Virus record (IMG/VR): IMGVR_UViG_3300022217_000228
Location: 9,347-73,346 of that record
Length of the DNA: 64,000 nt
Direction: 5' to 3' (one strand)
DNA from: a virus
Taxonomy: Duplodnaviria; Caudoviricetes
The notes under the pieces were generated by a model. The model searched no databases and was not told the DNA's origin. It worked only from the letters and a program-made list of their open reading frames with translations. How positions within the stretch are numbered: the first letter of the stretch is position 1; the number at the start of each line of letters is the position of its first letter. This document shows positions 1-64,000 of this stretch, one piece after another. A program made the position numbers and the translations under genes.

Positions 1-261
1 AATAGGCTACTTGTATGTATGGCTCTCGGTATACCAACAATTGTTTCAGATACTGCTGCTTATTCAAAAACAATGTGTCTTGTTAATATATATGGTTGGG
101 ATATAAAGATAAAAAAAGCAATTGATTTGATATCTGACTATGAAACAAGAAAATATTACTCTATAAGAATGAGTCAATTTGCTTGGGGAAGATATTCGCC
201 TGCAGAATCAGCAAGACAACTCGAACAAGTATTCAGGAGACTATATGATTCAAGTCTTTAA
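1..261 (+). CDS. C-terminal fragment of a probable glycosyltransferase (starts before the window)
   Basis: Open frame from window edge; 'MALGIPTIVSD' resembles the GT-B 'AxGxPxIxS' motif. Confidence 0.5.
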   Translation, partial: NRLLVCMALGIPTIVSDTAAYSKTMCLVNIYGWDIKIKKAIDLISDYETRKYYSIRMSQFAWGRYSPAESARQLEQVFRRLYDSSL

Positions 262-1339
262 ACCTAGTTTAAGAACAGCGAAAATAATGCCTGAAATAGA
301 AAAGGCATTGGAAAGCGGTTGGATTGGATTAGGGCCAAAAGTTGCTGAATTCGAGAAAGAAATAGAGAAATATATTGGTGGGGGAGTGTATTGTTGCGCT
401 TTGAATAGCTGCACCTCTGCTCTTCATTTGGCTGTGAAGGCACTCAATTTACCACCTAAATCTCGAATATTAACCACCCCTATTACCTTCATATCTACAA
501 ATCATGCGATTTTATATGAAGGACATGAGCCTGTTTTTTGTGACGTAGAACCTCGAACCGGCAATATAAATGCTGTAAGTGTTGATAAGGCCATCTCTTA
601 TTATAAGCCAGATGCGATTATGGTCGTTCACATTGGCGGTTATCCCTGTGATATGGAGGCTATAAACACTATCGCGGCAGGCGCACGTATTCCAATTATA
701 GAAGACTGCGCTCATGCATTTGGGGCGAGATATGAAGGCTGGGCGTTGGTAGGGAATAGCCAGAATACCTGCTGCTTTTCATTTCATGCTGTTAAGAATT
801 TGCCGGTCGGTGATGGCGGAGCAATTGTTTCCAAAGATAAAAACCTTATAGAATGGTGTAAAAAACAACGATGGCTCGGTATAGATAAAGATACTATTAG
901 CAGAAGCCATAATGGCTACTCGTGGGAATACGATGTTGAAGAGCTCGGGTATAAGTATCATTTATCTGATATTGCGGCGATAATAGGACTTGAACAAATA
1001 AAACATATCGAGGCTGATAATTTTCTAAGAGAAGCGTTTGCAAGTGAATATGAATTTAATATGCCTGATATGGGACCAGAATATTCAAATAAGCGCCTAA
1101 GTAGCTATCATTTCTATCCGATGTTTTTCGAAAAAAGGAATGAAGTGTATGAAAAATTGATAAAAGCTGAAATCTATCCCGGAATGCACTATAAGATGAA
1201 CAATAAATATAAAATTTATGAAGAATGCAAATGTATGGACTTGAGCGGTGCGGAAGAGTACGAACGAACGGAATTGACGTTGCCATTGCATTTGGATTTA
1301 AGGGTTGAGGATATAAGAAAGATTGTTGAAACCATATGA
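245..1339 (+). CDS. DegT/DnrJ/EryC1/StrS PLP-dependent sugar aminotransferase
   Basis: Motifs NSCTSALHLA, IEDCAHAFG, SFHAVKNLPVGDGG (PLP lysine). Start placed at MIQVFKP (245). Confidence 0.92.
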   Translation: MIQVFKPSLRTAKIMPEIEKALESGWIGLGPKVAEFEKEIEKYIGGGVYCCALNSCTSALHLAVKALNLPPKSRILTTPITFISTNHAILYEGHEPVFCDVEPRTGNINAVSVDKAISYYKPDAIMVVHIGGYPCDMEAINTIAAGARIPIIEDCAHAFGARYEGWALVGNSQNTCCFSFHAVKNLPVGDGGAIVSKDKNLIEWCKKQRWLGIDKDTISRSHNGYSWEYDVEELGYKYHLSDIAAIIGLEQIKHIEADNFLREAFASEYEFNMPDMGPEYSNKRLSSYHFYPMFFEKRNEVYEKLIKAEIYPGMHYKMNNKYKIYEECKCMDLSGAEEYERTELTLPLHLDLRVEDIRKIVETI

Positions 1340-2259
1340 AACTTTACATTGATTATAAAATAAACGATTCCGGCAAAGGAAAGTTTCTTGCAAGGCTTAT
1401 TCCATGTCTAGAGAATTTGGGAGTAAAGTGCTCGTTTGATGATAAAGAAGCCGATGTGGCATTAGGTGTGAGAAGATGGCGCAGCAAGCTGAAAATGCCG
1501 AAGGTGCTGCGAGTTGATGGTATTCATATGAGTAAGGATAAAACCACATATTATAAAAACAATCTTACCAAAAATTCAATTAAGAAATCAAATGCGGTTA
1601 TATGGCAATCGCGGTTTTGTAAGGATATTATCATACGGGCATTTAAACTTAAGCCGAAAAAAGATTTTGTGATATTTAATGGGGCAAATCCGGATGATTA
1701 TAATGTTAAATCTATAATTATAGATAATAAAAAACATGTTATAATGTCTGCACGTTGGAAAGACCGTCCGTGGAAAAGGCTAAAGGATTGTGTTAAGGTT
1801 GCAAAAGAAGTCAGGAAACATGAAGATATTATTTTTTTGATTGCTGGAAAGGTAAACAGTACAATCAACGAGAGTGGAATAAAGACATTGGGATATCTTA
1901 ACGAAGAAATATTAAGAAGATATCTTGTTGGCTCAGATGCCATGCTCAACCTTTCTTACTACGATTGGTGCCCTAATGCAATGGTAGAAGCGTTGTGTGC
2001 AGGGGTTCCTGTGGTATGCAATAACGCCAGCGGAGCAAAGGAGCTAATCGATCCCGAAAGCTGTGAGGTGGTAAACTGCGATTCTGAACGTAAATCAAAG
2101 ATAAGAAACCGGGATAAACCTCCTCATGTAGATCCGGTCACTGTTTCCGAAGCGCTTTTAAGGGTATTACACAGTGGCAAAAGAGCCAATGTTCCGCACC
2201 TTCATATTGAAACGATAGCACAGCAGTATAAAACCGCGTTTGAAAGTGTGTTGAAATGA
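1336..2259 (+). CDS. GT4-like glycosyltransferase
   Basis: 'VIFNGAN' and 'DWCPNAMVEALCAGVPVV' (E-x7 GT-B motif). Confidence 0.82.
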   Translation: MKLYIDYKINDSGKGKFLARLIPCLENLGVKCSFDDKEADVALGVRRWRSKLKMPKVLRVDGIHMSKDKTTYYKNNLTKNSIKKSNAVIWQSRFCKDIIIRAFKLKPKKDFVIFNGANPDDYNVKSIIIDNKKHVIMSARWKDRPWKRLKDCVKVAKEVRKHEDIIFLIAGKVNSTINESGIKTLGYLNEEILRRYLVGSDAMLNLSYYDWCPNAMVEALCAGVPVVCNNASGAKELIDPESCEVVNCDSERKSKIRNRDKPPHVDPVTVSEALLRVLHSGKRANVPHLHIETIAQQYKTAFESVLK

Positions 2260-2828
2260 GTAAAAAATTTTGGACTGATACGAAATTAAGCGATATTCAA
2301 AGTAACATAAAACATCGACAGGGAGTACGCGATTTTCAAACCTCCTATAGTCATTGCAGAACAACGATTATAAGAGATTACATCGAAAAATTAATATCTC
2401 AAGGCAAAATTAAGCCATCCTTTACACTTATAGATTTGTTCTGCGGAGATGCAATAATAATAAGGTTGCTGAAAGAACATTTTAAGAGAGCAACAGTAAT
2501 TGGTGTGGATATAAACGAGATAAGAGGGCATGAAGGAGCAATTGGCGCTGGTGTGGAAATAAAATATCAGTATGTTCATGATTATATAAAGGATAGAAAA
2601 GAACCAGTAGATATTGTTTTAATGATGAATACCTACAGGAATATCAAAGCTTCTGGAATGACAAAACAGGAATTTGGGAAAATAAATAAATGGCTGTTTA
2701 AATATGTAGCTCATCCAATAGTTACTACATCAGATATAAAAAAGGCAAAGAAATACGGTTTCAACCCTCTTATAATCGGTAAGGGTGAGGGATCTTCAAA
2801 GATGGTCGATTTGAAAGGACAGGGATGA
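2256..2828 (+). CDS. Class I SAM-dependent methyltransferase-like protein
   Basis: 'LIDLFCGDA' motif I-like and 'VIGVDINE' motif II-like. Confidence 0.55.
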   Translation: MSKKFWTDTKLSDIQSNIKHRQGVRDFQTSYSHCRTTIIRDYIEKLISQGKIKPSFTLIDLFCGDAIIIRLLKEHFKRATVIGVDINEIRGHEGAIGAGVEIKYQYVHDYIKDRKEPVDIVLMMNTYRNIKASGMTKQEFGKINKWLFKYVAHPIVTTSDIKKAKKYGFNPLIIGKGEGSSKMVDLKGQG

Positions 2829-3652
2829 AACTACAGCGTCTTGGAATAGATATAGTAAGCGGCTGCAATCTCAGATGCGTAGGGTGCCCTAATTCTACTC
2901 TTAAAAGGAAGATTGAGTTCACTACTCCAGATAATTTCAACCTCATTCTTTCCAATATAGATGTGAAACATATCGAGTATTTGAAGTTATATAATTTTGG
3001 GGAAACATTATTATATCCTAATTTAAGTGAGATTTTAGAAATTATTAAGAAACAGAGATGGGGTACAAAACACGTTGAAATTGCTACTAATGGGCAGATA
3101 ATCAATGAAAGAAATATTAGAGCGATTTTTTATCGTAATGTAATTACTAAACTTGGAGTAAGCTGTGATGGCGACTGTACACCAGAAGAATATGAAAGGT
3201 TAAGACCGTCAGCAAAGTGGAATCAACTTGAAGACTTCCTTGGTGTAACAAATGCTATTTATTGGCCTTTAAACACGATAACAAAGCGTGTCCTTAAAAT
3301 TATTTGTACCGGAAATAAAGAAAAATGGAAAAAATTCGCTAAACAATATGGTTATGGTATTGAATGGCGCAAATGGCGTAAAGCCCCTAACTCTGTTAAA
3401 TATGAGAAGGCCAAATTAAAGGTTCCTAATTACTCTTGCAAGCATGTAGAAAGTTCTCGGATACGTTGTTATGTTGATTGGAACGGTGATGTGGTACCTT
3501 GCTGTAATCATCCTAAAGCTACAGTATTTGGTAATTTAAAAGAACAAAAATTTTCTGAAATATATCACGGAAAGAAAAGAAAAGCATTTATAACATTATT
3601 AAATAAGGATAGAAAAAAGCATAGAATATGTGGAAGATGTGAAGTAAGATGA
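2825..3652 (+). CDS. Radical SAM protein with SPASM/twitch C-terminal domain
   Basis: CxxxCxxC (CNLRCVGC); C-terminal 'VDWNGDVVPCC...FGNLKEQKFSEI...CGRC'. Confidence 0.88.
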   Translation: MKLQRLGIDIVSGCNLRCVGCPNSTLKRKIEFTTPDNFNLILSNIDVKHIEYLKLYNFGETLLYPNLSEILEIIKKQRWGTKHVEIATNGQIINERNIRAIFYRNVITKLGVSCDGDCTPEEYERLRPSAKWNQLEDFLGVTNAIYWPLNTITKRVLKIICTGNKEKWKKFAKQYGYGIEWRKWRKAPNSVKYEKAKLKVPNYSCKHVESSRIRCYVDWNGDVVPCCNHPKATVFGNLKEQKFSEIYHGKKRKAFITLLNKDRKKHRICGRCEVR

Positions 3653-4125
3653 GTCAAGCAAAATTGTATATGGCAGATAAATATGTTGATAAATGTTACT
3701 ATGATAATAAAAAGAATAGGCTTTCTTCAGTAATGATGGAATTAGCAATGATCGGTCGTTTTAAAAGCCGTCATGCACCAAAAATAATAAAATATCTCAA
3801 CAATGGGTACCGCATGAAACGCTATGATTATGCTCTTGGAACAACCAAAAAGCTGACTCGTTCCTGTCCTAATTTTTTAGACGAAATTAACGAAATTGAA
3901 TGTGATTTAATAGATAATGGAATTAATCATCGAGATATCAACCCGGGTAATTTACTGTATTGCGAAGATGAAAGCTCCTTGGTATTGATAGATTTTTATT
4001 GGGCCATTCCATTGGAAAAGGATGCTCAAAGAATTGGAAAGTTAAACAAATATTATGGAAGAGATAAGAAAGCTTTTAAAAGATTGAGAAAAGAATATGG
4101 GAAAAGTAATAAGCCAGTTAGCTAA
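3649..4125 (+). CDS. Small kinase-like protein (APH/Kdo-kinase-like fold)
   Basis: 'INHRDINPGNLL' catalytic loop and 'LIDFYWA' DFG-like motif. Confidence 0.65.
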   Translation: MSQAKLYMADKYVDKCYYDNKKNRLSSVMMELAMIGRFKSRHAPKIIKYLNNGYRMKRYDYALGTTKKLTRSCPNFLDEINEIECDLIDNGINHRDINPGNLLYCEDESSLVLIDFYWAIPLEKDAQRIGKLNKYYGRDKKAFKRLRKEYGKSNKPVS

Positions 4126-5014
4126 AACCAAGATTGATAACTACAGCATATTTCCAGAACGACTTACTCTTGAGGAATGCGGGGAGTATCATTTCCATTA
4201 TCGGAGTATTCGCATCGCATTTACCAAGCATGAGTACAAGGATTTTATTAGTCTTACAAAGTATGATTCGAAAGACAAAAAGAAAATTTTTCTCAAAAAG
4301 GTTATGAGTTCAAATGGAGATGTGATAGACAAAAATCGTTTGGTAGTTGAGTTGAGTAAAAATACGTACATCAAACACAGGGACGACACAGCAAAAGAAG
4401 CGGACTTCTTTAAGGATAAAGCTTATATCCATGTTCATTATCGCAATATTAGATTAGAATTTCCTATCCATGAATTTATTCAAATAGCTCAAACCTTTGA
4501 TGAAGCACGAAAAGCATTACCACTAAAAACCGTCAACGACATGTTCTATGCTATTGACGATATCACATATGTTGTAATAAGAAACTTTGATAATTTGCCA
4601 AATTCAGTTAAGCTTGGACCGCACAGTGATTTGGATTTGCTATTTGCTTCAAGGCATGATGTAAATAAATTTATTCACATAACACATGCTGAAAAAACTT
4701 TCAAGGAAGAATATCGGGTACAGCACAAAGTAGCTATCGGAAAAGACTACATTCTCTGCGATTTACGGGTAATCGGTGACATGTATTTTCCGTTGCCTCT
4801 ATGCGTTGATATGATAAACATTCGGATTCGGCACAAATGTTTCTGGGTTCCATCAGAACCTACGCATTCAATAGCCTTGGCGTACCATGCACATATACAT
4901 AAAAAGCGCCTAACAAACGATTATCGCAAAAGAGTAAGGTATTCAAAATGTGATATACTGAATATGATTGAACCAACGAAACCTAAAGATAGATCTGTTG
5001 GATATAACCCATGA
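4097..5014 (+). CDS. Two-domain protein with C-terminal nucleotidyltransferase-like domain
   Basis: 'YVVIRNFDNLP...SDLDLLF' resembles the DxD nucleotidyltransferase signature. Confidence 0.45.
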   Translation: MGKVISQLAKTKIDNYSIFPERLTLEECGEYHFHYRSIRIAFTKHEYKDFISLTKYDSKDKKKIFLKKVMSSNGDVIDKNRLVVELSKNTYIKHRDDTAKEADFFKDKAYIHVHYRNIRLEFPIHEFIQIAQTFDEARKALPLKTVNDMFYAIDDITYVVIRNFDNLPNSVKLGPHSDLDLLFASRHDVNKFIHITHAEKTFKEEYRVQHKVAIGKDYILCDLRVIGDMYFPLPLCVDMINIRIRHKCFWVPSEPTHSIALAYHAHIHKKRLTNDYRKRVRYSKCDILNMIEPTKPKDRSVGYNP

Positions 5015-5538
5015 ATACATACGTTAAAAAAGAAATAGTACGATTAATAAAACAATACTATTCAAAGAACGAATTGAACGATACATCTTATAGGCTTCTC
5101 GATGTAGGATCTCTTGATATAAATGGAACCATTAAAAACAAAATACCGAAAGCATGGGAATATGTAGGAGCTGATATATTGCCTGGTAAGAATGTTGATG
5201 CTTTAATGCTTTATCCATTTAAACTTCCTTTTGATAATAACACGTTTGATTGCATTGTAAGTAGTTCGTGTCTTGAACATTGTACTAACCCATTAAAACT
5301 GGTACCAGAAATGGCGCGAGTTCTTAAGCCAAAAGGATATATGTTTATTGTAGCTCCATTTATATCTCCAAGACATGAGGTACAAGAGGATGGAACGATA
5401 CTGAAGGATTGCTGGAGATTCCTTCCGAATGGATTTGATTACCTTTTTGAAGCTGCCAATATAAAAAAATTGCATACATACAACCATAAACGAAAAGCCA
5501 ACAGAGTTTATTGCTGGGGAATAGGAAAAAAGGAATAA
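5011..5538 (+). CDS. Class I SAM-dependent methyltransferase
   Basis: 'LLDVGS', 'LPFDNNTFDCIVSSSCLEH', 'EMARVLKPKG'. Confidence 0.88.
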   Translation: MNTYVKKEIVRLIKQYYSKNELNDTSYRLLDVGSLDINGTIKNKIPKAWEYVGADILPGKNVDALMLYPFKLPFDNNTFDCIVSSSCLEHCTNPLKLVPEMARVLKPKGYMFIVAPFISPRHEVQEDGTILKDCWRFLPNGFDYLFEAANIKKLHTYNHKRKANRVYCWGIGKKE

Positions 5539-5545
5539 TAATATA

Positions 5546-6139
5546 ATGCTTGATAAGACTACATATGAGATACTATCATCAAAATGGGTTGGTAAAGTAT
5601 ACCAGAAATGGAAAAAACTTAAAAAGAGGCTTCCTATGATAGAACGAAATCTGGACTTCTTTAGAGGTACTAAAGTTCTTGAACTCGGTGCCAATGCTGG
5701 AATATATGCCTTTGTTCTATACCATTATGTAGAAAGCTACACAGGAATAGAATGCGATAAACATTATTACGATCAATCACTTCATACACTTAAAGGAAAG
5801 AAAAGAGTAACATTAATAAGAGATACGTTTGAAAATGTTGATATTGAATCACTGGATTTCAATCTGTTTCTTGCCAGCTACGTCCTTCATCATCTTAATA
5901 AAAAAGAAGTATATAAGCTCGGCAGAGTATTTGATATATGCAGTAAGGTTGCTATTAGTACAAGAAGCGGAGACCCTCTTAAATACGGACATGATGAGCT
6001 TGGTTTCGATCCTCTTCCTAAGTGGGAGAACAGCAGAATAAAAAAGATGCTCGATGAACGTGGGTATAAAAGTGAGTTGTCGTTAAAAAGCAAAATTGAT
6101 TACAATGGCATTTATTTTATATTAGCGGAGAAAGAATGA
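5546..6139 (+). CDS. Class I SAM-dependent methyltransferase
   Basis: 'KVLELGANAG', 'YTGIE', 'SYVLHH'; paralog of 43410-44474. Confidence 0.78.
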   Translation: MLDKTTYEILSSKWVGKVYQKWKKLKKRLPMIERNLDFFRGTKVLELGANAGIYAFVLYHYVESYTGIECDKHYYDQSLHTLKGKKRVTLIRDTFENVDIESLDFNLFLASYVLHHLNKKEVYKLGRVFDICSKVAISTRSGDPLKYGHDELGFDPLPKWENSRIKKMLDERGYKSELSLKSKIDYNGIYFILAEKE

Positions 6140-6729
6140 TAACCATTAAAGGCACTGCAAGAAAGATACCGAAGGGTGATTATAAGTGCCCTAACGATGG
6201 TATTCACCGGAAAAAGAAAAGCGGACGAATACGCGGGTTCTGGGCCGCTAAGATATCAAACGCCTATCTCTATTATGGGAACTGGTCATATTATTTAAAA
6301 AGTGATGAGCTTGGACTGAAAGTTTTTTATTCTTTTAAATTCAACGAGACTACAAAAACGGACAAAGAAGTTCAAGCTACAATCGATATGATGAATGATC
6401 TTCATGAATTTTGCCCAAAGATATACTATAAAGACACGGTAAAAACTGATATAAGGTTTAAGGAAAGACACTGTGTTGCAGAATCCCCAGCGATTAGCAT
6501 GCAGCATATACACTACCCTGAGAGGGTATGGCTTAAATTTGCCAAGGGTAAGCCATACGATTGGAATGCAGATAATCATCCCGCTCATTCAACACAGGGT
6601 TTTAGAGCTTTTAGGGCTTTACTCGAAGAATACACTAGAGATATTGAATACAACTTTGACAGTTTTTCTATCGGTAATATCGTTTGGTGTACGGTGGAGA
6701 AGCGTTGGTACTTGGTGGATGTGAGATGA
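6136..6729 (+). CDS. Hypothetical protein, possibly degenerate kinase fold
   Basis: Paralog of 43115-43726 (shared HIHY, PYD and YxxD segments); 'GLKVF' and 'GNIVW...YLVD' are weakly kinase-like. Confidence 0.4.
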   Translation: MITIKGTARKIPKGDYKCPNDGIHRKKKSGRIRGFWAAKISNAYLYYGNWSYYLKSDELGLKVFYSFKFNETTKTDKEVQATIDMMNDLHEFCPKIYYKDTVKTDIRFKERHCVAESPAISMQHIHYPERVWLKFAKGKPYDWNADNHPAHSTQGFRAFRALLEEYTRDIEYNFDSFSIGNIVWCTVEKRWYLVDVR

Positions 6730-7346
6730 TAGTCGGATTAATGGCACTCTGCAGATTCCCGTATTATGTAAGATGTTTAGATTCATTATGTGAGTTAGTT
6801 GATAAAGTATATCTAAGATTCGATGGGATTACCGGAGATTATCGATTATATGAAGCTGCTCCAGGAATATGTGGAAATAAATTCGGGTCAATGTTTATTG
6901 GCAATACTATCTGGAATGCCTATAACTGGCGTGAAGAACTTCTTCGTTCAATAGACGATGTTAAACCTGAACTCGTGTTATTTCCCGATGAGGATGAAAT
7001 TTTTGGATTAGGAATTGAAGATGATATCAGAAGGTTCATGAAAAGCGACAAGCAGCAGCTTGCCTTTAATTACCAGCATCCTGCACCAACTGTAGATGGG
7101 TGGGAGCATAAGAAGCCCTACCCATCAGCACCTCACATCAAAGCGTATAAATGGAAAGAAGGATTAACATACATACCATACAAGAAGCGTGCAAGTCTTA
7201 GTAATTATGGCAAACTCAATTTCAAATTAGCGAAGAGTAAAATACTTCATTATTGCTTCTATACACCTGAATTGAGAAAGAATAAACTATGGAGTTGCCC
7301 GGAAAAGAAAGAATGGGCTAGAAAAATTGCAAAGAAACAAAAATGA
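6726..7346 (+). CDS. GT2-like glycosyltransferase
   Basis: 'CLDSLCELVDKVYL' and 'VLFPDEDE' (DxD-like). ATG at 6726 overlaps the upstream TGA. Confidence 0.55.
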   Translation: MIVGLMALCRFPYYVRCLDSLCELVDKVYLRFDGITGDYRLYEAAPGICGNKFGSMFIGNTIWNAYNWREELLRSIDDVKPELVLFPDEDEIFGLGIEDDIRRFMKSDKQQLAFNYQHPAPTVDGWEHKKPYPSAPHIKAYKWKEGLTYIPYKKRASLSNYGKLNFKLAKSKILHYCFYTPELRKNKLWSCPEKKEWARKIAKKQK

Positions 7347-7825
7347 AACCACTCCTACTATCCCAGAGAATTTTTTGCCTATTAGACGATAAAGATTATA
7401 ATTGGCTTCACCACTGGAAATGGAGTATTGGTGGAACAAAAAACCGACGTTACGCACGTAGGAAGTTATCACATCCAAGTAATGGTAAAAAAGAATTTAT
7501 ATATCTCCATAAAATTATAGCTGGTGTTACCAATGATTTTACAATACGCTTCATAGATAATAATCCGCTCAATTTACAACGCGATAATATATGTATAAAA
7601 AACCTCGCAAATGAAGACGTGTCGTGGAGAGGATCAAGTGGTGTATCTAATTATATCGGTGTCAAATGGGATGCCTATTATGGATTGTGGAGAGCAGAGA
7701 TAAATGGATTGGTTGTAGGCTATTATGCAGAAGAAATGACGGCAATATTAGCATATAATACCAAAGCAAAAGAAATGTTGACTAATGAATTAAGATTGAA
7801 TGGCACAAATGAGTTTGCAACCTAG
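7343..7825 (+). CDS. HNH/AP2-type endonuclease-like protein (catalytic His possibly lost)
   Basis: 'LHKIIAG...RFIDNNPLNLQRDN' HNH-like; 'SNYIGVKW...WRAEI' AP2-like. Confidence 0.65.
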   Translation: MKPLLLSQRIFCLLDDKDYNWLHHWKWSIGGTKNRRYARRKLSHPSNGKKEFIYLHKIIAGVTNDFTIRFIDNNPLNLQRDNICIKNLANEDVSWRGSSGVSNYIGVKWDAYYGLWRAEINGLVVGYYAEEMTAILAYNTKAKEMLTNELRLNGTNEFAT

Positions 7826-9881
7826 ATATACCAACAAGTTAAAAGAGCTTCCCCCTGAAGCTTATGAGTATTACATGACTCACCCTGTGGAATTCGCACA
7901 GGAACAAATACTTGGGCTTTCACCTGATGATGTTAAGAAGGATCGGCTCTATCGGCGTTTAGAACCGCAAACCAAGTCTATTCTTTATAATATAGGGAAA
8001 CATGATTATGTGTCGGTGTTCTCAGGCCGGGGATGCACAAAAACCACATCGCTTGCCCTTGCAGCAATCTGGTGGATATGGACTCGCAATGACGCCAAGG
8101 TTATGGCAACTGGTCCTAAATTCGAACAATTAAAAATTACACTTTGGGCAGAGATAGCCAAGTGGCTTGATAAATCATATGTGAGTGATGAAGTGAAGCT
8201 AACAAGCGAACGCATATTCCATATCGATCCCAAGATGCATTCATTCGGTCAGATAATGACATCTAAGGAAAAAGATAACATGGCCGGTGTTCATGCCACT
8301 CACGTATTGTGGCTCATAGATGAAGCGTCGAATGTCGATCAGGATATTATCGACGCAATCTTTGGTGGTATGACAGACCCAGAGAGTAAGGTTGTGATGA
8401 CCGGTAATCCAACCAGAGCATCAGGTCCATTCTTTGATTCTCAAAACAAATTTAGAGACCAATGGAGGTGCCTGAGATTCAGCTCAGAAGATTCTGCGCT
8501 TAAGAATAAAGTGTGGTTTTCGAGGATGCTACGGTATCCAAAGGAGTCTGATATATTTAGAGTTTATGTATTGGGCTTACCACCACTTGGAAACCCAAAG
8601 GCCATTATATCACTTGCAGATTGCCACGCTGCTGTCAATCGTGAAACTCCTGCTGAAGACTATCTTGAAATGGGTGTGGATCCTGCAAGGGAAGGAAATG
8701 ATTTAACAGCCATAGCAATACGCAGAGGCATGAAACTTCTCGAAGTAAGGGTATATCCTAAGACTAAGGGCCCGGAAGTAATTGGATATACGCTTAAAAT
8801 GCTACGAGAATACCGTGCAAAGACAGGTATTAAAAGCAGGGTAAAGATAAAGATTGATGACCATGGGCTCGGCGGTCCGATCGGTGATGAGATGGCTTTG
8901 AATGAAATTGATAACATTGAAGTTATTCCATGCTTGTTTGGCGGTAAGGGTGACGATCGATATACAGATCCAGCATCAATAATGTGGTTCGGACTTGCTG
9001 ATATAATAAACGATGTAGAACTCTGTAACGATGAAGAACTCATTGAGGAGCTATCTACTCGTGAATGGAATCCTTCTTCCGGTGGAAGAATGCAGGTTGA
9101 GCCTAAAGCTAAATACAAAGAAAGGCTTGGAAGAAGCCCGGATAGGGCAGATGCAACAGTATTGTGTTATTACGGCGGAGCAAAGAAAGTCTTTGAACTT
9201 CCTGATATTATCGGTGAAAAAGAAAACGATTTTGAAATAGATTGGAATTACGAACACCTGACTGATGCATCGTATGGCGGTATATTCATGATAGATGTAC
9301 TACACTATGCAGCACTTGTATTTAATAAAGACTTGTCATTCAACGGATTAGCTGCAGTATATCAATACTACTCAGATAAGCTATGGATTTATGAAGAGTT
9401 TTACCAAGACAGGCCAGAGCCTGATGTTATAGCTCGTGTGGTTAGAGCACTTACTCATAAGGGGTTATACGATGATGACAGAGAAGTGCGAATAATTGGC
9501 AACGAACACATGTTCAGGCCAGATGGTGATCGTAGGCCGCTCTCAGACGTGCTTATACATGAGAAGCTATATATATCAGAACCATTGAGATACGATGAAT
9601 ATGGGGCAATAGCATTTGGCTCTAAGATGTTTTCTGAAAATAAAGTAACACTACATAGAAAACTCACGCGTGCACGTCCTGCAATAAGCCTTTGGTCTGT
9701 AAAAAAAGGAACGCCTGAAACCGATGAGAATGGATACTGTAAGGCATTTTTACTTATATTAAGTGAAGTGAGGAGAAGGGTAAAAGAACGAAAGACAAAG
9801 AGAACGCCTAAAGATTATTCTCCAGTACATGTGAAATCGAATGAGAGAGAAAAAAATATGAACTCTTGGTGTGGGAGATAA
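7800..9881 (+). CDS. terL: Terminase large subunit with C-terminal extension
   Basis: Walker A-like SGRGCTKTT, Walker B LIDEAS, 'TGNP' coupling motif, nuclease 'GVDPAREGND'. Confidence 0.9.
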   Translation: MAQMSLQPRYTNKLKELPPEAYEYYMTHPVEFAQEQILGLSPDDVKKDRLYRRLEPQTKSILYNIGKHDYVSVFSGRGCTKTTSLALAAIWWIWTRNDAKVMATGPKFEQLKITLWAEIAKWLDKSYVSDEVKLTSERIFHIDPKMHSFGQIMTSKEKDNMAGVHATHVLWLIDEASNVDQDIIDAIFGGMTDPESKVVMTGNPTRASGPFFDSQNKFRDQWRCLRFSSEDSALKNKVWFSRMLRYPKESDIFRVYVLGLPPLGNPKAIISLADCHAAVNRETPAEDYLEMGVDPAREGNDLTAIAIRRGMKLLEVRVYPKTKGPEVIGYTLKMLREYRAKTGIKSRVKIKIDDHGLGGPIGDEMALNEIDNIEVIPCLFGGKGDDRYTDPASIMWFGLADIINDVELCNDEELIEELSTREWNPSSGGRMQVEPKAKYKERLGRSPDRADATVLCYYGGAKKVFELPDIIGEKENDFEIDWNYEHLTDASYGGIFMIDVLHYAALVFNKDLSFNGLAAVYQYYSDKLWIYEEFYQDRPEPDVIARVVRALTHKGLYDDDREVRIIGNEHMFRPDGDRRPLSDVLIHEKLYISEPLRYDEYGAIAFGSKMFSENKVTLHRKLTRARPAISLWSVKKGTPETDENGYCKAFLLILSEVRRRVKERKTKRTPKDYSPVHVKSNEREKNMNSWCGR

Positions 9882-9920
9882 TATGTCTAAAATGCTCGAA
9901 ATAGATATCAAGGTAAAGTA

Positions 9921-10301
9921 ATGGAAAGATATAAAGTAGATAACAATTTCATCGAATACGAACAGGTGTACGTTGATTCGATATTCAATATTCCTATCGT
10001 AGACAAATCTGGTAACGTGCTTGCCCGTGCAATACTCACTCAGAATGTTAGACAAGATACCCCAGGAAAGTTCAGTGAGGTGGTTATTCTTACCGATATC
10101 ATTGTATACGATCCAAATGATAGAGGCAAAGGGCTCGGTGATAAAATCATGGGATTCATCACTTCATGCGGCAGATTTGAAAAGATAGTTACCGGTATAT
10201 CAACCAAAGCCGGGAGAGAACTTTGCCTAAAATGGGGATTTAAATACGATTTTATTAAAGAAAAGAAGTTTTTAATATGGGAAAAGAAAAATGATACTTA
10301 G
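9921..10301 (+). CDS. GNAT-family acetyltransferase-like protein
   Basis: Motif A 'DRGKGLGDKIM' and C-terminal 'LKWGF'. Confidence 0.6.
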   Translation: MERYKVDNNFIEYEQVYVDSIFNIPIVDKSGNVLARAILTQNVRQDTPGKFSEVVILTDIIVYDPNDRGKGLGDKIMGFITSCGRFEKIVTGISTKAGRELCLKWGFKYDFIKEKKFLIWEKKNDT

Positions 10302-10767
10302 TGGAAGAACCGATGAGCCTATAGATAGTTCTGGCAATATACCAAAATCTTTGGATGAATATATAAATAGTCCTGCTGCAATTAAATCAGCAAAAAAAGC
10401 TATTGAAATGTGCCTTTCCGATAAGGCTGTTGTAAGAGCTGTAGTTGTAGATAAGAATAACTTCAAAGTAAAAGTATCTAAAAAAATGTGTAACAAAACG
10501 ATATTCGTAGGCGATTGTCTTATTAGTATAGGTAAAGTAACATTTAATGAACAAAGAAGAATTGATAGTATAAAAAAAAATAATAAGGGTATAAAGAATA
10601 TTGCCTTCACTATGACAAATAGAAAACTGATTAAAAAGCTATCAGGAAAGGAAGTCGACAATAAAACTGTTGACAAGACTAACCAAGAAACAATAAAGCC
10701 ATGTAGCGAAACAAGCCAGAGTTGGGAAAGATATCGGGAAGCCAGGGTAGAATTTCAAGAAGATTGA
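10291..10767 (+). CDS. Hypothetical basic protein
   Basis: 158-aa ORF in a tightly packed operon; no motif recognised. Confidence 0.5.
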   Translation: MILSGRTDEPIDSSGNIPKSLDEYINSPAAIKSAKKAIEMCLSDKAVVRAVVVDKNNFKVKVSKKMCNKTIFVGDCLISIGKVTFNEQRRIDSIKKNNKGIKNIAFTMTNRKLIKKLSGKEVDNKTVDKTNQETIKPCSETSQSWERYREARVEFQED

Positions 10768-10779
10768 AAGGAGACTGTA

Positions 10780-10914
10780 ATGCCGTTAACAAAAAAAGGT
10801 TCTAAAGTTATGAAAAATATGCGTAAAACTTACGGTTCTACGAAAAAAGCTGAAGAGGTGTTCTATGCTTCAAAAAATAAGGGGAAGCTTAAAGGAGTGT
10901 GTGGGAAAAAATAA
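10780..10914 (+). CDS. 44-aa basic phage protein (MPLTKKGSKVMKNMRKTYG...FYASKNKG)
   Basis: Below the ORF-track cutoff; AAGGAG RBS upstream; resembles a small protein family I recall from phage morphogenesis regions. Confidence 0.6.
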   Translation: MPLTKKGSKVMKNMRKTYGSTKKAEEVFYASKNKGKLKGVCGKK

Positions 10915-10915
10915 T

Positions 10916-11902
10916 ATGGCTAAAGTATGCTTTTCTTCCGTATGCACTGCAGATAGTTATTCATACTATATCCCGCTCTTCATATACACAACGAAGAAGG
11001 CTTATCCTAATGCGACAGTAAAGGTATTCGTTAAAGGAAAACTCAAAAATGATATCAAAGAAGCACTTAAATTAATACCATACAAAGGATGGGAAGTATT
11101 AGAAAGTTGTTTTGCTTCATACCCGAATAAACCATTCATAACCAATTGCTTAAGATTTCTTATTGATGAGAGGTATTACAAAGGATATGACTATGTTTTC
11201 GTTAAAGACATAGATTTTCTTATCTTTCCGCACAAAGTCTCTCATTACAAATACTTTTCAAGACGTATTAAAAATCTTCCTTATTTCGGCGCAAAAGGTC
11301 CATACAGACGACCGAGAAGATACCACATAAATAGGGGGGGTTGGAAAGGGAATTTCACCAGAGTGGCTGGAGGTTCATTCTCATTCAAGAATCCTGCATG
11401 GTTTCGAAAAACAGGAAAAATACTCAAAGAATACAGACGTTATTTGAAGCACAATGAACACGATAAATATGATAGCCACCCTCCTGGATCATATCGAGAA
11501 TGCGATGAAGTAATGCTGTTCCGTATTATAAAGAAATCGGGACTTCCTACTCCTAGGAGAAAGAATAAAAACGTGTATGGCAAACGTGCACCTAAAACAT
11601 ACAGAGATATTCACTTAGGCGACTTTGGAAAAGCACGACATTCCTATAGAAGAATATCGAAAAGACTAACTCTTGAAAACGTGAAAAAGTACGCAATACT
11701 TGAGAAGGATCCAATATGGAGAAAGCTACGAAAGAAGATGAGAACAAGCGCAAGGGTGAGGGAAGCGATTCGTCGACTAAGGAAGTATACAAAACGCCGC
11801 TTGAATTTATCTTCCTTATCCGTGGGAGGAACTGCGCAACCACAATTGAAAAATGCATCCGTTCAATTAGAAGACAAACCTACAAGCACTGGCACGCAAT
11901 AA
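10916..11902 (+). CDS. Probable glycosyltransferase-like protein (N-terminal half of a frameshifted fusion?)
   Basis: Start MAKVCF at 10916; 'FVKDIDF' DxD-like; last ~35 aa overlap the next ORF and look like shadow translation. Confidence 0.5.
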   Translation: MAKVCFSSVCTADSYSYYIPLFIYTTKKAYPNATVKVFVKGKLKNDIKEALKLIPYKGWEVLESCFASYPNKPFITNCLRFLIDERYYKGYDYVFVKDIDFLIFPHKVSHYKYFSRRIKNLPYFGAKGPYRRPRRYHINRGGWKGNFTRVAGGSFSFKNPAWFRKTGKILKEYRRYLKHNEHDKYDSHPPGSYRECDEVMLFRIIKKSGLPTPRRKNKNVYGKRAPKTYRDIHLGDFGKARHSYRRISKRLTLENVKKYAILEKDPIWRKLRKKMRTSARVREAIRRLRKYTKRRLNLSSLSVGGTAQPQLKNASVQLEDKPTSTGTQ

Positions 11903-12513
11903 TAGTACTCGATGCTCCTACCGATAATTCTGAGCAAATCACAAAATCACTCATAGAAAACGATAGTCGATTTCATCTTACTGTTAACAAAAGGCAGCTT
12001 GGTGTCTGCGGAAATATGTATCATATAATAAGATACACGTCAAAAACATTTCTCCCGTATGATTCCAATGTTGGAGTAGTAGTCGATGCTGATGATTGGA
12101 TAAGCAAGGATGCTTTAAGGACGGTTGAAAAGGTCTTTAGAAAACATCCTGACGCGTTGATCACTCATGGCAGCTATAAAAAAATGTCACGAGGACGACG
12201 AACGAAAATAAGCAGGCCATATCCGAAGCACGGAAACATCAGAAAATTACCATGGCGCGGATCCCATATGAAGACAATTAAATGGAAAATTCTTAAAAAA
12301 GCTAGACCTTCGTGGTTTCAACACAAAGGGAAGTGGCTTGGTGCCGCAAGTGACTTAGCATTAATGTTTAATTGTGTTGAAATCAGTGGGTTAAATAAAA
12401 CAAAACATGTGTACAAAGTTATTTATTACTGGAATGACAATACCACTAAAAGGAAAAGAATGTTGGAAAAGAAATGTGAGAAGGTATTGAGAAATAAGGT
12501 TAAGAACACATAG
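11716..12513 (+). CDS. GT2-family glycosyltransferase domain
   Basis: 'RNCATTIEKCIRSIRRQTY', 'VLDAPTDNS', 'VVDADDW', 'SDLAL'. Confidence 0.82.
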   Translation: MEKATKEDENKRKGEGSDSSTKEVYKTPLEFIFLIRGRNCATTIEKCIRSIRRQTYKHWHAIIVLDAPTDNSEQITKSLIENDSRFHLTVNKRQLGVCGNMYHIIRYTSKTFLPYDSNVGVVVDADDWISKDALRTVEKVFRKHPDALITHGSYKKMSRGRRTKISRPYPKHGNIRKLPWRGSHMKTIKWKILKKARPSWFQHKGKWLGAASDLALMFNCVEISGLNKTKHVYKVIYYWNDNTTKRKRMLEKKCEKVLRNKVKNT

Positions 12514-12940
12514 AATAATATTTATGAATATCGGCAACAGTTTCTCTTATTTCTGTCCCTGAGAAGCCACAACTACGAGGCATGTGCTCGTGTTCTATAC
12601 CAAGTTTATCAAAATTTTTTAAAACCTCTTCATTCCCTGAAACATATATTGCATCATTAACATTAATATCAAAATCACTGAGTAATGATAAATATTCTTT
12701 TTTTGTTATTTTAGCAAAATGAATGTTGTTTACTATTGCAATCACTCTGCCCTTTGAATTATGCTCGAATATCCTTTCAACAATCGATTTGACTTCATCA
12801 GCAGTTAATGTTCTATCCTCATAATCAAGAATAACTACCACAACGCTGGAATATTTATCCAGTAATTTTAGTATTGTTAAGACGTGGCCAATATGGATTG
12901 GCGAGAACCTTCCAGAGAATATAGCTACTTTCCCGTTCAT
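12500..12940 (-). CDS. Cytidylyltransferase-family (HIGH) nucleotidyltransferase
   Basis: 'SGRFSPIHIGH' and C-terminal 'FSGTEIR'. Confidence 0.82.
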   Translation of the reverse strand: MNGKVAIFSGRFSPIHIGHVLTILKLLDKYSSVVVVILDYEDRTLTADEVKSIVERIFEHNSKGRVIAIVNNIHFAKITKKEYLSLLSDFDINVNDAIYVSGNEEVLKNFDKLGIEHEHMPRSCGFSGTEIRETVADIHKYYSMCS

Positions 12941-13056
12941 ATCGCCTTAATTATCTCTATAACCATATGAATAATCCACAATATAAGTGCTCCACCCCAA
13001 CCAAACATTGCTATTTTAACAGCTACCGGCTTATTTAGTATTGTTTTTGGACACAT
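12937..13056 (-). CDS. 39-aa single-TM protein
   Basis: MCPKTILNKPVAVKIAMFGWGGALILWIIHMVIEIIKAI; start and stop overlap both neighbours. Confidence 0.5.
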   Translation of the reverse strand: MCPKTILNKPVAVKIAMFGWGGALILWIIHMVIEIIKAI

Positions 13057-13226
13057 TATTTAACCCATATATCCTTTATAAAGTTTAATATCATAACTAC
13101 AAGAGAGCTAACGGCAAATGTTACAAACCACCACATTTTATCTTTAAGGCTTTTAATATCATTAGTTATATTTTTATGTCGTTCTTCGCACAATTCTTTG
13201 TTGAATTTACTTTCTTCATCTCCCAA
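13056..13226 (-). CDS. 56-aa coiled-coil plus TM protein (holin/XhlA-like)
   Basis: TTG start 3 nt after upstream stop; 'ELCEERHKNI...MWWFVTFAVSSLVVMIL'. Confidence 0.5.
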   Translation of the reverse strand: MGDEESKFNKELCEERHKNITNDIKSLKDKMWWFVTFAVSSLVVMILNFIKDIWVK

Positions 13227-13229
13227 AAT

Positions 13230-16200
13230 CTACTCACTCTCTTCTTTAGTTCCTTCAGATACCATCCTTTGATAAACCATTATAGCTGCATCTTTTTTAG
13301 GAACCCCCGAATCTTTCAATATGTTGAATATTTGATTGCTGCTTAAACCTGCTACCATAGCATCTTTTAAAGTATCGACATATTTATTTAGTATTTTCTG
13401 CCGTTGTATTTCTGAAAATACTCTTCCTTCAGAGATACCGTGACTCTTTAGAGTGTTGGTTACGCTTTTCAAATCTCCGGTTAAAAGAAATCTTTTGCGC
13501 AATTTGCTGACAATCTTATTTTCTCTGATTTTCTCTCGTTCAGATATTCGTTCGCCTTTATACTTAAGTCTCGCCGCTTCGGTTAAATCACGTCGGAGTT
13601 GAAATGATTTGTATTTAAGGGAGCGTGCAACATTTAATCGAGATACTCTGACGCCTGTGGATTGTGCAATAGCCTCTGTTTTTAAATCATACTTCTGTCC
13701 GTACTTGCCAGCACCTTCCTTAGTTGCTTGGTACATTCGTTTCGCCCCAGCTATTGCTCCAGGGGTAATAGCGTCGGCAAAATGAGCAGCAGCCTTTGTC
13801 ATCTTTCCTTCAAGGGCATCCTCAGTATTCCAAACTTGAGTACCGTCTTTCTTTTTGTTTCTGCTGATATCAAGTAGCTTCTGAGTCATTAAATCCTCAG
13901 AAAGGAATGGTGAGAACGCTTCAGAAAGTGATTGAATAGCCTTTTGGTCTACATCTTCTCCACGCATTGCAGCTATTACTACATTCTTCATATAAGAATG
14001 AGGATCGGTATAACCCAAATCAATATAATTCTGCTCCCCTTCTTTACCTTTTCCTGTATATATTATTTGAGAATTCTGAGACCATGGACCCATAAATGTC
14101 CTGTATGCTTCATCTTTCTTTCTGTTTGTTCCGGTAAGGTACCTAGCTCCTGCAGTAGCAGCACCTGTTATGGTAGCAGCAGTTAATATCCCTGCCAACC
14201 GCTTTGCACCAATAGCCTGCAATCCGGGAGTTTTTAATTCTGTCATTGCCAATTTAGTTGTATTTGCAGCCGTCCTTATTACTTCTGCAGGGAAGGATAC
14301 GAAAGAGCCAACGAATGGGAACTTCCTCAGCGATCGAACAAGTTCAGGTATCATTTCATAAGTTGGATACGTGTTTCTTACTATATTGGCCACATGTTCT
14401 TTGATTTCTTGTTCGGATGCTCCCGGCATTGCCTTCTTGTATCTCTTCAACTCGTTCTCATATGCAAATACCTTCCAAACGTCGTCTTCTGCACCATACA
14501 GCTTCTCTATGCCTTTAATCACTTTCTTTGCAGCTCTACGTTTCCCAGTGCCAATCATCATATCAATGTCACCTTGAGTAACATCTTTTACTATGTCTTT
14601 GATCTCACCGTATCGAGCACCAGTTCCTATTACCCCAAGCTCGGTTAGTTCACGCAGATACCTTTTCTGTTCTGCTGTTCCTTTATTTGCAAAATCCTTA
14701 AATGTTGATGCTATTGCCTTGGGTGCTTTTGTAACATCTACATGGCCATTCATAATGGCAAAACCAGTGTTTCCCGTGACATTTCTAAGGTGAGTCATTG
14801 GGGACAATATTGTCTTTGCATACTTTGCAGTGCTTGAAACGCCTATAAGCCCACGTAGCCACGCTGGATCTACGGTACTACTCATAGTTTTTTCAAAAGC
14901 TTCTTTAATTTCTTTGGTAGTATACAATCCACTCAAGGGCTTCATTGAAGGAGTTACTTCGCCACTTATTGGAACGCTGTAACTCTTTCCTTGTTGAACG
15001 ATCGGTTTCTCGTGAAAATATTTACCGAGCCCTTCGGCTTTAACATCATTAAGAAACTTGTGGTTGGCAATTAAAGACGCCATTTTAGAAACTGATTTAG
15101 CATAATTTACATCAGCATCTTTGTATTCTCCCCACAATGACCGTATCTCAGCAGGTATTTCTTTTCGGTGTTTTAAGACATCAAGTTTTTTGCTACCCAA
15201 TTTGCCTTTTGCAAGCATAGCTATAGGAGCATCTTCTTTGTATAACAATTCATCTATTCTTCCATTAACTTCAGCTTCAGATAAATCTGGGTGTTCATCT
15301 CTGATAAAAGCCTTTGCCCTATTCCTAACAGGTTCAGGAACTTTCTTTGCCCAATCAGGATCATCAAACACACGGTACGATCTGTGTGTGTAAAAACCCA
15401 TATTCTCGGATACTTTACCTTCTAAATCACCAGCAATAACTCCCTCATCTATAAGTTTTTGAGACAAGGCGTCAATATGATTGCGCATATTTTTAACTAC
15501 AGGCTGTAACTCAGGTTTTAGCTCTTCAATAGGCTTCTCGCCTTTTAATGCAGCATCGAGTTCGAAGGCTTCTTGACTGGATAACCTTGATTTACCATAA
15601 GCTTTTGTAGCCTTTGATTTGAATTCATTTACAGTGTGTTCGATTTCTTTTAACTCAGCATTTATCCAATGCTCTTTTTGCATCTTTCTACGGAATACTT
15701 CTTTAGGTAGGCCACCGCGAGTGGTGAGTTGTTGCTGCATTATTTTGCCAAGTTCATTTCTGGCATCTTTGGCAACACTTAAATTAACAGAACCGCGCTC
15801 ACCGATTCCCTCGGGAACCATTGCGGTTTCAAATTGTTCAGGACGATCTAAACGGTCTATTTCGTCAGTAATAGCTTTAGAAAATGGAGATGGTTTGGAA
15901 AGTGTAGATTTTAATTCTTGGAAGGTGTCGCTGTATTTTTGTTCAACTGGAGCGCCTCGTCCCACAGCTCCTTCGCCCGCTGGCGCACCTGTGGGTTCGG
16001 GCTTTGTATAAGGCGGTATAGCTTCTGGGCGTAGTTCTCCTGCTGCTGGGGCTCGGGCTGTGCCCACGGGCTGCGGTTGCGGTTCACTCGGTTGCTCATA
16101 CTCTTTAATATAACCCTCTTTGCCGGTTATGTCAACTGTTGTTTCTATATCTTCCTCTGTGGCTGGTGCTCTTACATGCCTAGTTTCTACCATTTCAGAA

Positions 16201-17576
16201 GGTAAAACTTCTCCTTCAAATACTTCTTTTGCTATATCTTTCCTAAACTCAGTCTTTTCAAATTCTGGTTTTTGTGGTTCAATAACTGGTTTTCTGCTCG
16301 GAGTTCTTGCCTTTTCCAAAGATTCCTTAATCAGTTGATTTAATTTATCGCTCCGTTCTTTCGGCATTTCAATCTGAATGTCTTTTATTTTACCTTGTCC
16401 AATAAGTTTTTTTAATTCATCTCTTTGTGCTGCTTGTTCAAGTTTGAATGTTTTTCCCGCGGCAACATCACGTATTGCAAATCCTGCAGCTGAGGCGAGG
16501 CTCACCACCTCGTTCTTCCACCACTCTTTTGACCCAACATCTTCTCCTCGAATTTTGCCTGCAGCAACATCATAAACAAGATCAGTTAATGGTTGTGCAA
16601 TAAGCTGTGCAACTCCTGGTGGAGCAAGTACTTCTGGAATAACACTTATCAAACCACCGCCGCTTTGCTGTGCAACATCCTTCATTGCCTCGCCAAGATC
16701 TTTTCTACCTATATTCTGTTCAGCAGATATTGCCCCTGTAGTAAGCACACGAGAAAGCGCAGTCTTTAATAACGGTGATTTTGCGATAGGGGCAATCTTA
16801 TTAAGTGCGGCGCCGACAAGACGACCGCCAACTATTGCCTGTGCAATTGTTCCCGTTATTTGTCCTGCAGCAAATCGTATAGGGGCAGCCTGCCTTACCT
16901 TTTCAAGTTCTTCCTTCGTCTCTTTCGGGAAAAAAGTAGGAATTGGAGTAGACTGCAATATTCCAAATGCAAGAGCATTTGCTTCGCGATCTTCTTTAAG
17001 CAATACTTCCATTTCTTTTCTAACATGAGCTTGTTCTACCCATGGCAATTGCTTCATTAACTCTATCCCACGTTCTTGTGGAATAGATTTAAGCTCAAGA
17101 GCTCTTGCACGCGGGTCATCGATAGTAATAAATCGCGATTCCATGGCAGCAACTTTTGGATCCAGACTAAGTTGTATAAGAGGAATCTCTGTTGGTGGTT
17201 GCTTGGCTGCAGGTTGTTTAGATATACCTTCTGGTTCTCCGAATTCTCGTGTTACACCGAAAGATATTTTCTCTTCCGGAGTTTCAAACTCACGCGAAAC
17301 ACCGGTAGATAAAGGCAATGCCCGCTGTTCTACCGGTGGTTCTTCAGGTTCTTCTTTTGCTGTAATGGATTCATAGAGCCCCTTTGCAGCTTCTACTCCA
17401 GCACCTATTCCTTCTTTCGCACGTTCTAATAGAGAAGGTTTTTCTTCTATTATACCTTTGCCATACTCTGGGTATTTTGTCAGGATTTTGGTAACAAGAG
17501 TTTCATCATCTACAGAAGCATAAGATGGATACTTCGCTTTGATTTTCTGAGCAAATTCACTTCTTGTATAATTCAC
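13230..17576 (-). CDS. Large internal virion/ejection-type protein (1448 aa)
   Basis: Size, helical A/K/E-rich composition and position at the end of a podovirus-like structural operon. Confidence 0.6.
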   Translation of the reverse strand: MNYTRSEFAQKIKAKYPSYASVDDETLVTKILTKYPEYGKGIIEEKPSLLERAKEGIGAGVEAAKGLYESITAKEEPEEPPVEQRALPLSTGVSREFETPEEKISFGVTREFGEPEGISKQPAAKQPPTEIPLIQLSLDPKVAAMESRFITIDDPRARALELKSIPQERGIELMKQLPWVEQAHVRKEMEVLLKEDREANALAFGILQSTPIPTFFPKETKEELEKVRQAAPIRFAAGQITGTIAQAIVGGRLVGAALNKIAPIAKSPLLKTALSRVLTTGAISAEQNIGRKDLGEAMKDVAQQSGGGLISVIPEVLAPPGVAQLIAQPLTDLVYDVAAGKIRGEDVGSKEWWKNEVVSLASAAGFAIRDVAAGKTFKLEQAAQRDELKKLIGQGKIKDIQIEMPKERSDKLNQLIKESLEKARTPSRKPVIEPQKPEFEKTEFRKDIAKEVFEGEVLPSEMVETRHVRAPATEEDIETTVDITGKEGYIKEYEQPSEPQPQPVGTARAPAAGELRPEAIPPYTKPEPTGAPAGEGAVGRGAPVEQKYSDTFQELKSTLSKPSPFSKAITDEIDRLDRPEQFETAMVPEGIGERGSVNLSVAKDARNELGKIMQQQLTTRGGLPKEVFRRKMQKEHWINAELKEIEHTVNEFKSKATKAYGKSRLSSQEAFELDAALKGEKPIEELKPELQPVVKNMRNHIDALSQKLIDEGVIAGDLEGKVSENMGFYTHRSYRVFDDPDWAKKVPEPVRNRAKAFIRDEHPDLSEAEVNGRIDELLYKEDAPIAMLAKGKLGSKKLDVLKHRKEIPAEIRSLWGEYKDADVNYAKSVSKMASLIANHKFLNDVKAEGLGKYFHEKPIVQQGKSYSVPISGEVTPSMKPLSGLYTTKEIKEAFEKTMSSTVDPAWLRGLIGVSSTAKYAKTILSPMTHLRNVTGNTGFAIMNGHVDVTKAPKAIASTFKDFANKGTAEQKRYLRELTELGVIGTGARYGEIKDIVKDVTQGDIDMMIGTGKRRAAKKVIKGIEKLYGAEDDVWKVFAYENELKRYKKAMPGASEQEIKEHVANIVRNTYPTYEMIPELVRSLRKFPFVGSFVSFPAEVIRTAANTTKLAMTELKTPGLQAIGAKRLAGILTAATITGAATAGARYLTGTNRKKDEAYRTFMGPWSQNSQIIYTGKGKEGEQNYIDLGYTDPHSYMKNVVIAAMRGEDVDQKAIQSLSEAFSPFLSEDLMTQKLLDISRNKKKDGTQVWNTEDALEGKMTKAAAHFADAITPGAIAGAKRMYQATKEGAGKYGQKYDLKTEAIAQSTGVRVSRLNVARSLKYKSFQLRRDLTEAARLKYKGERISEREKIRENKIVSKLRKRFLLTGDLKSVTNTLKSHGISEGRVFSEIQRQKILNKYVDTLKDAMVAGLSSNQIFNILKDSGVPKKDAAIMVYQRMVSEGTKEESE

Positions 17577-19033
17577 TAAAATAGCCCTAACGGATCTTCG
17601 GTTGGAGTCGCCGCCGGCTGTCCGGTTCCTTGTATTACTCCATAAACCTGATCCTGTAATTGCTGCATCTCACTTAAAACAGCCTGTATTTCCTCATCAG
17701 GTGGCTTTGGAGCACCTTTAGCTTGTGCAACAGCTCCTACTTCTTCAGGGAATGCATAGGCAAGAGCTATGCGCTTCTGCGGGTCTCTTAGAATAGCTCG
17801 TGCGGCATCAGCTATTCCACTTGTTTGCTTCATTACTTCGACACCATATTCACCTTCAATAACTTTATACAGATTTGGGAATTGCTGTTTAGCCATATTT
17901 TTAACTGCAGCTTGCAGCTCTTTACCTAATTTCCAATCTGGTGTTACTGTTGGTTGTCTTGGCGCCCTTTTTCTGGCATCTTCCTCTTTCATGCGCTTCT
18001 GCCATTCCGTAAGAGCGGTATCCCATGAACTCTGCTGCTGCTCTTCTTTATTTATTAACCGGTCTATCTCAGTATTCATTCTACCGAGAAATTCTGGATC
18101 ATCTGCAAGCTGCTGTGGTATATCAAGCTCCGTTGCAATTCGTTCTATCTCAAGCATCAAGTCAGTTTGCTTTCCACTTTCAATCTGACGTGGATCAAGG
18201 TTTTGTGTTTTTATAACCGTTTTAGTTAAATTGTCCAGCGTTCTCTTTTTAGTCCTTAGCCCCTCTACTGCATTTTGGCTCTCAATAATAGCAGTATGGA
18301 AACCAGACTCCTTGCTCACACCAGTCATTGTCCTAATATTTTTCTCACGCTGCTTATTTTCCTGCTCACGTTGCTCTTCATACATTTTTAGTGGCTGTTG
18401 AAATACCTGTTCAGTAGATTCAACCTGCTTACCGAGTGTTTCAGGAACCATTTCTTGTGCTGCCGGAGACAGTTGTGCGAATTCACGCTGGTATTCTTCA
18501 CCTCTGATAGGCCGTCGCTGTTCCTGCATCTCCATAGGAACTTCACCAGCTCGTTCTGGAGCAGCTTGTGCAGGAATCGGTGGGCCTTCCGCCTGTACCT
18601 GCCGTTGTTCAGTTATAGGCTGCTGCATTTTACCTGTAAATCCTGCAGCTTCACTCTTGGTTGCCAATCCTTCAAGATATTTATCAGCACGTTCAGCGCT
18701 ACCTAATAACAGCTTTATGTTCTGCTCTGGGCTTAATCCCTGCATAGGTTTTTTAATAAACCTTTTAGCCTGAACCATAGCTTTAAGAAAATTACCTTCA
18801 AGTGACGGATCACTATTTTTAACATCATCAGCAAACTGATAAAGTGATTGCCCATACAAATCATTGACTTCCTTATCAATGTTTTTTCTTTTAACTATCT
18901 CAGGTATTTTCTGTGCAAAATCAATAAGGTTTGAACTAATACCACTAGCAGTTCCACCAATAATATTAGCTTTCGCATATGCAGCCTGCATAGGGTCATA
19001 TCGGATAGGCATATTATCCCCGCAATCCGGCAA
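17576..19033 (-). CDS. Probable ejection/DNA-transfer protein
   Basis: Q/E-rich coiled-coil, between two other ejection-type genes. Confidence 0.45.
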   Translation of the reverse strand: MPDCGDNMPIRYDPMQAAYAKANIIGGTASGISSNLIDFAQKIPEIVKRKNIDKEVNDLYGQSLYQFADDVKNSDPSLEGNFLKAMVQAKRFIKKPMQGLSPEQNIKLLLGSAERADKYLEGLATKSEAAGFTGKMQQPITEQRQVQAEGPPIPAQAAPERAGEVPMEMQEQRRPIRGEEYQREFAQLSPAAQEMVPETLGKQVESTEQVFQQPLKMYEEQREQENKQREKNIRTMTGVSKESGFHTAIIESQNAVEGLRTKKRTLDNLTKTVIKTQNLDPRQIESGKQTDLMLEIERIATELDIPQQLADDPEFLGRMNTEIDRLINKEEQQQSSWDTALTEWQKRMKEEDARKRAPRQPTVTPDWKLGKELQAAVKNMAKQQFPNLYKVIEGEYGVEVMKQTSGIADAARAILRDPQKRIALAYAFPEEVGAVAQAKGAPKPPDEEIQAVLSEMQQLQDQVYGVIQGTGQPAATPTEDPLGLF

Positions 19034-19379
19034 GTCTGTTTATAAATAAATTTTCGAGTTGTGCGTTTTTGTTTACCACTTGAGTCAATCTGCTTACTTG
19101 ATCTCTGAATCTTGTGTGAGCTTCTTGTTCTTGATACATTCCAAGTTCTCGTTCTTTTAATTTTGTAGAAACATCGAATTGCCTTCTTCCTTCTCTAATC
19201 TTTCTCTTTTCAAGTTTTTCTTTGCTTATTCTAGCTCTTTTTGCCTCTTCAAACTCACCAAGATACATCTCTTTCGATTCTCGTCGTCCCTTTTCAATCT
19301 CACGACTTTGCATAGAACCACTAACCACTTCGGTTCCAACACCAATTAATCCGCTTATTATTGCTGCTGCAATAGACAT
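19014..19379 (-). CDS. Small virion protein (pilot/ejection-type)
   Basis: N-terminal 'AAAIISGLIGVG' followed by charged coiled coil. Confidence 0.45.
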   Translation of the reverse strand: MSIAAAIISGLIGVGTEVVSGSMQSREIEKGRRESKEMYLGEFEEAKRARISKEKLEKRKIREGRRQFDVSTKLKERELGMYQEQEAHTRFRDQVSRLTQVVNKNAQLENLFINRLAGLRG

Positions 19380-19395
19380 ATGTTACCTCTTCGTA

Positions 19396-22290
19396 TTAAG
19401 CAAGAACATAGTTCGTATACGATCCATCTTTATCTTTTAACTGTAATTGTATTGATCCAGGTGATTCTATTATTTTTACAAGTTGACCAGAGACTTTTTT
19501 AGTACCTTCATCACCAAACCCTATTACTTCTGCTCCCCCAAGTTCATATGTTTTAAATTCCATTAGCTTACCTACTGACTTTTCAAGTACTTCCTTAAAT
19601 TCTCCATCCAATTTTGTAGTTCGTTTTCCCCACATATCTAGATCATAATTTACATTGTTAAAAACAAATTCCTTACTAGGAAGCTCATAGTAATACTCTG
19701 AGTCTTTAACATCATCCGGATTGCTCTCATATGCAGCAGTGAGTTTTTCGTAATTATCTTTTGTAAGCAAGTCGGAGTATTCCTCAATTTCTATACTTTC
19801 TAGGGGGATCGTTGATGGCAATTCAGGGAGTAACTTCAGATACTCATCATATGACTTAGGCTTTCCTGCTTTAATCCAAGCGTCTAAAGTAACATCTTCA
19901 TCACCCGGAATAGTCCCATAAAATGCATCAAAGGACTCTGCTATACCTCTTTCACCAGCCCCTCCTTCTCCAACAACATTCCCGGCATTATCGATAGTGA
20001 TAGTGTCACCACTCATTATGTTTTTATACACATAGTTTTTCTGCTCATCAACTGAGTATCCCTTGTCGGCATTCTCACCAAGATATTTATTGGCATCAGC
20101 TATATTGTCGAAGGCTTGTACAAGGTTACCACTGGCATCAGTTACCTGATACGAAGGAGTAATATCAAATTCAAGCTCTCCGGTTAATCCTGCAGTAAGG
20201 GTATCTCTGATAAGCTGCTGAGTATCTTCATCAAATGATTGAAATGCCTTTGATTCTGTTATTGCATCCCATTCCTCATCAATAGCGTTTAACTTCAATC
20301 CTTCAAACATTTCTACTGCATTCTCTTCAGTTATACCAAGATCTTCAATAAGATTTAAACCTTCTGCAGACTTCTTAGCCTCATCCCATGTGCTAAATGT
20401 AGAGGCAAGTGTTGCTAAATCCGTCATACTCTGCGCATATCTATCTGCTCCAACATCCTGAATAAGCTGGTTCATATCAAATGATATTCCGGGGAACACC
20501 CCTTCAAGTACCCTTTCGGCTTCAGCAATATTCGTCGGATCCATAGTCTGCAACAACATATTCGCACCACCCAGTGTCTTCTGCCACTGTGATTCACCGT
20601 ATGGTGTGGCACCTAATATGTTCTGGAAATCATCAACAGATAAATCAAGTCCAAATGCGTCATTAATCTGATCAAGTGATCCTCCCCTACCAACCATGTT
20701 GGATATGGAATTAACCCGTTGATCGCCAAGCTCCCCTATCAACCTGCTAATAGTTGCCTGTTGCGCCTGTCCTTCATAAGTGTAATCACGCTTTATTCCC
20801 ATATATTGCTCTGCATTTAAATTCAATCCGGATGCTGTATTAGCTGCAATAAGATCGGAACCTTGGTTAACAGCGGTAACAAATGCCTGCAGTCTATTGG
20901 AATCAACACCCAATCTCGCCGCTTCATTTCCAATATCCATCCCCTTGAGTTGTCGAGCTTTGTATTCTCGGGCAATTTCATAGTCTTCTCTTGTAGCATC
21001 AGGATATTTCTGCTGCCATGATTCGAATGAGGTAGTCTGCGCATCATCTGCCATACGTGTAAACTGTTGATCACCGTATTTTTCTCTCTCGAATTCTAAT
21101 TGTTTTTCAGCCATCTCAAAACCAGCTTCTGCCCTTGCTTCTCCCGGTATTTGTCTGGCTGCGGTAAAAGCCCTTTCACCTTCCTGTTTCCTAAGATCAC
21201 TAATAAGCTGGCTTTCCTGTGAACCTATTTGTCTGCCTAATCGTGCCGATTCTGTAGCGGCTTCGCGTCCTTGAATGCCATACTGTGCCATTTCCTGAGT
21301 TAATGCGCCCTTTGCTGCTGCAGCTTCACCGGCAAATCGTTCTCGTTCACCTGCTCGAATAGCTGCTTCTCTCGGGCTTTCAACATCAGCGTAGCGTTCT
21401 AACCGCTGCAACCCACGTTCCCGATATGGCTCGTAAATGTTTTCATCCGGAGTTGTAGCTGGAGCCTCTGCAGGAGTTGGTGTCTCAACAGGAGCAACCT
21501 CTTGTGGCTGCTCTCCATAGCTAAATGCACCACGGCGTGTACCGCTCGTTGCTGGTTGGGCTGTTGCACCAGCCGGTTCCTGTGCTTCACCGTAACTAAA
21601 TGAACCCCTTCCACTTGTTGCCGTCTGAGCAGTGGGTGTTTGAACAGTGGGTTTTTGAACAGTGAGTGTTTGAGCAGGAGCTTGTGGAGCAATCTTAGGC
21701 GCCTCTCGCACAGGCATATCCGACCCAACTGGTTTAACAGTTACAGATGGCGGTGCGATTGTTCCCGGCGTCCTTGATATCGTCTGTTCCATTTGTGGTG
21801 CTATTGTTGTCGTTATAGGAGAACTTTTATTAGTAATTGCATCTATATTACTCTTTCTACTAAATCCTTCCTTGAATTCTTCGTTCGCGCTTTGATCTGA
21901 AGGAGTGTTCAGTTTCTCGCTAAATACTCTGTCTCTTGGGTGTGTAATGGTTCCATATTGGTATCCTCTCATTCCGGATTTCTGCTCAATATCTTGCAGG
22001 TTAGCTTGTCCACCCACTTGAGATGCAGGTGTAACACTGAACTCTCCATTCTGCTCGACATCTAAGCGCTCACCCTCATGCACGGTACGCGGACCTTGAT
22101 TGGTATTAAGAATACCTGTCGGTCGTTCAGGCTGCAATTGGTTATCATTGCCATAGCCGGTGGAAAAAGAATTTTGGCCGTTAACACCGATAACTCCCAA
22201 CTGATTCCAAAGCGAATTTATATTATCTCGCTGTTTGTCTTCTTCTGTTTTCTGGTTACGAGCCAGAAATGGATAGTTGCTTGTAGGCAT
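19396..22290 (-). CDS. Probable ejection/DNA-transfer protein (964 aa)
   Basis: P/T/A/Q-rich N-terminus, coiled-coil middle; structural operon position. Confidence 0.5.
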   Translation of the reverse strand: MPTSNYPFLARNQKTEEDKQRDNINSLWNQLGVIGVNGQNSFSTGYGNDNQLQPERPTGILNTNQGPRTVHEGERLDVEQNGEFSVTPASQVGGQANLQDIEQKSGMRGYQYGTITHPRDRVFSEKLNTPSDQSANEEFKEGFSRKSNIDAITNKSSPITTTIAPQMEQTISRTPGTIAPPSVTVKPVGSDMPVREAPKIAPQAPAQTLTVQKPTVQTPTAQTATSGRGSFSYGEAQEPAGATAQPATSGTRRGAFSYGEQPQEVAPVETPTPAEAPATTPDENIYEPYRERGLQRLERYADVESPREAAIRAGERERFAGEAAAAKGALTQEMAQYGIQGREAATESARLGRQIGSQESQLISDLRKQEGERAFTAARQIPGEARAEAGFEMAEKQLEFEREKYGDQQFTRMADDAQTTSFESWQQKYPDATREDYEIAREYKARQLKGMDIGNEAARLGVDSNRLQAFVTAVNQGSDLIAANTASGLNLNAEQYMGIKRDYTYEGQAQQATISRLIGELGDQRVNSISNMVGRGGSLDQINDAFGLDLSVDDFQNILGATPYGESQWQKTLGGANMLLQTMDPTNIAEAERVLEGVFPGISFDMNQLIQDVGADRYAQSMTDLATLASTFSTWDEAKKSAEGLNLIEDLGITEENAVEMFEGLKLNAIDEEWDAITESKAFQSFDEDTQQLIRDTLTAGLTGELEFDITPSYQVTDASGNLVQAFDNIADANKYLGENADKGYSVDEQKNYVYKNIMSGDTITIDNAGNVVGEGGAGERGIAESFDAFYGTIPGDEDVTLDAWIKAGKPKSYDEYLKLLPELPSTIPLESIEIEEYSDLLTKDNYEKLTAAYESNPDDVKDSEYYYELPSKEFVFNNVNYDLDMWGKRTTKLDGEFKEVLEKSVGKLMEFKTYELGGAEVIGFGDEGTKKVSGQLVKIIESPGSIQLQLKDKDGSYTNYVLA

Positions 22291-22306
22291 AAGTTACCTC
22301 ATTAAT

Positions 22307-22744
22307 TTATACACCCAAAAACCATAATCTTCTTGCTTGCGTATTATCACTATATATTCTGACATATGTATCTTCATGTGTTATACCTGCATCATATTCA
22401 CCGATAGTAATATGGTTACTTTCTTTTAATATTCCTTCAATATTATCACCACCATCGGTATTCCCGACACGAATTCCAGTATCAATAAATTTGGCAGCAA
22501 TTATATGCTCTTCTCGTGATGCCGGCATTCCATCGGGTCTACGCAACACGTTTGGATCATGAGTAAGAACCCAATCCAAATATGCACTACGTGGATAATT
22601 TGTAGGTTGACGCAAAAAGGTATCTGGCTGCTCAACACGTGTTGCTGGATCATTCCTGATCTCAATTATATCGCAATATGCTGGTGCATCTTCTCTGTCT
22701 GAATCCAACCACACGTTACTTATTGGATAGCATTTAGTACACAT
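22307..22744 (-). CDS. Hypothetical virion-associated protein
   Basis: 145-aa ORF with RBS in structural operon. Confidence 0.5.
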   Translation of the reverse strand: MCTKCYPISNVWLDSDREDAPAYCDIIEIRNDPATRVEQPDTFLRQPTNYPRSAYLDWVLTHDPNVLRRPDGMPASREEHIIAAKFIDTGIRVGNTDGGDNIEGILKESNHITIGEYDAGITHEDTYVRIYSDNTQARRLWFLGV

Positions 22745-22754
22745 AATAACCCCT

Positions 22755-22925
22755 CTATTTAGGAAACACCCATCTGTTTAATCTATCGATTTCTCTCTGC
22801 ATTTCTTTCTGTTTTGCAGAGGTTTGTTTTGCAAATTCAATAAGCTGCAGGATAGCATTAGGATCACTTGGATCAATAATATCCAATTGAATGTTTTGTA
22901 CTTGCAAGTCGTCTTTTGTGCTCAT
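22755..22925 (-). CDS. 56-aa hypothetical protein
   Basis: MSTKDDLQVQNIQLD...RWVFPK, read by hand; fills the gap in the operon. Confidence 0.5.
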   Translation of the reverse strand: MSTKDDLQVQNIQLDIIDPSDPNAILQLIEFAKQTSAKQKEMQREIDRLNRWVFPK

Positions 22926-22937
22926 ATATGTGTTACT

Positions 22938-23111
22938 TTATTGTTTTGTTCCACTATTCTTTACGGTTTTATCTTCCTTTAATTCCTCATTTTCTTTACT
23001 TAAATCAGCAATGTTTTTACATAAAAGAGAAAAAATATTATTTAATTCATCAAAACTTCGTCTTATTTTTAATTCCAACTGATCTAAACTTACATTATTT
23101 TCAGGATTCAT
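22938..23111 (-). CDS. 57-aa coiled-coil hypothetical protein
   Basis: MNPENNVSLDQLELK...; GAGG RBS upstream. Confidence 0.5.
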   Translation of the reverse strand: MNPENNVSLDQLELKIRRSFDELNNIFSLLCKNIADLSKENEELKEDKTVKNSGTKQ

Positions 23112-23126
23112 CTTTATACCTCTTTT

Positions 23127-23699
23127 TTAATATTGTGTTTTTATGATAATCAAATCTCTCGCGTGAACATAATTATTAAGCCCGGATGTGATATCACAAC
23201 TTTTCTCCCGTGCATATATAACAAAATTCGATTTTTCTCTCGATGATCTTATCGGAAATCTCCTATCAAGAAGGCACCCGTTTGGCTCTGAATCATTACG
23301 AGTGGATCCCCATGTCGAACCATTCTTTTTAAATGCGGATATAGTATAATCAGATCCGTTGTGACACCCAAGCATTAGAGTGCCGGAGTCAACGAATACA
23401 CCACCGGCGATCAAAATGCCATCATTACCAAATCCTTTATCTGCTGTAACAATGGTTTCTATCTCCCCGAGAGTGCCATCAGTTATTTTTACGTACTTAC
23501 ATTCTACACCGTTTTTATCGTTCATGTCATAAACGGTCATCAACAGCTCGTAATCCTCTGTAATATCCAATATAGACCAGTGTGCAATAGTTGATCCATC
23601 ACAAATCATCATCCCATCTGTTGATTTGTACAGCAATTTAGATGCGTGTGTCTGTATGATGATAGAACAAATGAGTAAAAGTATTTTAAGTAGCTTCAT
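23127..23699 (-). CDS. Putative secreted protein
   Basis: Signal-peptide-like N-terminus MKLLKILLLICSIIIQTHA. Confidence 0.5.
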   Translation of the reverse strand: MKLLKILLLICSIIIQTHASKLLYKSTDGMMICDGSTIAHWSILDITEDYELLMTVYDMNDKNGVECKYVKITDGTLGEIETIVTADKGFGNDGILIAGGVFVDSGTLMLGCHNGSDYTISAFKKNGSTWGSTRNDSEPNGCLLDRRFPIRSSREKSNFVIYAREKSCDITSGLNNYVHARDLIIIKTQY

Positions 23700-23712
23700 T
23701 TATTCCTTCTCT

Positions 23713-24018
23713 CTAAGTTGATGGATCTTCGTTAATTGCATCTATATACATTGCCTTTAATTCTGCCGCTATAAGATTATTCAATGTGCTGTAATTTAAT
23801 ACTGCGGTGTATATTTCATTGTTTGTCCATGGATCAACGCTTCCTGTGCCCAAAAAAATTAGTGGTCTTCTAATCGGGACACTTAACTCTCCATTTCCGG
23901 CATTTCCCTTGCAATGAATACGTGCTGCATGGTATAAATTGGTCTCGTGATTCTGCGCCGGTATATCAAAACGAATAGTAATATCTTTCAATTTAGTTGC
24001 CGTATAATCCTTTGGCAT
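23713..24018 (-). CDS. Hypothetical protein (possible tail fibre assembly/chaperone by position)
   Basis: Directly after the tail fibre gene; function from position only. Confidence 0.35.
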   Translation of the reverse strand: MPKDYTATKLKDITIRFDIPAQNHETNLYHAARIHCKGNAGNGELSVPIRRPLIFLGTGSVDPWTNNEIYTAVLNYSTLNNLIAAELKAMYIDAINEDPST

Positions 24019-27000
24019 TAAGTACCTCCAATATGTATTACTGATAAATTGACAGCATGCACTGTAATTGTCGGTGTCCCCGCATCTGTTGTTCTTATGG
24101 CAACTTCTATTGTTGAATTATCAGCCAAATCTAGTATCGCAGAAGATCCAACGTGCTCTTCTTCACTTGCAAACTTATTTTCCACATGGCATTGACCTGC
24201 TGCATCTGCCGCTCCGGATCCGTTTATTTCAATACCTATTTCAACATGATCATTCGCTGCATCGTTTTCAAAGCAGCACGAATAGCTTACAAAAAACATA
24301 CCTGGCTCTGTTACTGTTAACTCACCGCTTCCGTCATGTGTAACATTATGTAAATTTCCATCGTTCATATCAGCATCAGAAATATTATACCATGTGTTCT
24401 GCACTGCATTGACTTGGACCCATGCGATGTGATTGCCATAACACGACCCGAAAGGAAGGCCGGCACCACCGACGAACTTCATGTCTCCATCTGATTCTAT
24501 GTTGACATAATTCGTGGGGGCACCTGCCGAACTGTCGCCAATTCTCACCGATCCATCTGCAAACATATCAAGAAAAGTATCGGCTTGTGAATATATACCT
24601 ATCGCAGTATCTCTAAATGAAACCTTGGAATCAGTATCTAATAAGACAACACCTGCGCCGACAACCTTCGGATTAACAATTAAATTCGTTCCATTATAAT
24701 GGATTTTTATATCTTGACCAGCACCTAAAACGAGACCGTAAGAATCAGAATCGATTTGCACATCACCAAACAGGCGAGTAATTGTAGTTGATACGTTTCC
24801 TATAGCCGTTGTGTTGCTTCCTAAACCATCGGCACCATACCCTATTACAACTTCATTTGTTTCGCCGTCACCGGCTGGATATGTATAAGACCCTAGAAAT
24901 ACCGAATCTTCACCCGAAGTATTATTTCCTCCACCAACTAGATACCTACCAGCCTGATAACCTATGCCGACATTGTGATCAGTATCTACTATCGAATACA
25001 ATGCCCTACCACCTATGGCAATGTTTGCAGTGCCACTTTCTAATTCGCGCAAGGCAGTTATGCCTATTCCAAAGTTGAAACTACCATCATCGCAATCATA
25101 AAGAGCCGATCTACCTATTGCAACATTATACTCGCCGGTAGTGTTACTATATAAACCGGCATAACCGATTGCTATGTTTGAACTTCCAGTCGTATTTGTA
25201 ACCAGTGAGTCCCTACCGATTGCACAGCAGTAATTAGCTTCTGTTAAGTTAGATAGCGCCTGGGATCCAATAGCTAAGTTATTATAACCTTTAGTTACTG
25301 AAAGTAATGCCCTGTATCCTACACCTAAATTATAAGACGAATGAGAAGTCGCTGTTGCAGTGCTCCCAGTTGTAAAATTCCCAGCATCTTCTCCAAGAAA
25401 TAAATTTCTTCCATCAGGAATTGCACCGCCGCCAGTTGGGTGATGGAAATCGTGTAAAAACCTGTTACCGCCTTTGTAGATTACTCCTGTAACGGACGAT
25501 GTGGTACTTACAGTATATAACGAAAGATTAAGTGAAATCCCTGAATCCGGAACGTGAGTTAATGTCACATCCTGGTCGTCTCCTAAGTAGATTACAGAGG
25601 CATCAGCAAGATAAAGGTCGGAAAATTCTAGAGAAGCTGTCCCTAATGCTGCTCCATCGGAAGCACTTGGGGATATTGTATCGGTAAACTTTACAGTTTG
25701 ATCTGAATCTATCAGTACACTTACTGCACCACCAGAAAAAAGCCTGATAGTATCAGGCCATGTCGAGTCGGCGTCACCATACAACCAGATACTACCACCA
25801 CTATTATAATCATCTTTTGCATTTAGAATTAATGCTTCACGGTTTGCAACAACATAGTTCAATATCGTAGATTGACAGTTTCCCTCAAGTGTTATCACGG
25901 GGCTTGAAGACGTATCTGTAATATGAAGCAATGTGTCTGGACTTATCTCATTTATCCCAACCCCATCGATTGTAATCCTCGCCATTTCCGTTCCGTTAAG
26001 GGTAGTTGTATTGGCCGCAGCATGAAACCTGATATTTGTAAATGCATTCATAAATGTTGAACCACCACCGATAAACAAAGCACTCTGGGTAAGTTGTGAC
26101 GAACCAACAAACCACGTGAGAGGTTCCTCTGCATTCGTATAATGTGGACTTCCTGCTCGAAAGTATTTTGATGTTAAATTTGTTCTAGTGTTCAATTGGT
26201 CGTCGGCACCAACTATAAGCCCAATAGTGCCATCACAAACATCTAACTTACCAAGTGGAGTAGCTGTAGCTATCCCTACATCACCATTGTCGAACTGGAA
26301 TTCTCCAGCTCCAACCAGCTGAGAATCAAATACAAAGTTTGTTCCGTTATAACGTATTTCAGCGTCTTGTCCTGCGCCAAAAATAGCACCATATGCATCA
26401 GAATCTATCTGAATATCATAATTTGAATGGGCAGTACCAGCATTGTCAATATAAAATCTTGTAGCTGGTAGTGCGGTTGTATTTGCTGCCGTAGCAAGTA
26501 TAATCTGTGTTGCCGCATTTAAACCTTCGTTCCCACCGGTTCCTATTGTAATACTATTTGCCGCTACTGTACAATGACCCGCAATGATTCCCATTCCAGG
26601 CTCATCAGTATCATATTGAGGCATGCCTATGTGACTACGTTTAGTAACATTATCTGTTCGAGTAATAGCATTTTCATCAGCACCTATATAAAGAGTTTGC
26701 TCTCCATCAGAAACATCCAATGTGCCTAATGGGGTTGCTGTTGATACCGAAACATTATCAACGAATAGCGTGTTTGTGTTGTAATTATACGTAAAAGCTG
26801 CTTCTGCACCCATTGCTCCAGCAAGATTATATTGAACTTCCATGTCGGCACCTGCTACTGCGGCTACTCCAGGAGCTATCCATCCTAAATTACCTGCACC
26901 ATCAGTATAAATTATCTCGTTAACAGCACCATCAGCAGCGGGGAGTTGCCATAAGCTATTTACAATCATGCTTAACTGCTCATCCCAAGTAAGCAGTTGA

Positions 27001-27137
27001 TTGTCAGTAGGTTGAGTGATTGTGGCTTTGGAAGATGCAAGCCTGGCGGTTATTGTTTCCAGCTCGTTTATAGTAGCTTCAATATCTTTTACGGCCCTAA
27101 TCAAGTCTCGCATGTTATTTACAATTGATCTAATCAT
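24018..27137 (-). CDS. Tail fibre/receptor-binding protein
   Basis: G/A/T/S-rich, 'N(T/V/I)AIG' beta-roll repeats, internally duplicated modules. Confidence 0.75.
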   Translation of the reverse strand: MIRSIVNNMRDLIRAVKDIEATINELETITARLASSKATITQPTDNQLLTWDEQLSMIVNSLWQLPAADGAVNEIIYTDGAGNLGWIAPGVAAVAGADMEVQYNLAGAMGAEAAFTYNYNTNTLFVDNVSVSTATPLGTLDVSDGEQTLYIGADENAITRTDNVTKRSHIGMPQYDTDEPGMGIIAGHCTVAANSITIGTGGNEGLNAATQIILATAANTTALPATRFYIDNAGTAHSNYDIQIDSDAYGAIFGAGQDAEIRYNGTNFVFDSQLVGAGEFQFDNGDVGIATATPLGKLDVCDGTIGLIVGADDQLNTRTNLTSKYFRAGSPHYTNAEEPLTWFVGSSQLTQSALFIGGGSTFMNAFTNIRFHAAANTTTLNGTEMARITIDGVGINEISPDTLLHITDTSSSPVITLEGNCQSTILNYVVANREALILNAKDDYNSGGSIWLYGDADSTWPDTIRLFSGGAVSVLIDSDQTVKFTDTISPSASDGAALGTASLEFSDLYLADASVIYLGDDQDVTLTHVPDSGISLNLSLYTVSTTSSVTGVIYKGGNRFLHDFHHPTGGGAIPDGRNLFLGEDAGNFTTGSTATATSHSSYNLGVGYRALLSVTKGYNNLAIGSQALSNLTEANYCCAIGRDSLVTNTTGSSNIAIGYAGLYSNTTGEYNVAIGRSALYDCDDGSFNFGIGITALRELESGTANIAIGGRALYSIVDTDHNVGIGYQAGRYLVGGGNNTSGEDSVFLGSYTYPAGDGETNEVVIGYGADGLGSNTTAIGNVSTTITRLFGDVQIDSDSYGLVLGAGQDIKIHYNGTNLIVNPKVVGAGVVLLDTDSKVSFRDTAIGIYSQADTFLDMFADGSVRIGDSSAGAPTNYVNIESDGDMKFVGGAGLPFGSCYGNHIAWVQVNAVQNTWYNISDADMNDGNLHNVTHDGSGELTVTEPGMFFVSYSCCFENDAANDHVEIGIEINGSGAADAAGQCHVENKFASEEEHVGSSAILDLADNSTIEVAIRTTDAGTPTITVHAVNLSVIHIGGT

Positions 27138-27143
27138 AATAGT

Positions 27144-29417
27144 CTAATACATTGCGCACGTTGTATTGCCATGGTTTTCAATGACATCGGTATAAATAAA
27201 CCGTACTGCATTCGCTGTGAGCACTGAACCGATTACCCTCGGCTCAAATCCAATTACCTGCCCACCGAAGAAAACTATCGGACTTGCGTATGATAAATTC
27301 TGGCTCAAATATCGAGTGTTTGATATAGTGTCATTTTCATATACATCAATAACATCACTATGCCTTACAATTGTAATCATAGTCCAGTTGGTAAGCTGCG
27401 ACGTTAAAGGAACTATCCAATCATTCGTTCCATCATTCCATCGTAATTCCCATTCAGAATCAACCTGAACAAGTTGTATTGTCAAGATTGCATTACTCAT
27501 TATAGTACATGGGCTTACAGGCGATCGAACCCATAACACAATGCTTAATGTTCCTGCAGGTATGCTTTCGTTAATGCTCATGCTATCGGTTGTTCCGAAT
27601 GCAAGTGCAGACCTGTCATGTCCATCGGGCCCTTGTGCTACACCTGTGAAACTTCCGGTCGTTATCTGATTGCTTCCTTTATCCCACGGCATAGTATGAG
27701 AGCCGTCATCTATATTAACCAAGTCAACGCTTCTTCCAACCCAGATCAATGTAGTGCTAAGTAGTTCAACCCACGTTTTTTCACTCATCTGCTTTTCATC
27801 CGGAGCTGCTGCAGTATCTATTTCTTGATACCATTGTTCAACATCAACCAACCTCCATGGGGCACCGACCAATCTCAAACCGGATTGTATGCTCTCGTCC
27901 TCTATATGCCTGTCGGAAACTATCTGCGCCCTTCTTCGAAAATAACGCACCACTGCCCTGTCAACCGGGCTTGACTCGGTTCTGAAGTACATGCTTGCCA
28001 AGAATTCATTGGTAAATCCATGCGGACCATAACTCCCGGTATTACGCCTATCTTTAAACCATGGCTTTAAGTTTGCACTGGATTCTGAATGTCTTAACTT
28101 TGCTGTTGGACTATCTGAAGGAACGTTTTCACGGAAAAGAATATCTGATTCAATCTGAGTGCCGCCATAGTCTTCATTCTCTCCATCAACCCAATGATCT
28201 TCTCTTCCAAGCCAATAATGTTTGAATGAGTTACAGTCAGTTACGATAACGCGTTCTTCATCTTGAACAGTGAACAACTTACATGTTCCGACAAGACCTA
28301 TGGCATTTGGGTAGTCGTCTCCGTTGTATTCACTCCAACCAATACCCTGTTTCTTTTCCTGCGGTATTCCAAACCGATATATGCGAGTTGATTTTGTGAC
28401 GTTTCTACCACCGGAACTATAATCGTTTTCATAAACATATATCGTTACTGAAGACGTTGACGTGTCTCCGCCCGAATCGGTAACAGTCAACGTTACCTCA
28501 TATTCACCCGGCATATCATATGTATATGTTGGATTTTGATCTGTTGAAATATTTCCGTCCCCAAAGTCCCACTCCCAATTAGTTATATGGTAAGCGTTTA
28601 GGTTGGGTGTATTTGGGACATAACCGCTTGTATCTGTAAAATCCACTTCAAGAGGAAATGCACCATATTCGGGGGAATAAGTAAAACTAGCAGTCAGTAG
28701 CCTTAATGCAGCCCACAATGGCACATAACCATCAGGAGCACCAAGAGAAAAAAGATGGTACGTATTTTCATCAAAATCAGGCGCATCGTTATTTGAAAAT
28801 TCATATGTTATATCGGTAATATTCGTATAGCTACCATCTGTAAAATCAGCTTCGTTTGCCCTGTTTGTGTATATGTTATTTACAGATATAGCACTACCGT
28901 TTCTCAGAGCATTTTCTGATACTGATATAACTGTACTGTATTCCCCTCCTCTATCAAGAACAGCATATGCGCCTGATAGAAGATTGAATGTGCACCTTAC
29001 AGGAGGATAAACTCTGAAAGTAATGTAAGTATTAGAATTTAAATTAAAATAACAATGTTGGGCTCTGTTGATATAGATATAGTCGGCATCGCAAAATAGA
29101 ATACCGTCGAAAAGGTCGGCTCTCCTATAATCGATTCTGTTTGCTCTTATCCTCCATGGGGTATTTGCTATACCACCATCTGTATATTCATTTAAATACC
29201 ATGCTTGCGGATCATCAAGATCTATTTGATCATCCCATGAATACATGTAAAATATACGATCATTTAGTATTAGATTTACTGCACCATAATCGTGGCTACC
29301 TCTTAAAAAAACGTTGTCACCAGCAAGAACTGCAGCCTGCCAATCAGAATGTCCGTAAGGATTATCTCGTGTTCCTGCCCCGGAAGCTCTGTCTAAATCA
29401 ACAAATAAGTTTGCCAT
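27144..29417 (-). CDS. Tail-associated protein with PKD domain and LamG-like C-terminus
   Basis: 'WEWDFGDG...PTYTYDMPGEYEVTLTVTD' (PKD); 'SIVLWVRS...WTMITIVRH...VYEN' (LamG-like). Confidence 0.72.
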   Translation of the reverse strand: MANLFVDLDRASGAGTRDNPYGHSDWQAAVLAGDNVFLRGSHDYGAVNLILNDRIFYMYSWDDQIDLDDPQAWYLNEYTDGGIANTPWRIRANRIDYRRADLFDGILFCDADYIYINRAQHCYFNLNSNTYITFRVYPPVRCTFNLLSGAYAVLDRGGEYSTVISVSENALRNGSAISVNNIYTNRANEADFTDGSYTNITDITYEFSNNDAPDFDENTYHLFSLGAPDGYVPLWAALRLLTASFTYSPEYGAFPLEVDFTDTSGYVPNTPNLNAYHITNWEWDFGDGNISTDQNPTYTYDMPGEYEVTLTVTDSGGDTSTSSVTIYVYENDYSSGGRNVTKSTRIYRFGIPQEKKQGIGWSEYNGDDYPNAIGLVGTCKLFTVQDEERVIVTDCNSFKHYWLGREDHWVDGENEDYGGTQIESDILFRENVPSDSPTAKLRHSESSANLKPWFKDRRNTGSYGPHGFTNEFLASMYFRTESSPVDRAVVRYFRRRAQIVSDRHIEDESIQSGLRLVGAPWRLVDVEQWYQEIDTAAAPDEKQMSEKTWVELLSTTLIWVGRSVDLVNIDDGSHTMPWDKGSNQITTGSFTGVAQGPDGHDRSALAFGTTDSMSINESIPAGTLSIVLWVRSPVSPCTIMSNAILTIQLVQVDSEWELRWNDGTNDWIVPLTSQLTNWTMITIVRHSDVIDVYENDTISNTRYLSQNLSYASPIVFFGGQVIGFEPRVIGSVLTANAVRFIYTDVIENHGNTTCAMY

Positions 29418-29418
29418 A

Positions 29419-31956
29419 TTATTTCGCAGTCATCCAAAACACATGTCCCAATGTTCTCCCGTAAGCACTTGCACCAAGATTCCAGCACTCTTTGAAATCC
29501 TTTGCAATTATATCCTGCTCGGTGTCTCGATCGAAGGTAAGATCTTCGCCATACTTTTTATTTACCAACTGCCGTACACTCATATCCTGACAAACAAGTT
29601 CGAAAGTACCGTAATCAATTTCCTCAATACTTCCCCAGTCAACAGCACCGATATATTCATCGACTATATCAGCATGAAGCACTCCGTACCACTCACCAAA
29701 TTCAGGCAAGTCTTTGATATCCGGGTTATTAGTTGGGCCTCCCCATAAACTGTTGTTACACCATACGAGAAAGTAATTTGGGGCTTTTTTAATAAAATTA
29801 ATAGTTCCTTCAATCTTGTCCATTATCTGTCTTGTCTGTAAATAATACCCTGCATTATATTTTGCATCACTTGGCATATCACAGTAATGAATAAGAGAAT
29901 CGCCGCGGCGTGCAGTAATCATAAATCCCGGAACAATTCTAAGTATATTACAATTTGGCATTGCTTCTTTATACCGCATATTAAGAAGTCCTATGTGCTT
30001 TTCATCCATACGGTTACGCAGTGTTTTATCAGTGGTTATATCGGTTATTACTCTACATGTAGGATCGAGTGTTATTCCCTGTGTTTCCCTTGTTACGCTA
30101 TCATGAACTTGTACCCTGTTGCCTGAAAGCACTCTCACTATTATAGAGCTATAATCGGTTGACCAATATATTGTTTTTCTCTCGTCGCATTCAGTATTAG
30201 AGAACACATCATCATTAAGCTCAGTTTCTAAAGTAACAATGTTACCACTTTGGGACGCCCTCATTACTCTACCGCCGCCGATCGCACATGCTTGTAACGC
30301 TTTATTTCCACCTTCGTAATATTCACTACCTACCCTTACTTGTCTGATAGATATGTATTCTATTATTGTATAAACTTCTCCATCTTCAAACCTAAGAGGT
30401 GTCCCCTCGTCTGCCTTTTCAAAAGAACCTATTTCGGCAGTAACTATATTATTACTCATACTTGCATAAAAGGCACCAGCTACTCGATAGTCACCACACC
30501 ATGTTATTTTATTAGGAGGAAGCTCAACCTTATTATCAGTTGTTCGCGGATCCGCGCCGTTTTCACTTATATCAGTTGATCGCCAAAGGCTGTAGTGACT
30601 CCAATGCCATTCATAATTTCCCTGATCTCTCGGGATATACAGTATCCCTACTTGATTTGGGCTGGTTGGAGGCCAGTCATCATCAATCGTGGCACTATCT
30701 TCTTCAGTCCCTTTAATGATTGAAGAGACATCAGTTCCGCTCGTTCCTGCGCCAAGATAGCTTATTGTGGAGTTGCTTTCTTCGCCTGTTGTGAATACAA
30801 AATGATCATTATCCGTGTATTCAACCTGTATCCATGGGAATAGAGTATTTATAGACTTTTGAAGAGCAGTAGCTACTTCCGCCATATTCTGCACGTTTTC
30901 ACCAGTAGTACTCATATCAACTAGAAATTCTGCAGCATCATCATTATGGGTAAATTTAAACGATGCACCTGGAGCTGCTATTGTTCTGTAATATCCAGGA
31001 TCTCTATTAGTATCAGACAATCTCGCACATATTAATCGACAACCTGTCTGTGAAGCAGTATCATTATTTCCAATAGGCTTTTCAGTCCAATACGTTGTAT
31101 AATCTCTGTTTGGAGTGACTTCGAGATTAAGCCGCGTCGTACCACTTTGCTGTAGCAATGTTGCTCCAACAGTTGTTCTACTTCTTAAACCATACCCTCC
31201 AAGCCTACACATGGAATAAAGGTAATCATATCGTTTTTTATGGACTCTCCTACGAGTTCTTCCTTCGAGAAGGACATCAGGAATTGGGCCGTTTGCACGC
31301 CAAAGGATTCTAACATTATCGTAAAAACTTAATTTGAATATTCCATTCGAATTTCCTAACATGCTGTAATCGTCAACATCATCATAATCAGATATTACAT
31401 TGGAAGGCATTCTTCTTGAAACACATAGGCATTCATTCCAACGTGAATAAGAAATAGGACTTGTGTATATTCGTTTTCCCCATTGCCATATTTTCCTCTT
31501 CATTCTTTTATGGAAGCCGTTAGTATTTAATCGCCCATGAATATAACAACCAGATGTTGAATTTCTATTACCTGATAGAGATACTCTTACTTGATCACCG
31601 GAAAGATACTCAATTATTTCATCGTGATAATATCCATCATCGGTAGGCCATGCAATATGTCTACTGACAAATCCTTGAGTGAAAATGTCATCATTGCAAG
31701 TAACGATGTCATCAACTTTCTCCATCGTGTAAGTGTCTTCATCATTATTACAATCGTCCCTCCAGATGGGAGGTTGTAGTTCAGACCATAACCACGATGC
31801 AAGCCTTGGTTGTATCTCAGTATCGTAACAGTGAGCATTAACCAAGCCGGCAACAGATGTGTCGGGGATGTCTTCATGAGGAGCGTTTTTAACCAGCCCT
31901 CTACCAAAGTTATGCTGTTCCCAATTCTTCAGGTTGTCATCAGATTGCCTACTCAT
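29419..31956 (-). CDS. Probable tail nozzle/stabilisation protein
   Basis: 845 aa, beta-rich, follows the adaptor-like gene; position typical for podoviruses. Confidence 0.5.
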   Translation of the reverse strand: MSRQSDDNLKNWEQHNFGRGLVKNAPHEDIPDTSVAGLVNAHCYDTEIQPRLASWLWSELQPPIWRDDCNNDEDTYTMEKVDDIVTCNDDIFTQGFVSRHIAWPTDDGYYHDEIIEYLSGDQVRVSLSGNRNSTSGCYIHGRLNTNGFHKRMKRKIWQWGKRIYTSPISYSRWNECLCVSRRMPSNVISDYDDVDDYSMLGNSNGIFKLSFYDNVRILWRANGPIPDVLLEGRTRRRVHKKRYDYLYSMCRLGGYGLRSRTTVGATLLQQSGTTRLNLEVTPNRDYTTYWTEKPIGNNDTASQTGCRLICARLSDTNRDPGYYRTIAAPGASFKFTHNDDAAEFLVDMSTTGENVQNMAEVATALQKSINTLFPWIQVEYTDNDHFVFTTGEESNSTISYLGAGTSGTDVSSIIKGTEEDSATIDDDWPPTSPNQVGILYIPRDQGNYEWHWSHYSLWRSTDISENGADPRTTDNKVELPPNKITWCGDYRVAGAFYASMSNNIVTAEIGSFEKADEGTPLRFEDGEVYTIIEYISIRQVRVGSEYYEGGNKALQACAIGGGRVMRASQSGNIVTLETELNDDVFSNTECDERKTIYWSTDYSSIIVRVLSGNRVQVHDSVTRETQGITLDPTCRVITDITTDKTLRNRMDEKHIGLLNMRYKEAMPNCNILRIVPGFMITARRGDSLIHYCDMPSDAKYNAGYYLQTRQIMDKIEGTINFIKKAPNYFLVWCNNSLWGGPTNNPDIKDLPEFGEWYGVLHADIVDEYIGAVDWGSIEEIDYGTFELVCQDMSVRQLVNKKYGEDLTFDRDTEQDIIAKDFKECWNLGASAYGRTLGHVFWMTAK

Positions 31957-32639
31957 TAAAATGCCCTTTTAACACAAAATGACGATAGTCCCTGCTCTCC
32001 ATCGTCTAATTCAGTCCAATATTTAGGCTTTAGTACTGTTTCGATATATTTAGTAACGGCAAGTTGTTTCTTATGATCATTGATTGCATCAATAAGAGAC
32101 ATGGTAGCCTGCATGAGAAGCTGCTCTGCTGCAGGGCTCGGGCATTCATGCTGTACGCGTGGACTTGTTATTTCTGTTGGGAGCCTATAACTTATTCTTC
32201 GAAACAAGGATGACGTGCCCCCGGGATTAACACCCCTAAACATAAAAGTGGCCGGAGTGACACTTCCACTTCCGGCTACTCTTGCAGGCGTACTTTTTAT
32301 ATTAACGACACGAAGGTATTCCAGACCTTCAAAAATGAACTCCTCAGTTCTCCAGTCACTTGTCCATGCATTAGGCAACGCCTGATCACCGTCTATCACA
32401 ATATGTTTTACCTGCCAGACAGTAGTAGGACAAGTATATTGGAATTCATTGTTACGTGTTGTTACGTATGGAAAATCTCCCGTCGCTGAGTCATAGAGTA
32501 AATTCTGTTCTCTTTCCGCAGTATTAAGAAGCCGGTGCGCCTGATTGTACAGTGGCAGGATTCCTTTTTGACTTCCCTCCGGGTTCCATCCGTGGCACTC
32601 CAGCGCTATCCACGTCAGATGTTGATTCGTCGACGCCAT
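31956..32639 (-). CDS. Probable head-tail adaptor/tail tubular protein
   Basis: 227 aa; size and position after the capsid genes. Confidence 0.5.
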   Translation of the reverse strand: MASTNQHLTWIALECHGWNPEGSQKGILPLYNQAHRLLNTAEREQNLLYDSATGDFPYVTTRNNEFQYTCPTTVWQVKHIVIDGDQALPNAWTSDWRTEEFIFEGLEYLRVVNIKSTPARVAGSGSVTPATFMFRGVNPGGTSSLFRRISYRLPTEITSPRVQHECPSPAAEQLLMQATMSLIDAINDHKKQLAVTKYIETVLKPKYWTELDDGEQGLSSFCVKRAF

Positions 32640-33183
32640 CTATATCATCTCCCTTTTTTGGCCGCCCTCTTCTCCCAGGCGATTTTTGAGATACTTCCTG
32701 TTTTTCAATTTCTTCCAGCTTCTTTAAATCAGCAGCAATTCTGCGTTCGATTTCTTCTTTAGGACTAAGTTCTGTTTTAAACGGTTCATCTTTTATTTTT
32801 TCAATCTCTTCAGCTAATTTTGAATCAACAACAACGAGTTCACGATGTGTTGAAATGAAATGTCTGTTCCAGTTGTCAGGATCATCCCAGATATCGGCTT
32901 CGATTTCACCGGTAATAGATTGCCTAAAAAGCAGCGCACGTGCTCCTGGCCGTGCCTGCCATTCTGTTTTTCCAGTACTAACATCAGTCTTCTCATATGC
33001 TTCTACATCTCTAAGGCCATGAATTCTTATGTTAAAACAAACGCCTTCGCTATCAATTTGCGGTATTGCTCTGCCTTCATAACGAACCTTTATGAACTTT
33101 TCGCCTTTCCGCCTGAGATTTTCAATGTTTTTTAGGTGTTCTCTGTCCTGTTGAGATTTAAAAAAATCCGCTAACTGATTCAT
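32524..33183 (-). CDS. Hypothetical protein downstream of capsid gene
   Basis: Start MNQLADFF; basic 'RRGRPKK' tail; 116-bp overlap with the next gene. Confidence 0.5.
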   Translation of the reverse strand: MNQLADFFKSQQDREHLKNIENLRRKGEKFIKVRYEGRAIPQIDSEGVCFNIRIHGLRDVEAYEKTDVSTGKTEWQARPGARALLFRQSITGEIEADIWDDPDNWNRHFISTHRELVVVDSKLAEEIEKIKDEPFKTELSPKEEIERRIAADLKKLEEIEKQEVSQKSPGRRGRPKKGDDIDGVDESTSDVDSAGVPRMEPGGKSKRNPATVQSGAPAS

Positions 33184-33258
33184 GTTAATCCTTTCTTTTG
33201 GTGGATACAAAGACAGGGGTATTAACCCCCTGTCTTCACAATTCAATATTATGCAGTA

Positions 33259-34548
33259 CTATGCATTCTCTACACGGCCAAGCACAACCAGTACTGAGCC
33301 GAAATACTCACGCTGCGCACCGGTAGGATCAACAGGTGTGGTATCAAACTGTAGATGCTGATATCCACGATTACCTGCATAACCGACACCATTACGCACA
33401 TTGTAATCCCAATCCTGAGAAATCATATGCATCTTCTCAGGTTCCATCAGATACAATGAACCTGCACCATGAAGGATAGATGCATCACGTACCAATGGAT
33501 TCTCAAGTTGTCTCTGGTCGTTTGCAGTAGGCCACATATAACCAGCTTCCAGGCCAAAAGGCTCTGCAGTACCACTCGGGATAAGAGTAGCGAGTCTGTC
33601 GTCACGAACAATGTAAATTGTTGCACCGGCAGCGCTTTCCCATTTCCCTTGTATACCATACCAGTTCTGTACTTTATGATCTTTGATATCATCAACACGA
33701 GTATAACGACTTCCAAGCGTATCGATGAACCGAGGATTGGTAAATCGTGCCGCTTGAAGCTGTGATATCGTTAGAACAAAAGCCTGATTTCCTTCGATTG
33801 ATAACGGCCATAGCCGACGCAGAAATGCAAACCGAACAAGATCATCCATTACCCTACCGGAAAGCATTTGTGCTGCAGTCTGCGGAAATGTTCCGGTTCC
33901 ACCTGAAGCAGTATCCATTGCACTAACAATTCGATTGGTATACGTTGCCCAGTTGGGATGGAATTGCGGTTGATGGAAAATGTCTGTTGCGCCATTGGCA
34001 ACATAGCAATGACGGTTCCATTGGGCAGGACATACGTTTTGAGTCGAGCCTGCCATGAGATTCCAACCGTATGTTTCTATCAATCCCATGTGGATTTCAA
34101 GATCTTCCTCTGCCGCTGCATGAGGCGCCAAATCCTTAGCATGGGTTTCATAAAGCTTATAGAATTCTGCATCAAGCTTATGCTCACCATAACCAGGCTT
34201 GTCCTGAAATACGATACGATAGTTATTACGATACAGTGTACCATTTTTCACTATCGGTGGTATTTCAGTTCCCATTGCAACTGCATTACCGCGGAGAATA
34301 TTAGCATCGACTTCCATCTTAAGACCGACGCGTACATTATTTGCGCCGCCGATCTCTTCCGGAGCCAAGCGAACAATAACGTCGCTCGGCATGGATAGCT
34401 CCTGCCGTTTATAGATTATCCTTTCACCGGTAATATTTGCATATATCGACTTTGGAATAGCTCTCCTGCGGAGAGTATTGCTGAACTTCCTTACAACAAG
34501 ACTTCCGCCAGAAAGAGTATTCAAACTAGTATAATTTCTTACACCCAT
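33259..34548 (-). CDS. Major capsid protein (probable)
   Basis: 429 aa after scaffold-like gene; 'ILRGNAVAMGTE' resembles the N4/DUF4043-type capsid segment. Confidence 0.7.
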   Translation of the reverse strand: MGVRNYTSLNTLSGGSLVVRKFSNTLRRRAIPKSIYANITGERIIYKRQELSMPSDVIVRLAPEEIGGANNVRVGLKMEVDANILRGNAVAMGTEIPPIVKNGTLYRNNYRIVFQDKPGYGEHKLDAEFYKLYETHAKDLAPHAAAEEDLEIHMGLIETYGWNLMAGSTQNVCPAQWNRHCYVANGATDIFHQPQFHPNWATYTNRIVSAMDTASGGTGTFPQTAAQMLSGRVMDDLVRFAFLRRLWPLSIEGNQAFVLTISQLQAARFTNPRFIDTLGSRYTRVDDIKDHKVQNWYGIQGKWESAAGATIYIVRDDRLATLIPSGTAEPFGLEAGYMWPTANDQRQLENPLVRDASILHGAGSLYLMEPEKMHMISQDWDYNVRNGVGYAGNRGYQHLQFDTTPVDPTGAQREYFGSVLVVLGRVENA

Positions 34549-34607
34549 ATGTTACTCCTTTTCAAGTTAAGTTTTGTTGCGATTCTACTTCGCTCTACAC
34601 CTGAATA

Positions 34608-36191
34608 TCAGGCAACTTGCTTCCAATGATCTTCGACATCAGGAACAGGTAGTTTGAGTGTTTCACATGCTTTCTTAACGGCGTTAAACATATCCCATCC
34701 ACGTTTATCGCCATTACGTAACAACCGTTCCATTTTTTCTTCATCAACGGTCATACGCCCTTGTTTTTCACCAAGGATTTCAAGAGCCTGGTCTTCACTC
34801 ATATCCTGTCCTTCCGGTGGAGCACCAGTGGGAGAAAGGGTAGGAGATGATGTATCTCTCTTTTGAATAGATTCATTCAAACTCTGCTGCCCTTGTTTCT
34901 CAGCCTCAATGATTTTCATCTCATTTTCAAGCGTACTTAATCCACCTGAGTCTTTCATATTTTGAAAAGCTGCGCCAAAATCAGGAAAGGTTATTTTGTT
35001 GCCACGAAAATCTTTGACAGGAACTCGTCTTCCAGAGCGTGAATCAATTTGTTCTCCACGTTGTCTCCAGTATACATTCATTAGAATACCGTAGTTTCGA
35101 ATATCATTACCATTGATTCCGAAATCTGCAGGGTTAATACCTTCCTGCTCACATATTCTAGTAAGTTCGCTGTCATTGGCATTATAAGCACTTACAAGCT
35201 TGTTGACCTCATCAAAGTTCTCTGGGTTTCTTCCATACACCCTCCGTGCCATACTTATAATAGATGACTCAACATCATTACGATCGTCGGCATAAAGCGG
35301 CTTTGAAGTCTTCAGCTCTGGATGTTTAACCTGTAAGTCAGCTAATCCCCTTTCAGCAGCCTTTTGTTCATGTTCAGCTTTGCGTCTTGCCTCACCCACT
35401 TTGGTAGTTTCAGACACGCTCCTTATATTGTCTTCAAGGCTTTTGTACCTTTTTTCTGCATTTGTTCGATAGTTGGTAAACTCAGTTTTTACACTATCGA
35501 GTTCGCCCAACGTTTCTTCAAGTGCATTAACAGTGCCTGAAATTGCTTTCTGAAGAGGTTCAATTTCATCCCCTTCATAATTGTTAAGCTTAGATACTTG
35601 CTCATTAATAGTATCGAGTCGGCTACTAAGCTCAGAGCGTTTTTTAGTACTCATAGGTTTTGATTCTATGGTACTCTTAACTTCCTTTGAAGCAGCCCTC
35701 AATTCCTGAAGCTCTCTTTGGAGTTCTGGAACTGTTTTGGCTGTGTTTTCAAGTTCTGCTATACGCTCTTCATATACATGCAATTTTCCTTCAGCACTAT
35801 TCGCATAACGGCGTGCATGTGCCGTTTGCTTCAGTATTTCAGGAGCGCTTTTGTAATTACGTATCGATTCATCAAGATCACTTCGTTTTACCTTGCCGAG
35901 AGTTGAAAAATCAATGTAATCGTCCTCACTTTCTACCGTTTCAACAGACTGTTGTGGCTCTTTCTGTGTTACGGTTGGCTCTTCTGTTGGCTCATTGGGG
36001 AGAACTTCAGAAGCCGCTTCTTCAGAAATAGACGCATTGCGTATTTCTTCTTCTTTGAGTTCCTGCTCATGCTGCCACTCCTCGATATTAGCTGTACCCT
36101 TGGGGGGTTCATCAGGAAGTTCGGCTAAAGCAGTGTCTCGTTCTTCCTCGTTTTTAAAAACGAGTTCTTTTGCTTCATCTGGCATCTTCAA
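34608..36191 (-). CDS. Capsid scaffolding protein (probable)
   Basis: Acidic N-terminus and long coiled coil, between portal and capsid. Confidence 0.65.
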   Translation of the reverse strand: MKMPDEAKELVFKNEEERDTALAELPDEPPKGTANIEEWQHEQELKEEEIRNASISEEAASEVLPNEPTEEPTVTQKEPQQSVETVESEDDYIDFSTLGKVKRSDLDESIRNYKSAPEILKQTAHARRYANSAEGKLHVYEERIAELENTAKTVPELQRELQELRAASKEVKSTIESKPMSTKKRSELSSRLDTINEQVSKLNNYEGDEIEPLQKAISGTVNALEETLGELDSVKTEFTNYRTNAEKRYKSLEDNIRSVSETTKVGEARRKAEHEQKAAERGLADLQVKHPELKTSKPLYADDRNDVESSIISMARRVYGRNPENFDEVNKLVSAYNANDSELTRICEQEGINPADFGINGNDIRNYGILMNVYWRQRGEQIDSRSGRRVPVKDFRGNKITFPDFGAAFQNMKDSGGLSTLENEMKIIEAEKQGQQSLNESIQKRDTSSPTLSPTGAPPEGQDMSEDQALEILGEKQGRMTVDEEKMERLLRNGDKRGWDMFNAVKKACETLKLPVPDVEDHWKQVA

Positions 36192-36454
36192 TTGCCTTTC
36201 TTGGTTGCAGGTGGCTCCTCTTAAGTAGTTGGCTACTCATAAGGCTGCTTCCCTATTAACAATCATTTATATAAAACACGCCACTACTTCTTTTTTGGAG
36301 AAGGTAGCGGCATAAGAAAAATCAAATCTAAGGGTGGATCCGGTTCGCTGTCATACGTGTTCTCCTCACATCCGCCGAGAGTTTTATAACGATTATCCAG
36401 ATTTTCCTGAATAGGAGTAGGTTCGATTTTTAATTTTTCCATAATGGCACCCTT

Positions 36455-38611
36455 CTATCCCGGTATTGCAGGAGATTCATTTCCAAGTCTGTTTATATTC
36501 TGAACTCGCTGTTCTCTTTCCGTAGGCATTGATTGTTCTTGTGCAGGTCCGACGCTCATTGCTGCAGGTGTTGCTTGTTCTGGAATACTTGGCTGTTGTG
36601 CCCCTCCCTGCATTTTGGCCTGCATATTCTGCATCATTCCTTGAAGCTGCATCTGCATCGATTTCGCTTCCATTCCCTGTGCTTTTAATCCCTCGATTTG
36701 GGTGAACAGCGACAGTATATCACGCATTTCTTTAAGTGTTCGCATGCGCTCAATCTTCAACTGCTCTTCCGGTGTTCTTTCTATGGTACTGAGAAGATCG
36801 TATGTGAGCATCTGGATTTCCTCTTTAAACAATTCCGGATGAGCAGATAGCATCTTGGTTGTATCGAATAGTTCAAGCCTTTTCTCCATGCGTTTTGTCG
36901 GAGAAGATTTTGAAAGCCGAACAACAACTCTTGCGCGTGGAAGATCGCTTATTGAGTTTATATAAACCTTTTCCCTGCCTCCATTTTGATTCGTTCTAAA
37001 TGCAGGAACATTGAATTCAACCTCTCCGCTACCGCCGGCCATAGGGATTTTACGATACAAATCTTTGTACGAGATTTGAGCTTGGTTGTACCATGCTTCT
37101 GCCTTATCCATAAGGAATTGCTGCCAAGCACCGTATAGGCGTAGTGTTCCGAGCTTTGTGATTTCATGGCGCAATTCAAGAAGAATGCCAGATTGATCCC
37201 TTTCGGCAGCCCCTTCGAGTGCAGGAGTAACAGGCGTTACTCTATCAAGCAGGTCGATTATTTCATTAACCTGTCTAAAAATGTGCTCCGGAACTTGTCC
37301 AACTGGAAATAATGCAGCTACATTATCAGGAGGGCCATCAACGGCATGAACGTAATCAGGACGGGTTTTATTCTGCATTATTTTTTGAACACCCTGTTTG
37401 CCGCCAACTTTGTTTTGATCAACAAAGGTTGCTCCTGAAGCGGCAGCAGCAATAACGTCATCCATCTTTGATTGTCGATAATTAAGTGTTCTGTTTAAAT
37501 CGAGGCCGTATTCGAATACGCCTTTTCTTATACCAAACATTTTGTTGGAAGAGAATTCGAATAGACCTATCATCCCAGGTTGTGTAGGATGTTTTCCTCT
37601 GACGAAAACCAAATCAGGTGCAATTCCGGTTAGATCAGGTGATATAATACCATAATAAAGAATATTGTCTTCATACGGAAATTCTCTTATATCTGACCAG
37701 GTTATACCCGTTTTTTCCTTAAAATCACGTACTTGATCTTCCGTTACTTTTAATGGAAATGCAAACCACTCGCCAGTTTGCATTTTTGCATGTAGGCGAG
37801 TGGTTCTTAGCTTTTCAAGCCAACGGTATTCGGTAACGAGATAGCGTGATCCACTTTTTGTCGGCAGGTTTTCCCATGCCCGTACATCATCGCCTTCATT
37901 GGCGTAATCATAGCCTATCGCAAAATCACGTTCGGCGAGTTTTCTTACACTATCATCGCGGCAATCAAGCTCTTCTATCATCATTTCCGGAGTGAGGTAT
38001 CCGTCTATCATGGCCTTACGCCAGTTTCGTATCTCGTTGTCCTGCCAAAAAGGATCCGAAAGAACGGTTCCATCCGTGCAGTGCTTGAAACTTATTGCAC
38101 CTGTTCGTCTGATATCATAATCAAGACACATCATTTGTACACCGGAATGTAGTAACCCCGACATATTTGACTGATTATCTGCTGTTTCATACTTGTACTG
38201 ATCTTTATCGGCGAAATACCAATGCTTTATAGAGTCTATGAGCGTGTTTTCGTCTATATCCAATGCTTTAAAATCGAAATCGAAGCGTTCTGACATCAAT
38301 GAGCCACTTAGGGTTTCCATTTTTTGTTTTAATATATTTATACTTGTTGGGTGACGATCGGCGTTTAGTAGTTGGTTGCGTTCTGTTTCAGGCCACATTC
38401 CTCCGTTAATATCCATGAATGCCTGCATTGCATCATAATATCGTTCTCTTGAATCTTGATGACATGCAAGCCAGCGTGTGTGGAGATCTTCGACATGCCG
38501 AACGAATTCCCCATCAGATGAGCGCATCCGCATGGAGGTTTTAGTGTTTATGTTAGCTTTTTCTATCGGGAATTCTATGTCGGAAGTGAGATGTAGTGGA
38601 TACTTGTTCAT
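36455..38611 (-). CDS. Portal protein (P22-like size)
   Basis: 718 aa helical protein; 'GGMW...RHPTSINILKQK' N-terminus; Q/M-rich C-terminal barrel; first large gene of head module. Confidence 0.8.
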   Translation of the reverse strand: MNKYPLHLTSDIEFPIEKANINTKTSMRMRSSDGEFVRHVEDLHTRWLACHQDSRERYYDAMQAFMDINGGMWPETERNQLLNADRHPTSINILKQKMETLSGSLMSERFDFDFKALDIDENTLIDSIKHWYFADKDQYKYETADNQSNMSGLLHSGVQMMCLDYDIRRTGAISFKHCTDGTVLSDPFWQDNEIRNWRKAMIDGYLTPEMMIEELDCRDDSVRKLAERDFAIGYDYANEGDDVRAWENLPTKSGSRYLVTEYRWLEKLRTTRLHAKMQTGEWFAFPLKVTEDQVRDFKEKTGITWSDIREFPYEDNILYYGIISPDLTGIAPDLVFVRGKHPTQPGMIGLFEFSSNKMFGIRKGVFEYGLDLNRTLNYRQSKMDDVIAAAASGATFVDQNKVGGKQGVQKIMQNKTRPDYVHAVDGPPDNVAALFPVGQVPEHIFRQVNEIIDLLDRVTPVTPALEGAAERDQSGILLELRHEITKLGTLRLYGAWQQFLMDKAEAWYNQAQISYKDLYRKIPMAGGSGEVEFNVPAFRTNQNGGREKVYINSISDLPRARVVVRLSKSSPTKRMEKRLELFDTTKMLSAHPELFKEEIQMLTYDLLSTIERTPEEQLKIERMRTLKEMRDILSLFTQIEGLKAQGMEAKSMQMQLQGMMQNMQAKMQGGAQQPSIPEQATPAAMSVGPAQEQSMPTEREQRVQNINRLGNESPAIPG

Positions 38612-38886
38612 GTCATATCTTCCATTATATATTCTACTGATTTATTTTCATCCATTAATCGTACAGATCTTACGCCTTCTGAAACAACGGCGACACTATC
38701 AAAATTAAAGTGTTGTGTTATTGGCAATAATTTAGCAGTTATACCACCATTTTTATTTATATCAACCTGTACCCATCTGTTGCATTTTCTGTCACCACAA
38801 TGCACCCAAAACCTCTTTTGGTGTGGATCATATGCTATAAGTATCTTGGGATATTGGTGGTTCGGACAATTAATTCGCACTTTCAT
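38608..38886 (-). CDS. Small Cys/His zinc-ribbon protein
   Basis: CPNH...HCGDRKC; overlaps the portal start. Confidence 0.5.
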   Translation of the reverse strand: MKVRINCPNHQYPKILIAYDPHQKRFWVHCGDRKCNRWVQVDINKNGGITAKLLPITQHFNFDSVAVVSEGVRSVRLMDENKSVEYIMEDMT

Positions 38887-38982
38887 CTACTATAATAATA
38901 GTACTTAAGCGCAAAAATAAATAGTGACGCTACTCCACAGGTAGCATGATTTTAAAAACTAACTATGTAAACGGTAGGAAAA

Positions 38983-39648
38983 CTAGGTGCCGGAAACAAT
39001 TCTCCAGGTGCGTTGATTATCCCATTTTTGGATAATGCAAGCTACCTGTTTTCTGCTGCTTCCGCCTTGGGGGATTGGCCAACATGGGTATTCCCAATCC
39101 AATACGTGGCCGAATTTTTCGGGGATTTGCACTTTAATCTTTTTGAAGTCTACCCACATTAATTTATTAACGTAATCAGACGGGATGCCGAGGGCTATCG
39201 CTTCGGTTTCATCGTTATATCCCCATCTGTTTGAATCGAATTTTGATTCTCTTACCCATCTGCCGCTTTTGGACCACCACCAGAATCCTTGAAAATTGAA
39301 ACCTATCCAGTGACAGAACTTTGCTCTCTTTGCCCCGCGCCTTAGTGTAAACCATGTGGCCATATCAGTATCTTTTCTTCTCGCTACTTTCTCGCGGGAG
39401 AAAAACATGTTCTTTTCCCTGAGGTATTCTATATAATCATCAAGTTGTTTCTTGGTGATACCATCAGCATGGATGCACATATCGATGTCGTTGTCATGGC
39501 CTATAAAATCGTTTTCGCGTATGATACCGAGAAGAAGGCCGAAATTAACGAAGAGTTTATCTTTTATACCAGCTTTTTCTGCGCATTCGTAGCATATGGA
39601 CAGATCCTCTGTAGCGTACAATTTTCTCTGATAATCAAAAAAAGCCAT
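38983..39648 (-). CDS. LicD-family phosphotransferase
   Basis: 'FGLLLGIIRENDFIGHDNDIDM' matches the LicD GTLLGAxR...DxDxD motif. Confidence 0.85.
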   Translation of the reverse strand: MAFFDYQRKLYATEDLSICYECAEKAGIKDKLFVNFGLLLGIIRENDFIGHDNDIDMCIHADGITKKQLDDYIEYLREKNMFFSREKVARRKDTDMATWFTLRRGAKRAKFCHWIGFNFQGFWWWSKSGRWVRESKFDSNRWGYNDETEAIALGIPSDYVNKLMWVDFKKIKVQIPEKFGHVLDWEYPCWPIPQGGSSRKQVACIIQKWDNQRTWRIVSGT

Positions 39649-39658
39649 TAATGTCCTT

Positions 39659-39791
39659 TTTCACAACGGTCCGCGAATATGTGCAGTGCTGGAGCCATCC
39701 GGCTTATTTACGCGCCTTTGGGCTGGTGCCGAAACCCGCATAATCCAACTTAGTAGCACAACCAGCATTGCATATATTCGCTGTTGTATGT
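39659..39791 (-). repeat. Solo attC-like site T
   Basis: (+) TTTCACAAC-GGTCC-GCGAATATGTGCAGTGCTGG ... CCAGCATTGCATATATTCGC-T-GTTGTATGT; same geometry as the array sites. Confidence 0.8.
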
Positions 39792-39916
39792 TGAAGGAGA
39801 TTTCCTCCATAGTGTAAAAGCGATATGTTAATTATTTTTCCCGGACGGAACGGCCTTATCCGATGTTCCGTATATTTGATAATTAACTCTCGGATGCGAT
39901 ATCGCATTACAACCAT
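39704..39916 (-). CDS. Solo cassette ORF (70 aa) reading into attC T
   Basis: AAGGAG RBS after GTTGTATGC cassette start; ends HTTANICNAG...KARK inside the hairpin. Confidence 0.5.
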   Translation of the reverse strand: MVVMRYRIRELIIKYTEHRIRPFRPGKIINISLLHYGGNLLQHTTANICNAGCATKLDYAGFGTSPKARK

Positions 39917-39940
39917 AAAAGAAATCTCCTTTTGCATACA

Positions 39941-39969
39941 ACTATATTAGTGTGAAATATATTATTCAA
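39941..39969 (-). promoter_or_regulatory. sigma70-like promoter TTGAAT-N17-TATAGT; -10 overlaps the G^TT cassette junction
   Basis: -35 at 39964-39969, -10 at 39941-39946, 17-nt spacer. Confidence 0.6.
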
Positions 39970-40001
39970 GTAATGCACTACATAATTAGAACAATGTCAT
40001 T

Positions 40002-40703
40002 CTATTTCAAGCCTTTACAAGTCTTAATTTTTTTCACCCACGGAGTCATACTCTGTCCTTTATAATACTCCCTGAACCGCCACGATGGCGAATACCAGGT
40101 GTCAAGCAGGTGTCCGATTGCAAAAGGGAGTCTCATGGTTAATCCCGATTCAGATCCGAATACTGGCATTTTCCAGGTACCTAACTCAGTTAGCATGAGT
40201 TCGCGTCCAGGCTTACCAATCTTTCTTTCCTTCTCTATTACTTCCTGAGATGGGAGAAGCCATTCTTTCTTCACCCCTTTGAACACATATTCCGGTGGAA
40301 CCTTCTGTCCGGTTTTCTTTGTATCATATGTGTGATACAGCAACTCTCCTACTGGGACCCAGAAGTACACGTCTATAGTTGGGGTGCCTTTTAGGAAATC
40401 CTCACCGGGTTTAAGGTGCACGTTAAAACACTTGCCGTTAATGTCATTAACACACATCTTTTTGGCCTTGTATCCATGGCCTGTGAATGAGTTGATAAGC
40501 TTGTTTTCATCACAAGCGCCATAAATGACACCGATATCAATATCATAATTGAGGGAGAAAGTTTTATCACAAATGTATTCGAGCATTCCGCCAAAGCAAT
40601 GGCACCACCATACTTTATGGCCCATATTATCTTCCATCATATCCATTATGTTTGTAACACTATCAAGAACCATTTTGGCGAGTTCAACTTTTTCATCAAC
40701 CAT
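40002..40703 (-). CDS. LicD-like nucleotidyltransferase-fold protein
   Basis: 'FGGMLEYI...YDIDIGV', 'IDVYFW'. Confidence 0.6.
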   Translation of the reverse strand: MVDEKVELAKMVLDSVTNIMDMMEDNMGHKVWWCHCFGGMLEYICDKTFSLNYDIDIGVIYGACDENKLINSFTGHGYKAKKMCVNDINGKCFNVHLKPGEDFLKGTPTIDVYFWVPVGELLYHTYDTKKTGQKVPPEYVFKGVKKEWLLPSQEVIEKERKIGKPGRELMLTELGTWKMPVFGSESGLTMRLPFAIGHLLDTWYSPSWRFREYYKGQSMTPWVKKIKTCKGLK

Positions 40704-40983
40704 ATAGGCTCCTCATTTTTCTATCCATATACGGCAATTCATTTTTTAATTGATAGACAAGCCAATCTCTTATACTCATAGGTAACTCAAATTTACTATG
40801 CTTGAACAACTTTTTCTCGCCATCTTCAAATGTTAAAACATATTCAATAGATGGTTCATATATTGAGTCTGATATTGATACTTTTTTTAATTTGTGCTCA
40901 GTAATATTCAATCTATTAATTGATATAATAGTTGCCTTAAACTGCATATCTGAATATCTTAAATCAAAAGGAAGTTTAGCCAT
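40696..40983 (-). CDS. Hypothetical protein
   Basis: 95-aa ORF overlapping both neighbours. Confidence 0.45.
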   Translation of the reverse strand: MAKLPFDLRYSDMQFKATIISINRLNITEHKLKKVSISDSIYEPSIEYVLTFEDGEKKLFKHSKFELPMSIRDWLVYQLKNELPYMDRKMRSLYG

Positions 40984-41908
40984 AAATTATCAACTCCCGG
41001 AGATGTTTTGCCGCTACTGGAATTGATAACTCGTTATCATAAGTTTCTCTGAGTTTTAATCGTTTATATGCAAGATCAGATTTTTTAATCGCTACAGCTA
41101 CAGTATGCCAGAATGATTTTGAATCCACTGTTCGAACCGGATACTTCTCTTTCCAAAATTGACAAGAATCTAAGGCGATAACCGGAATGCCGCAGGCCAG
41201 TGACTCTGGAATTATTCGTGGGCATGAATCTTCGCTTGTGTATGGGGCAATAATCACCTTGCATTTAGATATCGCTCGTGGCATTCGATCGTGCTGTATG
41301 TATTTTACCGAGAAGTTTGAAGGAGATCGGCAGGCGTGTCCCATTTGGAGAATTTTCAAGCCTTTCGGAGCAGTTTTATGCACCCATGAGACACGCTTCC
41401 GCTTATCCTTCGGCCATATTGCGGAAAATCCTACATCGTATTTTTTTTCGACAGTACGTGGAAAAAACTGTGGAGTTGCAGGTTTAATGAATAATTTCCC
41501 ATTCAATCCGCGCTTTCTGCATTTTCTAACCTGTTCTTCGCTGTCACAGAGGATCAGATTGTATTTAATACCGTCCTTTGGGATACATCCGTGGTTGGCA
41601 CCGTAGTAGACTTTCTTAGCTCGTGGATATTTTTTTAGTAAAGGAACGTATTCTTTGAATCCTCCACGAGCAATAACTATATCAGGACAATCAGCTTTAT
41701 ATCCTTTAAAAGATTTAGTTCCAGATTCAACAAAATTAGAACGATAATAAACTCTCCTATCATCATTACTATATAAAACCCTACCATAATCTTCTTCACT
41801 GACCACTCCGGCAAACAGATGGGTCCACATGTCCGTGCACTCATCGAGTGAGTTCCAGGCACATTCTTTATGCCGTTCCATGCGGCCTCTAAGAAATAGC
41901 CAATTCAT
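40976..41908 (-). CDS. GT-B glycosyltransferase
   Basis: 'DSCPRIIPESLACGIPVIA'. Confidence 0.75.
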   Translation of the reverse strand: MNWLFLRGRMERHKECAWNSLDECTDMWTHLFAGVVSEEDYGRVLYSNDDRRVYYRSNFVESGTKSFKGYKADCPDIVIARGGFKEYVPLLKKYPRAKKVYYGANHGCIPKDGIKYNLILCDSEEQVRKCRKRGLNGKLFIKPATPQFFPRTVEKKYDVGFSAIWPKDKRKRVSWVHKTAPKGLKILQMGHACRSPSNFSVKYIQHDRMPRAISKCKVIIAPYTSEDSCPRIIPESLACGIPVIALDSCQFWKEKYPVRTVDSKSFWHTVAVAIKKSDLAYKRLKLRETYDNELSIPVAAKHLRELIIYG

Positions 41909-42834
41909 AAAACTCTTTCGAAAAATGTTAGATACTGCCGTGCTATGTTATCTATATACAAATCTTTGGCAAATATATTGTCATGTTTCCAAGTTAGTAC
42001 ACTTTTCATGGCATTGATAAGCTCTTCTTGGTTTATTTTTGGTGGTTTGTCGAGATTGATTGGTTTGTATTTGAAAGGCTTATCCTTTAGCACTTTACCG
42101 TATCGCAGTATCTCTTTCGTTCCACCTTGATCGGTGCAGATTACCGGTAGCCCGGCTATTTGGGCCTCTACAACGCTATTCGGCGATGCATCCACGTATG
42201 TTAAATGGATCATAGCGTTGCATTTACAGTAAAAATTAGCTATAGTATCATCATCACATAGTCCACAGAATATTACATTGTGTGATAAATATTTTTTCCA
42301 TATACCTTGACTATCTCCTAATATATAGATATAACTATTTGCTATATTTGCATCATTGAATGCTTTAACAATTTGCTTAAGCCTTTTTTGTTTCAACCAA
42401 ACACGAGTACTTGCCATAAAATTTATTCTATCATCGTCATCATGGGAAGGTATATTATACTCTCTCGGATCAGCCCCATTAAAAATAATCGTTTCCGGCT
42501 TATCTGGATGGCACACGAGCTTGTGGTAGATTTTCTTCGAATACTTTGATTGGTAGATTATGGCATCTGCCTTCTTGATACTCTGGGCCTTTTCGTGGTT
42601 GATTTTGCGGTAGTTCATTTGAGTTGAGATACAGGCCGGACCAACGCGGAGAACTTGTTTTCTTGCCTTGTTGGAATAATGGCAGCGGCCCACATTTAAG
42701 GCAATATCAGCCTTGGCTTTTGGATCCTCAGTAATATTAACACCCATCTCTTTCCAAGCTCTAACAAGGCGGTTTGCGAACTTTGATTTTCCCGTTTTCC
42801 CACGTAGGTAATGGCTATTTATTTGGATTCGCAT
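41905..42834 (-). CDS. GT4-like glycosyltransferase
   Basis: 'IIFNGAD', 'DASPNSVVEAQIAGLPVI'; paralog of 1336-2259. Confidence 0.82.
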   Translation of the reverse strand: MRIQINSHYLRGKTGKSKFANRLVRAWKEMGVNITEDPKAKADIALNVGRCHYSNKARKQVLRVGPACISTQMNYRKINHEKAQSIKKADAIIYQSKYSKKIYHKLVCHPDKPETIIFNGADPREYNIPSHDDDDRINFMASTRVWLKQKRLKQIVKAFNDANIANSYIYILGDSQGIWKKYLSHNVIFCGLCDDDTIANFYCKCNAMIHLTYVDASPNSVVEAQIAGLPVICTDQGGTKEILRYGKVLKDKPFKYKPINLDKPPKINQEELINAMKSVLTWKHDNIFAKDLYIDNIARQYLTFFERVL

Positions 42835-43046
42835 AATACCGGAACCTTACCATCGTTCCATAAATAATAATATTTATCACCAATTTTTATAGGCTTTAAC
42901 CGATTTTTCTCGGCCCATCTTATTAGTGCATCTAGCTCTTCATTGCTTAATTTAACGTCTGGTTCATGTTTTATTTTCATTAGATAATATCCAACCAAAC
43001 AAATAAAAAGGGCAGGGGTGAGAAGCTCGAAAAGAAACCGCCCCAT
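42819..43046 (-). CDS. Small N-terminal TM protein
   Basis: Hydrophobic N-terminus LLTPALFICLVGYYLM. Confidence 0.4.
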   Translation of the reverse strand: MGRFLFELLTPALFICLVGYYLMKIKHEPDVKLSNEELDALIRWAEKNRLKPIKIGDKYYYLWNDGKVPVLCESK

Positions 43047-43114
43047 TTAACGGATAGACCGACCCTATTTTTAATCATAATGAGTTTTCGAGCCTCATCT
43101 ATAATATATCGTCA

Positions 43115-43726
43115 TTAATCATCGATGTCAATATAATAATACCGCCTTCTCTTGGTGTCATATGTAATATCGCCCATCTTCAGCGAACCGGTAGTTTTCA
43201 ACCCTGCAGCTTTCATCTTTCTTTTTACCTTGGCTACAAATCTCAAATACCCCTCTGGATTATGTTCTGGATGCTCTTTCTGATCAAGGCAATTGAAATC
43301 ATATGGATAGCCCCTGAGATAATCATTCCATGCTTTTTCATGGTAGTGTATATGGCGGGTTTTTACCCCATATGCTTTGGCTCGATGTCTCGTATTTTTA
43401 TACAGAATATTAATCTGTACTGTTATTATCTTCTCCGCCGGTGGAGATAGGCCTAGTGCGTGAAGTTTGTTTTGCTTTCGAAACATTCTTCTTACGTACC
43501 GGAGCTTTTGCGCTTTTTTCCATGCCAGGCTGTAGTAAACTTGGATCCCGACGTTTTCGCTTTTTCTTTTGTAAATCTTCACTCTTCCCTTCAACAGGAG
43601 TTCTTTCCCGAGCAGAAGTCCGTGGCATCCTTTTAGACGACCTTCTTTGTCTGTTTGATGTACCCGATCTGCTGGTGGTTTTAGTTTTACCCTCGGTATC
43701 TGTTTCGCCACCCCTCGTATCTCCAT
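43115..43726 (-). CDS. Hypothetical protein, paralog of 6136-6729
   Basis: Shared segments HIHY, YPYD, 'MGDI...YYIDID'. Confidence 0.45.
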   Translation of the reverse strand: MEIRGVAKQIPRVKLKPPADRVHQTDKEGRLKGCHGLLLGKELLLKGRVKIYKRKSENVGIQVYYSLAWKKAQKLRYVRRMFRKQNKLHALGLSPPAEKIITVQINILYKNTRHRAKAYGVKTRHIHYHEKAWNDYLRGYPYDFNCLDQKEHPEHNPEGYLRFVAKVKRKMKAAGLKTTGSLKMGDITYDTKRRRYYYIDIDD

Positions 43727-44474
43727 CGGCTTCTTCCTTTTCTTTTGTATGCATAGTTATGTTATCGATTGTATTTTTTGCATCTTCTAATACGGGTTGG
43801 GGTATTAGTGGTTTTTCTTCAGCTCCTTTAGTCTGATTTACAAGCATTTGTTTTCCACTTTCAACACGCTTTTCCCCAATAATAAAGTGAAATTTTTCAT
43901 TTGGTCCCCATTCAAGTTTAACATAAAATCCATTCCTTGCCAGGAACTTAGCTACATTCTTCGGGTGCCAAAAACCGTAACTATTATGCGTCCGTCGTCC
44001 CTTTTTATTTCTCTTAGCATAACGACTCTGAACGACAACTACATCCAGCTTCGGCAGAATCTCTTTCTCGAACATCTGCACTTCTTTGTCGCTGAAGTGG
44101 TAGAGGACGTATGAGAGGTACGCGGCATTGACACTTATTTTGAAGTCACCGCGTTCGGCACGTTTCATATATGTTTTGATACTCATGTTCAGGAAAGCCG
44201 TGTTCTTTGATTCAATCTGCTTTTGAGTTTCAAGCGCTTGGTTCCAATATCCTATTTCAGCTTCCACGCCGGTATAGTTCTTTGCTACTTGTGCAATATG
44301 ATACGCAGCGAGTCCGGCATTACAACCTACTTCGAGAACGTTTTTATCCTTAAAGACATCAATGTGTTTCAGCAGCATCGGGAATCGGACTTTGTACCGA
44401 TCAAACTTTTGATACGTACTGCTGTGTTTTCCCCAGTTTTTCGTCAGTTCTTTGTATTGGTCTTTGGTTAGCAT
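43410..44474 (-). CDS. Class I SAM-dependent methyltransferase with long overlapping tail
   Basis: 'NVLEVGCNAG', 'YTGVE', 'SYVLYH'; last ~105 aa overlap the next gene. Confidence 0.75.
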   Translation of the reverse strand: MLTKDQYKELTKNWGKHSSTYQKFDRYKVRFPMLLKHIDVFKDKNVLEVGCNAGLAAYHIAQVAKNYTGVEAEIGYWNQALETQKQIESKNTAFLNMSIKTYMKRAERGDFKISVNAAYLSYVLYHFSDKEVQMFEKEILPKLDVVVVQSRYAKRNKKGRRTHNSYGFWHPKNVAKFLARNGFYVKLEWGPNEKFHFIIGEKRVESGKQMLVNQTKGAEEKPLIPQPVLEDAKNTIDNITMHTKEKEEADGDTRGGETDTEGKTKTTSRSGTSNRQRRSSKRMPRTSARERTPVEGKSEDLQKKKRKRRDPSLLQPGMEKSAKAPVRKKNVSKAKQTSRTRPISTGGEDNNSTD

Positions 44475-44532
44475 ACTTTCTCCTTTTTTATCAGTATATA
44501 TTAAACATTTTTCTGTGACATCATTTTGGCGT

Positions 44533-45495
44533 TCACTTCACCACCTCAATCAATTTCTTCATACACTGTTCTCTGCTACCTATTTTACTTAATATAAGCT
44601 CTTTGTGGGCTTCGTTCAAGGAATTATCGGCTTCTTCAATTGCTTCAACTGCGCTATCTACGTCGAGTGCTTTGTATTTCAATGCTGTTACGCCATCTAT
44701 GCAGTGATCGCTGCAGCCGGCAAGAGAAGCATCCGGATAAACTATTGCACAACCACAAAGAGCAGCTTCTATAGGAACATTATGTAGTCCTTCTTTTGTA
44801 CTCGTGCACACCCATGTTCCAACTAAGTTGTACATTCGAATTAAATCGCTGTACTGTGCGTTTTTCACAAACCAATCAAATCTCTTCTTCGTGAACACTT
44901 TTATTTTATGATTAAGATCGACTCCGTAACCATAGTATTTGTACTTTTTCCCAAGTTTTTTTATTACTTCCATGGCGAATTCGAAGTGTTTGCGTTTTTT
45001 GCTGGAAACGAGGAATCCAATGCTTTTTGGTTCGTGGAGTTTGAGATCGCGCCATTTTTTCAGATCCACACCTTGGTACACTACATCTACCGGTTCAATA
45101 CCATGGCGCATAAACCACGTATATAGATCCTCGCTATTTACTATTACTTTAATCTTTGCAGCTTTTTTTAGAATTTTTCTTTTTGGCATGCTGTGGTTCT
45201 CAACTAATCTGCAGTACCAATAGGCCTTAGCTTTTTTCGGCATTGTTTTTAGCATAGGGTCAATGTCGCTTACTGAGCATGCTATGCATACATCGGTATC
45301 AGAAGGAATGTGTCTTAATGGTTTTTTATGTTTAATCCACGTACATTTATCTGAATGAGTAACTATATGTGTTTTATGCCCCAGCTTAGTAAGAGTTTTA
45401 CATGACATTATTATGGTTTTAGAACCACCTGTTTTATTAAGACCGCCATAATAGTGATGTTGACATGCAAATATTATTTTCATACTTTTATCCAA
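44533..45495 (-). CDS. GT4-like glycosyltransferase
   Basis: 'GGSKTI', 'EGLHNVPIEAALCGC'. Confidence 0.82.
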   Translation of the reverse strand: MDKSMKIIFACQHHYYGGLNKTGGSKTIIMSCKTLTKLGHKTHIVTHSDKCTWIKHKKPLRHIPSDTDVCIACSVSDIDPMLKTMPKKAKAYWYCRLVENHSMPKRKILKKAAKIKVIVNSEDLYTWFMRHGIEPVDVVYQGVDLKKWRDLKLHEPKSIGFLVSSKKRKHFEFAMEVIKKLGKKYKYYGYGVDLNHKIKVFTKKRFDWFVKNAQYSDLIRMYNLVGTWVCTSTKEGLHNVPIEAALCGCAIVYPDASLAGCSDHCIDGVTALKYKALDVDSAVEAIEEADNSLNEAHKELILSKIGSREQCMKKLIEVVK

Positions 45496-45917
45496 GCTAT
45501 TTTTTTAGCTTTTTCCAGAGTGATAGACTTTCCTCTTCTGAATTCTATTGTCGGATATTTAAACATGATGCAGTCTTGTTTGTGCACCCATAAAACGAAA
45601 GACCAGTGATTGCAAGCGTGCCACGATAAAAAATTTTTGACTTGATCGTCTGATAACCTACTGTGAAAAAGTTTATCACTATCGCATAATTTTACTTCGA
45701 TGAATGCCGGAAGCCAAAAACCATCTTGCGGGATAGAGCAGATGAAATCACACGGTGTCCCCCCGGTGTGAACAACTCTATTGTACTTTTTAATGAACAC
45801 CTTTTTTGTTTCCAGCTTATGCACATTTTCGAAGCTGTTTTCTTTGAAAAACCAGCGCGCCCGATCTTCTCCGAATTTACCGAGTTTCTGAGGGTTGACT
45901 AGTTGCATTTTCATCAA
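45480..45917 (-). CDS. PD-(D/E)xK nuclease, Holliday-junction resolvase (RecU/RusA)-like
   Basis: 'GKFGE...CDFI...FIEVK'. Confidence 0.6.
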   Translation of the reverse strand: MMKMQLVNPQKLGKFGEDRARWFFKENSFENVHKLETKKVFIKKYNRVVHTGGTPCDFICSIPQDGFWLPAFIEVKLCDSDKLFHSRLSDDQVKNFLSWHACNHWSFVLWVHKQDCIMFKYPTIEFRRGKSITLEKAKKIAWIKV

Positions 45918-46269
45918 ATAAATCGATCGTTGTATTGTTGTTATTTGAATTTCTATTATTCATATGTTTTAACAGATCAAGTCTTAGGTGGCAACGTTGA
46001 CACAGAGCTATTAAATTTTGTTTAGTACTATTCATTTTATTTCCATCAATATGATGCACAGTAAGAACTATTTTAGTTTCTTTAAAATCGACACCACATT
46101 CGTCTAATGTTTCTGTATATTCCCATGGATGCGAATAATCACTATTAAACCTGCCGACAATAATACCGTTTGGAGCAAAGCACAGCTCACACTTATTACC
46201 AGCATCTTTGATTACCTGTTTTGATAGCCATTTCCAATTTTCTGGATATTCTTTGTAATCTATTGGCAT
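45877..46269 (-). CDS. HNH endonuclease
   Basis: CELC ... 'LTVHHIDGNKMN...NLIALCQRCH'. Confidence 0.8.
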   Translation of the reverse strand: MPIDYKEYPENWKWLSKQVIKDAGNKCELCFAPNGIIVGRFNSDYSHPWEYTETLDECGVDFKETKIVLTVHHIDGNKMNSTKQNLIALCQRCHLRLDLLKHMNNRNSNNNNTTIDLFDENATSQPSETR

Positions 46270-46308
46270 CTTATTTCATCCACCACGTTAAGGTTAATAT
46301 TATTGCAT

Positions 46309-46539
46309 TCATGCCGGTGTGGATTCGTTGTCATATTTTGTCAATTCAACTACTATAGGCTCACTATTGAGATATCTTCTTAATTGGCTGGCACACCGAA
46401 AACAAATGTGTATATTGTCGGTACAACCATAACCACCGATAGTGAAATCATATAAATTGCTAAAATGTAGGCCATACAGCTTTGTTGGTTCGATGTCCTC
46501 ATTGCAGATGTTACACCTATACAGTTTTTTCATTGCCAT
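46309..46539 (-). CDS. Small zinc-finger protein
   Basis: CNIC ... HICFRC. Confidence 0.5.
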   Translation of the reverse strand: MAMKKLYRCNICNEDIEPTKLYGLHFSNLYDFTIGGYGCTDNIHICFRCASQLRRYLNSEPIVVELTKYDNESTPA

Positions 46540-46643
46540 TGATTACTCCTATTTAAATACTCCCGGAGACTTTCACCGCCGGGCCGGTGTCCCACTTTTG
46601 TTTTTATAACCTCGTTCAAAGTGTGGCTTAATGTCGAGGTGTA

Positions 46644-47624
46644 TTATGACAAAATCATTTCTGCTTCGACATAGGAAGCACGCAACTCAGAAACATGATT
46701 AGTCGTCATTTTCTTTTTTAATTCAGGAGTTATTTCTTTTCCGAGTTTTTTTAAATCGTCCAGAGATTCGCACAATACAATTCTCCCTTTGTATTTTTTA
46801 AGAATTGTGGTAGATTCAGACTCTTTTAGTGCGTCTTCTTTGGTTATTTGTTCGGCGTCTATTGCTGCTGTTTCATCTTCTGATTTCATGGCAGCCTGCT
46901 TACCGCCAAGAAGAGGAAGAAGTGGCTTGATAAGGTTGTCATAATTAGGCGAAATTATTGTACGACCTGATAGTATCCCGGTGCGATCCTTCTCAGCAAA
47001 TGCTGTGATTGATGCCAAACCACCCTTTTTGTCTTTAGTTGACTCCATGTGCATTAGAATGTGTGGCTCGTATGGTGTTTCACCTTCTGCCTTCATTTTA
47101 GTGCCAATGTTTTTTAATTCGCCTGTTTCTTCATCTTCTTCGAAGTCGTTGCCCTGTCGACCGCATATAATCACATGCATTGGAGAAGAAAGAAGGTAAT
47201 TGATTAATTCTTTATAGGGTTTTTTGATTTTTCCCCAAGCATGAAAAGGAATCGTACCTGCTGATGTAATTTTTCCTTTGTATGCCTGTTTTGACGCTTC
47301 CCAGATGTGAGTTATAGAGTCTATGATTATTATTCCATACTCATTTGGATTAAGTCCTTTTACGTCGCTAATTACTTCTGTAATGGAGCGGGTATAATTA
47401 GCATCAAAATCAAAGGCTCTCGGGTGTACTTTTCTTTCCTCCACATCCTTGCAGTAAAAATCTGTTCCACGCTCAGTATCAACAAATGCTATTCGTTTTC
47501 CGGTAAACGCTGCTAATCCTTCGGCACATAGGAGCGCCGTAAATGTTTTCCCGCTTCCTGATTTCCCATAAAAACCGATTTTTAATGCTGCTTGCTCTGC
47601 CTTTGCTTTTCTAAATCCAGCCAT
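46644..47624 (-). CDS. AAA ATPase, Sak4/AAA_24-like recombination protein
   Basis: Walker A GKSGSGKT, 'FVDTERG', Walker B 'IIIDSITH'; start MAGFRKAK. Confidence 0.8.
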   Translation of the reverse strand: MAGFRKAKAEQAALKIGFYGKSGSGKTFTALLCAEGLAAFTGKRIAFVDTERGTDFYCKDVEERKVHPRAFDFDANYTRSITEVISDVKGLNPNEYGIIIIDSITHIWEASKQAYKGKITSAGTIPFHAWGKIKKPYKELINYLLSSPMHVIICGRQGNDFEEDEETGELKNIGTKMKAEGETPYEPHILMHMESTKDKKGGLASITAFAEKDRTGILSGRTIISPNYDNLIKPLLPLLGGKQAAMKSEDETAAIDAEQITKEDALKESESTTILKKYKGRIVLCESLDDLKKLGKEITPELKKKMTTNHVSELRASYVEAEMILS

Positions 47625-47637
47625 AATTAAATCCCTT

Positions 47638-47772
47638 TCACCTATTGCATAATTGTAAATGGACAAATCTTTCTTTAATCTCACAAAACGATTTTACCCA
47701 CTGCTTATCAGATTTTCTTTTAACCACGATTCCACAGTGTACACACCTGTATTTTCTGATTCGTATTTTCAT
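47638..47772 (-). CDS. 44-aa ORF inside site Z (MKIRIRKYRCVHCG...)
   Basis: ATGA-coupled to upstream cassette ORF; CxxC. Confidence 0.45.
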   Translation of the reverse strand: MKIRIRKYRCVHCGIVVKRKSDKQWVKSFCEIKERFVHLQLCNR

Positions 47773-47787
47773 TGCTGTGTTATAGGC
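47640..47787 (-). repeat. Degenerate terminal attC-like site Z
   Basis: R''-like GCCTATAAC at 47779-47787 matches its cassette start (GTTGTAGGC), but stem and R' are eroded. Confidence 0.4.
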
Positions 47788-47957
47788 TGTTGGCAAGATT
47801 CCTCATTTCTTAAAATGCGAGGACAATCACCCTCTTCACAACGATGTGTTTCGTTAATTCTCGACAAACAAACATAGCCCAAATTACCCCCATGACAGCG
47901 TTCACGCGCATTACAAAACCATTTGAATTTATCGAAATCTTCATTTAATAGAAGCAT
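47769..47957 (-). CDS. Cassette ORF, Cys-rich 62 aa
   Basis: Ends QQPITQQ across R''. Confidence 0.55.
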   Translation of the reverse strand: MLLLNEDFDKFKWFCNARERCHGGNLGYVCLSRINETHRCEEGDCPRILRNEESCQQPITQQ

Positions 47958-47986
47958 TTTACTCCAATCGTTTTGAATTGCCTATT

Positions 47987-48123
47987 GCCTACAACGTTTG
48001 CGAAATGTGCGCCGTTAAAACCTATAGCCACAATGAGGACACGATTCAACGGTATCCACCTTGATTAACTTACGACAACCAGGGCACGGCTCTTTTAATG
48101 GCGCACTTTCTGCTGTTGATGGT
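47987..48123 (-). repeat. attC-like site A
   Basis: (+) GCCTACAAC...AAATGTGCGCCGTTAAAA / TTTTAATGGCGCACTTT...GTTGATGGT. Confidence 0.8.
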
Positions 48124-48299
48124 TGTGCTACGGGTTCCACAGTGTAATCAGCGCTCGACAGGAAATTTTCCAACCCTCGTAATTCTGCCTGTGCTGCCCG
48201 TTCACAACCGAGTTTAACTTCATTACCTGCTAATTGTTCAACAGCTATACTACTGGAAATAACCTTTAATCTGGACTCGATATATTCTGATAGTTTCAT
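48015..48299 (-). CDS. Cassette ORF with attC-encoded zinc ribbon
   Basis: ...STAESAPLKEPCPGC...CPHCGYRF. Confidence 0.6.
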   Translation of the reverse strand: MKLSEYIESRLKVISSSIAVEQLAGNEVKLGCERAAQAELRGLENFLSSADYTVEPVAQPSTAESAPLKEPCPGCRKLIKVDTVESCPHCGYRF

Positions 48300-48334
48300 A
48301 ATTGCGTTTATCCAATCTATTTAAGAGTAGCATT

Positions 48335-48511
48335 TCCACCAACGGACTAGGCATCCGCCCGAAGTTGCCGTTCTAAAAATTCGTGATACATTTCTGCCAT
48401 AAAAACAACATCATCTTTAATGCCACCTGCTCCAATTTCCCACAAATATTCAATAAATGATTCCTTATTGTCTTCCCATAACGGCAATTTTGGGCTGCCT
48501 GGGTTGGTGGA
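48335..48511 (-). repeat. attC-like site B
   Basis: (+) TCCACCAAC...GGCATCCGCCCGAAGTTGCCG / CGGCAATTTTGGGCTGCC...GTTGGTGGA. Confidence 0.85.
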
Positions 48512-48628
48512 TGCGTTTTCGACCTTAGTTAAAGCTTCTTTTATGCGATACCACGAATCAATAACTTTTTCTGGGTGACAAATATATTTAAAACTTGAGT
48601 CTATCGTTTTTATGTCATCAGTAAGCAT
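48347..48628 (-). CDS. Cassette ORF translating the whole of attC B
   Basis: STNPGSPKLP...RQLRADA; stop 4 nt before the crossover G. Confidence 0.6.
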   Translation of the reverse strand: MLTDDIKTIDSSFKYICHPEKVIDSWYRIKEALTKVENASTNPGSPKLPLWEDNKESFIEYLWEIGAGGIKDDVVFMAEMYHEFLERQLRADA

Positions 48629-48653
48629 AAAAGACTCCAATCAACTGAACGTT

Positions 48654-48731
48654 TCCACCAACGTCTTGGCATACCAGAAGTGCGTCAGCATTTGGGAGAG
48701 GCTTCCGAACCTGCTATTGTTTGTTATAGGC
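48654..48731 (-). repeat. attC-like site C (weak stem)
   Basis: (+) TCCACCAAC...GCATACCAGAAGT / GCTTCCGAACCTGC...GTTATAGGC. Confidence 0.65.
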
Positions 48732-48737
48732 TGTTTG

Positions 48738-49271
48738 TCAACCATCCTTATTATCCTTTTTGGAGGCGGTCTTAGCATTAGCACAAAAATCTAACCATCC
48801 TTCCTTATTACCTGTTTTCAAAAATGGCTCTGCTGCGGCTAATACCTGAAGCGCGTTCGTGTAATATGTAAGACCTTCTCCGTGACTGCCCCAAAGGTTA
48901 GTAATTCCAAGGCAGGAAGCTAACGCCGATATCGTTGCCCCATGAGCAGACTGTAGAACATCAGAGCCGTTTTTGAATATCCAATCGAGGTTAGATTTTT
49001 GTGTAGCTTCTTCTTTCTCCTCATTTCCCCATTGCTGCAATAGATCCATACGATCCGATTGAATTAATTCTAATTGTTGCTCGTAATACCATGACGATTC
49101 GCCTCTACCTTTTATATGAATGGTATATTGTTGCGATTCGCGTTTACCGCCTCCATATTGGTCTTTATATGACCCAATTACAATAGCGTAACAGTCTGAT
49201 TCAAAATGTGACATCGTGGGACCGAGGTCTTTTATTACGTGAACAAAGTCTCCTTTGTGATATTTTTGCAT
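48738..49271 (-). CDS. Cassette ORF, 177 aa hypothetical
   Basis: GGAGG RBS; N-terminal 'KYHKGDFVHV' resembles SH3-like phage proteins. Confidence 0.65.
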   Translation of the reverse strand: MQKYHKGDFVHVIKDLGPTMSHFESDCYAIVIGSYKDQYGGGKRESQQYTIHIKGRGESSWYYEQQLELIQSDRMDLLQQWGNEEKEEATQKSNLDWIFKNGSDVLQSAHGATISALASCLGITNLWGSHGEGLTYYTNALQVLAAAEPFLKTGNKEGWLDFCANAKTASKKDNKDG

Positions 49272-49312
49272 TAGTAGCCTCCAAAACTACAATATAAAAC
49301 GGTTGATAAATT

Positions 49313-49451
49313 GCCTATAACGGTTTGCGAAATGGCCGAAGTAGTGCACCCGCCGAAGCTCCCGTTGAGCTTGCACTGTTTATGTCGGGTTAGTGCGCGG
49401 CCCACGTCGGAAGTATCGAGTGCACTATTTTGACCTTTCGCTGTTATTGGC
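49313..49451 (-). repeat. attC-like site D
   Basis: (+) GCCTATAAC...GCGAAATGGCCGAAGTAGTGCAC / GTGCACTATTTTGACCTTTCGC-T-GTTATTGGC. Confidence 0.88.
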
Positions 49452-49653
49452 ATGTTGTTGCCGATTCTATAGCCAACTTTTTTCGCTGGCGTTTATATTT
49501 AATACCTTTCCAACTTGAACAAAATCCATCGCTACTAGTACGAGTATCCTGTAAATCACAGATACCAGGATTGGCGAATTTATCGTTTACCCATTTAGTA
49601 TACCAAGTACAAGAACCGCATCGTTTTTTATGTATCAAAGCGAAAAACTCCAA
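49444..49653 (-). CDS. Cassette ORF, 69 aa Cys-rich
   Basis: CGSCTWY...GICD...FCSSWK; stop TAA lies inside the R'' box. Confidence 0.6.
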   Translation of the reverse strand: MEFFALIHKKRCGSCTWYTKWVNDKFANPGICDLQDTRTSSDGFCSSWKGIKYKRQRKKLAIESATTCQ

Positions 49654-49672
49654 TTCTCAAGAGGCAATAATT

Positions 49673-49753
49673 GCCCATAACGTTCGATGCTACCAGACGT
49701 TTTAATGTTCCGAAGGACAAGCGTCAGCGCCGCTGGTAGCATTTGTTGGCTGC
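49673..49753 (-). repeat. attC-like site E
   Basis: (+) GCCCATAAC-GTTCG-ATGCTACCAG / CTGGTAGCAT-TT-GTTGGCTGC. Confidence 0.82.
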
Positions 49754-49941
49754 TGTGCAGCGTGTTCCGCCATTGCTGCGGCGCATCTATCGGAAAATCG
49801 ATTAAGCGCCGACAATACTCCAGGTTCCAAACAGATACGATCTGTAGGGTTTTCATGATCATTTGCATGTAACCAGATAGCGTATCCATCAAAAAGACCA
49901 TAGACACCATCTCCGAGATAATCTTTCATTACAAATTCCAT
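49702..49941 (-). CDS. Cassette ORF, 79 aa (MEFVMKDYLGDGVY...)
   Basis: Reads into attC E; also in frame with an upstream GTG ORF spanning attC F. Confidence 0.6.
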   Translation of the reverse strand: MEFVMKDYLGDGVYGLFDGYAIWLHANDHENPTDRICLEPGVLSALNRFSDRCAAAMAEHAAQQPTNATSGADACPSEH

Positions 49942-49975
49942 TGCGCCGCCTTTCTGTAAATTTAAGAGCTGCATT

Positions 49976-50078
49976 GAACACAACGTTTCCAGGTTTGGTG
50001 AAGTGCCGCGTGTTTTTGCGGCATTTGCCGAAGGCCGAAGTGAGCTTGCGAACGGAGCACCAAACCTGTGTTGTAAGC
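49976..50078 (-). repeat. attC-like site F
   Basis: (+) GAACACAAC-GTTTC-CAGGTTTGGTG / CACCAAACCTG-T-GTTGTAAGC. Confidence 0.85.
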
Positions 50079-50105
50079 TGTAAACCTGCCCCTGCCTTTT
50101 GCCTT

Positions 50106-50294
50106 TCACGCCGCCGCCTTCTTTTTGTTCTTTTTAAAATATTCCTTCAGTATCACGGATACTGTCTTGTTTCCCGATCTCTCATCCTCTTTCGCCTTTT
50201 TATCTATCATCGTCCAAAGGTTTGATTCAAGATAGATGCTTCGTGACGTCATTTGACTTGTTTTCATATTTTCATCTATTTTGGTGTAAGACAT
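50106..50294 (-). CDS. Ribbon-helix-helix (Arc-like) DNA-binding protein
   Basis: 'SRSIYLESNLWTMIDKKAKEDERSGNKTVSVILKEY'. Confidence 0.6.
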   Translation of the reverse strand: MSYTKIDENMKTSQMTSRSIYLESNLWTMIDKKAKEDERSGNKTVSVILKEYFKKNKKKAAA

Positions 50295-50661
50295 TATGAA
50301 ATATATAAGACTTCCTCTTGCCTTTGTCCTCACTATAAATATTGCTGCTATCACACTTTATTGGAATAGCAATCCAAAGATCATTGTTTTTGTCGGGTTT
50401 ATTATACTTATCCTGCAAAGTTGTATCGAAATGTTGAAATGTCTTACTATTGATATTGACAATTGGCTCAAGTTTAAACTGTATAGAATTGACATCAAGC
50501 TGCTTAGATATCCTTCCAAAAAGGAGAAATACGATGCAAAAGAGAAGAACTATCGTAATAAGGCTAACAGGAGAGTAGTATTCGCTGAACCTGTCTTGAT
50601 AATACTGCAAGTCACGGTTTGTCTCGGTACCTTGTTTATTCTCTTTTGGGGAGCTATTCAT
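50272..50661 (-). CDS. Single-TM membrane protein
   Basis: AGAGG RBS; TM segment LITIVLLFCIVFLLFG. Confidence 0.45.
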   Translation of the reverse strand: MNSSPKENKQGTETNRDLQYYQDRFSEYYSPVSLITIVLLFCIVFLLFGRISKQLDVNSIQFKLEPIVNINSKTFQHFDTTLQDKYNKPDKNNDLWIAIPIKCDSSNIYSEDKGKRKSYIFHNVLHQNR

Positions 50662-50851
50662 TTTTCCTCTATTTTTTAACCTCATCATGCACTATTAAAT
50701 AATGTTAAAAATGATTATTCTTTTCAGTATGAAAACGTTGCTTCCTGGCTATCCGAGAATTATTAATAGCCATTGTTATCATTCATTTTATATTCCTTTT
50801 TATTCTAACTTGTCTTTCGGCGGCGTCTTCCTGTCTTCGGGCAGGTTTTTT

Positions 50852-50984
50852 GCTTACAACGGGTTGCCGCACTCGCCAGCAGTACCCCACCGGAATAGTT
50901 TGCATTACCGGCAGCCTCGCACTTCTCGAACGTAGCGATCTCGTCCCAGAGCTTGAGGTATTGCTGGCTGCGGCTGTTGTACGA
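50852..50984 (-). repeat. attC-like site G
   Basis: (+) GCTTACAAC...CCGCACTCGCCAGCAGTACC / GGTATTGCTGGCTGCGG...GTTGTACGA. Confidence 0.82.
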
Positions 50985-51119
50985 TGTAAAGTGAGCTTCC
51001 TTAGTGTAAGCACAATCCAGCTTCGGAAGAAGTCTAATTTCACTTTTTGAAAAGTGCTACGACTTGAAAGTCCACTGTTTGGTTTAATTGTGCTTATTAA
51101 CATGAAAGCTCACTTTATT

Positions 51120-51264
51120 TTGTACAACGGCTTCAGGCACCCGCCTGCCGTGGCCGATAGAAATCGTCTGCATCTCGAATACAATGATTTGCACCTAAAA
51201 GGCAACACTGCCCCTTTTTATTATCACAATCGTCAGGACATGGCAGGCTGCCTGGGTTAGAAGC
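51120..51264 (-). repeat. attC-like site H
   Basis: (+) TTGTACAAC...GGCACCCGCCTGCCGTG / CATGGCAGGCTGCC...GTTAGAAGC. Confidence 0.82.
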
Positions 51265-51456
51265 TGTGGGCTGGGTTCCGCTGCCTTTTGAAATTTTACG
51301 AAGTAACGTACCACCAAACATTAACGGATAAACACCTACAGCTTGCCCGGCATATAAAAAACTACACTTCCCAGGCTCCTTCAACTCTATTACAACCACA
51401 TCACCGACTTTAGAGTATCCGTTACCAGCTTCTCTATATCCCGGTATATTAATCAT
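51133..51456 (-). CDS. Cassette ORF translating the whole of attC H
   Basis: GGAGG RBS; ...ASNPGSLPCPDDCD...PRQAGA. Confidence 0.6.
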   Translation of the reverse strand: MINIPGYREAGNGYSKVGDVVVIELKEPGKCSFLYAGQAVGVYPLMFGGTLLRKISKGSGTQPTASNPGSLPCPDDCDNKKGQCCLLGANHCIRDADDFYRPRQAGA

Positions 51457-51492
51457 AGTAAAATTTCCTCCAATAAATTTAAGAGTCGCATT

Positions 51493-51650
51493 GCTTCTAA
51501 CGTTTGCGAAACGTGCGCCGTTACTTGAAACACGGTTTATTAGCATAACAATGTAGATTTTTATTTTTAATAGTACATTCATCATAATAACAACACGGCC
51601 TTGCGCTCCATTCTTCGTATTCTAATGGCGCACTTTCTGCTGTTGGATGC
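51493..51650 (-). repeat. attC-like site I
   Basis: (+) GCTTCTAAC...GCGAAACGTGCGCCGTTA / TAATGGCGCACTTTCTGC-T-GTTGGATGC. Confidence 0.85.
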
Positions 51651-51820
51651 TGTTGCTCGGCGCTCCCCTTGCCCTGCCGGGCTTCACCGCAGTACAATTC
51701 CATAACATCAGATACGTATAAATATCCACGCTTATCCCCATGAAAAGCTACCTTCACACTATTTAAACATGCATCGTTTAACTTATTATCGATTAAAAAC
51801 TTCTGTTCCTTAGATCCCAT
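51521..51820 (-). CDS. Cassette ORF reading through attC I
   Basis: ...HPTAESAPL...CCYYDEC...PCFK. Confidence 0.6.
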   Translation of the reverse strand: MGSKEQKFLIDNKLNDACLNSVKVAFHGDKRGYLYVSDVMELYCGEARQGKGSAEQQHPTAESAPLEYEEWSARPCCYYDECTIKNKNLHCYANKPCFK

Positions 51821-51865
51821 AAAAACTACCTTTTACCCGGCCTTTAACATGGCCGCCGAGCAATT

Positions 51866-51948
51866 GCCACCAACGGGTTGCAAAACGTATTTAGTGCGGT
51901 ACGCTCTCATACTGCCTCACCGCGTTGAATACTTTTGCTGTTATGGGC
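51866..51948 (-). repeat. attC-like site J
   Basis: (+) GCCACCAAC...GCAAAACGTATTTAGTGCGG / CCGCGTTGAATACTTTTGC-T-GTTATGGGC. Confidence 0.85.
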
Positions 51949-52622
51949 TGTAGCGCCCGATTCCTTATTTAAAACCGCAATGAGCTGTTCTCCGAGAAAC
52001 TGCGTGTAAGCCGGCGGTATAGCTTGCGTTAACTCTTTCCTCGTCATCCAATCTATGCCCATTGCGTTTCTCCACTCAATGACACTTCCCTTTGAGACAT
52101 CACGCATGACTGTCCCCCATGTTTTCCAACGACCTGCACCACCGGCAACAGAATAATAACCCTCTCCGATACGGCGACCGCGGTGTGATGGATGAGGAGG
52201 AATAAAAAAAAATGACTACAATCAAAATGGCGATGTCTGAAAACTTTTAAACCGAACATTAAACCACATAGCGTTATTGACTTATCAAGCGGAGCGCCTG
52301 GCACGTTTTCAACTACATATGGTATTCCAATTTTTTTTAATTCCGCAAGTGTCGGCGTAAGGTAATCAATATATTTTTTACCTCTGTTACGATGGACATT
52401 GGAAGCAATTGACCATTTCTGACATGGGGGAGAGGCATGTACTACATCGAATTCGTGATGATGATCCCGGAGATATTCCAGTGCATCAGATTGGATAAAC
52501 TCAAATGGATACCGTTTTTGAAAAACAGTATCGACACCTACGATCTGAGTAAAGCCGGCCCTGAAATAACCCTTCGCTGCTCCACCTCCACCACAGTACA
52601 AATCTAAAAGTTTCCAGCTCAT
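51907..52622 (-). pseudogene. C5 DNA cytosine methyltransferase-like cassette gene, frameshifted at a T9 tract
   Basis: 'LLDLYCGGGG', 'HASPPCQ', 'YVVENV', 'RHRHF'; C-terminal 'MGIDWMTRKELTQAIPP' continues in another frame after 52204-52212. Confidence 0.8.
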
Positions 52623-52652
52623 TGCCTATTTATTCTCCAAGAGGGCGGTATT

Positions 52653-52779
52653 GCCTATAACGTCTGATAAACGGGTGAAGTGTCTACCGGGTTTTTCGGC
52701 ACACACCGAGAGGGCTGCCACCTTTGACCTCATAGTATTCATTTGTAGAATCACATTTCACCCTTTATTTGTTGTGTAT
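52653..52779 (-). repeat. attC-like site K
   Basis: (+) GCCTATAAC-GTCTG-ATAAACGGGTGAA / TTCACCCTTTAT-TT-GTTGTGTAT. Confidence 0.8.
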
Positions 52780-52891
52780 TGGTTTTGCGCTTCCGCCATT
52801 TGGCAAAAACGACACACCAACACCATAACATATTTTTAGAATACTCAGTTGCTTCTTTACAGCCTATACACGGACACTTATCTTTTGCCAT
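52751..52891 (-). CDS. Cassette ORF, 46 aa Cys-rich
   Basis: GGGGA RBS; MAKDKCPCIGC...TNTQQIKGEM. Confidence 0.5.
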   Translation of the reverse strand: MAKDKCPCIGCKEATEYSKNMLWCWCVVFAKWRKRKTNTQQIKGEM

Positions 52892-52913
52892 ACAATCCCC
52901 AAAAGCAAAACTT

Positions 52914-53099
52914 GTACACAACGGTTTAGCAAGGCAGAAGTTTGCGACTACAATATGGGCAAAACTGCATACCGTCAATTGACAAAATTGATTGTACCAA
53001 TTCACCACAAGATGTATGAAAAAATCCACCATGCTCATTTTCCTTAATTTCCCACTCGCAAATTTCCGGAGGCGAAAGCTGCCTTGCTTTGTTAGCGGA
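52914..53099 (-). repeat. attC-like site L
   Basis: (+) GTACACAAC-GGTTT-AGCAAGGCAG / CTGCCTTGCT-TT-GTTAGCGGA. Confidence 0.82.
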
Positions 53100-53270
53100 A
53101 TGTAATGCGAGTTCATTAGCTTTTAAGGCGGCAACTATTTCCCGGTGAAAACCACCAAAAAGAGTTCTAAAATATTCACCCTTACCGTCTATCGATAAAT
53201 CAGATATTGCAGTGTTCAAGTAAGCTCCGAGCCTACCATTCCCTGGATCGCACATATTTGATATATCCAC
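52926..53270 (-). CDS. Cassette ORF with attC-loop-encoded Cys domain
   Basis: ...SANKARQLSPPEICEW...TSCG...FCPYCSRKLLPC. Confidence 0.6.
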   Translation of the reverse strand: MDISNMCDPGNGRLGAYLNTAISDLSIDGKGEYFRTLFGGFHREIVAALKANELALHSANKARQLSPPEICEWEIKENEHGGFFHTSCGELVQSILSIDGMQFCPYCSRKLLPC

Positions 53271-53307
53271 TTATTGCCGCCTTTATAATAAATCTAAGAG
53301 CATTATT

Positions 53308-53391
53308 TCCGCTAACGGATTGGCAAAGAGCCGAAGTGCGGTACACTCTCATATTTACTTACCCGCATTTTGGCTTTTGCCTGTTAGCGGT
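53308..53391 (-). repeat. attC-like site M
   Basis: (+) TCCGCTAAC-GGATT-GGCAAAGAGCCGAAGTGCGG / CCGCATTTTGGCTTTTGCC-T-GTTAGCGGT. Confidence 0.88.
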
Positions 53392-53406
53392 TGTTTTGAC
53401 CGCATC

Positions 53407-53724
53407 CTAATTATCCTTTCGGCGAACGGCGGTTACACACTCTCGATACTTAACCATCCAATCGCCACAGTCTTCATGTGCCCACGGATCATCTTTATAC
53501 TGTTCGTACAAGATGGAATCATGTTTCTTTAAATCATCTATAGTTGCATTATAGGCAAGAGGACAATCCCATGAATTACAGCATCCTGGCTCCTGCTTGT
53601 TCTTGAATTTAGACGCACAACCATAACCGCCGTTTGGTATATTATCACCTGTACAAAATAATCCGCATTCTCCAGATAAATTATCAATGTCTATTAAAAC
53701 TGGTACTATGTTTCTATATGCCAT
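53407..53724 (-). CDS. Cassette ORF, Cys-rich hypothetical
   Basis: GGAG RBS; 'GECG...GYGC...GCCNSWDCPLA'. Confidence 0.6.
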   Translation of the reverse strand: MAYRNIVPVLIDIDNLSGECGLFCTGDNIPNGGYGCASKFKNKQEPGCCNSWDCPLAYNATIDDLKKHDSILYEQYKDDPWAHEDCGDWMVKYRECVTAVRRKDN

Positions 53725-53767
53725 ATTTTCTCCAGTGAGCCGAACTACAATCTCAGCGGTCAAAATT

Positions 53768-53932
53768 GCCGCTAACGGTTTAGGTTAAAAGAAGTGCCGC
53801 CATAAAGCAGCGTTACATTCTATACCACCACGCGAAAGGCAAAAGCTGCATCCAGCTACCGGACATTCGGAACATGAGGGCGGCATTTGCGGAGCCGTAG
53901 CGTTAGCGGAGCTTTTAACCTTTGTTGTGTGG
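53768..53932 (-). repeat. attC-like site N
   Basis: (+) GCCGCTAAC-GGTTT-AGGTTAAAAG / CTTTTAACCT-TT-GTTGTGTGG. Confidence 0.8.
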
Positions 53933-54156
53933 GCGCTTCGCCGGACTGGTTTTGTTGACTCCACATTATCCAGTGATTCTATGAAAGCTGCTACTTGACG
54001 CAAGCAATCGGGACGCCACCAAGTTAGATCGTCGCTTATTAGACACCACCTTTTCTTTCGGCTTACCCACTCTTTATGTATACGGCCGATTGCAACTGTA
54101 CGATAACCAAAAACTGTAAACCCTTTATCGTCCGCTTCTATTTTTAGAGCTTTCAT
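53785..54156 (-). CDS. Cassette ORF reading through attC N
   Basis: ...SAHTTKVKSS...CSECPVAGCSFC. Confidence 0.6.
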   Translation of the reverse strand: MKALKIEADDKGFTVFGYRTVAIGRIHKEWVSRKKRWCLISDDLTWWRPDCLRQVAAFIESLDNVESTKPVRRSAHTTKVKSSANATAPQMPPSCSECPVAGCSFCLSRGGIECNAALWRHFF

Positions 54157-54187
54157 AAATCACCTTTAATATGGTTCAACAAAACTT

Positions 54188-54334
54188 GCGCACAACGTCT
54201 CAGGCACCCGCCCGAAGTTGCCGACACAGTTCATCGTAAAACTGCTGAGTTACCCACCTATGACGATCCTCTGCACCAGTAGCCTCAAACATCTCATCGT
54301 GTGTCGGCAATTTTGGGCTGCCTGTGTTGGTGGA
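54188..54334 (-). repeat. attC-like site O
   Basis: (+) GCGCACAAC...CAGGCACCCGCCCGAAGTTGCCGACAC / GTGTCGGCAATTTTGGGCTGCCTG-T-GTTGGTGGA. Confidence 0.88.
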
Positions 54335-54451
54335 AGTAAATTTTTCCTCCACCAGTTTTTTTATGCGGCCCCAAGCCTCCATCGGCCACAATTTGCCATA
54401 GCTAATGACCGCCTCTTCAACATCGGTAATATCCCCTTTGGTTATAAGCAT
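54200..54451 (-). CDS. Cassette ORF translating the whole of attC O
   Basis: STNTGSPKLP...RQLRAGA; same attC-derived peptides as 48347-48628. Confidence 0.6.
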   Translation of the reverse strand: MLITKGDITDVEEAVISYGKLWPMEAWGRIKKLVEEKFTSTNTGSPKLPTHDEMFEATGAEDRHRWVTQQFYDELCRQLRAGA

Positions 54452-54480
54452 ATACTACAATCTCCAGAGAAAAATTTATT

Positions 54481-54647
54481 TCCACCAACGGATTGGCGAT
54501 AACAGAAGTTACGCCGGTTGATAATTACTAAGACAATCTACCGAATTAATTTTCCACATACAATTAAGACCACCAACGCATCGTGAACAATTAGGCGTAA
54601 TTTCCCCTTCGGGCAAGGCTTCCGCCGTGTTATCGCCTGTTGTAAGC
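54481..54647 (-). repeat. attC-like site P
   Basis: (+) TCCACCAAC-GGATT-GGCGATAACA / TGTTATCGCC-T-GTTGTAAGC. Confidence 0.82.
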
Positions 54648-54844
54648 TGTGCTGACGCTTCCCCTTGTTCTGAGTTTGGCACCTCACGGGCAGGGCAATT
54701 ACTCGGTGGTAACATTGACGGGGCAATATCACATGTTTTTCCAGTACACCGTAACTCATCGGATCTTAACCCGCATTCGTCGGTATCACAACACCACCAT
54801 GGGCACTGCCCTACCGTAGAAAAGAAAACTATCGTATACTTCAT
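54509..54844 (-). CDS. Cassette ORF, Cys-rich, reading through attC P
   Basis: AGGAG RBS; QCPWWCC...PSNCP; tail CSRCVGGLNC. Confidence 0.6.
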   Translation of the reverse strand: MKYTIVFFSTVGQCPWWCCDTDECGLRSDELRCTGKTCDIAPSMLPPSNCPAREVPNSEQGEASAQLTTGDNTAEALPEGEITPNCSRCVGGLNCMWKINSVDCLSNYQPA

Positions 54845-54878
54845 TTGACAAACTCCTATGTTCTCAAAAGGAGGCATT

Positions 54879-54959
54879 GATTACAACGTGCTTGCGTTAA
54901 GTAAAGTTGCCTTAGCAATTTGGGAGAACGGAGCGAACTACTTAACGCATGTTGTAAGC
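54879..54959 (-). repeat. attC-like site Q
   Basis: (+) GATTACAAC-GTGCT-TGCGTTAAGTA / TACTTAACGCA-T-GTTGTAAGC. Confidence 0.88.
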
Positions 54960-54991
54960 AGTTCTCTACCGCTCCCCTAATTCAGCGAGGC

Positions 54992-55132
54992 TCACCCCCG
55001 CCAGATACTGCAATCCCATCTCGTTTTATATACTTGTTCGATGGTATCTTCTACTTCCAGTTCGTATATATCTTCGTACCCGCAACGAGGGCACTTTGTA
55101 AATCTTCGTTTCCGCTTTATAGTTTCTTTCAT
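54992..55132 (-). CDS. Cassette ORF, 46-aa zinc ribbon
   Basis: GAGG RBS; MKETIKRKRRFTKCPRCG...; read by hand. Confidence 0.5.
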   Translation of the reverse strand: MKETIKRKRRFTKCPRCGYEDIYELEVEDTIEQVYKTRWDCSIWRG

Positions 55133-55168
55133 TTCAGCCTCGCCTTATAATATGGCCGGTAGATAATT

Positions 55169-55248
55169 GATTACAACGTTAGCGCACAGCCGATGCAGTA
55201 CGCTTACCTGCCTTGCCCGACTGTTTCGGCTTGCGACGTGTTGTTGGC
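55169..55248 (-). repeat. attC-like site R
   Basis: (+) GATTACAAC-GTTAG-CGCACAGCCGA / TCGGCTTGCG...GTTGTTGGC. Confidence 0.78.
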
Positions 55249-55494
55249 TGTAAAAAGTGTTGATACCGCAGATTTCAAGCGGGTTGCTGACTTGCGCTCA
55301 CTTAACCATATGTTAAATACAAGCACATCGACTTCTTGGGTTGTCCACCGCTCCTTACAATCAACACACATCTTACGCCTCCTTATGCTATCAAAGCCCA
55401 TTATTTTAGACTTTCGCGAATCCATAACATAAATTTTAGTACCATCACAATTAGGACATTGTGTTGATGAAGATCCGTCAATAACATTCTTCAA
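55204..55494 (-). CDS. First cassette ORF: NrdR-N-terminal-like zinc ribbon
   Basis: CPNC...VMDSR...SIRRRKMCVDCKERWTTQE mirrors the NrdR pattern CPxC...VxDSR...IRRRRxCxxCxxRFTTxE. Confidence 0.7.
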   Translation of the reverse strand: MKNVIDGSSSTQCPNCDGTKIYVMDSRKSKIMGFDSIRRRKMCVDCKERWTTQEVDVLVFNIWLSERKSATRLKSAVSTLFTANNTSQAETVGQGR

Positions 55495-55533
55495 AGCAAG
55501 CCGCCTTTAATATGTTTTTCAACACTTTTTATT

Positions 55534-55563
55534 GCCTACAACTAGACGTTATGTGAAATATAC
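55534..55563 (-). other. attI-like site (or collapsed attC) at the head of the array
   Basis: (-) TATATTTCACATAAC-GTCTA-GTTGTAGGC: inverted core boxes with a 5-nt spacer and no hairpin. Confidence 0.55.
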
Positions 55564-55809
55564 ATCTCTATTTTTAATGTATTTAGGCGTAAATTGATCT
55601 AGATACTTATCGTCAAAGATTCGTTTTCCGTTCTTATCTTTAAGTGTTTTTAATTTTTCGATCCCGGCTATCAATAGAAATCTACCAGCAGAATGTTTCG
55701 ATCCCTGGTGCCCATCAACAACAGGGTACACCCTTTGAGATTGAAGGTAGCACAATTTTCGGAATTTTTCACTGCACGTTACATGTAATCCTTGTTTATG
55801 ATTATTCAT
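55549..55809 (-). CDS. 86-aa hypothetical protein, probably leaderless
   Basis: ATG lies 7 nt after the -10 box; stop TAA lies inside the attI-like box. Confidence 0.6.
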   Translation of the reverse strand: MNNHKQGLHVTCSEKFRKLCYLQSQRVYPVVDGHQGSKHSAGRFLLIAGIEKLKTLKDKNGKRIFDDKYLDQFTPKYIKNRDVYFT

Positions 55810-55810
55810 A

Positions 55811-55845
55811 TGTATAATTATACACCTAAAAAGTTAAAAAGTCAA
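55811..55845 (-). promoter_or_regulatory. Strong sigma70-like promoter TTGACT-N17-TATAAT with 14-bp palindrome over the -10
   Basis: -35 at 55840-55845, -10 at 55817-55822; palindrome TGTATAATTATACA at 55811-55824. Confidence 0.8.
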
Positions 55846-55938
55846 TAGTTATTTTAATCCAATCGTAATTTCCAGTATTTATAATGCGTACTACCAAGCT
55901 AATTTAGCTCTGTATATTATACTCAGTCATTTTCAAAT

Positions 55939-56166
55939 TTAACCGTAGCCGGAGCCGGAGCCGTAGCCGGAGCCGGAGCCGGAGCCGTCGCCGTCGCCGT
56001 AGCCGTAGCCGTCGCCGTCGCCGGAGCCGTAGCCGTAGCCGTAGCCGTAGCCGTCGCCGTCGCCGGAGCCGTCGCCGTAGCCGTCGCCGTAGCCGGAGCC
56101 GTCGCCGGAGCCGTAGCCGGAGCCGTCGCCGGAGCCGTAGCCGTATTTAATATTAATTTTGTTCAT
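55939..56166 (-). CDS. Gly/Ser/Tyr/Asp low-complexity protein (GYGSGDG repeats)
   Basis: Tandem CCGTAG/CCGGAG/CCGTCG hexamers at about 55943-56143. Confidence 0.7.
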   Translation of the reverse strand: MNKINIKYGYGSGDGSGYGSGDGSGYGDGYGDGSGDGDGYGYGYGYGSGDGDGYGYGDGDGSGSGSGYGSGSGYG

Positions 56167-56557
56167 TTGGTTTCAACTCCATAATAGTTTTAAACGCTTC
56201 ATCAGTACAAATTGTCATTGAATAATCCTCAATTATCACTTTGTCGTCGACTGTTCCTGATACTCTAGAATCTGATGATATACCAGATACTGCAACCCCT
56301 TCATACCATGACAATGAGTTATCTTTTGGTTTGTGATACCATATGCGCCGACAGTTTGATAATTCTACACCGGTATTATCGGCGATAACGACAATTCCGG
56401 CGTTAATACCTTCATTGCGACTTCTAACAATAACCTTTTTGCCGATCATACGAGTTGCTACAGATTCCTCACCGGTGAAATTAACTACTTCTTTTTTCAC
56501 AGAATCCTCACGAACGTATTTAACATCATTTACCATAAGTGTTGTTGGTTCTGACAT
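56153..56557 (-). CDS. Phage protein of the type that typically precedes Gly-rich repeat ORFs
   Basis: 'IGKKVIVRS...AG...ELSNCRRIWY...VAVSG'. Confidence 0.6.
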   Translation of the reverse strand: MSEPTTLMVNDVKYVREDSVKKEVVNFTGEESVATRMIGKKVIVRSRNEGINAGIVVIADNTGVELSNCRRIWYHKPKDNSLSWYEGVAVSGISSDSRVSGTVDDKVIIEDYSMTICTDEAFKTIMELKPNEQN

Positions 56558-56642
56558 TATAGATCCTTTCTGTTAGATATAGATTATTTATTTTCAAATT
56601 TCGCTTGCATAATTTTGTATCTATGATATTTTTTTAAAATTT

Positions 56643-57188
56643 TCATCTGAAGCTTTTCCAATTCATTTCAATTATTCCACCTGTTTCTGCTATGCGATCG
56701 CTAATTGATGGACCAATGGATTTTTCAAAACCTTCTGGTTTGTCGTTTGAAATTATTAGTGTTGGCCTTACTGCATCATACCGGCAATCTATTATGTGAT
56801 CGATAGTGCGGTTTTCGAATTGTGATTCTGAGCGAACTTCGTAAGCATCTATAACGAGGAAATACTTTTTAATAAACTCTTTGACCGCATTCTGCTCTGA
56901 ATCTCCTGGCATTTTCATTGCTTCCCGGATTCTTAAAAAAACATCGAAAGCCTTACGATACATCACAGAGCGATCTAAATTTAATGCTACATGTCCTATA
57001 AGTGATGCTCCGATTTGTGTTTTACCGCTTCCACGTGTTCCAAGAATGGCAAATATTGATCCATTTTCAATTAATCCTTTTATCTTTTCATACACTTTTG
57101 ACCATTCAGTATGCTTGTTATCATTAACAGGTTTGAAGTTTTTATGCCGTATCGGCAATCCACTATTTTCGTAATCTTCTCTACTCAT
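56643..57188 (-). CDS. DnaC/IstB-like AAA+ helicase loader
   Basis: Walker A GTRGSGKT; 'FLVID'; 'IDCRYDAVRPTLIISN'; 'ISDRI'. Confidence 0.85.
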   Translation of the reverse strand: MSREDYENSGLPIRHKNFKPVNDNKHTEWSKVYEKIKGLIENGSIFAILGTRGSGKTQIGASLIGHVALNLDRSVMYRKAFDVFLRIREAMKMPGDSEQNAVKEFIKKYFLVIDAYEVRSESQFENRTIDHIIDCRYDAVRPTLIISNDKPEGFEKSIGPSISDRIAETGGIIEMNWKSFR

Positions 57189-57928
57189 TATTCATCAACT
57201 TTTATTATTGGAATTTTTCGAGTCTCTTTGTATTCATTTTGTGATTTTTGGTTGCGATAATCTGATTGTTTATTATCTTTATTATCTTCTTTAAACCACA
57301 CATGCTGCAATTTTTGTTTCCAGTTTTTAATTGGCTTACCTTTGGAATCGTGCCAATCCGCTTCTTTGTATCCGGTATAGGTTCTCTGTGCTATATTTTT
57401 ATGGTTATTTTCTTCACAGTATTTTTCAAATACTTCAAATGATGGAGGAATAAATTCTGTTTTTCCTTTTCTCCCCACACCCTTCTTTTTCTTTTCTTCT
57501 TCGTTCTTTGTATCTTGTATCTTATTGACCTCAACTTGAGGTCTAATTGAGGTCAAAGAGACCTCAAAACCATAACATGTTGATTCGTCGTAAGGTATGT
57601 TTTTTCTAAACGTACCCCATACTGATTTATGAAAGCGATTATTCAAGTTAAGTTTACCACAATATTGAAAGGAAATAAACCCTGTAAGAAACCATCTTCC
57701 ATTATCGAGAGTTTTAATTCTTTCTTTACCGGTATTTATTTTTTTTAAGAATTCCATTCGATGAATTCTTCTTCCAGTAGAGTTTTCAAACATCTTAAAA
57801 TTAGGTCTCCAAAATCCTGCATGATCACATCTGTCTTTTATATAAAACCAGAATAACATTTCAGAGTCTGATAGTTCTAAAAACCAATCCTCTAGCCAAA
57901 TTTCAGTATCGTGATCACGTTTTGACAT
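57188..57928 (-). CDS. Phage replication initiator
   Basis: N-terminal 'DTEIWLEDWF...LFWFYIKDRCDHAG', flexible linker, C-terminal 'YKEADWHDSKGKPIKNWK'; upstream of loader. Confidence 0.8.
   Translation of the reverse strand: MSKRDHDTEIWLEDWFLELSDSEMLFWFYIKDRCDHAGFWRPNFKMFENSTGRRIHRMEFLKKINTGKERIKTLDNGRWFLTGFISFQYCGKLNLNNRFHKSVWGTFRKNIPYDESTCYGFEVSLTSIRPQVEVNKIQDTKNEEEKKKKGVGRKGKTEFIPPSFEVFEKYCEENNHKNIAQRTYTGYKEADWHDSKGKPIKNWKQKLQHVWFKEDNKDNKQSDYRNQKSQNEYKETRKIPIIKVDE
57481..57567. other. Probable iteron-type replication origin inside the initiator gene
   Basis: Four GACCTCAA/TTGAGGTC 8-mers (57527, 57536, 57547, 57560) next to a pyrimidine-rich tract. Confidence 0.6.
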
Positions 57929-58069
57929 TAATGGCCATTAAAAAGCCCTGCTCTGGCTAGAATCGGGAAAAAACAACCAAGACTTACGACCGGAATTGTT
58001 CCAGTACAGGGCAATTATTTTCTATTTTTTATGGAAATTTCCCGTTTCATACTACTAACAATATACCGT

Positions 58070-58318
58070 TCAATCACTGTTGTTGCAAGTGTTTTCTTCT
58101 TTATCTACCGCTAAAGTTGGCCACTGTGTTTCTTTGAATTTGCCGTTATTGGGTTTATCGTTGGTTTCGATTTTCACGACAACGAATTCCTGATCCGGGC
58201 ATCCATCGACGGCATTACAGAAATATCTGTCGAATGGTTTGAAGTATTCTCTGTTTAAGCATGCGGCGAGGGTGCCTTTAGTGAGTGTGCAGATGTTTGC
58301 TGATATAGTGTCTTTCAT
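58070..58318 (-). CDS. Hypothetical protein
   Basis: GGAG RBS; 82 aa. Confidence 0.5.
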   Translation of the reverse strand: MKDTISANICTLTKGTLAACLNREYFKPFDRYFCNAVDGCPDQEFVVVKIETNDKPNNGKFKETQWPTLAVDKEENTCNNSD

Positions 58319-58326
58319 GGTTGCTC

Positions 58327-58539
58327 CTACACGAATTCTGGTGAAAGTTTTCCGAATAAAAAACTTGATTTAGATTTTGATAAACAGTTAATGCAATCGA
58401 CATCAGGCTCGACTATCATTCCAGCTCGATCGAGATTGAGGCATAGGGATGATGGCGGGATGGCTTCGTTTTTTTTATCCTGGAATGTGGTGCCGTCATG
58501 AAGCCATTGGCATATTCTGCGACGTGGTTTTCTTTTCAT
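58327..58539 (-). CDS. Hypothetical Cys-containing protein
   Basis: AAGGA RBS; 70 aa. Confidence 0.5.
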   Translation of the reverse strand: MKRKPRRRICQWLHDGTTFQDKKNEAIPPSSLCLNLDRAGMIVEPDVDCINCLSKSKSSFLFGKLSPEFV

Positions 58540-58826
58540 AATGTGTCCTTTAAGGTGTGAGTGGCATTACTGAGAATCCCAGTAGGTATCCCAAGTATAA
58601 CAATACGACAACAACAGACAGCAGGATAGCGCATAGAAATAAAAAATTGTATTTCATTTTCTCCTCTGTGCTGGATACAAGTGTTTGGTTTTAAGTATTA
58701 TCATCGACGTCTTATTATTTAATAGCCGAAGCAGCTTTATACATACACCAATTACCATTACTGTTTCGAAGATTAGGAGAAGCGCTGTTATTATAACAGC
58801 TATTTGGATTGATTGTGTATCCATAG

Positions 58827-59120
58827 TCACACTACTTCTTTAATTTCGATGGGATCCTCAGTGGTAGTGCTATGGATTTTATGCTCCAATGTGGGATAGT
58901 CATAATCTCGTGTACTGATCGAGATGTTTGCATTGCCATCAATCACAGGGATTGAGGTGGCTATTCTTTTTGTTATTAACTCCACAACATCTTTGTTTGT
59001 CTCATTCACGTTTGGAACTTTGCCGGACGCTCTTAATATTATATACACGGTTTCGCAGTGGCGCTTAATGAATGTGTCGACAGCTTCTTTCGGGAAAATC
59101 CCAGCTGATGTGATAATCAT
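58827..59120 (-). CDS. Hypothetical protein
   Basis: GGAGG RBS; ATGA overlap. Confidence 0.5.
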   Translation of the reverse strand: MIITSAGIFPKEAVDTFIKRHCETVYIILRASGKVPNVNETNKDVVELITKRIATSIPVIDGNANISISTRDYDYPTLEHKIHSTTTEDPIEIKEVV

Positions 59121-59326
59121 TGTGCCCTCCTTTTGAGTGTTATTTTTTCCATTCGGATCATCGTTGTGCTGTTATTGCTCTTATTATACCACAGGAAGCC
59201 TCCTACAGCGCTTGTATGCCACGATCGCTTCCTACCTGGCATAGAGATACCCTGGAAGCTACCCTCTCTCTCAGCGGCCTTAACGAGCGTATAAATGAGA
59301 TTTAGATTATACGGTGGTTTTTTCAT
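59117..59326 (-). CDS. Hypothetical protein
   Basis: 69 aa in packed operon. Confidence 0.45.
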   Translation of the reverse strand: MKKPPYNLNLIYTLVKAAEREGSFQGISMPGRKRSWHTSAVGGFLWYNKSNNSTTMIRMEKITLKRRAQ

Positions 59327-59477
59327 ATGGATGCCCTATAGCCTTTTCGAGTGTTTCGATTCTTTGTATGAGATTGCACACTGATCCTATAAGAACTTCG
59401 ATGTTTTTTTCCATCGCTTTTATTTTTGTGGTTAGCAGTGTGATGCTATCTTGTTCGGTGTCTCTATCTCTGTTCAT
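59307..59477 (-). CDS. 56-aa coiled-coil protein
   Basis: GGAGG RBS before MNRDRD. Confidence 0.5.
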   Translation of the reverse strand: MNRDRDTEQDSITLLTTKIKAMEKNIEVLIGSVCNLIQRIETLEKAIGHPYEKTTV

Positions 59478-59803
59478 AGTGTCCTCCAGTGTAACCGGTG
59501 CCCCGCCAAGGAGGGCCGGGGCTTTACGGTGACCATCCGGACCGGTTAGTATAATGGCAAGAGGGCAATGGTTGCCAATATTACAGTACACCAACATTGT
59601 GGTAGATTACTGCAGCCCTCTTTCCGGTTGATTATCGTGTATTAACTATATTTGAGCCCTATTAAAACCTAACCGATTAAGCTCGTATATTATTCTATGA
59701 GTCATGTCGCTCTGTTCCTTTTTGTAATATTTTTTCCCTAAAAGGCATTTTTTAAGCCCTTGCTCAAATATCTTCCGAATACATGGACGCATTTTCTCTA
59801 TGT

Positions 59804-60022
59804 TCACGTCAACGTCGCCTTTAGCGTTTGCCGACCATCCTCCATGTCCCATTTTTCGAAAATTATCTGTACATGCCGCTCGAACCTGTCGGGCGGATTC
59901 TGGAATCCTCCCACGATCCGCGACAACCGCACACCGTCAATACCTAATTCAACCGCAAGATCAACCATACGGCGATCTCTCTCGATGCAACCAATTTTGA
60001 TCCACATCATTCGCTCCGGCAT
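59804..60022 (-). CDS. Cro-like HTH protein
   Basis: 'MVDLAVELGIDGVRLSRIVGG...P'; first gene after a promoter. Confidence 0.7.
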   Translation of the reverse strand: MPERMMWIKIGCIERDRRMVDLAVELGIDGVRLSRIVGGFQNPPDRFERHVQIIFEKWDMEDGRQTLKATLT

Positions 60023-60130
60023 AGTACCTCCTAAAAAAGCATTTTTATTTCACATATCTTACATCACTATGAAAAGTATCTGTCTATAAGGGTCCAACGG
60101 ATCCTCCTTGTGTGGTTGTGGTCACTTAAT

Positions 60131-60159
60131 AGTATACCACAATAACCAGGGAATATCAA
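60131..60159 (-). promoter_or_regulatory. sigma70-like promoter TTGATA-N17-TATACT
   Basis: -35 at 60154-60159, -10 at 60131-60136. Confidence 0.7.
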
Positions 60160-60251
60160 TAGGTTTGTCAGACAAAGTGTATTCTAGTTTGAATACGGTT
60201 AATGAATTTTGTGGTTGTAATTGTCTGACGTTGGTGATATATTTTTATTAT

Positions 60252-60404
60252 ATGAAGAAGGGTGAAGTGAGGGTAGTGCGTGAGTATGGGTTACGGCGTG
60301 AGGTTCGTCGGACGATACGTCTTACTACGGATGAGGCTTCTAGGTGGGATAAGCTTGGAGTGAGGAAGGTTCGGCGGTTATTGTTTAAGCGCAGGATATC
60401 GTAA
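60252..60404 (+). CDS. 50-aa basic protein, divergent small regulator (RHH-like)
   Basis: 'RRTIRLTTDEASRWDKLG'; the only + strand gene in the right half, followed by a terminator. Confidence 0.45.
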   Translation: MKKGEVRVVREYGLRREVRRTIRLTTDEASRWDKLGVRKVRRLLFKRRIS

Positions 60405-60460
60405 TTTGTTATATTAGTGGTGCCCTTTGGGGTGTTAATGTGTGTATTGATGATGTGAGG

Positions 60461-60490
60461 ATGGGTGTGTTTTTGCACACCCATTTTTTA
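60461..60490 (+). terminator. Intrinsic terminator
   Basis: 9-bp stem ATGGGTGTG/CACACCCAT followed by a T-run. Confidence 0.7.
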
Positions 60491-61027
60491 TTATCCTTTG
60501 AACCAGGTGCCGTCCCATTTATAGAGATCGAACACGAGTTTATTGCTGGCGACTCCTATACAGTAGCAGTGTTTTGATAATCGGGTGTTCCTGAGGTATA
60601 CGGCGCCGGTGTTGATTTCACCGATTGCTGAGGCTTCTAAGACTATACAGGAGTTCCATCCTGGTGTTATACCGGATGTGTGGTATTCGATATTTGGAGG
60701 AGCTGTGGTTGGTCCGTTTTCTGGGATACCGATTTCGATTGGATACGGGATATTATATACACCGTGTGGTATCAGGGTTCCTTGTTTTCCGGTATCGATA
60801 TAGATGCTGCATTGTTGTGATGTGACGAATTTAACTACAACGCCGGCGTCTTCGTTGAATCCGATATCGCGGATGCTGTGTAGTACGGCAAATAGTTTAT
60901 CGGTTTCTGTTTGCAGTCTTTTGTGTTCGACTGTTTTTCGGTAGTTGGTGGTTGCCCAGCTTGCTATGATAGCGAGGATTAATACCGCTACCATCAGTTC
61001 CAGGAATGAAAAGCCCCGGTTATTCAT
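60491..61027 (-). CDS. Type IV pilin-like (FimT/GspH-type) prepilin
   Basis: Class III signal peptide MNNRG|FSFLELMVAVLILAIIASW (Gly -1, Phe +1, Glu +5); AAGGAGG RBS. Confidence 0.85.
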   Translation of the reverse strand: MNNRGFSFLELMVAVLILAIIASWATTNYRKTVEHKRLQTETDKLFAVLHSIRDIGFNEDAGVVVKFVTSQQCSIYIDTGKQGTLIPHGVYNIPYPIEIGIPENGPTTAPPNIEYHTSGITPGWNSCIVLEASAIGEINTGAVYLRNTRLSKHCYCIGVASNKLVFDLYKWDGTWFKG

Positions 61028-61055
61028 GAGTCCTCCTTGGTTGGTGTTTACATAG

Positions 61056-61084
61056 ATTGTACACTGATGTGGATTGGATTTCAA
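61056..61084 (-). promoter_or_regulatory. sigma70-like promoter TTGAAA-N17-TACAAT dedicated to the pilin gene
   Basis: -35 at 61079-61084, -10 at 61056-61061. Confidence 0.7.
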
Positions 61085-61088
61085 GCAT

Positions 61089-61114
61089 AAAAAAAGCCCG
61101 GTTGGATCCGGGCT
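61089..61114 (-). terminator. Intrinsic terminator upstream of the pilin promoter
   Basis: GCCCGG/CCGGGC stem followed by a T-run on the - strand. Confidence 0.7.
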
Positions 61115-61150
61115 GTTGTGGTAGTACTCCACAGGATGGCGATTAAATTA

Positions 61151-61378
61151 TCAAGAACTGAAAAACATTTTGTTACCACAATACGCTTTCCACACATAAT
61201 ATTTTTTGCTTTCATCTTTTTCATGCTTATCATATCTTACAATAGATTCGACAAAGCACACACAACTGTTTTTGCACTTTTCTTTTATTAATGGACAAAA
61301 TGTGGTTGAGGTGAAATCGCTGTCGAAATCGTTTAATTTCTTTTCAGCCTCTTCATATGTTTTAAATTTATTTTCCAT
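61151..61378 (-). CDS. Small Cys-rich phage protein
   Basis: 'FCPLIKEKCKNSCVCF'. Confidence 0.55.
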   Translation of the reverse strand: MENKFKTYEEAEKKLNDFDSDFTSTTFCPLIKEKCKNSCVCFVESIVRYDKHEKDESKKYYVWKAYCGNKMFFSS

Positions 61379-61529
61379 TTTTCTCCTCCATTCGTTTTTT
61401 AAATCGGTTTATTCGTCTTATTTCGACGAGTTTTTTGTAGTGTTCAGGTGAACGTTTTTTGCTCTCTCCTTTACCGGATTTACCGCCTTTTCGTCCGATG
61501 TCGGACAGGTATTTGGTGACTTTGTCCAT
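61368..61529 (-). CDS. 53-aa basic protein with KGG motif
   Basis: 'YLSDIGRKGGKSGKG'; AAGGAG RBS; read by hand. Confidence 0.5.
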   Translation of the reverse strand: MDKVTKYLSDIGRKGGKSGKGESKKRSPEHYKKLVEIRRINRFKKRMEEKNGK

Positions 61530-61538
61530 AGTTGCTCC

Positions 61539-61733
61539 TTAGTTAGTATGAGATTTCAGCCATTTGTCTCGACTTGACCGTGCATCATCTAATGATTTTG
61601 CAACGCACGAGAATAACTTGCCATCAATATGACGATAATCGTATTGTACAAAATCTCGTCCGTTAAAATTAAACTCTTCGTGGTTTTCCTGGCCTTTTGG
61701 GCACTGTGAACAGCCTTTTTTGTCAGATTTCAT
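61539..61733 (-). CDS. DUF3873-like small protein
   Basis: 'GQENHEEF...QYDYRHIDGKLFSCVAKSLDDAR...RDKWL'. Confidence 0.6.
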   Translation of the reverse strand: MKSDKKGCSQCPKGQENHEEFNFNGRDFVQYDYRHIDGKLFSCVAKSLDDARSSRDKWLKSHTN

Positions 61734-61825
61734 GGTTGTTCCTCGGTTGGTGGTTGGTTATTGATCTATCTCATCAGTGCCGGTTGATCGTGCCGACAGA
61801 CCGGGATTGCTCCCGGTTTCGAACA

Positions 61826-62053
61826 TTAGCTTGTAGGGGATTCAAGTTTGTTATTTTCAGGATTATATACCCTATGAGTATTTCCATGTGTTCTTTCACC
61901 AACCTTCCGTGGTGCTATCACATCGTACTTCCCATCCTCACGCTTAGTAACGCGGAAGCTTCTAAGAGTCTGCCCAAAAAACCTCATTGTTCTTCTGCAG
62001 AAAAAGTAAGGTGCTGTTTTTTCTGTTGCTGATTTGATTTGGTAGATATTCAT
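61826..62053 (-). CDS. Early-region hypothetical protein
   Basis: 'YFFCRRTMRFFG'; GGAGG leader. Confidence 0.6.
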   Translation of the reverse strand: MNIYQIKSATEKTAPYFFCRRTMRFFGQTLRSFRVTKREDGKYDVIAPRKVGERTHGNTHRVYNPENNKLESPTS

Positions 62054-62094
62054 AACTCCTCCTTTGAGTGGTTTGATTTTGTGATTAGATTCGG

Positions 62095-62431
62095 TTAGTC
62101 AAAATAGTTGTATTCGACCGATAATATTACTTGCCCTTGGTTGTAATCGACTTCAGCACCTTCTACTAGCCAATTTGGATTATAGATACAAATGTTTTTA
62201 GTGTTATCACTGTTCTTTTTCCGTGCCCTGAGATATTGCTGCATATCACTGACTAAGTGTCCGTCTTTGTGCATTCTTTTTTTGATAAGATCATATCCTT
62301 GTTTATTAAGGATGTTTTTTACATGATATAGAAGTGCAGATTCTCCGGCAGCATTTACGACACCATAGAAATTTTTATCACCTTTTTCTTTTGTGACGAT
62401 ACATGCATTACCTTTTAATTGTACCTTCATG
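62095..62431 (-). CDS. Early-region hypothetical protein
   Basis: Start MKVQLKG after GAGGAGG leader; 'YHVKNILNKQGYDLIKKRMHKDGHL'. Confidence 0.6.
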
Positions 62432-62499
62432 TGTCCTCCTCGGTTGGTGGTTGTGTTTCCTGGACTGGGCATTAGAAATTATAGCCCAAGTCCTCCCCG

Positions 62500-62907
62500 T
62501 CATATGTTGATTTTTTTTATAAGCTTAAAAACAGGGCGAGCTATTTTATAATGCACTCCTTGATTGGCCCCAGGAAGGTTATTACCCCAGTTCCAATATT
62601 CGGCATATTTTAATTTAAATGTAGGTTCTAAATCATCAGGTTTAACGCTTTCAAATGGACCACCTGAAATACTGACGCGTCCGTTTTCGCTGAGAAATGC
62701 GCTACCAAGGTGACAACAGATATGGAATTCACCTTCTTTCCATATCCCCATTCCTTCTATTCTCCCATATTTGCCCGAAGTGTGAGGATATTCTGTATCG
62801 GTGAATTCAATTATGTCGCCGGGCTTTGGTGTGGACATACGTGTATGTGCCTGTTGCTCTGGAGTAGTTTTTACTCCCCATTTTCCTATTGATTCAACTA
62901 TATTCAT
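62500..62907 (-). CDS. Early-region hypothetical protein
   Basis: GGAGG leader; 135 aa. Confidence 0.6.
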   Translation of the reverse strand: MNIVESIGKWGVKTTPEQQAHTRMSTPKPGDIIEFTDTEYPHTSGKYGRIEGMGIWKEGEFHICCHLGSAFLSENGRVSISGGPFESVKPDDLEPTFKLKYAEYWNWGNNLPGANQGVHYKIARPVFKLIKKINI

Positions 62908-62934
62908 AACTCCTCCTTTGAGTGGTTAATGTGT

Positions 62935-63570
62935 TTAGTATTTAATTTCTTTGTTCCATTGCTGTATTGCCCGTGTTACTGCTCTCTCACTGAAACCGAG
63001 AGATAATAACTCGTCTTTTAATGCAGCAATTTCGTCTTGTGCTGTTGATAATAACTCTTCTTCTCCGGAATCGCTCTCTATTCCCCATAAACCACCAGAG
63101 TGGATTCTTTGAATTGTACCGTTTTCGGTAACGATTTCGGCAGTTGCAATTATTCCAATGAAACACCAGTGATCATTATTATGTGCTTCCATGCGCTCAA
63201 AATCCTGCATGGCATATTTTTTATATTCTGGTGTTCCCGGTTTTTCTCCACCAGCATAAGGTTTGAAATATCTGTAATGGCTTCCATTAAATGATGGGTG
63301 TTCCATATCGCCTGAATCTATTATTTTCTTTCTTCGTATTCTGTATCTCTGTATCATATCAGGATCGGCATTGTTATCACGAAAATCTGATATCCAATCG
63401 TTGAGCGTGTCGACCAATTCTTGTCGTTGCTCAATTTTACGTACATATTCTCCAGTTTGCACGACAACATTCCAAGTATCAGAACTCTCCGTGTACTCTC
63501 CTAAGAAAGAGAAGTCCGGGCATTCGTCGACTTCGGACTGGACTGTGATTGATTTGATTTTGTTTTTCAT
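62935..63570 (-). CDS. Early-region hypothetical protein
   Basis: 'W(C)FIGIIA...SGGLWGIESDS'. Confidence 0.6.
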   Translation of the reverse strand: MKNKIKSITVQSEVDECPDFSFLGEYTESSDTWNVVVQTGEYVRKIEQRQELVDTLNDWISDFRDNNADPDMIQRYRIRRKKIIDSGDMEHPSFNGSHYRYFKPYAGGEKPGTPEYKKYAMQDFERMEAHNNDHWCFIGIIATAEIVTENGTIQRIHSGGLWGIESDSGEEELLSTAQDEIAALKDELLSLGFSERAVTRAIQQWNKEIKY

Positions 63571-63635
63571 GCTGTTCTCCTTGCCGACTTTTACGACCTG
63601 GCCCCGGTCTTTTGTGGTTGGTTTGATTTTGTGAT

Positions 63636-63953
63636 TTATTTAACCCTTACGGAAACATAATATTGATTTGGTTCGCAACTTTGATCAGAACAATCGCTGC
63701 ATGATTCGCAGTGATCACACCCATCCGCTTCATTTTCTTTGCTCATATCATTTTTGATATTTTCAACATTCCAATCAGTAATAGCCAATTGCTCAAGAGC
63801 ATCATCTAAAGCCTCATTAGCTGATGTTCCCATGCCTGTTGCCACATCATCATAATCGGTACACGCTATGCCACATCCCTGAAAATATTGTGGGTTGTCT
63901 ACTCCGTGATCGACTATTTCATAGTCGCTGATTATTTTGTTTGTTGAATCCAT
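63636..63953 (-). CDS. Early-region acidic hypothetical protein
   Basis: 'DHGVDNPQYFQGCG...GMG...EALDDALEQL'. Confidence 0.6.
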   Translation of the reverse strand: MDSTNKIISDYEIVDHGVDNPQYFQGCGIACTDYDDVATGMGTSANEALDDALEQLAITDWNVENIKNDMSKENEADGCDHCESCSDCSDQSCEPNQYYVSVRVK

Positions 63954-64000
63954 GTGATCCTCCTTGGTGGTTGGTTTGATTTGCTTACAAAATAATCAGC

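Follow-up and report, generated by a model that had tools for sequence, protein, structure and literature searches.

Hairpin sites of an integron-like cassette array in a sediment phage appear to be read as the protein tails of its genes

Why do so many genes of a phage cassette array run on through the hairpins that close their cassettes? We addressed this question in a 64,000-nt stretch of a sediment phage genome (the window). The results revealed 18 imperfect hairpins closed by 5'-AAC...GTT-3' on the minus strand between 47989 and 55246, with an AAC-to-GTT length of 62-174 nt. One solo cassette lies apart from this array in the window and two outlying sites lie upstream of the window, giving 21 sites for the whole genome (Table 1). 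In 20/21 genome sites the stability of the arm duplex greatly exceeded that of controls whose 3' arm had been shuffled (z -3.6 to -7.1), site 3 being degenerate, and the AAC and CGTT cores were invariant across 30 aligned sites. At the array head, GTTGTAGGCAAT (55531-55542) stands without a hairpin. We consider it probable that the hairpins act as structure-specific recombination sites in an integron-like cassette system carried by the phage, mostly embedded in the 3' ends of genes. A single stretch of bases would then form the recombination hairpin and encode the protein tail, both in this phage and in numerous relatives.

Table 1. Cassette sites and associated ORFs in the window (the slash in G/ marks the crossover point)
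Feature	Position	Strand	Description
Array head	55531..55561	minus	attI-like motif (ATATTTCACATAAC-N-TAG), then G/TTGTAGGCAAT; no hairpin
Site 18	55171..55246	minus	ORF c18, 36 nt past R''; stop 26 nt before G
ORF c18	55204-55494		N-terminus is an NrdR-like zinc ribbon
Site 17	54881..54957	minus	ORF c17 54992-55132; stop 41 nt before R'' (canonical layout)
Site 16	54483..54645	minus	ORF c16 54509-54844/54877 through 5' arm and loop (CSRC...C); stop 19 nt before G
Site 15	54190..54332	minus	NTGSPKLP...RQLRAGA arms; ORF c15 54200-54451 spans whole site; TGA 3 nt before G
Site 14	53770..53930	minus	ORF c14 53785-54156 reads through; loop CSEC..CSFC; stop 8 nt before G
Site 13	53310..53389	minus	ORF c13 53407-53763; stop 24 nt before R'' (canonical layout)
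Site 12	52916..53097	minus	ORF c12 52926-53270 spans whole site; loop CEW..SCG..FCPYC; stop 3 nt before G
Site 11	52655..52777	minus	short Cys-rich ORF c11 52751-52894; stop in 5' arm, 20 nt after AAC
Site 10	51868..51946	minus	frameshifted C5 DNA methyltransferase, 52053-52622 and 51907-52107; last piece 33 nt past R''
Site 9	51495..51648	minus	TAESAPL arms; ORF c9 51521-51820 through 5' arm and Cys-rich loop; TAA at start of 3' arm, 19 nt before G
Site 8	51122..51262	minus	NPGSLP...RQAGA arms, related to sites 2 and 15; ORF c8 51133-51459 reads through; loop CPDDCD..CC; stop 4 nt before G
Site 7	50854..50982	minus	two long open c7 frames, both across G/TT
Site 6	49978..50076	minus	ribbon-helix-helix ORF 50106-50354; stop 36 nt before R''
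Site 5	49675..49751	minus	ORF c5 49702-49941, 43 nt past R''; stop 20 nt before G
Site 4	49315..49449	minus	ORF c4 49444-49653; TAA stop inside R'' box (CAATAAC) (canonical layout)
Site 3	48656..48730	minus	degenerate hairpin; ORF c3 48738-49271 ends just before R''
Site 2	48337..48509	minus	NPGSPKLP...RQLRADA arms; ORF c2 48347-48628/48640 spans whole site; stop 3 nt before G
Site 1	47989..48121	minus	TAESAPL arms; ORF c1 48015-48299 through 5' arm and loop; stop 19 nt before G
Site 1 loop			CPGC...CPHC zinc ribbon; PF10571, 30.3 bits (cut-off 29), residues 72-94 of c1
Solo cassette	39661..39945	minus	G/TTGTATGC, ORF 39704-39916, hairpin (AAC 39783-39785, G 39667); ORF 79 nt past R'', stop 36 nt before G

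The cassette ORF passed R'' in 12 of the 18 array cassettes (c1, c2, c5, c8, c9, c10, c11, c12, c14, c15, c16 and c18), as well as in the solo cassette and both outlying ones, and ended before or in R'' in c3, c4, c6, c13 and c17. Together with a 62-aa ORF (47769-47957) that ends 10 nt beyond an R''-like box lacking a hairpin, these counts bear out the initial annotation, which had placed 13 of 19 cassette ORFs, and that of the solo cassette, beyond R''. Read-through ORFs generally stopped 3-36 nt before the crossover G; the four ends that had been singled out as close to it (48347, 51133, 52926, 54200) lay 3-4 nt away, and other gaps were 8 nt (c14), 19-20 nt (c1, c5, c9, c16), 26 nt (c18) and 32 nt (c10). 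Since the stop lies ahead of the crossover G, the whole ORF moves with its cassette, unaltered by recombination at G/TT. The accompanying claim that the junction is never translated held for the read-through cassettes that stop before G and was not borne out for c7, where no frame stops ahead of the junction. The c10 read-through piece is part of a frameshifted methyltransferase gene, and ORF c11 penetrates its site by 20 nt only. No stop was present in 450 hairpin codons, while the other two frames of those segments had a stop density of 0.059 (P = 1.4e-12), and codon-usage log-odds over the hairpin segments were +60 in the ORF frame compared with -68 and -301 in the other frames. Judged by sequence, the attC-like sites would be naturally translated as protein tails through ribosome read-through. 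The recurring arm peptides were found as first described, with TAESAPL in c1 and c9, N(P/T)GSPKLP...RQLRA(D/G)A in c2 and c15, and NPGSLP...RQAGA in c8, as were the cysteine motifs in the loops of c1, c8, c12, c14 and c16.

The annotated pattern was confirmed overall and extends beyond the window to related phage and metagenome contigs, with arm peptides recurring in other phage proteins. A total of 9 viral contigs carried the 3' arm shared by sites 2 and 15, in every case preceded by the 5' arm and with the same frame open. The NTGSPKLP...RQLRAGA arm pair was present at 57 distinct sites on other phage and metagenome contigs, 52 of which kept a single reading phase between the arms. A metagenome scan using the 5' arm alone yielded 45 distinct tails, with the stop 3-4 nt before GTT in 37. 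In a survey of 77 loci holding 203 predicted sites with an ORF, 131/203 assigned ORFs ran beyond R'' yet ended before G, a fraction that is inflated because the loci were chosen for holding one read-through arm family; a further 31/203 seemed to cross G, some of them perhaps mis-called sites or ORFs. At the threshold applied, the home-made site scanner yields about 10 false positives on each strand of 73 kb, and false negatives too.

To characterize recombination at these sites, we compared their core boxes and the ends of segments shared between contigs. Scored over 6 positions, R'' had 4.7 matches to the R' that borders its cassette upstream, 2.9 to the R' with which it shares a hairpin and 2.6 in random pairs (P = 2e-8). 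The ends of inter-contig segments of at least 95% identity fell within 6 nt of the predicted R' G in 42/89 right and 28/99 left cases. This clustering at G/TT indicates that the sites behave as recombination sites. A minority of breakpoints lay at the R'' AAC or the 5' arm end (12/99 left ends; about 10/89 right ends 20-25 nt after AAC), as exchange within conserved arms would give. The conserved inverted arms might accordingly count mostly as short stretches of homology, with phage annealing proteins shuffling cassettes and tails by relaxed homologous recombination and no need for a site-specific enzyme or folded DNA, a reading also favored by the Sak4-like annealing protein gene that flanks the array, by the reassortment of bodies and tails, and by the lack of any tyrosine recombinase in this phage genome, which is complete (126-bp terminal repeat). 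We regard it as improbable, however. The breakpoints lie mostly at a 3-nt GTT core common to sites whose arms otherwise differ considerably, and the offset complementarity of R'' and R' points to circles that were joined inside the triplet. Pairing between the arms also covaries, for which exchange by homology gives no need, and in 6/6 related loci the site family goes together with a recombinase gene and an attI-like site.

In those six phage loci, the recombinase belongs to an Xer-like family without the IntI insert, and 52 predicted sites lie downstream of it on the same strand and none upstream. In L016 and L096-L099 a conserved attI-like motif, TTCAYCATAAC-TTAG/TT, comes after the stop codon of the recombinase gene and ahead of the first cassette; the motif also stands at all three array heads of the present genome, including those before the solo and outlying cassettes. 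The array in this recombinase-less phage may be static, or may rely on a host or co-infecting enzyme. In CTX phage, XerCD, a tyrosine recombinase of the simple Xer type that lacks the IntI insert, acts on a hairpin of single-stranded phage DNA and integrates the whole phage genome at dif. By analogy, the relatives' enzyme could likewise act on folded single-stranded phage DNA, although the CTX system has neither a gene cassette array nor a coding overlap.

The hairpins stand at gene ends in one transcription direction, and when present in mRNA, attC hairpins are known to influence how the downstream cassette is translated (review PMC8876359). They could thus act mainly in RNA, as terminators, processing signals or translation regulators between small genes, their attC likeness being superficial. 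We consider this very unlikely. The conserved mismatches are A.C on the sense strand and G.T pairs on the antisense strand (23 G.T pairs on the antisense strand vs 4 on the sense strand), which makes the mRNA hairpin the weaker one; the majority of hairpins are internal to ORFs and would be opened by passing ribosomes; the cassette-sized stretches that contigs have in common end at G/TT; and offset core complementarity would be meaningless for an RNA element. The G.T bias is that reported for attC bottom strands (PMC5027507) and points to the antisense strand as the one that would fold in a recombination site.

Integron attC sites (class 1 and Vibrio chromosomal integrons; IntI, attI, attC) share with the phage sites the imperfect hairpins, the AAC/GTT cores, the variable terminal loop, tandem cassettes in one direction, crossover in GTT, an attI-like site at the array head, an R'' that complements the beginning of its cassette, and G.T pairs favoring the bottom strand. 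In contrast, the phage-site ORFs run through the site, whereas ACID annotation allows at most 15 bp of ORF/attC overlap (PMC2674596). Beside the R box, the R'' arm has a spacer of 1-2 nt and the R' arm one of 4-5 nt, compared with 5-6 nt for both arms in canonical sites; the extra bases are found on the opposite arm from canonical EHBs; and this genome has no integrase, while the relatives' recombinase is co-oriented with the cassettes. Given the asymmetric spacer, the absence of IntI and the Xer-like recombinase of the relatives, the sites are attC-like rather than canonical. CALINs (attC clusters without integrase) in virulent phages likewise have attC-type sites, small cassettes and no IntI, but the portion of that account considered here (Qi et al. 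2023, PMC9892861) figures four examples of two to about four attC sites each, identified with IntegronFinder or HattCI, and contains no mention of translated sites, compared with 21 sites in one genome, mostly coding, and a recombinase of their own in relatives here. We found no description of naturally translated sites in the literature. Synthetic attC sites placed in coding sequences show that structure-dependent function lets a site encode a peptide linker or protein part; those were computer-designed and tested with IntI1 (Nivina et al. 2020, PMC7439510), whereas the present ones are natural and widespread, with loops that encode whole small domains. Ribosomes also traverse the site in short attI/attC ORFs (ORF-11, ORF-17, attC-internal), where they can relieve mRNA stem-loop barriers, but these are separate leader-like peptides of 11-18 residues (PMC8876359); here the cassette protein itself passes through, for up to 55 codons.

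A cassette unit would begin with the TT of a GTT core and end with the G of the following one, in the order TT, leader, ORF, R'', 5' arm, loop, 3' arm, G. Translation would turn the R'' box and 5' arm into a Pro/Gly/Ser-rich linker (e.g. NTGSPKLP), the variable loop into a small module at the C-terminus that is zinc-ribbon-like or built of two helices, and the 3' arm into the final residues (e.g. RQLRAGA), with the stop codon often inside the conserved arm. Selection would act on these bases at two levels, the pairing of single-stranded DNA and the coding of protein. Candidate reasons for the overlap are a saving of about 100 nt per cassette and the melting of an mRNA hairpin that might otherwise hinder downstream expression.

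Covariation across related sites, which the initial annotation had named as a check, was observed: two variable positions beside the conserved core, both inside variable codons, paired in 89% and 79% of sites, with four kinds of base pair in use, whereas shuffling gave 37% and 36%. Within the arms, synonymous codons were frozen, with Arg as CGG in 31/32 and 34/35, Leu as CTT in 36/36 and Ala as GCC in 35/36, whereas those same codons had a usage of 16-20% elsewhere in the same ORFs. Frame preservation (52/57), base-pair covariation within codons, frozen synonymous codons, codon usage, a Pfam zinc ribbon and an AlphaFold2 tail support the core inference of protein-coding sites under structure and coding constraint, with loops holding small domains.

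We then considered whether these open frames yield no protein, the true products ending elsewhere or the tails being tolerated junk. Several cassette proteins have no homologues (c2 matched itself only, and most had no Pfam hit), as such a reading would have it. We give it hardly any credence, because the read-through ORFs have no in-frame stop ahead of the hairpin, the phase is kept at 52/57 independent sites, codon usage is consistent only with the ORF frame, the loops carry zinc-ribbon motifs, that of c1 exceeding the Pfam cut-off, and the helical tails are conserved, the c15 tail being modeled confidently by AlphaFold2 as two helices (mean pLDDT 81).

The loop had also been proposed as a slot for extra domains under coding and structure constraint in an attC site. 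The double constraint and the exchange of modules were supported, whereas arbitrary inserts and a canonical attC were not: the non-cysteine loops are mostly related to one another and therefore represent a variable domain. The slot idea gains support because tails reassort among unrelated N-terminal bodies, and the conserved arms may act as joints at which C-terminal modules are swapped between them. The 45 distinct bodies behind identical arms formed 36 clusters. L075 and L058 share a body and 5' arm of about 99% identical DNA and have unrelated loops, and L080 and L026 have the same loop behind unrelated bodies.

The genes of the array region all lie on the minus strand and form 18 units (cassettes c1 to c18, with sites 1 to 18), each carrying an imperfect hairpin at its end in the sense of the genes. 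The hairpin starts with YNNYAAC (box R'') and ends with C-GTTRNNNN(C/A)AAT (box R'), with 62-174 nt between AAC and GTT, and a GTT box without a hairpin stands at the array head. Sites were located with a home-made, imperfect duplex scanner in place of a covariance model, since alignment with MAFFT between arm families held at the cores alone. The scan recovered 17 of the 18 array sites, as well as the site of a solo cassette outside the array and two outlying sites upstream of the window. In 20 of the 21 sites, the two arms gave a far stronger duplex than controls in which the 3' arm had been shuffled (z -3.6 to -7.1), site 3 being a degenerate hairpin.

The sites were then compared with canonical attC sites. 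AAC and CGTT were constant over 30 aligned sites, in the inverted-repeat order R''-L''...L'-R' of attC. Most sites fell inside the attC length range (57-141 bp, with variable terminal structure), sites 2, 9, 12, 14 and 16 being longer, and their loops had no sequence relationship. G.T pairs were in excess on the antisense (bottom) strand (23 vs 4 on the sense strand), as in the attC reference (1.24 vs 0.39 per site; PMC5027507). However, canonical attC sites have an unpaired central spacer of 5-6 nt on both arms and extrahelical bases opposite the bottom-strand AAC (PMC5027507), whereas the spacer beside the R box here is 1-2 nt in the R'' arm and 4-5 nt in the R' arm. We therefore call the sites attC-like. 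Eighteen clustered sites and no recombinase would fit the layout of a CALIN (two or more clustered attC sites lacking a nearby integron integrase), although the sites depart from attC in this one structural feature. CALINs are present in virulent phages; the four examples drawn in the paper have from two to about four attC sites apiece (PMC9892861), compared with 21 sites in this genome.

To describe the ORF ends, we measured the gap between each stop codon and the crossover G of R' (crossover G|TT). The initial annotation had reported ORFs running past R'', and the results confirmed that the main ORF extends beyond R'' in 12 of 18 array cassettes, in the solo cassette and in both outliers. 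The gap was 3-4 nt in c2, c8, c12 and c15 and 19-20 nt in c1, c5, c9 and c16 (stop at the start of the 3' arm). Of the two outliers, the first shared a gap of 8-9 nt with c14, and the second fell in the range of 26-36 nt together with c18, c10 and the solo cassette. Five ORFs end before or in R'' (c3, c4, c6, c13, c17), and that of c11 reaches just 20 nt into the site. Thirteen read-through segments comprise 450 codons with zero stops, compared with 53 stops in the 900 codons of the other two frames (P = 1.4e-12). A codon-usage score (log-odds, with 34 long genes of the phage as training set) came to +60 for the ORF frame and -68 and -301 for the shifted frames, and the frame 0 score was positive in 12 of 13 segments. 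All peptides quoted earlier were found in the sequence. The further claim that the site is read while the junction never is held for c2, c8, c12 and c15, with c7 as an exception: both of its long open frames, one of 106 aa opening with ATG and one of about 80 codons that has no start, cross G|TT into the next cassette. The start-less frame looks the more protein-like, and c7 could be a fused or decayed cassette.

Cassette c6 is unusually long (876 bp); besides a ribbon-helix-helix ORF it holds overlapping ORFs of 127 aa on the plus strand (hydrophobic) and 138 aa on the minus strand, so a toxin-antitoxin-like module of two genes is possible. In c10, a C5 cytosine DNA methyltransferase is split into overlapping frames near a T run (about 52195-52210), which could mark a pseudogene or come from an assembly error or a programmed frameshift. 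A 62-aa Cys-rich ORF follows site 1 and ends 10 nt beyond an R''-like box (CAGCCTATAAC) complementary to R' of site 1, after which a hairpin is absent (z 0.5); it is probably the last cassette, with a decayed site.

To follow the arms beyond this genome, we searched for the 3' arm of sites 2 and 15 (GGCAACTTCGGGCGGRTGCC), which was present in nine other IMG/VR contigs, with the matching 5' arm 80-130 nt upstream in 9 of 9. The same frame is open in these contigs and encodes (H/D)NTGSPKLP, a variable stretch and (R/W)QLRAGA, followed by a TGA belonging to the arm, so that the arm peptides, suspected earlier to recur in phage proteins, do so with a hairpin partner and an open frame. As an independent sample, JGI metagenomes scanned with the 5' arm alone yielded 70 matches, 62 of them complete, with 45 distinct tails (the tail being the part encoded by the hairpin). 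The stop lies 3-4 nt before GTT in 37 of the 45, and most end in RQLRA(G/S/D/N)A. A 3'-arm scan of one genome per prokaryote species returned 12 matches, of which 11 were chance matches in GC-rich genes; the one true site is on L016, a 9-kb phage-like contig of a MAG. The family was not seen in bacterial chromosomal integrons among the species-representative genomes scanned, and since its single true site lies on a phage-like contig, it looks phage-specific. The c1/c9 3' arm pattern had no match in viral contigs, and in a word-indexed protein search the c2 protein matched nothing but itself.

The coding and structural constraints on this arm family were assessed together. The distance between the arm cores had the same value modulo 3 in 52 of 57 distinct sites. 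Beyond the core, the second and third variable positions, which fall within the codons that follow KLP and precede RQLRA, were Watson-Crick paired in 89% and 79% of sites, compared with 37% and 36% when partners were shuffled; the covarying positions use four pair types, and pairing is gone from the fourth position on. Pairing above the shuffled level at codon positions indicates that the hairpin stem covaries inside translated codons. Among 36 sites picked by the 5' arm alone, the 3' arm used nearly single codons (CGG Arg, CTT Leu, GCG and GCC Ala) that account for 16-28% of their families elsewhere in the same ORFs, and the sole variable arm codon (GGT, AGT, GAT, AAT) falls on an unpaired bulge of the DNA. 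The dual coding and structure constraint proposed initially is supported by the phase, the within-codon pairing and the near-fixed codons, and the covariation expected from it was seen; the sequence evidence gives good support to reading the sites as protein-coding recombination sites under a double constraint.

We further surveyed read-through at 77 loci with 210 non-redundant predicted sites, 203 of which had an assigned ORF. This sample is biased, every locus having been picked because it held a read-through site, and it depends on an imperfect scanner. In it, the ORF passed R'' and stopped before G in 131 of 203, ended before or in R'' in 41 and appeared to cross G in 31. More than half of the site was read in 116 of the 131, and stop-to-G gaps peaked at 2-5 nt and 21-27 nt. 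Arrays beside recombinase genes, picked independently of the arm family, showed the same read-through habit. The read-through observation is thus real, statistically secure and general for one family of phage cassette arrays. We infer that ribosomes would translate the sites by reading through them, and presumably the coding overlap has a selective reason.

To locate the crossover, we compared boxes and the ends of shared segments. R'' matched R' at the upstream edge of its own cassette at 4.7 of 6 positions, compared with 2.9 for its own hairpin partner and 2.6 for random pairs (P 2e-8). Many cassette-sized segments are common to contigs in differing contexts. Their right ends lay within 6 nt of the predicted R' G in 42 of 89 cases (peaks +2 to +5), and a further 15 lay where the conserved GTTRNNNNCAAT box ends. 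Left ends lay at G in 28 of 99 (peak -1 and 0) and exactly at the R'' AAC in 12 of 99. We also considered a crossover at the R'' AAC, with a cassette consisting of a hairpin and the following ORF, since the surplus bases face AAC on the sense strand. This alternative was rejected, because only 2 of 89 right ends lay within 6 nt of AAC, arrays begin with an attI-like site and then an ORF rather than a hairpin, the solo cassette has the order GTT, ORF, hairpin, GTT, and the codon phase of AAC varies among arm families. No hairpin precedes the first cassette, which begins at the TAG|TT of the attI-like site; this fits a cassette boundary between G and TT of R', as in attC, and so does the match of R'' to the upstream R'. 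With shared-segment ends peaking at G and few right ends at AAC, the main crossover is placed at G|TT, as in integrons, and the minor class of breakpoints in the R''/5' arm region fits an exchange of tails.

No tyrosine recombinase was found in the complete genome (six-frame search; no PF00589 match), nor the adjacent IntI with its additional domain (I2 helix) of a complete integron. In contigs L009 and L016 from related phages, which hold the arm family, a tyrosine recombinase of 288-298 aa is encoded on the array's strand, immediately upstream of the cassettes. These two proteins scored 114 and 149 bits against the integron integrase model TIGR02249 (cut-off 265), matching in two pieces; against IntI4/VchIntIA (structure 2a3v, 320 aa) they likewise matched in two stretches, and the IntI-specific insert region was absent. 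They fit XerA/XerC/XerD-type models best (top XerA_Arch, 175 and 202 bits, cut-off 220), with all scores below the NCBIfam equivalog cut-offs. By sequence, the recombinases of the related phages are thus classified as Xer-like simple tyrosine recombinases outside the XerA/XerC/XerD equivalogs. Conserved stretches typical of catalytic motifs (GLR, HxLRH, LGH and a C-terminal Y) were seen. Metagenome homologues had 48-88% identity, and four of four examined at the DNA level were in phage contexts (RecT, terminase, portal); a recombinase query of viral contigs returned no contig beyond one already known. Across the family (273-298 aa, without the IntI insert), six loci had 52 predicted sites downstream of the recombinase gene on its strand and 0 upstream. 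In the related phages a conserved motif, TTCAYCATAAC-TTAG|TT, stands between the recombinase gene and the first cassette, and a like motif, ATATTTCACATAA(C/T)-N-TAG|TT, precedes the first cassette at 3 of 3 array heads of the present genome. Given this attI-like motif and the absent recombinase, the phage holds arrays of that system and not its recombinase; the enzyme acting in this phage is a presumed one.

Coordinates of the features described (window positions unless another contig or the full genome is named)
Feature	Location	Strand	Remark
Array hairpin sites 1 to 18	47989-55246	-	
GTT box without hairpin	55531-55542		array head
Solo cassette	39661-39945	-	outside array
Solo site	39667-39785		found by duplex scan
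Outlying site 1	genome 4819-4968	+	upstream of window; duplex scan
Outlying site 2	genome 5127-5268	+	upstream of window; duplex scan
attI-like motif	55543-55561	-	before array
attI-like motif	39943-39965	-	before solo cassette
attI-like motif	genome 4582-4605	+	upstream of window; before outliers
Xer-like recombinase	L009:10226-11122	cassette strand	array head
Xer-like recombinase	L016:249-1115	cassette strand	array head
Xer-like recombinase	L096:5142-5996	cassette strand	array head
Xer-like recombinase	L097:7001-7849	cassette strand	array head
Xer-like recombinase	L098:7001-7834	cassette strand	array head
Xer-like recombinase	L099:7001-7822	cassette strand	array head
Cassette c6, all ORFs described	50106-50688		plus and minus strands
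Cassette c6, ribbon-helix-helix ORF	50106-50354	-	
Cassette c7, frames crossing G|TT	50783-51103	-	
Cassette c10, split methyltransferase	51907-52622	-	
62-aa Cys-rich ORF	47769-47957	-	after site 1
HNH endonuclease	45877-46269	-	adjoining array
HNH endonuclease	L016:4779-5168		N-terminus closely similar
75-aa repeat ORF	55939-56166	-	just upstream of array head
Direct terminal repeat	genome 1-126 and 73210-73335		second copy, window 63864-63989

To characterize the loop-encoded parts, we compared tails and bodies (the N-terminal parts of the cassette proteins). The loop of c1 matched PF10571 (UPF0547 zinc ribbon) at 30.3 bits, above the gathering cut-off of 29 (residues 72-94, CPGC...CPHC), so that one of the Cys-rich mini-domains read from the loops at the outset gained a profile match; the other Cys loops gave zinc-ribbon matches below threshold only. 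About a quarter of the tails have CxxC...CxxC or related Cys patterns. The remaining tails align with one another, the common pattern ending Y(D/E)(F/W)(I/L)xRQLRAGA. An AlphaFold2 model of the c15 tail, made with the tail alignment, predicted two helices (mean pLDDT 81; loop-encoded part 90-94) and a non-regular linker for the 5' arm peptide. The 45 distinct bodies fell into 36 BLASTP clusters. In contigs L075 and L058, body and 5' arm are about 99% identical in DNA, ending about 25 nt after AAC, and the loops are unrelated; L080 and L026 have the same loop behind unrelated bodies. Both pairs agree with the suggestion that the loop serves as a slot for C-terminal modules. In L007 and L070, a zinc-type loop follows a body of the W-x-RIK family, to which those of c2 and c15 belong.

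Tentatively, and with less than even confidence, we propose that the translated hairpins act as in-frame joints of natural domain shuffling, beyond a space-saving overlap, with whole cassettes moving at G|TT and a Xer-like recombinase running the system on folded DNA. The conserved arms, read as linker and C-terminal tail, would permit small C-terminal modules (zinc ribbons, helical hairpins) to be swapped between unrelated N-terminal bodies, and the recombinase would do its work although it lacks the I2 domain regarded as defining integron integrases.

Integron annotation accepts an ORF/attC overlap of at most 15 bp (PMC2674596), and short leader-like ORFs inside attI or attC aid downstream translation (PMC8876359); our literature search found no paper on natural cassette proteins whose translation runs through the entire site or on a phage Xer-type integron. 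Translated sites of this kind would be the natural counterpart of the engineering result in which a structure-specific recombination site inside a gene encodes a functional protein part, and the conserved arms offer ready-made templates, already tested by evolution, for placing such sites within ORFs. Annotation that permits about 15 bp of overlap or less would truncate or drop most of these genes, and the coding arms explain the recurring C-terminal signature (NTGSPKLP...RQLRAGA and relatives) of hypothetical phage proteins. That tails and bodies reassort suggests a route by which phages build new small proteins. The tie between the site family and a Xer-like recombinase without the IntI insert also bears on the origin of single-stranded hairpin use by integron integrases and on how such sites come to be linked to genes.

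The full virus record is 73,346 bp, of which the window covers bases 9347-73346, and the genome is complete, as it has a 126-bp direct terminal repeat (100% identity). Its phage identity is clear, with genes for a portal protein, a DnaC-like helicase loader, a Sak4-like annealing protein, an HNH endonuclease and glycosyltransferases. The stretch was found in a single sequencing run, of sediment metagenome DNA, which is probably its source, and no RNA run was listed for it. Megablast of the structural genes found no match among deposited phages. Two relatives identified via the Sak4-like gene (L001, L002) had only that gene in common, and the array was absent from both. The HNH endonuclease adjoining the array has an N-terminus closely similar to that of its counterpart in the array-bearing contig L016, which points to related phages. 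Just upstream of the array head lies a 75-aa ORF made up of nearly all Gly/Tyr/Asp/Ser repeats (GYGSGDGS...).
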